Below are positions 1 to 13,681 of a stretch of 13,681 bases of DNA, one piece after another. Positions within the stretch are counted from its first letter, which is position 1, and each line of letters opens with the position of its first letter. The stretch is taken from NCBI GenBank assembly GCA_004524535.1, contig SDNY01000099.1, forward strand, positions 1 through 13,681. Reading direction: 5' to 3'. Made by a program: the position numbers and the translations under genes. The stretch comes from Promethearchaeota archaeon. Lineage in GTDB: Archaea > Asgardarchaeota > Lokiarchaeia > Sigyniarchaeales > SOKP01. The notes beneath the pieces are model-generated. The model made no database searches and was not told the DNA's origin. It worked only from the letters and a program-made list of their open reading frames with translations.

Positions 1-2112
1 CTCGAAAAGAAGGTCGAGCTTATCGACGAAGACGCCCCGACGGATATAAAGTTCAAGACCGAAGATTTAACCTATAAGGTAAAAAATAGTAAGGGACAGT
101 ACGAGCAGTATAAAGCAAAGGCGTATATTCAAGAGGGAGTCGCTAAGGAAGACTGCCGACTAATAGCGTTCCGTCTTACGGGGATTTCAGCAGATGAAGC
201 GGTTAAATTTATCTATATAGAGAAAGGATTAACTCTAAGTCAGACTAAAAAAGTTATTAGACAAGCGTATAACCTCAATCCAATACTGGATATTAACTTT
301 ATTCTTAATGGCGAGGTATTAAATAGACCACTAGGAAGCGTCTCTCCAGCCGCACTTCAAGACGTATCGTATGAAATTACGGATTCCAGCGAGATCATCT
401 TTCAATCAGCAATAACCATCATGGCTCAGCAAAGAGGGAATGCTCTTGAAGGATTAAGAGGATATACAAGAAAAAGAGCGGAAATTTTGGAGCAACACCA
501 AGGAAATATTATTTATGAAAAACTATTAGAATATTCCTTAAGTACTATAAAAGATATTAATGAAGAATATAGTATGGCTAGACAAGAAGTTGCTAGAGAA
601 AATATCGTTGAGCCAATTCAGACTAGAATAACTAAATTTATAGATGGTAAGTCAAGACATATAATAAAATTGGGTGATCCTAGTTTTGGAAAAGTATTAG
701 AGAGCCCTTCAAAATATGGATATGGGCATTTTGTTTATAGATGGGATTGGAAAGGACATAAAACATTATTTAAACAAGGAATTTATCTGAATGATCTTCC
801 ATATATTGGTTACTCTTCTAATTTTATCAATAGAATAGGTGGTGAAATTATAGATGCGTTAGAGAATAATGCAAACGGTAGGCTATCTAGATTGCATGAA
901 CAAGCAATAATAATTGCACTTCGGCAAGAAGTAGAACAAATTATTAGAAAAATCAATACGGTTGATAGAGAGGCAGATCTTGATCCATTGTTAAATGATT
1001 TAGATACGATTTATTATTGGTATCAATCTCAACGGGGAACTTGGAAAGCAAAAGAAGTTCTTGAATATATTATGTCGGATAAGGTTATTCGCAAATATTT
1101 TAATATATATATTATTGAAGCTCATGATTTTAAGTCATCTGCACTTGATAGTGAAAGAGATTTAACAAAGAATTTAAAGCATAAAATTAATGGTAAACAA
1201 GTTTCAGGCACAATATTTCCAAATGGTTTAAATATGAAAGAAGGTGGAGGCTCATCAGGATCTGAGGCATATGACGCTATTAATATGTTAGATGTCATAG
1301 CTCTTACTTCATTAGGACTCAGACTATATAGTATTGCTGATATATTAACCCAGATCACAAAAGTAAGGATTACTCCTCAGACTTTATCACATAAAATTCT
1401 TAATTCAGAATTTGGTTCATTTAAAGATCTTCAAGAATTTGCTTTAAAACCTGTTGTTGATTTATTAATTAAAGAGGCGTTTATTAATCGTCCAGAAGAT
1501 TTCTCGATTAAGATGTTGTATAAAATATTTGAATTTGGAGAGATCTACTTTCTTAATAGATTACAAGACTGGTTTGGAGTTGATTTTGATACATTGAAGA
1601 AACTTCAAAGAGCGAATATTGACTGGGATGAAGCTAAACAAATAACACAAGAAGTATTAAAAGTCTTTCGAGGAATTTCACCTTTCGATATGAGAGAATG
1701 GTTGATGGATACGAAGATCTCACAAGGTTTTATTAGGGATAAATTAGGGTTAAGTTCTACTCAATTTAAAAGAGTAATAAAGACAAAGATTTCTCCCTTT
1801 TTTACAGGGCAAGAAATGAATTCAATTGATCTTATAAAGTTCTTGCGTAGACAAGAAACTATTGATCTATTACAAGAAGGAATAGACCCTGAAATAATAC
1901 TTAGTGAACACTTTCACTTCGATATTTTTCGTATTGGAGCTGATGGTATTTTATATGTGGTTAAATCAAAAGTACGACGGGAGTTTCAAAAAATGTTTGA
2001 AGGGACTGGTTTAAATTTTGAACAAATTATTAAAAGTTATTCAGATTATCCTTATAATATTTTAAAGAGATATGGACCATATATTAAAATTAAGTATAAT
2101 GATTTAATTTAA
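1..2112 (+). CDS. 5'-truncated large multidomain protein (at least 703 aa): ubiquitin-like domain, GIY-YIG-like nuclease and HTH-like C-terminal region
   Basis: Frame 1 is open from base 1 (LEKKVELIDEDAPTD...) into the track ORF 421..2112, so ATG 421 is probably internal and the true start lies upstream of the window. Domain calls are by motif recognition only. Confidence 0.8.
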   Translation, partial: LEKKVELIDEDAPTDIKFKTEDLTYKVKNSKGQYEQYKAKAYIQEGVAKEDCRLIAFRLTGISADEAVKFIYIEKGLTLSQTKKVIRQAYNLNPILDINFILNGEVLNRPLGSVSPAALQDVSYEITDSSEIIFQSAITIMAQQRGNALEGLRGYTRKRAEILEQHQGNIIYEKLLEYSLSTIKDINEEYSMARQEVARENIVEPIQTRITKFIDGKSRHIIKLGDPSFGKVLESPSKYGYGHFVYRWDWKGHKTLFKQGIYLNDLPYIGYSSNFINRIGGEIIDALENNANGRLSRLHEQAIIIALRQEVEQIIRKINTVDREADLDPLLNDLDTIYYWYQSQRGTWKAKEVLEYIMSDKVIRKYFNIYIIEAHDFKSSALDSERDLTKNLKHKINGKQVSGTIFPNGLNMKEGGGSSGSEAYDAINMLDVIALTSLGLRLYSIADILTQITKVRITPQTLSHKILNSEFGSFKDLQEFALKPVVDLLIKEAFINRPEDFSIKMLYKIFEFGEIYFLNRLQDWFGVDFDTLKKLQRANIDWDEAKQITQEVLKVFRGISPFDMREWLMDTKISQGFIRDKLGLSSTQFKRVIKTKISPFFTGQEMNSIDLIKFLRRQETIDLLQEGIDPEIILSEHFHFDIFRIGADGILYVVKSKVRREFQKMFEGTGLNFEQIIKSYSDYPYNILKRYGPYIKIKYNDLI
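157..441 (+). other. Embedded ubiquitin-like (beta-grasp) domain
   Basis: Translation RLIAFRLTGISADEAVKFIYIEKGLTLSQTKKVIRQAYNLNPILDINFILNGEVLN...AITIMAQQRGN follows the Ub-fold pattern: two strands, a T-L-x-x-x-K helix, the F-I-L-N-G-x-x-L strand pair and a final strand. It resembles my recollection of small lokiarchaeal ubiquitin-like proteins. It ends RGN, not GG. Confidence 0.55.
715..1254 (+). other. GIY-YIG-like endonuclease domain
   Basis: GHFVYRW...PYIGYSSNFINR gives the GIY-like strand, YIG and the conserved Arg. FNIYIIE...ALDSERDL gives the candidate metal-binding Glu helix, and FPNGLNMKEGG matches the C-terminal G-x-N...GG motif. There is a long helical insertion between the two halves. 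Confidence 0.6.
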
Positions 2113-2167
2113 ATTTATTAAAATATAGGTATTAATTAATAGATTAGGTTTGTTAATTTGGTAATTA

Positions 2168-2578
2168 ATGACAGATATTAGATTGCTTGACGATGAACAT
2201 GATAAGGAATGGACAAGATTTATATTTAATGCTTGTGATTTAGAGTATCATCAATTAAGAGAAAATAAGATTACACGAGAAATTTTAGAAAAGAATTTAG
2301 ATCAAATTGTTAACAAGATTTTTAATTGTAATGATGAATACAATAATGTTGATGCTATACTTATCGGATTTCAAATTTTAGGGATTTTTATACTTAAAAC
2401 CGGTGCTTTCCTGCCTGAAATAGTAAAAAATGCGATTCTTTTCTCTACCACTTGGGAATATGATAAAATGAGAGGATGGAGTAGACTTTTAGAAGAGGAA
2501 AGGAAGGAAAATCTTGACAATTTTAGAAAAGCAATACTCAATCATAAAGTTGGAAAAATAATTAAAATCTCCTTTTAA
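2168..2578 (+). CDS. Hypothetical 136-aa helical protein; possible partner or immunity protein of the upstream nuclease-domain protein
   Basis: Clean ORF, co-oriented and 55 bp after the preceding stop. The function is inferred from position only. Confidence 0.7.
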   Translation: MTDIRLLDDEHDKEWTRFIFNACDLEYHQLRENKITREILEKNLDQIVNKIFNCNDEYNNVDAILIGFQILGIFILKTGAFLPEIVKNAILFSTTWEYDKMRGWSRLLEEERKENLDNFRKAILNHKVGKIIKISF

Positions 2579-3023
2579 AAAATTTTCTTGTTTAAATTAA
2601 ATCAATAATACCTTTGTTTTTGAAATATTAATTTCCCAAATAAATAGTATGCACAAATTATAAATCTTTTATTCTCTCAAGATTTTTCAAGTGAAGAGAT
2701 ATTGATTTTTGTCTTTTGGATTCTTTTTTTTCATTTGTTCCCAATCTTGAAAATCTTTTTCATTCTCTTTTTTTTATTTATAATCTTTTTATTTCATTCT
2801 TATTTTTACTCTGATTTTTCCTTTCAGAATATTTCAGATGATTTTTAACTTCTGATTTTCCCCCAAGAAAATTATTTGAATTCTTTTTTTTATTTAACAA
2901 TAAATTTTAATTTTGATTTTTAATACTTCTAATTATAATTATGAATCTTAAGAAATATAATTAAAAAAAAAAACAAAAAAATAAGTTCGATGAAAATATG
3001 AGACTATTAGATATAATTGTATT

Positions 3024-3031
3024 AAGGAGGT
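3024..3031 (+). promoter_or_regulatory. Shine-Dalgarno ribosome-binding site of cdhC
   Basis: AAGGAGGT ends 10 nt before ATG 3042. Confidence 0.7.
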
Positions 3032-3041
3032 TGTTTGAAAG

Positions 3042-4534
3042 ATGAGTTTTAAGTTTTTTGGAGGAACTTCACCTGTTGATGTGGGACCTGTGTACGAAGG
3101 TGAACGAATCAGAGCAAAGCAAATGTACGTAGAGCTTGGAGGACCAAAAATTCAGACAGGACATTTCGAATTGGTAAGAGTTAAGCCTGATAAAGAAATT
3201 AAGGATGGACAAGTGAAAGTAATTGGTCTTGACTTAAAGGATATGGAATTAGGTTCAACCCATCCAATTGGCATTTTAGTTGAAGTCGCAGGACCTCAGT
3301 TGGAGGAAGACCTGGAAGCAGTGTTCGAAAGAAGAATTCACGAGTTCTGCAACTTTGTTAATGGTATCATGCATCTCAACCAAAGATATACAAACTGGAT
3401 GAGACTTAGTAAAACAGCTTACGAAAAGGGGTTTAATTCATTTGAAATATTAGGAAATGTGTTAATTCGACTTTTCAAAGCTGAACTACCAATTATTGAG
3501 AAGGCACAAGTAACTATTTATACAGATCCAAAAGAGATTGAGAAACCATATGAGATGGCGTTGGCTATATATGAGGCTAGGGATGAAAGAGCTCGAACTA
3601 TTCATGATGAGGATGTCGAAATGTATTACGGATGCGTATATAGTTTCTCAGATTGAGAGTCTAGCGCTATATGCCAGTCTTTCGCTCCGACTCATGCTTG
3701 TTGCATAACACCAGATAGAACCTCTCTCTGCGGCAGTATTAATTGGTTTGATGCAAGAGCTGCCGCTAAGGTGGACCCGAAAGGACCAATAATTATGTCA
3801 TTCCGACTAATAGGTTAATCTATGAGGTTCCACCAGGAGAATGCCTTGATGCTTTTGCTGGAGAATTCTCGGGAGTTAACGATATGATAAAAAAACGTTC
3901 TCTCGGGGAAATTGAGCGTATCTATCTTTACTCTGGTATGGAATTTCCACATACATCGTGTGGGTGTTTCGAAGCTATTGATTTTTTTATCCCAGAAACA
4001 GGAGTAGGACACGGTATAATTGACCGAAGTCATGATGGTGTGGCATTAAATGGACTACCATTCAGTGCGATGGCAAATCAGACGGGTGGAGGCAAACAAA
4101 TGCCTGGTTTTAATGGAATAAGTATCCAATACATTCTTTCACCGAAATTTCAACAATATGATGGTGGAATTGAGATGGTTGTATGGATGGGAAAAACTGT
4201 AAAGGACCGAATATATGAGTTACTCCCTGAAGATTTACGAGATAAAATTGCTACTGAAGAGGATGTCAATGATTTAAATGCTTTAATTCCATGGTTACAA
4301 GAAAAAGGCCATCCAATTGTAGAGACTGAGAAGTTTAAGGCTGCAATTGCCGAGCAAGAAGAAGAGGAAGAGGAATGGGAAGAAGGAGGAGCAATGATGC
4401 CTGTAGGGACCGTTGGAATGACGATTGCTGGCGTTGGCGGTGCTGGCGGATTTAAGATCATCTTAAAGAACTGTAAGGTCAAAGCGGAATCAATTATAAT
4501 AAAAAAAATCCAATCTAGAAGAAGCAAAAAATAA
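3042..4534 (+). CDS. cdhC: Acetyl-CoA decarbonylase/synthase (CODH/ACS) beta subunit; spliced model join(3042..3639,3670..3789,3819..4534), 477 aa
   Basis: Archaeal CdhC motifs: PVDVGPVYEGERIR, ELGGPK, ERRIHEFCNFVNGIMHLNQR, HDEDVEMYYGC, CQSFAPTHACCITPDRTSLCGSINWFDARAAAKVDPKGP (between the two track ORFs), PHTSCGCFE, GGGKQMPGF, and an acidic/Gly-rich tail. The exons total 598+120+716=1434 nt, an intact frame. Confidence 0.95.
3640..3669 (+). other. Candidate BHB-type pre-mRNA intron 1 in cdhC (30 nt)
   Basis: Central 4-bp helix GCGU(3634-37)/GCGC(3664-67). Three-nt bulges AU^A(3638-40) and UA^U(3668-70). Intron hairpin UAGuUUCUCA-gau-UGAGAGuCUA (3641-3663). Exon pairs U3633-A3671 and A3632-U3672. 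Removal gives TGC GTA TTA TGC = C-V-L-C and deletes the TGA at 3654. Confidence 0.88.
3790..3818 (+). other. Candidate BHB-type (slightly relaxed) pre-mRNA intron 2 in cdhC (29 nt)
   Basis: Central 4-bp helix GACC(3784-87)/GGUU(3813-16). Bulges AA^U(3788-90) and AA^U(3817-19). Intron hairpin AUUAuGUC-auucc-GACUAAU (3792-3811), closed by an A3791/A3812 mismatch. Exon pairs G3783-C3820 and A3782-U3821. Removal gives DPKGP-IYEVPPGECLD and repairs the frameshift. Confidence 0.85.
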
Positions 4535-4535
4535 A

Positions 4536-4590
4536 TTTTTTTATTTTACTTTTTTTTACTTTTATTATTTTACTTATTTTGAAATACTTT
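4536..4590 (+). terminator. T-tract region after cdhC; probable archaeal-type terminator between convergent genes
   Basis: Multiple T runs (up to 8) directly after TAA 4534. A-runs further on would serve the opposite strand. Confidence 0.45.
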
Positions 4591-4659
4591 TATAAAAAAT
4601 AGATATAAAAAAGATGCTTTAATTCAATAGCATAATTCATTTTCTTACGAAAAAAAGTT

Positions 4660-5124
4660 TTATATATAATATCCCGTGCTATCTTCTGTGTATTTATTTT
4701 TATCGTCATCGTTCTCGTCATCGTCGTCATTTTTACCCATCATTTTTTTATAAAATGCTTTAATAATATCTTCTGGATCAGCGTTGGGATCAAGATCTTT
4801 AAAATCTCTTGGATCAATTTTGATAATCCCGCCTTGTTTAAATGGAACAAATTTACTACGCATTTCCCTCTCTATTCTTTCTTCTCGCTTAGATTTGAGA
4901 CTTAATTCTTTTTTCATTAATTCTTTTAATTCGTCAGCAACAAGTTTATCTAACTCGTCATTTTCGAGTTCTAATAACATATCATTCCCTAAAGTTTTAG
5001 TAAGTCGTTTAATGGCTTTTTCTCGTTTAATTTCTGAAATTTGAGTTATAGAGTTTAAATCTAAAAGATTTAAGATATTAAGCCAATCTAGTTTAATTGT
5101 CCAAGAAAATTCTTTTTCTGACAT
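4660..5124 (-). CDS. Hypothetical 154-aa charged protein with a coiled-coil-like middle and an acidic tail
   Basis: ORF with typical composition (K/E/D-rich, DDDDENDDDK tail), convergent with cdhC. No recognised family. Confidence 0.8.
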   Translation of the reverse strand: MSEKEFSWTIKLDWLNILNLLDLNSITQISEIKREKAIKRLTKTLGNDMLLELENDELDKLVADELKELMKKELSLKSKREERIEREMRSKFVPFKQGGIIKIDPRDFKDLDPNADPEDIIKAFYKKMMGKNDDDDENDDDKNKYTEDSTGYYI

Positions 5125-5390
5125 ATTTTAAAATCTTTTATTTTACAATTATAATAATCTATTATTTTAGTTAAATTTTTTTTTTATCCGTGAAGATAAA
5201 CTCATTTGATAAATATATATTTAATCATTTTAATCTATAATTTTAAATGGTTGGCAAAATAGGTCTTTAAATGTTATCTCTTCTATTTTAAATTCAGATT
5301 CTATATATTGATGAGATCAAAATTAATATAATTGTTTTTATATAGAGGATAATAATAATAATAAATAACCAAAAGAAATATTGAATAATT

Positions 5391-6500
5391 ATGGCAAAAA
5401 AACCATCAACTTCAAAATCAATACCTAAAAATAACCCAGTAGCTAAAAAGAAACCAGTAGCTAAAAAGAAACCAGTAGCTAAAAAGAAACCAGTAGCTAA
5501 AGAAAAAGCCGATACAAAAGTAGTAAAAAAAAGCCCTAATGAATTAGAGATATTAAAAAAATCTCCTTATCTTAAAGATTCACTAAAGAACATTAAGGAT
5601 TTAAATTTATCTGATTTGTTTGAAAGGAATCTTATTAAAGAAAAAGAATCTGATTTTGAGATCGTTTTATCTGGTCAATATGAAAAGGCTATTGAATTAA
5701 TTATGGAGGCTGATGCTTCTAATTTGTATCCAATATTAATTGGGCCACCTGGGATTGGTAAAACGACTTTATGTCGATATTACGCTCAAATTAGATCCCA
5801 TATTATCGGAAATAGCTCATTTGAGTGGATTACATTTGATGAGTCAACAAAACCCGCCCATTTAATTGGATCATTTAATCCCGCTATTACAATCCAAAAA
5901 GGTTTTTCATTTGATTCTTTTAATCCAGGACCCTTAATCCGAGCCATGTTAAGAGGAGGGGTATTCTTAGCTAACGAAGTAAATCGTGCAACAGAGTATA
6001 CACAGAATTCATTGTTAGAACCTTTAGAAGAAAAAACGGTTGCAATCCCACATATTGGGAGAATTAGAGCAACTTCAGGTTTCTTTTTCATTGGTTCTAT
6101 GAATCCTTCTGAATTGGTTGGGACACACCGATTAGGCGAGGCTCTTAAAGATAGATTTAATGTGTGGATTGAGCTTAATTATCCTGATAAAAAAACGGAA
6201 ATGAAAATAATTGAACATAATAATCCATATTACAAGATCGATGAAAGCTTGTTGGAAAAGATCTATCTTCTTATCAATCGAACACGTACTCATCATCAGG
6301 TTCAAATTCCCGCAAGTTTAAGGAGTGGAATAGCTATGGCTCGGCTAGTAGGGATTTCTCAATTGAAGAAAGAACAACCTAATCCAAATGTCATTTTGCG
6401 TGAAATTGCTAAGCATGTTTTAAATGGTTCAATTCAACCAAAACCAGGTGTAAAACCTGAAAGTATCATTAAAAATATAATAAGCCAAGTAGTTGGCTAG
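5391..6500 (+). CDS. MoxR-family AAA+ ATPase with a Lys-rich N-terminal tail
   Basis: Walker A GPPGIGKT, helix-2 insert region HLIG...FNPGPL, Walker B variant VFLANEVNR, QNSLLEPLEE, sensor I SMNP and Arg finger EALKDRF. It is adjacent to a VWA gene. Confidence 0.92.
   Translation: MAKKPSTSKSIPKNNPVAKKKPVAKKKPVAKKKPVAKEKADTKVVKKSPNELEILKKSPYLKDSLKNIKDLNLSDLFERNLIKEKESDFEIVLSGQYEKAIELIMEADASNLYPILIGPPGIGKTTLCRYYAQIRSHIIGNSSFEWITFDESTKPAHLIGSFNPAITIQKGFSFDSFNPGPLIRAMLRGGVFLANEVNRATEYTQNSLLEPLEEKTVAIPHIGRIRATSGFFFIGSMNPSELVGTHRLGEALKDRFNVWIELNYPDKKTEMKIIEHNNPYYKIDESLLEKIYLLINRTRTHHQVQIPASLRSGIAMARLVGISQLKKEQPNPNVILREIAKHVLNGSIQPKPGVKPESIIKNIISQVVG
5436..5501 (+). repeat. Perfect 18-bp coding tandem repeat CCAGTAGCTAAAAAGAAA x3.7 (PVAKKK)
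   Basis: Identical units start at 5436, 5454 and 5472, with a partial unit at 5490-5501. Confidence 0.95.
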
Positions 6501-6531
6501 AATTAGTTTAAAAGACTTTGTGATGTAAATC

Positions 6532-9102
6532 GTGATAATTTTCCCCCAAAATCCGATATGGTTTTCAATTAAGTTTATTAATAACATGAGAAAGCATGAA
6601 AAATGTGCCTATAAACCATCAATTCGGCAGGCCATTGCAATAAGCAAGTTGATTTTAGCCAGATATCTAAATCGTGGGATTTGCTTAAGTGATGATTTTG
6701 TTGAAATTGCTGTAATAACGAGCCCTTTAGAAAATCAATCGCTTGCTCGAAAGGTCGCAACAGAAATATTAAGTTATAATGAAGCTGCCAAAGTTAAAAT
6801 TCTCGATCCTATGAGTATTGATCCAAATCTCTTTAGTGAAGTTACAGGATCAGACCTAATTAGTGAATTTGATGAGGAAGAATTAAGTGAACTGGAAGAT
6901 GTCCTTGATGATTTTGAATTTTTAAGCAGTTTTTTTGATGAATTAATACAATCAGACATGGAAACAATTCTAGATTCATTAAAAAATAACTTTTTTGAGA
7001 AATATGGAGACATGTTATTTGAAGACCCATATAAAGCAGCTATCGAATTTTTATTAAAAAACTCATTTGAAAATTTCGATATTCTTAAAGATTTGAATGA
7101 TTTAATTGAAACTGCAAAAAAAATGCTTAAAGAAAAATTAAATCATTTGGACCCGGAAGATATTCAATATACTGAAAAACTTGATTTATTAGATGAGATA
7201 ATTGATGGGTCCGAAAGTTTTAGGGAGAAGCTCTCAGCTAATTTGGCAAAAAATGGTGATTTTGATAAATTTCTAAATGATTTAGAGGAAAAACTACGAG
7301 GAAACTTCTTTGAAGGATTAGGTGCTTTAAATTTTGGATTAAGCGCTGGATTATTAGATGATGAGAACCAACAAGCAGTTAAAGAGATGTTGAAAAGCAT
7401 TTTTACGCAGGTCGAAAAAAATATAAACGATTTACTTGAGGCTTCAAGGGTCATGGGGACCAAATTGGGATTGAATAAAGAGGAATTAGAACAGATAATA
7501 GAAAATAGCATGGATTATCCATTTGATGATACTTATAATGCTATAAAAAACCTTGATCAATATTTTGGAGAACAATTATGTGATGATTTCTTGAATAAAA
7601 TGGCTAATAGCATTGATGACTTAGAGATGGATGAGGATTTAATAGAAAGTTTAATATCTAATCCAACTAGAACACCATCATGGCGCCAACTTTTAAAAAA
7701 TCGTATCGATAATAAAGTTAAATCCATTTTAGAGAATAATGATTACCAAGAAACTATAAGCAGCGATTTAAAAAACTTTACTAATAAAATAATTTCTGAG
7801 AAGGGAAAGTGCTTTGATTTAGCTTGTAGATCTCAAATAAATGATTTAACTTCTGATCTAGTGAATACCTCAATTGAAAACTCTTGGAATCCTGACGATC
7901 TCACAAATTCAGTAACCCACTATAATGAACAAGGAATTCATCCAGATATTAATTCTATAAAAAATACGGGTAAAAGGCTCAATATGAGCAATGCTGAAAT
8001 AATGCGTTTAATCTCTTCAGATTATCAAGTGTTGGAAGAAATGATTGAGGAAGGCATGCAAGATTACAATGCCTATAAAAATATTTTAAACAACCTTAAT
8101 TTAAACTATCCAGAAGTGAATAATCTCGTTCAATTATCATTGAAGGGAAATGATCCATCCACCTATAATTTAGAAGCTTTAAGTGCACTATCTGAAAAAT
8201 ATTTATCAAATGTATTAAATTCAGCTAATTCTCTTGGATCTGATAAACTCAATGCTGTATTATCTTCATTAGGTGCAGGAAGTGGATTAGATCTTCTAGA
8301 ACAATGGTTTTATTCGAGACATAATCTTCCTCCACGTGTGAAAAATAAGCTAAAAGAGATTATTAAGCAGATAATGATTGATTTAGGTATTAGATCAGCT
8401 AATTCTTTAATAGGTTCAGCTAATTCTGGACCGTTGGTTGAAAATGTTGTGATCCCATATAATATTGGTGATGATTTTGATTTAATTGATTTAGAAGAGA
8501 CCGTAAGCAATCTCTTAGATGGGGGAAAAACCATCGAAATGATTGAAGAAGATGATTTTTTGGTCTCTAAAACAACTGAAGGCCTTCGATGCTTAGTAAT
8601 GGAGCTAGATATAAGCGGAAGCATGATCGGGGAAAAGTTAGCACAGATGGCTTTATGTACAACAATGTTAATCTATGCATTTAAACCTGAAGAACTTGCA
8701 CTTACCTTTTTTGAATCAAATACACATAAATTAAAAAATTTAGATGAAGAAATTGAGATTGAAAAAGTTGCTGATGAACTCCTTGATATTGAAGCTAGAG
8801 GCGGTACTTGTATTCATTCCGCATTAGAATGGGCAAATCTTCAATTCGATAAAAAAGCTAGGTCTAAATATAAGTTAAATATTTTATTTACGGATGCAGA
8901 TGTTTTTGATTTTTATGAGAGCAAGAGAGAATTGGAAAAAATGAAAGATGGCGATATCAGATTTGTCATGGTTGTACCTCAATTTCATTATTCTCCTGTC
9001 ATGGCAAAAAATATGGTAACTGAAGCGAATGGTGTATTATTAACATTAGATCAATGGAGAAATTTCCCAAAACTAATTTCTGATATTATCTCAAATCAAT
9101 AA
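6532..9102 (+). CDS. VWA-domain protein (MoxR partner) with a long acidic helical N-terminal region
   Basis: C-terminal MIDAS motif LDISGSM, GGT and ILFTD, preceded by the IDLEETV motif typical of MoxR-associated VWA proteins. It starts 31 bp after the ATPase. The GTG start is uncertain. Confidence 0.9.
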   Translation: MIIFPQNPIWFSIKFINNMRKHEKCAYKPSIRQAIAISKLILARYLNRGICLSDDFVEIAVITSPLENQSLARKVATEILSYNEAAKVKILDPMSIDPNLFSEVTGSDLISEFDEEELSELEDVLDDFEFLSSFFDELIQSDMETILDSLKNNFFEKYGDMLFEDPYKAAIEFLLKNSFENFDILKDLNDLIETAKKMLKEKLNHLDPEDIQYTEKLDLLDEIIDGSESFREKLSANLAKNGDFDKFLNDLEEKLRGNFFEGLGALNFGLSAGLLDDENQQAVKEMLKSIFTQVEKNINDLLEASRVMGTKLGLNKEELEQIIENSMDYPFDDTYNAIKNLDQYFGEQLCDDFLNKMANSIDDLEMDEDLIESLISNPTRTPSWRQLLKNRIDNKVKSILENNDYQETISSDLKNFTNKIISEKGKCFDLACRSQINDLTSDLVNTSIENSWNPDDLTNSVTHYNEQGIHPDINSIKNTGKRLNMSNAEIMRLISSDYQVLEEMIEEGMQDYNAYKNILNNLNLNYPEVNNLVQLSLKGNDPSTYNLEALSALSEKYLSNVLNSANSLGSDKLNAVLSSLGAGSGLDLLEQWFYSRHNLPPRVKNKLKEIIKQIMIDLGIRSANSLIGSANSGPLVENVVIPYNIGDDFDLIDLEETVSNLLDGGKTIEMIEEDDFLVSKTTEGLRCLVMELDISGSMIGEKLAQMALCTTMLIYAFKPEELALTFFESNTHKLKNLDEEIEIEKVADELLDIEARGGTCIHSALEWANLQFDKKARSKYKLNILFTDADVFDFYESKRELEKMKDGDIRFVMVVPQFHYSPVMAKNMVTEANGVLLTLDQWRNFPKLISDIISNQ

Positions 9103-9122
9103 CGATTGAAGTGTAAAATAGA

Positions 9123-11450
9123 TTGGAATTTAAGGAAAATATTAAAAATATAGAATTATTTAAACGTCGTGTAATAGGAGCCAGATTGAGTAGAGGCAGA
9201 AGTATTCCGTCAAAAAATATTATTGATTTTAGTGTCTCTAAATCCCCTTCTGTGAGAGTAATTGCTAATATTTTAGGCTCTGAAAATCGTAGTTATGTTA
9301 TCAACATTTTTCAGGATGAGAAAAATATCATTAATATCATTCATGATTGTCCAGATTTTCGGAAGGGAAATAGTTTCTGTAAGCATATTGTGAAGATTTT
9401 ATCCATATTAGAATATGAAATATGTGCTCATATCTGTAAAGATCTTCAAAATATTAAATTTTCATCTAATTTTAATTTAGTTAAGGAAAGTAAAATCGAT
9501 AGTTATATCTTAAAAGCGAATGAATTATTAAATGAAAAAAAAATAGAGGAAGCAATTGGATATTTAAATCAAGCGTATGAAAATTCAAAAGATCAAGTAT
9601 ATATAGAAAAAATAATTGAAATTTCATTGGAGAATGAAATTTATTACCACTTTCTAAATTATATAAAACTTAACGAGGATTTAATTAACTTTCATTCAAA
9701 ACACTTGCCAAAAGTAATAAAACTCGAAATCGGTAAGATTCAAGAATATGATTTTCAAAAACAAATTAATCTTGCTTTTAGCATACAAGATATTCTAATA
9801 AAATTACCAAAAAACAAAATAAAGGATATATTTAGCAATATCGATTTAAAAAGATTAAATTCATTTATCTTACGTTATATTCTAATATCTAAATTTAAAG
9901 ACCTCATTTATGTTGAAGATTTTTTTCAAAATGAGTTAAAGTTAAAAGATGATTTAGAGTCTTTCGCACAGAATTTTATTACAGAAGCTTTAAATGAGTC
10001 AATAATGAATATGGAAACAGAGGATATAATCAATTCTTATCAAGAGATCATTAATCGATATGATTTCAGTAACAAAAACCAATTATTAATGGAAATTGAG
10101 AGATATAGAAAAAAAATAAAGAACTTATATAAGGATGGATTAAAATTAAAACATGCCTTTCTAAGATCACTTGTTATTTCGAATTTTCAGAAAGATACAT
10201 TGAGAACCATGCCTTTTTCCTTTAGATATAGATGGCCTAATTTAGTATGGACAAGCCCTTATAAAAGTGAAAGTCAGCTCCATTATTTTATTTTAGAAAA
10301 ATGTGGATTTGAAAGACATCATTTGGAATATGTAAATAAGAAATTTTTCATAGAAAACTTTCCTATTTTTAGTGGTATATTTGGAGCCAAGAATATTTTT
10401 CCGAAGGAGGTTAAAGATTTTTGGAGCGTAAATGATCCTAAAATTGAAAATTCTATTTTTGATTCGCACCATCTTGAAGTAGATTTTGACATTATTCATA
10501 AATCTTTGAATGATTACATGTTAATCGAATGGGATTTGGTACAAGCTCCTATTTTAGGGAGTTATATTTATCAATTTGATCAAGGTTTTATTATTCCTGA
10601 TTTGACTCATCCATTAACCTATAATATACAACCATTTGATCTATATATTTGTCTTAAAAAACCCATTAATATCAAGCAGAATAACACCAAGATTATTAGA
10701 CCAATAAGAAAGATCAATGTTAAGACAGCTATAGAATTTGTACATAATGGAATTGAGTTTATTACTACTTATTTGCCATTTCAAGTAATAATTGAGTTGA
10801 AAAATAAAAAGATTGATGAAATTGACGCTTGGAAGCACATTAATCAGCAAATGGATCAATTATTTTCTCCTAAGAAGAATAAATTTAAACAATACATGAG
10901 TGATTTTATTCAAACTCAAATAAATAAAGATTTTAATGAATTTTATTTGAAGATAGTCGACAAGGAAAAAAATAGACAGAAAGTTTTGGATCTTATTGGT
11001 TTTAAGCATTATTTTGAGATATTTAACAAAAGAATAGCTTTACAAAAGTTTAAGATTGGAAATCTAAAAAGAAATTCACTTCAAGAGTTAAAGGTTGATT
11101 TAAAGAATTTTGTGGTTGAAGAAATAGTAAAAATAGTGAAACAAAAAAGATTTAATCAAATTAATATTAAAAAATTAAAGGAATTTCCAGCTTTCAAAAA
11201 TCTTTCGCTTAAAATAATTCAATTGCTAAAAGATGAATTAGAGGAATGTAAGATTTATAAAATTGAAGCATCTAAATACGATATAACTGAATTACTTGAA
11301 AATTATTACGGGAAGAAAATTGTCGAAGGGTCCGAAATAACAATTTTGAATGATGAAAAAATGTCTTTAGTTTCAACTGAAGATCTGAAAAAATTACTCT
11401 CAAACTTTTCATTTTTAAAAATTGACAATCCAGAAATAACACATAGATAA
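9123..11450 (+). CDS. 775-aa protein with an N-terminal SWIM-type zinc finger and a TPR-like helical hairpin
   Basis: GSENRSYVINI...HDCPDF...FCKHIVKIL is a SWIM pattern with His in place of the first Cys. KANELLNEKKIEEAIGYLNQAYE is TPR-like. The TTG start lies 20 bp after the VWA stop. Confidence 0.8.
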   Translation: MEFKENIKNIELFKRRVIGARLSRGRSIPSKNIIDFSVSKSPSVRVIANILGSENRSYVINIFQDEKNIINIIHDCPDFRKGNSFCKHIVKILSILEYEICAHICKDLQNIKFSSNFNLVKESKIDSYILKANELLNEKKIEEAIGYLNQAYENSKDQVYIEKIIEISLENEIYYHFLNYIKLNEDLINFHSKHLPKVIKLEIGKIQEYDFQKQINLAFSIQDILIKLPKNKIKDIFSNIDLKRLNSFILRYILISKFKDLIYVEDFFQNELKLKDDLESFAQNFITEALNESIMNMETEDIINSYQEIINRYDFSNKNQLLMEIERYRKKIKNLYKDGLKLKHAFLRSLVISNFQKDTLRTMPFSFRYRWPNLVWTSPYKSESQLHYFILEKCGFERHHLEYVNKKFFIENFPIFSGIFGAKNIFPKEVKDFWSVNDPKIENSIFDSHHLEVDFDIIHKSLNDYMLIEWDLVQAPILGSYIYQFDQGFIIPDLTHPLTYNIQPFDLYICLKKPINIKQNNTKIIRPIRKINVKTAIEFVHNGIEFITTYLPFQVIIELKNKKIDEIDAWKHINQQMDQLFSPKKNKFKQYMSDFIQTQINKDFNEFYLKIVDKEKNRQKVLDLIGFKHYFEIFNKRIALQKFKIGNLKRNSLQELKVDLKNFVVEEIVKIVKQKRFNQINIKKLKEFPAFKNLSLKIIQLLKDELEECKIYKIEASKYDITELLENYYGKKIVEGSEITILNDEKMSLVSTEDLKKLLSNFSFLKIDNPEITHR

Positions 11451-11571
11451 ATTAAATTTTCATAAAGTGGTTCAAGTTTAATATTTTTAGCTTTTATTGT
11501 GACAGATATGTTTAAATATAGTTTAGAAGATCTTATAATCAAGAAAAAATGTATGCAAATGGTGAAATACA

Positions 11572-12843
11572 GTGGATAGACCAATAGAAAATCGAGAATT
11601 ATTAAATTATTTGTTCCAATCACTTTCAGTAGGTGATCTAAAGCAATATTGTAAAGAATTAAGTTTAAAGGGATATTCTAAATTAAATAAAGACGCATTA
11701 GTTGATTTTATATTGGATTCAATGTCGGAAGAAGAACTAGAAAATTTACTCCAAGAAAAAGAATTATCAATTATCTCAAAAAGTATAGATGTGGCTTTGA
11801 ATAAAATTAATAAATTGGATCGCGAGAGCATTAGAGAGATTAGGATTGCAAACGAAGAAGAACATGAAGTAGAAATTGATTTTGTTGGCCCAAGATGGGA
11901 GTCAAGCTCTTTTATTTCAATATCCCCAGAAAATATTGATGAACCTGAGAGGGATTGCGATTGTAGAGTTGGATCAAAAATGGGATTTTGTAATCATTTT
12001 TGGATTGGATTTATTTTCTCTTTAAAAAAGGGATATTTTGAACTTAAGGACTGGAAACTTACACAGCTACCAGAAAATTTTAAGGAAAATATTAAAAATA
12101 TTGAAATTGAAGAAATTAATGGAAGATTTAATCTAATTAACAAGGAACCTGATAATCCTTTACTTACGCTTTTGGATAAAAAAGTATCCGTTCATGAGGG
12201 AGTAATTCAAACTATTAACAAAAGAACATCTGATTTTCAAGGAAATATTACCGTTTATTACATGACAACATTAATTAATGTTAAAATTGGACCATTTGTT
12301 AAGAAGAAGGATGATTTAAAAGAAGAAAATATCATTTCTATTGATGAGATGAAATTAAGAATTAGTGAAAAAGCATATAATGCAGTTAATCCTAAGAAAG
12401 GAGACAATCTAAGCTGTAATGGGACTTTAGTTAAAGATAATTTTATTGGCATCATGATGAAAAGGGTATCTGGAATAAATACAGGTAAGGGTGATACTGA
12501 GCAAAATCCAGTTTTATACTATTTAGGTGAGAGAATTACTGTTTATGAATCAGAGATTACTGAAATGGAAAAAAAAGAGTATAAATTCCGTGGTGACTAT
12601 GATACTGTATATTATCTAACTTCTTTGAAAGATGTAAGATTTGGCCCTCAATTAAAGAAGAAAAGTGAGTATGATGAGAATAAAATTGAAAATATTAATG
12701 AATTAAAGATGAGGATCAGCGAAAATATATATGATAAGCTAGGTCCTAAAATAGGAGATAAAATATCTTGCAACGGAACAGTAGATAATGATAGTTTTTT
12801 CGGCACTATATTAAAAAGAGTAGCAAAATTCACAAAGTTATAA
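11572..12843 (+). CDS. 423-aa protein: HeH (Rho-N/SAP-like) domain, SWIM zinc finger and two tandem OB-fold-like domains
   Basis: LSVGDLKQYCKELSLKGYSKLNKDALVDFI is a Rho-N/HeH pattern. DCDC-x8-CNH is a SWIM finger. The C-terminal beta-rich domain is duplicated. Confidence 0.8.
   Translation: MDRPIENRELLNYLFQSLSVGDLKQYCKELSLKGYSKLNKDALVDFILDSMSEEELENLLQEKELSIISKSIDVALNKINKLDRESIREIRIANEEEHEVEIDFVGPRWESSSFISISPENIDEPERDCDCRVGSKMGFCNHFWIGFIFSLKKGYFELKDWKLTQLPENFKENIKNIEIEEINGRFNLINKEPDNPLLTLLDKKVSVHEGVIQTINKRTSDFQGNITVYYMTTLINVKIGPFVKKKDDLKEENIISIDEMKLRISEKAYNAVNPKKGDNLSCNGTLVKDNFIGIMMKRVSGINTGKGDTEQNPVLYYLGERITVYESEITEMEKKEYKFRGDYDTVYYLTSLKDVRFGPQLKKKSEYDENKIENINELKMRISENIYDKLGPKIGDKISCNGTVDNDSFFGTILKRVAKFTKL
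12154..12840 (+). repeat. Diverged internal domain duplication (about 110 aa x2; units start at 12154 and 12505)
   Basis: TVYYMTTLINVKIGP..KKK..EMKLRISEKAY..PKKGDNLSCNGT..D.FIG..MKRV aligns with TVYYLTSLKDVRFGP..KKK..ELKMRISENIY..PKIGDKISCNGT..D.FFG..LKRV. Confidence 0.9.
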
Positions 12844-12942
12844 GATATAACAAGTTCATTTAATCTTTTTTTTCTCACCTAAAGATTGAGAAAACCAAAT
12901 TTGTTTAAATTTTTTTAAATATCTTAAAATCTTATGATTACC

Positions 12943-13681
12943 ATGGCTCGAACATATATAATGGCAAGACATTCTACAGGTAATATGATATATACTTATG
13001 AATTTATTGTTGTTATTATTATTCTTATTATTCTAATACTTTTTTGGAAGTTAAGAGATGATAGAAATTCGCTTTTCGTTTATATTATTACAGGTGTTGT
13101 AGAAACAATCGTTGAATTACTAGCGGCCTTCTCTGGAATTCGAACAATTGAAGAGACATATTTATTTGGAGTATTTTATGTTGGATTTCCCTTATTACAA
13201 GTAATTATGGGATTTTTTGAAGGAGGAGTTATATGTATAATAGCATATCACCTTATACAGGGAATAATGCTAAAAAATAAACTTTCTTTAAAATTTTCAC
13301 TCAGTTATCTCATAGTTACAACTGTTATAATGATGTTTTCAAGAGTGAGCGTGTTTTTCAATGTATCACAAGATTCTAATAGCATTACAAGAAGAGAAAT
13401 CTTTTCATTAGGCTCAATTATACTTCTTATTAGTTGTTTTGTAATTTCTTTTAGTTATTTCTTTATAAATAAAAGAATTGATAAAAGGGATCGAATAAGT
13501 TTTTTACTATGGTATTTATTCATTATGGTTGCATATTTTCCAGTGTTTCTAATCTCTCATATTACAATGACTCGTTTTATTGAAATTGAGCAAAATGGAA
13601 CATATAAAGTAGCCCCTTTATTAGATCAAATTCTTGTCTTATATATCTATGGTTTAGGAATAGAAGCAGGAAGCTTATTTC
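12943..13681 (+). CDS. 3'-truncated multi-pass membrane protein, hypothetical (not in the ORF track)
   Basis: The frame is open from ATG 12943 (alternative 12934) to the window end: MARTYIMARHSTGNMIYTYEFIVVIIILIILILFWK..., with about six or seven hydrophobic segments. Confidence 0.85.
   Translation, partial: MARTYIMARHSTGNMIYTYEFIVVIIILIILILFWKLRDDRNSLFVYIITGVVETIVELLAAFSGIRTIEETYLFGVFYVGFPLLQVIMGFFEGGVICIIAYHLIQGIMLKNKLSLKFSLSYLIVTTVIMMFSRVSVFFNVSQDSNSITRREIFSLGSIILLISCFVISFSYFFINKRIDKRDRISFLLWYLFIMVAYFPVFLISHITMTRFIEIEQNGTYKVAPLLDQILVLYIYGLGIEAGSLF

Follow-up and report, generated by a model that had tools for sequence, protein, structure and literature searches.

How a cell could make the beta subunit of acetyl-CoA synthase (ACS) from a gene that is interrupted by a stop codon between two cysteines of its A-cluster motif is the question raised by cdhC in the stretch of DNA analyzed here (13,681 nucleotides; the window). 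The gene lies in a Promethearchaeota-type genome of 30% GC (G000, which is metagenome-assembled, in 198 contigs, 99% complete and with 4.4% contamination), in which an orthologue search found it as a single copy. In the list of open reading frames it appears as three open pieces (3042-3653, 3657-3815 and 3770-4531) that match the Pfam families CdhC (PF03598, E 4.6e-61) and ACS_CODH_B_C (PF19436), with profile positions 22-64 of the latter falling in the second piece and 67-242 in the third. The reading frame enters the first insert as GGA TGC GTA TAT AGT TTC TCA GAT TGA, with the in-frame TGA at 3654-3656, and reopens after it as GCT ATA TGC CAG TCT TTC; the sequence is as a first-pass annotation had described it, with the insert between the two motif cysteines.

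The interrupted gene and the geometry of its inserts

In a DNA alignment with relatives that contain neither insert, all 24 showed gaps of exactly 30 nt at insert 1 and 29 nt at insert 2, and the exons on either side are strongly conserved, with full Pfam matches. In alignments of the gene to two ACS chains of Moorella, 1oao_C and 1mjg_M, we placed the cysteine before insert 1 at position 506 and the cysteine after it at position 509, in agreement with the earlier assignment to Cys506 and Cys509, and further cysteines are present in exon 2 at the spacing of +9 and +19 that had been claimed; we take these four cysteines to be the ligands of the A-cluster [4Fe-4S]. In 1oao_C, residues 11-200 of exon 1, which include the cysteine aligned with 506, correspond to 321-508, and exon 2 corresponds to 506-547. 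An independently built Logan contig of run X1 (352 nt, depth 36.6) covers 3401-3752 with no differences and no gaps, and insert 1 is thus present in the reads. Our search of RNA runs for 3042-4534 found no run with the sequence; runs X20 and X21, which are labelled metatranscriptomic, contained only relatives that are about 90% alike and are without inserts. The features of the gene, with intron elements and cuts as predicted, are as follows.

3042-3639, + strand: cdhC exon 1, with ATG at 3042, ending on the first base of a Leu codon; PF03598
3634-3637, + strand: intron 1 central helix, 5' strand GCGU (exon 1), pairing with 3664-3667
3638-3640, + strand: intron 1 5' bulge AUA, with a cut predicted at 3639|3640
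3640-3669, + strand: intron 1, predicted BHB mini-intron, 30 nt
3641-3663, + strand: intron 1 inner hairpin h', 3641-3650 against 3654-3663 apart from a U·U mismatch, with 3651-3653 as the loop
3664-3667, + strand: intron 1 central helix, 3' strand GCGC (3' end of the intron), pairing with 3634-3637
3668-3670, + strand: intron 1 3' bulge UAU, with a cut predicted at 3669|3670
3670-3789, + strand: cdhC exon 2, with the Cys aligned with 509 and Cys at +9 and +19; ACS_CODH_B_C 22-64
3784-3787 and 3813-3816, + strand: intron 2 central helix, 4/4 paired
3788-3790 and 3817-3819, + strand: intron 2 bulges, in BHB geometry
3790-3818, + strand: intron 2, predicted BHB mini-intron, 29 nt, frame-shifting
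3819-4534, + strand: cdhC exon 3 (ORF 3770-4534), with stop at 4532-4534; ACS_CODH_B_C 67-242

Insert 1 fits the canonical BHB geometry, a 4-bp helix between two 3-nt bulges. In this geometry the cut falls after the second base of each bulge, a rule that fits 13 of the 14 inserts that we found in this genome (see below). Cuts placed in this way in insert 1, between 3639 and 3640 and between 3669 and 3670, represent the sole 30-nt excision that gives C-V-L-C, which is what each of the 24 relatives has at the aligned site; this supports the 3639/3670 junction that had been proposed from a BHB prediction. At this register the central helix is paired at 4/4 positions, the outer helix at 2/3 and the inner helix at 5/6, giving a score of 15 that ranks first among 25 registers; scores of at least 14 occur at 0.3% of 300,000 random genome positions (P = 0.003), and the BHB of insert 1 exceeds chance. 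The inner helix is strong, with 9/10 positions paired in the window. The outer helix, made up of U-A, A-U, G·G and G-C (three pairs and a G·G gap), is weak, and one of its pairs is lost in the homologous insert of metagenome contig L264. Intron 1 therefore appears to correspond to a relaxed, HBh'-like form. The computational fold of 3625-3680 that the first-pass annotation had called for did not return this structure: the MFE fold is a different extended hairpin with weak z-scores (-0.65 to -1.80), and the BHB-constrained fold, at -11.2 vs -15.7 kcal/mol, places the BHB conformer 4.5 kcal/mol above the MFE.

For intron 2 the central helix is likewise paired at 4/4 positions, and the score of 14 ranks first among 25 registers. 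This site is also filled in L107 (30 nt) and in L264 (29 nt); in a three-way MAFFT alignment of these sequences the inner helices were out of register, so we scored the geometry sequence by sequence.

Related inserts in cdhC genes and across the genome

Among the 108 cdhC loci that we screened for 10-aa inserts, the site of insert 1 is filled in the window only, and a pattern search of 160 genomes of the class found an insert there in 1 of the 160. The metagenome contig L264 carries at this same site a 30-nt insert that has diverged (11 of the 30 bases differ). The first-pass annotation had held that its reading would fall if homologous inserts did not keep the BHB pairing; the outcome was in its favour, for in L264 the central helix is paired at 4/4 positions, as in the window, with one pair changed from G-C to G-U, and in the inner helix 85% of cells are paired, with two compensatory (double) changes. 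Of the cells in the 17 modelled pairs, 88% are paired, vs 24-53% with the 3' partners slid. A shuffle control on the window and L264, in which 129 of 500 shuffles reached the observed values, is uninformative with two sequences, and the compensatory-change support for intron 1, which comes from two sequences only, is modest.

Across cdhC genes we counted nine such inserts at four sites in 7 of 94 distinct genes, including L060 and L080, where the central helix of the insert has C-G changed to U-A, and MAGs of different assemblies also carry such inserts. Both of the cdhC intron sites are filled in non-sister lineages, and exon 2 is unusually similar (over 117 nt) among intron-bearing cdhC genes. 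The likeness to homing-type elements that had been proposed is a loose one: it stands in these two respects, but 30 nt encodes no endonuclease. In the genes flanking the 108 cdhC loci, where the flanks are short, we found no stop-bearing 10-aa inserts outside cdhC.

An insert census of the genome, in which 60% (2.79 Mb) of the same-genus genome G001 served as query, revealed 14 inserts, each 29-33 nt long, spread over 10 genes. In 13 of the 14, the register that restores the protein is the one at which the BHB geometry ranks first, and the central helix is paired at 4/4 positions in 12; insert 1 of rpoA' is off the canonical geometry (central helix 3/4, rank 6). In an earlier set of 15 inserts, 54/60 central-helix pairs formed vs 12-29/60 in slid controls. 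The hosts include cdhC, cdhA, rpoA' (RNA polymerase A'), leuS (LeuRS) and uL11, as well as genes for a MoxR ATPase, a transporter and a small GTPase and an E2-like gene, and Pfam profiles run on across the inserts (Rpb1_1 at 2-34, 38-73 and 74-153; AAA_3 at 1-88 and 89-131; SBF at 2-81 and 85-190). Because we found one orthologue each of rpoA', leuS, uL11 and cdhC in this genome, dead copies of these genes are ruled out, and since RNA polymerase A', LeuRS and uL11, all single-copy, are interrupted by inserts of this kind, removal at the RNA level would have to happen. These findings support the earlier claim that splicing would be obligatory for the function of cdhC, itself a single-copy gene.

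In G001, 5 of 11 candidate inserts rank first at the best-alignment register, three further candidates fit only with one differing junction residue, and g1-c181 gave no fit. (Note that we discarded the G001 candidates g1-mvhD and g1-c123, as well as a 59-nt "insert" at C113:24829 of G000, taking them for gene boundaries or spurious alignments.) When we scanned the genome de novo for BHB sites whose excision would join long open reading frames, with shifted, slid and mirror controls (mirror-image geometry being used only in these genome-wide scans), none of three versions gave an excess: 1609 sites vs 1625, 1638 and 1564 in controls, 5237 vs 5207-5350, and 2985 vs 2899-3003. The BHB motif alone is therefore insufficient to identify these introns, and we relied on homology-based detection instead.

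The genome also encodes candidates for the enzymes that would be needed. In particular, it contains two EndA paralogues (PF01974), whose open frames span 203 and 202 aa and which lie in the regions C100:31106-31336 and C84:30615-30863 of G000, and RtcB (E 1.5e-168). Asgard EndA is described, in PMC5829648, as an (alpha-beta)2-type enzyme with an L1 specificity loop. ARAGORN detected only 12 tRNA genes in G000, some tRNA introns being 8-28 nt long and others longer; this low count is in line with the heavily BHB-interrupted Asgard tRNA genes, many with non-canonical introns, that are reported in a preprint (10.64898/2026.10.13.758758).

Predicted splicing and its alternatives

We consider it very probable that 3640-3669 is a pre-mRNA mini-intron of cdhC, that is, an archaeal BHB intron spliced by EndA and RtcB. 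We observed the insert with its BHB geometry and conservation, its kin in other genes and the enzyme genes, and from these we infer the cleavage, the ligation and the enzymes responsible. In the pre-mRNA, the 4-bp central helix would arise from pairing of GCGU of the exon (3634-3637) with GCGC of the intron (3664-3667). AUA (3638-3640) and UAU (3668-3670) would bulge on opposite strands, and the remainder of the intron would form the inner hairpin. A heteromeric tRNA-splicing endonuclease composed of the two EndA paralogues would then cut after the second base of each bulge, and RtcB would ligate the cdhC exons, such that the joined message would read C-V-L-C-Q-S-F and the CxxC of the A-cluster would be restored; intron 2 (3790-3818) would be excised likewise. 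Translation of unspliced RNA would yield 204 residues before it met the TGA, which would make ACS activity dependent on splicing, and because intron 1 lies between two cysteines of the A-cluster motif the unspliced product would certainly be inactive.

Translational bypassing, in which the ribosome would take off before the insert and land after it on uncut RNA, is known from phage T4 gene 60 and from the yeast-mitochondrial "byps" elements (Magnusiomyces). Bypass elements resemble the inserts described here in being short, lying in conserved coding sequence, forming hairpins, containing early stops and being absent in relatives. Indeed, the inserts here are uniformly short (29-33 nt) and hairpin-forming, a stop often falls within the first insert codons (as in uL11, C104-1 and L085), and the L040 insert has AAU at both ends. 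However, bypassing of the gene 60 type needs matching take-off and landing codons flanking the gap, and the inserts here are mostly without them; intron 1 has no landing match, GCU standing before the I/L-C-Q codons, unlike GUA or UGC. Bypassing, which leaves the RNA uncut, also offers no reason for a 4-bp helix with two 3-nt bulges at the protein-restoring register of 13 of the 14 inserts in G000, nor does it predict compensatory changes in that helix, and we regard it as very improbable. That cdhC is a decaying pseudogene, or that the inserts are assembly errors, might be suspected from the two disruptions in the gene (a stop and a frameshift) and from the number of contigs and the contamination of the MAG, but this we consider exceedingly improbable: the Logan contig is identical to the window over the region that it covers, the exons retain their conservation and full Pfam matches, similar inserts recur across MAGs of different assemblies, a genome that is 99% complete has them in its single-copy genes for RNA polymerase A', LeuRS and uL11, and the structure of the inserts is non-random.

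There is a slim chance that the inserts are removed from RNA by machinery other than EndA and RtcB, or that they act as a gate of riboswitch-like kind, regulated and particular to carbon fixation. Competition between the MFE fold and the BHB could in principle make cleavage conditional, and both cdhC and cdhA contain inserts; yet the geometry is that of an EndA substrate, and no ligand-binding or conserved sequence motif is common to the inserts. Furthermore, inserts in rpoA', leuS, uL11 and the genes for the MoxR ATPase, transporter, small GTPase and E2-like protein indicate that they are not specific to carbon fixation, and the post-transcriptional switch for carbon fixation that had been suggested earlier loses its footing with the same inserts in housekeeping genes. 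We rejected stop-codon recoding (Sec or readthrough at TGA 3654), which would give C-x12-C vs the CxxC of all relatives, and sister inserts have TAA or TAG, or shift the frame. A group I/II or homing-endonuclease intron was rejected as well, 30 nt being too short for a ribozyme core, an endonuclease or a reverse transcriptase.

Splicing by EndA and RtcB would make intron 1 one member of a population of 29-33-nt mini-introns that apparently extends across protein-coding genes of this Promethearchaeota lineage. Intron 1 is most likely a selfish or neutral element that is tolerated by a broad-specificity endonuclease, rather than a dedicated regulator. Each genome probably holds roughly two dozen mini-introns, a figure extrapolated from the 14 inserts found with 60% of the comparator, in hosts that include a single-copy RNA polymerase subunit, LeuRS, a ribosomal protein and both catalytic ACS/CODH subunits. 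If this is true, mRNA splicing would be obligatory for viability, and translation would have to be kept off unspliced transcripts or be tolerant of them. Mini-introns would also be subject to rapid gain and loss, with different sites filled in same-genus genomes and the same sites filled in non-sister lineages, and they may have spread by recombination with co-conversion of the flanking exon.

Relation to known introns

BHB introns in the cbf5 pre-mRNA of Crenarchaeota (Aeropyrum, Sulfolobus) were reportedly described by Watanabe in 2002 and by Yoshinari in 2006. In a later paper on these introns, archaeal pre-mRNA splicing is stated to be confirmed for cbf5 alone (Yokobori 2009, PMC2738675). 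The cbf5 introns share with those described here a protein-coding host gene, a BHB-like fold for the tRNA-splicing endonuclease, a heteromeric EndA and patchy gain and loss. Unlike the cbf5 introns, those described here occur in an Asgard (Promethearchaeota) host and in a metabolic gene, cdhC, are uniformly about 30 nt long, and number at least 14 in a single genome, where they are spread over 10 genes, rpoA', leuS and uL11 among them, with splicing predicted from sequence. Archaeal pre-tRNA introns resemble them in the 4-bp helix, the two 3-nt bulges, similar lengths, the presumed enzymes and repeated lineage-specific gains, whereas here the substrate would be an mRNA, so that the junction must keep the reading frame, and unspliced RNA would give a truncated protein. 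Homing group I/II introns and inteins likewise take the most conserved motif as their site and fill the same sites in non-sister lineages; the introns here, in contrast, are about 30 nt long, lack a ribozyme core as well as any ORF for an endonuclease or reverse transcriptase, and are not translated in frame (a stop in intron 1, a frameshift in intron 2). A term search of the Asgard tRNA-intron preprint (10.64898/2026.10.13.758758) returned "mRNA" 0 times. Our literature search, whose coverage took in few subscription journals and no supplements, turned up no account of BHB introns in protein-coding genes of Asgard archaea, and a prior report is possible.

EndA-type splicing appears to serve many genes of an Asgard archaeon, including genes that no cell can lose. 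Insert-bearing genes will probably be annotated as fragments or pseudogenes, and metabolic reconstructions that rest on such calls, for example of Wood-Ljungdahl capacity, could therefore be wrong. With their fast gain and loss and their recurrent sites, these mini-introns would provide a system for studying how BHB introns spread, and they bear on the old question of how prokaryotes with coupled transcription and translation handle introns in mRNA, in the lineage nearest to eukaryotes.

An insert in the A-cluster motif of cdhC

The window is contig C32 of a genome, here G000 (3.66 Mb, 30.4% GC, 198 contigs, 99% complete), that carries a single copy of cdhC, the gene for the beta subunit (acetyl-CoA synthase) of the archaeal ACS/CODH complex. 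The gene (3042-4534, + strand) is split into three open pieces: piece 1 matches the Pfam CdhC family (E 4.6e-61), and pieces 2 and 3 correspond to positions 22-64 and 67-242, respectively, of the Pfam C-terminal ACS profile. Piece 1 ends in Y-Y-G-C-V, followed by Y-S-F-S-D and a stop codon (TGA, 3654-3656), after which the frame reopens as A-I-C-Q-S-F-A-P-T-H. This reading confirms the proposal of the first-pass annotation that an insert containing the TGA at 3654 separates the two cysteines of the A-cluster CxxC motif. Alignment to the solved chains of Moorella ACS likewise bore out the residue assignment: the cysteine 5' of the insert aligns with Cys 506 and that 3' of it with Cys 509, and further cysteines are retained at +9 and +19. 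We take these four cysteines to be the [4Fe-4S] ligands of the A-cluster. Upstream of cdhC lies a 440-nt spacer (2590-3030) that is very AT-rich, rich in T-tracts and without ORFs; presumably it is a promoter or leader region.

In 27 relatives the cdhC frame is uninterrupted (393-499 aa), and nucleotide alignment to 24 relatives placed gaps of exactly 30 nt at this site (predicted intron 1, 3640-3669) and 29 nt further on (predicted intron 2, 3790-3818) in all 24. A pattern search of 160 genomes of the class for 28-40 extra bases at the intron-1 site returned G000 alone, with a pattern that depends on conserved flanks and so may fail on divergent genes. A Logan contig assembled independently from sequencing run X1 (352 nt, depth 36.6) covers 3401-3752 with zero differences, so the intron-1 insert is not a product of the assembler of the metagenome-assembled genome. 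The 30-nt insert is thus confirmed as real and lineage-specific.

Predicted bulge-helix-bulge geometry

In a bulge-helix-bulge (BHB), a 4-bp central helix carries a 3-nt bulge 3' of each strand and is cut after the second bulge base, a rule that we checked against the logic of tRNA numbering. Folding of the intron-1 region is by itself not convincing evidence for such a motif: the plain minimum free energy (MFE) fold is an extended hairpin with no BHB (z-scores -0.65 to -1.80), and a BHB-constrained fold reaches -11.2 as against -15.7 kcal/mol. More telling is a geometric test, in which 25 neighbouring 30-nt excision registers were scored. Only one register restores the C-V-L-C of relatives, as the first-pass annotation had predicted for the BHB excision, and the same register has the best BHB geometry of the 25 (score 15). 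The predicted structure comprises a GCGU (3634-3637)/GCGC (3664-3667) helix, bulges AUA and UAU, and an inner hairpin directly after, with cuts at 3639|3640 and 3669|3670. Intron 2, which at 29 nt shifts the frame, also ranks first (score 14; helix GACC/GGUU, bulges AAU and AAU); scores of 14 or more occur at a frequency of 0.003 among 300,000 random genome positions. An alternative pairing of exon-1 GCGUAU with exon-2 AUAUGC (3634-3641 and 3667-3674) underlies the MFE fold, in competition with the BHB; it is also present in L264, a homologous locus on a metagenome contig.

L264 was the one contig found when metagenome contigs were scanned with the intron-1 site pattern. Its cdhC protein is 80% identical to that of the window and 95% identical to that of the insert-free locus L036, so L264 and the window are not sisters. 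L264 carries a 30-nt insert at exactly the intron-1 site, differing at 11 of 30 bases, that also ranks first by BHB geometry and joins to C-V-L-C, together with a BHB insert of 29 nt at the site of intron 2. Pairing is kept: in an ungapped alignment both sequences keep a paired central helix, one G-C having become G-U, and the inner helix has two double changes (A-U/G-C and G-C/A-U). Paired cells amount to 88%, versus 24-53% with slid partners; a shuffle control (129/500) was uninformative with two sequences. The L264 homologue of intron 1 (896-925, - strand) has no in-frame stop and, if unspliced, would add 10 residues between the two cysteines; such inserts therefore need not carry a stop codon.

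A survey of 108 cdhC loci (94 distinct proteins counting L264) revealed 30-nt, stop-bearing, in-frame inserts in five further genes:

L040 and L085: insert at A-M-A-N|Q-T-G-G
L060 and L080: insert at G-G-G|K-Q-M-P
L107: 30-nt insert at the intron-2 site

In each of the five, 3-4 of the 4 central-helix positions are paired. The unconstrained MFE fold of L080 gives the helix, a 3-nt bulge, the hairpin and the correct cut, and between L060 and L080 a C-G pair of the central helix becomes U-A, the exon-side base being a synonymous third position.

Inserts across two genomes

De novo scans of G000 for BHB-like sites joining ORFs gave no excess over controls, and we therefore searched G000 by homology, with ORFs from G001, a genome of the same genus (2.79 Mb, 60% of it), as queries. 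In 10 genes this revealed 14 inserts, each 29-33 nt long.

Inserts in G000 (C, contig; below cdhC, genes and coordinates are paired by parallel listing order)
cdhC: window 3640-3669 and 3790-3818 (+)
RNA polymerase A': C17, 309-338 and 449-479 (-)
Leucyl-tRNA synthetase (LeuRS): C185, 15915-15943 (+)
Ribosomal protein uL11: C188, 175-204 (+)
CODH alpha-type Prismane protein (cdhA): C100, 12004-12033 (-)
MoxR-type AAA ATPase: C26, 5940-5968 and 5413-5443 (-)
SBF-family transporter: C103, 13984-14016 (-)
Ras/Arf-like GTPase: C104, 6214-6243 and 6346-6375 (+)
ChsH2-domain protein: C165, 60444-60473 (-)
UQ_con (E2-like) protein: C181, 1766-1795 (-)

For each insert-bearing gene checked, a single orthologue was found in G000. 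Pfam matches run across the inserts, RNA_pol_Rpb1_1 in three consecutive pieces (positions 2-34, 38-73 and 74-153) and AAA_3 in two (1-88 and 89-131). The protein-restoring register ranks first of 25 by BHB geometry for 13 of the 14 inserts, with all four central pairs in 12; outside cdhC, 11 of 12 fit a canonical BHB at that register, and the first RNA polymerase A' insert does not fit. In an earlier set of 15 inserts, 54 of 60 central-helix positions were paired, versus 12-29 of 60 with partners slid by 1-3 bases. Bulges are A/U-rich (mostly AAA, AAU, AUA and ACA), and in the central helices GC-rich exon tetramers precede A-rich bases. Such tetramers, in a 30% GC genome, would lie mainly at fixed Gly, Ala, Pro or Cys codons, which may be why the inserts occur in conserved motifs. 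In four G000 orthologue alignments the frame slips by 1 nt (-1 or +1) with no insert (C114:27881, C3:10762, C173:16313 and C40:13050, all +); possible causes are frameshifts, sequencing errors or antisense shadows.

The reverse search revealed that G001 has its own inserts of about 30 nt at other sites, none common to G000, in hosts that include a thioredoxin-like gene (before W-C-G-P-C), a CODH gene and an OYE-like gene:

G001 C6: near 1128444, 188697, 188847, 165897, 396831 and 862902
G001 C9: near 6926 and 269071

The 11 G001 candidates comprise 5 that rank first, another 3 that fit once a difference at one junction residue is allowed, and 1 that does not fit; the other 2 are probably not introns.

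Probable splicing, and possible gain and loss of the inserts

Because essential single-copy genes carry like inserts, these must be removed before or during decoding, which supports the earlier claim that splicing is obligatory; the BHB evidence points to cutting of the RNA rather than to ribosome hopping. G000 encodes two paralogues with the EndA catalytic domain (~200 aa each) as well as RtcB. We consider it very likely that the cdhC insert is an intron spliced by these enzymes: the pre-mRNA would fold locally into the BHB, EndA would cut within both bulges and RtcB would ligate the exons, yielding an mRNA with an intact A-cluster motif. The first-pass reading of a BHB intron is thereby supported; its suggestion of a switch for carbon fixation found no support, the hosts being a cross-section of the proteome. 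PMC5829648 describes Asgard EndA as an (alpha-beta)2 enzyme with an L1 loop linked to broad substrate range. ARAGORN found only 12 tRNA genes, or 9 with the intron option off, in the near-complete G000, a low count that fits the heavily interrupted Asgard tRNA genes described in a preprint (10.64898/2026.10.13.758758) and suggests that most G000 tRNA genes are interrupted beyond what ARAGORN can model.

Both cdhC sites are occupied in the window and in the non-sister L264, each of which has closer insert-free relatives, and the insert sets of G000 and G001 differ; together these observations suggest quick gain and loss. Over the 117-nt exon between the introns (window 3670-3789), L107 ranks first in nucleotide identity to the window (87%) and L264 ties for third (82%), versus ranks of 28th to 69th for the two in the flanks, a hint of co-conversion during intron transfer in an exon too short to carry weight.

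The proposed mechanism is the one by which tRNA introns and the introns of cbf5 pre-mRNA are removed. As of PMC2738675, archaeal pre-mRNA splicing was confirmed for no gene but cbf5, and in full-text literature, subscription journals and supplements excepted, we found no report of BHB introns in Asgard protein genes. We regard the mechanism as known, and the lineage, the host genes, the uniform mini size and the many-gene scale as new, mini-inserts being a genome-wide phenomenon in G000.

Follow-up and report, generated by a model that had tools for sequence, protein, structure and literature searches.

Structure of the cdhC Gene

The window (the whole stretch of 13,681 nt that was analyzed) contains cdhC, an essential carbon-fixation gene of this Asgard (Loki-type) archaeon that is present as a single copy in the host genome, G000. 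The gene is arranged as follows, the introns being predicted ones.

3042–4534, + strand: cdhC, interrupted at 3640–3669 (30 nt) and 3790–3818 (29 nt)
3042–3639, + strand: exon 1, from the ATG at 3042; ends ..YYGC-V plus the first base of a Leu codon
3640–3669, + strand: intron 1, 30 nt, in frame, with a TGA inside at 3654–3656
3670–3789, + strand: exon 2, 120 nt; opens with the remaining two bases of the Leu codon, continues with CQSFAPTHACCITPDRTSLCGSINWFDARAAAKVDPKGP and ends on the first base of an Ile codon
3790–3818, + strand: intron 2, 29 nt, frameshifting; its removal gives DPKGP-I-YEVPPGE
3819–4534, + strand: exon 3, through the stop codon; open frame from 3819

Exon 1 matched the Pfam family CdhC (E 4.6e-61), and the proteins of relatives were unbroken across its end. 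Exon 3 matched ACS_CODH_B_C (E 3e-37, over 3884–4534), and the translation of exon 2 was identical or near-identical to that of relatives. Intron 2 added 29 bases with respect to the CdhC of a relative (tblastn). Exact excision of both introns gave a cdhC with 0 stops and a protein conserved in relatives, and the functional sequence regained at the junction 3789|3819 was that of the relatives' loci. Both sites were contiguous in 29/29 of these loci and in 108/109 of a wider set, the sole exception being L111, which had its own intron at the intron 2 site. A sequence-only reading had described the second insert as frameshifting, 29 nt long and 120 nt past intron 1; the coordinates 3790–3818 agreed, and the distance is that of exon 2, which is 120 nt long.

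Intron 1 was also found in an independently assembled contig of 352 nt from run X1, which covered 3401–3752 with 0 differences, and similar inserts were present in MAGs from many studies. This indicated that the insert is real DNA. Depth in run X1 was seen in the bin 3792–3841, and intron 2 was unspanned among the pieces listed.

CdhC might instead be made as separate polypeptides, encoded at 3042–3656 and at 3884–4534 (from the ATG at 3884); both open reading frames exist, and each has one Pfam domain. However, such a split protein is scarcely credible, because the fully conserved middle exon of 40 codons, with its CQSFAPTHACC...C cysteines, would be left untranslated. Moreover, the frame of exon 3 was open for 22 codons upstream of the ATG at 3884 and matched relatives there.

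Predicted Fold of Intron 2 and Its Background Frequency

Intron 2 and its flanking exon sequences could be folded into a bulge-helix-bulge (BHB) structure with the following elements.

3770–3783, + strand: outer exon-exon helix h, 5′ strand; pairs with 3820–3834
3784–3787, + strand: central helix H, 5′ strand, GACC, in the upstream exon; 4/4 pairs with 3813–3816
3788–3790, + strand: 5′ bulge AAU; cut predicted from the sequence at 3789/3790
3791–3812, + strand: intron-internal hairpin h′; opens with the A/A mismatch, then 4 bp, U3796 as a bulge, 3 bp and the loop AUUCC
3813–3816, + strand: central helix H, 3′ strand, GGUU, in the intron; pairs with 3784–3787
3817–3819, + strand: 3′ bulge AAU; cut predicted from the sequence at 3818/3819

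The central helix, G3784–C3787 with G3813–U3816 (GACC:GGUU), had all of its 4 bp (4/4 pairs) between the two bulges. Next to the bulges, the outer helix started with G3783–C3820 and A3782–U3821 and extended to 11 pairs. The hairpin h′ opened with the mismatch A3791/A3812, followed by A–U, U–A, U–A, A–U, the bulged U3796, G–C, U–A, C–G and a 5-nt loop; with its first pair mismatched before 4 bp, it is a relaxed form. According to Marck and Grosjean, in 2003, h (exon-exon) and h′ (intron) are said to have at least 2 bp adjoining the bulges. BHB motifs are cut after the second bulge base. Since AAU is repeated at both bulges, four neighboring pairs of cuts would yield the same mRNA. The AAU in both bulges and the A/A mismatch had been noticed before and agreed with the sequence. 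The same sequence-only reading had called the structure relaxed BHB or BHL-like; a mildly relaxed hBHBh′ was indeed found, but the BHL label was overstated. The structure is not a bulge-helix-loop: the central helix (4 bp) and both bulges (3 nt each) are canonical, and h′ lacks just its first pair.

The best BHB-compatible fold of intron 2 had −17.2 kcal/mol vs. a minimum of −18.7 kcal/mol and made up ~8% of the ensemble; the corresponding values of intron 1 were −14.3 vs. −18.8 kcal/mol and ~0.08%. The unconstrained minimum-energy fold differed from BHB for both introns, the fold z-scores of the region were unremarkable (−1.6 to 0.0), and an Rfam scan of 3000–4600 gave one chance-level match alone (E 0.81). 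Here, another explanation was considered: that some agent other than EndA and RtcB excises the insert from the RNA, or that part of the population carries an insert-free form of the DNA. The minority position of BHB in the energy model fits this, as do contigs lacking the 29 or 30 nt in runs X20 and X21. However, those contigs were only 85–95% like the host sequence and therefore came from other, intron-less species, the geometry agreed with an EndA substrate, and we know of no other archaeal system for the exact removal of 30-nt inserts. This explanation was considered very improbable. Among the runs listed as matching 3042–4534 itself, none was recorded as RNA. Two runs labeled metatranscriptomic were rejected as a source of spliced RNA, the insert-less relatives in them, 85–95% alike, being other species.

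The BHB geometry, counted as H with 4/4 pairs, two h pairs and at least 3/4 h′ pairs, occurred in 0.074% of position-and-length combinations in the host genome. The chance was ~0.3% for intron 2 (4 equivalent junctions) and ~0.07–0.15% for intron 1. A looser BHB pattern was abundant (~250 in 1.6 kb), so the significance of such a pattern lies solely in its coincidence with the frame-restoring junction. Whole-genome de novo scans for BHB geometry with open-frame joining gave thousands of matches and no excess over shifted-junction controls, and the noise in them came from neighboring genes and terminator hairpins. This class of introns is therefore invisible without homology.

Intron 1 and the Proposed Origin of the Two Introns

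In intron 1, the H helix 3634–3637:3664–3667 (GCGU:GCGC) had 4/4 pairs, with the bulges AUA at 3638–3640 and UAU at 3668–3670 and the h′ hairpin at 3641–3663. At the junction yielding YYGC-VL-CQSF, h was paired at three of four positions (the third was mismatched) and h′ at 9/10. The two introns showed no likeness to each other: their 15 matched bases were equalled or beaten by 403/500 shuffles, as expected from the earlier statement that they are unrelated in sequence.

Among the 117 family genomes with cdhC, intron 1 was present only in the host. The exon helix at its site was not specific to the host, with 6/6 pairs in 28/82 sequences. Both introns were absent from the sister sequence L058 and from other congeners. 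Two independent gains had been proposed, and the dissimilarity of the introns together with this absence fits that proposal. A donor search in the 3.66-Mb genome (blastn-short, introns with and without flanks) gave chance matches only, of 12–21 nt and E at least 0.1. The tRNAs of the host numbered 12 by aragorn and 15 over the cut-off by the Rfam model.

Splicing Machinery and Proposed Mechanism

The host genome encodes two paralogues of EndA, the tRNA-splicing endonuclease, of ~200 aa each and an intact RtcB. The paralogue on G000:C100 was closest to the catalytic alpha subunit of Aeropyrum pernix (E 7.6e-37) and kept Tyr, His and Lys, whereas that on G000:C84 had Ser at the position of the catalytic His. 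We take Tyr/His/Lys to be the catalytic residues of EndA alpha, and beta to be a structural subunit without them. The alpha stretch ..PLGISKPRLEYFHKP.. aligned gap-free to ..PLDVEKPRGADFEGP.. of A. pernix, and is presumably the specific loop (L1/CSL) of crenarchaeal type to which the broad specificity of alpha is ascribed. The pair thus consisted of an alpha with Y..H..K and a His-less beta, the two subunits of an (alpha-beta)2 endonuclease. A broad-specificity EndA had been predicted for this host, and the putative (alpha-beta)2 layout bears that out. In the available part of Kaneta 2018 (PMC5829648), the (alpha-beta)2 layout is described in Asgard archaea, and Asgard EndAs carry L1.

By sequence comparison, intron 2 is very probably a BHB intron of the cdhC pre-mRNA whose removal depends on EndA and RtcB. 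Pairing between GACC at the end of the upstream exon and GGUU at the 3′ end of the intron would put each splice site in a 3-nt AAU bulge, one on either strand with 4 bp between them. The internal hairpin would close one side, and the long exon-exon helix the other. The heterotetramer-type endonuclease of the host (catalytic alpha plus His-less beta) would then cut both bulges, and RtcB would ligate the exons at 3789|3819, by which the reading frame would be regained. Intron 1 would be removed in the same way. The sequences show the intron's anatomy, a conserved protein restored exactly, enzymes present in the host, and selection on RNA pairing in related introns. We infer that cleavage and ligation take place in the cell.

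Inserts in cdhC of Other Genomes

Inserts of 29–30 nt were found in the cdhC of 7/117 family genomes, at four or five places. Eight are known: two in the host, and one each in L111, L085, L119, L061, L086 and L045, the structures of L119 and L045 being parsed by hand. At the frame-restoring junction, H had 4/4 pairs in five of the eight (both host introns, L111, L085, and L119) and 3/4 in the remaining three (L061, L086, and L045); the L045 insert fitted the relaxed version of BHB only.

The outer helix at the intron 2 site had 11/11 tested pairs only in the host and L111, the two intron-bearing genes of 82, whereas the 80 intron-less cdhC sequences had 3–9 of the 11 pairs. In L111, the only partner of intron 2 at the homologous site, H was kept, h′ was wholly different yet paired, and the exon helix was 11/11 as in the host. 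L061 and L085 carried a homologous intron with 24/30 bases alike, a likeness reached by 0/500 shuffles. Between these two, compensatory changes were seen in h′, and in H the base of an exon Gly codon and its intron partner changed together (hand reading). The cdhC of L061 and L085, with their common intron, had a dN/dS of 0.047 at dS 1.75, and intact pairs had 0.033–0.045.

These values bear on the possibility that cdhC is a dead gene, a pseudogene after two small hairpin insertions. Plain translation is broken by the TGA of intron 1 and the frameshift of intron 2, as a dead gene would have it. However, no further lesion was found in ~466 codons and all conserved motifs were kept; cdhC is single in G000; a similar insert lies in cdhA, which is also needed, and two lie in the indispensable rpoA1. 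In addition, genes with a common intron were under strong purifying selection, and synonymous sites were tuned for the exon helix. We regarded the loss of the gene as highly unlikely. To judge from the low dN/dS in L061 and L085, the single cdhC in G000, and the interruption of the essential rpoA1 as well, the interrupted genes are alive.

Inserts in Other Genes

Further introns of this kind had been predicted for the host, and five more inserts, of 30–33 nt, were found in its genome when it was compared with 800 kb of one congener: one in cdhA, two in rpoA1, and two in a transporter gene. In rpoA1, an essential gene, inserts were confirmed in 16/127 family genomes. With gaps of 54–87 nt at 62% identity, a candidate on G000:C120 did not look like an intron and was rejected. 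The rpoA1 genes of G126 and G128 were also rejected, as they had a stop in the match but no insert of at least 10 nt; the stop was probably upstream of the start codon.

One rpoA1 intron was common to G000 and seven other genomes, and 85.2% of its cells were paired vs. 68.6 ± 2.3 in shuffled sets (0/500). Slid controls gave 34–53%. H was 100% paired, and 9/16 pairs were changed on both sides, with 0/500 shuffles as good. Compensatory change was thus found at the level of the class, and in the related introns the predicted RNA pairing was evidently under selection. The h helix adjoining the bulges was weak in this set (45.8% paired), as it was in several related introns.

Translational bypass was also considered, in which the ribosome would hop over the hairpin of 29–30 nt and the RNA would stay uncut, as in phage T4 gene 60 and the yeast mitochondrial 'byps'. 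In its favor, short hairpins that contain stop codons lie within coding sequence here, and known bypass elements are similar to them in size. However, an in-register repeat of take-off and landing codons was absent at either host intron. The repeated AAU (3788–3790 and 3817–3819) was out of register, AUA and AUC would need different tRNAs, and the conserved VL at intron 1 would be unobtainable by any hop. The conserved, covarying pairing links the upstream-exon end to the insert's 3′ end and leaves two 3-nt bulges separated by 4 bp, which is the definition of BHB and no trait of bypass. We saw only a slim chance that the ribosome skips these inserts.

Splicing of BHB introns is the preferred reading, and the host introns are part of a stereotyped set of mini-introns, mostly of 29–33 nt, that occurs in Loki-type archaea, with the usual layout of 1 nt, a ~9-bp stem with a 5-nt loop, 4 nt, and 2 nt. 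We lean toward the broader view that Loki-type Asgard archaea routinely splice mRNAs via the tRNA machinery. Each genome would hold tens of ~30-nt BHB mini-introns in coding genes, often two per gene, including those for the essential and highly expressed RNA polymerase A′, CODH alpha and ACS beta, and gain, loss and movement would be so fast that congeners share few. If so, the archaea most closely related to eukaryotes contain a prokaryotic population of coding-sequence introns.

Comparison With Known Systems

In Crenarchaeota, the cbf5 pre-mRNA contains a BHB intron, which was reportedly also treated by Watanabe in 2002 and Yoshinari in 2006. Its splicing was reported in four species, according to the portion of text available from Yokobori 2009 (PMC2738675). 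As far as that portion goes, the cdhC introns resemble it as tRNA-type introns in a protein gene, with a hetero-oligomeric EndA and patchy gain and loss among relatives; they differ in the Asgard (Promethearchaeota) host, in the genes affected (cdhC, cdhA, rpoA1, and a transporter gene), and in that splicing is predicted here and reported for cbf5. Several introns per gene, an estimated tens per genome, and a stereotyped length of ~30 nt are further differences.

The EndA of Haloferax volcanii is of another enzyme type, alpha′2. In this species, a BHB intron lies in the 5′ UTR of the HVO_1309 mRNA and was confirmed in vitro, and besides this UTR case only cbf5 is named among reported BHB mRNA introns in the accessible text (Schwarz 2020, PMC7714728). 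On the basis of that text, HVO_1309 and cdhC are alike as mRNA substrates of the archaeal splicing endonuclease (a predicted one here); the HVO_1309 intron is in a UTR and has in vitro confirmation, whereas the cdhC intron is in coding sequence and known from sequence comparison.

Our literature search found no description of BHB introns in Asgard protein-coding genes. In the parts of the literature available, BHB introns in archaeal mRNAs have so far been treated as near-unique; here, two were found in one gene of central metabolism, and the genes for RNA polymerase and CODH contain others like them. Their splicing, if it occurs, means that gene callers misannotate the interrupted genes as pseudogenes or fragments and that key enzymes go missing when metabolism is reconstructed from Asgard MAGs.

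Non-canonical and multiple introns in Asgard tRNAs, with two EndA paralogues in 44/60 genomes, were described in a recent preprint, whose available text reports repeated gains at BHB-capable sites and donor sequences that were not found (bioRxiv 10.64898/2026.10.13.758758). The same machinery, with two EndA paralogues, is presumed for the introns here. In contrast to them, that text covers tRNA genes only (the word 'mRNA' is absent from it), and the classes that it finds rich in introns are Jordiarchaeia and Atabeyarchaeia rather than the Loki-type class. If the cdhC introns are spliced, intron gain and transcription-translation coupling become directly testable questions, and the lineage nearest to eukaryotes is one where protein-gene introns removed by a protein enzyme thrive.

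In eukaryotes, HAC1/XBP1 splicing removes a short coding intron between two stem-loops, with a change of frame and without the spliceosome, and an RtcB-type ligase acts in animals. The nuclease there is IRE1, not the tRNA endonuclease, and the splicing is stress-regulated. The introns described here are likewise short, lie in coding sequence, and would be removed without a spliceosome, but by EndA instead of IRE1.

The Interrupted cdhC Gene

The host genome (G000; 3.66 Mb, 30.4% G+C, 198 contigs, 99% complete), in which the window is contig C32, contained one copy of cdhC, encoding the acetyl-CoA synthase beta subunit. Under plain translation it was broken twice, by an in-frame stretch with a TGA after ..YYGC and by a frameshift after ..DPKGP. 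The features of the window were as follows.

1-2112: 703-aa open frame running off the 5' end, no Pfam match
2579-3041: 460-nt spacer upstream of cdhC, extremely A+T-rich, with long T runs
3042-4534, + strand: cdhC (Pfam CdhC, E 4.6e-61; ACS_CODH_B_C, E 3e-37)
3640-3669, + strand: predicted intron 1 of cdhC, 30 nt
3790-3818, + strand: predicted intron 2 of cdhC, 29 nt, from sequence reading and structure parse
5391-6500, + strand: MoxR-type AAA_5 ATPase
6532-9102, + strand: 856-aa protein with a C-terminal vWA domain
9123-11450, + strand: 775-aa ORF, no Pfam match

The last three genes (5391-11450, +) were tightly packed.

The bulge-helix-bulge (BHB) structure was described by its central helix (H), exon-exon helix (h) and intron-internal hairpin (h'); by rule, each bulge is cut between its second and third bases. 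In intron 2, exon G3784-C3787 paired with intron G3813-U3816 to form H, with AAU in each bulge (3788-3790 and 3817-3819). In the hairpin h', a mismatch (A3791/A3812) came first; beyond it lay a stem of 7 bp, interrupted by one bulged U, and a loop of 5 nt. Removal at 3789/3819 gave the peptide DPKGP-I-YEVPPGE. Intron 1 had the H helix GCGU:GCGC and bulges AUA and UAU, and its removal gave YYGC-VL-CQSF. The exon between the two measured 120 nt. The introns shared 15 matches, and at least 15 were reached in 403 of 500 shuffles, i.e., there was no likeness beyond that of shuffled sequences. The sequence-only reading had described a 29-nt frameshifting intron 120 nt downstream of intron 1, with AAU bulges and an A/A mismatch and unrelated to intron 1 in sequence; every detail proved right. 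Its interpretation was also supported, on a comparative basis: cdhC intron 2 is probably a BHB pre-mRNA intron, splicing itself being predicted. Were CdhC made as two separate polypeptides, translation would miss the cysteine-rich middle exon; we consider this reading extremely improbable.

Chance and Folding Energy

A loose BHB pattern was very common (~250 instances in 1.6 kb), and the weight of the match lies in its falling on the sole junction at which the protein is restored. Both introns share a geometry with H 4/4, at least 3/4 h' pairs and two h pairs, and this geometry occurred in 0.074% of position-and-length combinations in G000. At the frame-restoring junction, with equivalent junctions allowed for, the chance was ~0.3% for intron 2 and ~0.1% for intron 1. 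Two results counted against the intron reading. The BHB fold lay 1.5 kcal/mol above the energy minimum for intron 2 (~8% of the ensemble) and 4.5 kcal/mol above it for intron 1 (~0.08%), so that the energy model favors this fold for neither. Structure-only scans of the whole of G000 for BHB motifs gave no excess over controls.

cdhC in Relatives

A search with exon 1 detected cdhC in 93 of 100 family genomes; the open frame was mostly 464-496 aa long, vs. 205 aa in G000. All 29 fetched loci carried GCVLCQSF...DPKGP[LI][FY]E in a single frame, and after 80 loci from MAGs were added, 108 of 109 were contiguous across both window intron sites. A MAFFT alignment of 82 distinct cdhC sequences revealed seven inserts, each measuring 29 or 30 nt. 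They occupied five sites: one held window intron 1 alone, a second window intron 2 and the insert of locus L111, a third that of L045, a fourth that of L086, and the fifth those of L061 and L085. When an intact relative's CdhC was searched against all 134 family genomes, the gene was detected in 117 and interrupted in seven (G000, G097, G055, G105, G127, G103, and G106). The insert in G106 (L119) was a homologue of the L086 intron. Across the whole class, cdhC occurred in 129 of 160 genomes, with no interrupted gene beyond these seven. At the peptide-restoring junction, five cdhC inserts had H 4/4 and three had H 3/4; for L119 and L045 the parse was manual, and L045 fitted a BHB only with a 2x2 internal loop.

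Once the inserts were removed, none of the interrupted cdhC genes contained a stop. The dN/dS of L061-L085 was 0.047 at a dS of 1.75, compared with 0.033-0.045 in intact pairs; the window cdhC differed from its congeners by a dN of 0.14, with dS saturated. By these sequence measures the interrupted genes are alive. That cdhC is a pseudogene is very unlikely, being contradicted by this purifying selection and by the interrupted rpoA1 genes described below.

Intron presence and absence were mapped on the cdhC phylogeny, as had been proposed from the sequence, and every intron-bearing sequence had an intron-less sister (for the window, L058, support 1.0). Intron 1 was unique in the sample. The smallest clade uniting the window with L111 held 42 of 82 tips, and their introns showed no detectable likeness (17 matches, equalled in 221 of 500 shuffles). 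Either this site would have been hit twice, or an old intron would have undergone many losses, its hairpin drifting meanwhile. The exon-exon helix that flanks intron 2 joins 3770-3783 with 3820-3834 in 11 pairs; it was complete only in the window and L111, the two sequences interrupted at this site, compared with 3-9 pairs in the 80 intron-less sequences. From codon reading, the amino acids leave essentially one synonymous solution for a perfect helix, so this result shows selection and does not separate common descent from convergence. The L061 and L085 introns were clearly homologous (24 of 30 bases, reached in 0 of 500 shuffles), with two compensatory changes in h' and a paired H change joining an exon Gly codon with the intron.

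Further Putative Introns and Predicted Splicing Machinery

ORFs from 800 kb of the congener G017 (contig C6) were compared with G000, and 340 had a match of at least 55% identity. Three G000 genes besides cdhC were interrupted.

Inserts in G000 genes other than cdhC
C100:9866-12247, - strand: cdhA (CODH alpha; Pfam Prismane and Fer4; L181), 30-nt insert with a stop, YYMP-I-CDMCC, H 4/4, h' 10/10
C17:3-606, - strand: rpoA1 (Rpb1 domains; RNA polymerase subunit A'; L180), 30 nt, HFGH-IELA, H 4/4
C17:3-606, - strand: rpoA1 (L180), 31 nt, DEDG-LPIP, H 3/4 (by hand)
C103:13415-14386, - strand: SBF-family transporter (bile acid:sodium symporter; L182), 33 nt, H 4/4
C103:13415-14386, - strand: SBF-family transporter (L182), 31 nt, H 4/4

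Because 13-17 offsets were tried by script for each insert, H 4/4 carries little weight by itself; in the cdhA, 30-nt rpoA1 and 31-nt transporter inserts, it was checked by hand that the offset yields the relative's peptide. The rpoA1 gene runs off the end of C17, and a 400-aa query did not find its remainder. G000 thus totals seven putative introns spread over four genes, with two in each of three genes. Run the other way, with 261 G000 ORFs giving matches, the comparison showed four inserts of 32, 29, 30, and 30 nt in three G017 genes (L128, L129, and L139; C6, about 396800, 188850, 189000, and 165000). These genes are intact in G000, and the congeners therefore carry different intron sets. 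Extrapolation suggests tens of such putative introns per genome. Three of the four interrupted genes (cdhA, cdhC, and rpoA1) are probably highly expressed; together with the paired introns, this hints that gain may be clustered or expression-linked.

G000 encodes two paralogues of the splicing endonuclease EndA, of 201 aa each, and an intact RtcB ligase. The EndA on C100 had as its closest match the catalytic alpha subunit of A. pernix (3p1z_B, E 7.6e-37), kept Tyr, His, and Lys, and aligned with it gap-free through ..PLGISKPRLEYFHKP.., which we take to be the crenarchaeal specific loop. The EndA on C84 had Ser at the expected His position. According to the accessible text of one study, Asgard archaea have an (alpha-beta)2 EndA with an L1 loop, and relaxed motifs are removed only by (alpha-beta)2 and epsilon2 enzymes (Kaneta 2018, PMC5829648). 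The sequence-only reading had predicted both a broad-specificity EndA and further introns in this host; the alpha-type subunit with its His-less paralogue, and the five more inserts (30-33 nt), agree with it.

For a genome that is 99% complete, tRNA genes were few: aragorn detected only 12 and the Rfam tRNA model 15 above its cut-off, with lengths of 101-105 nt for six hits. Introns may conceal many tRNA genes.

Putative rpoA1 Introns across the Family

An rpoA1 match was present in 127 of 134 family genomes, many with stops or splits. Twenty regions were fetched, and inserts were confirmed in 16 genomes including G000 (the other 15 being loci L160-L176), at two places, DEDG-LPIP and HFGH-IELA. 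Nine inserts were 30 nt, two were 31 nt, and the rest were 40, 50, 65, 65, 85, and 85 nt. The HFGH-IELA intron was present in at least five genera. Eight of its sequences were aligned (A1) and scored on the BHB structure: 85.2% of cells were paired vs. 68.6 +/- 2.3 in shuffles (0/500) and 34-53% in slid controls, and both sides had changed in 9 of 16 pairs. The H helix was 100% paired and the h helix only 45.8%. One H pair, between a Gly codon third base and the intron, was AU four times, GC twice, GU once, and UG once. Translational bypass of the inserts does not predict such H-helix covariation, and matched codons in register were absent; we regard it as most improbable.

Intron 2 would belong to a larger, apparently undescribed population of putative mini-introns in Loki-type archaea. 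In the accessible text of earlier work, cbf5 of Crenarchaeota is treated as the only coding-sequence BHB intron case (PMC2738675), and Haloferax provides one known case in a 5' UTR (PMC7714728). The main text of a preprint from 2026 on introns in Asgard tRNAs leaves mRNA unmentioned (bioRxiv 10.64898/2026.10.13.758758). Our literature search, which covered the main text of that preprint, found no description of BHB introns in Asgard protein genes.

The longer rpoA1 inserts lay at or within 4 nt of HFGH-IELA: L171, L174, L173, L176, L175, and L172 (40, 65, 65, 50, 85, and 85 nt), from G016, G046, G116, G013, G067, and G115, respectively. They may represent larger BHB introns or nested ones.
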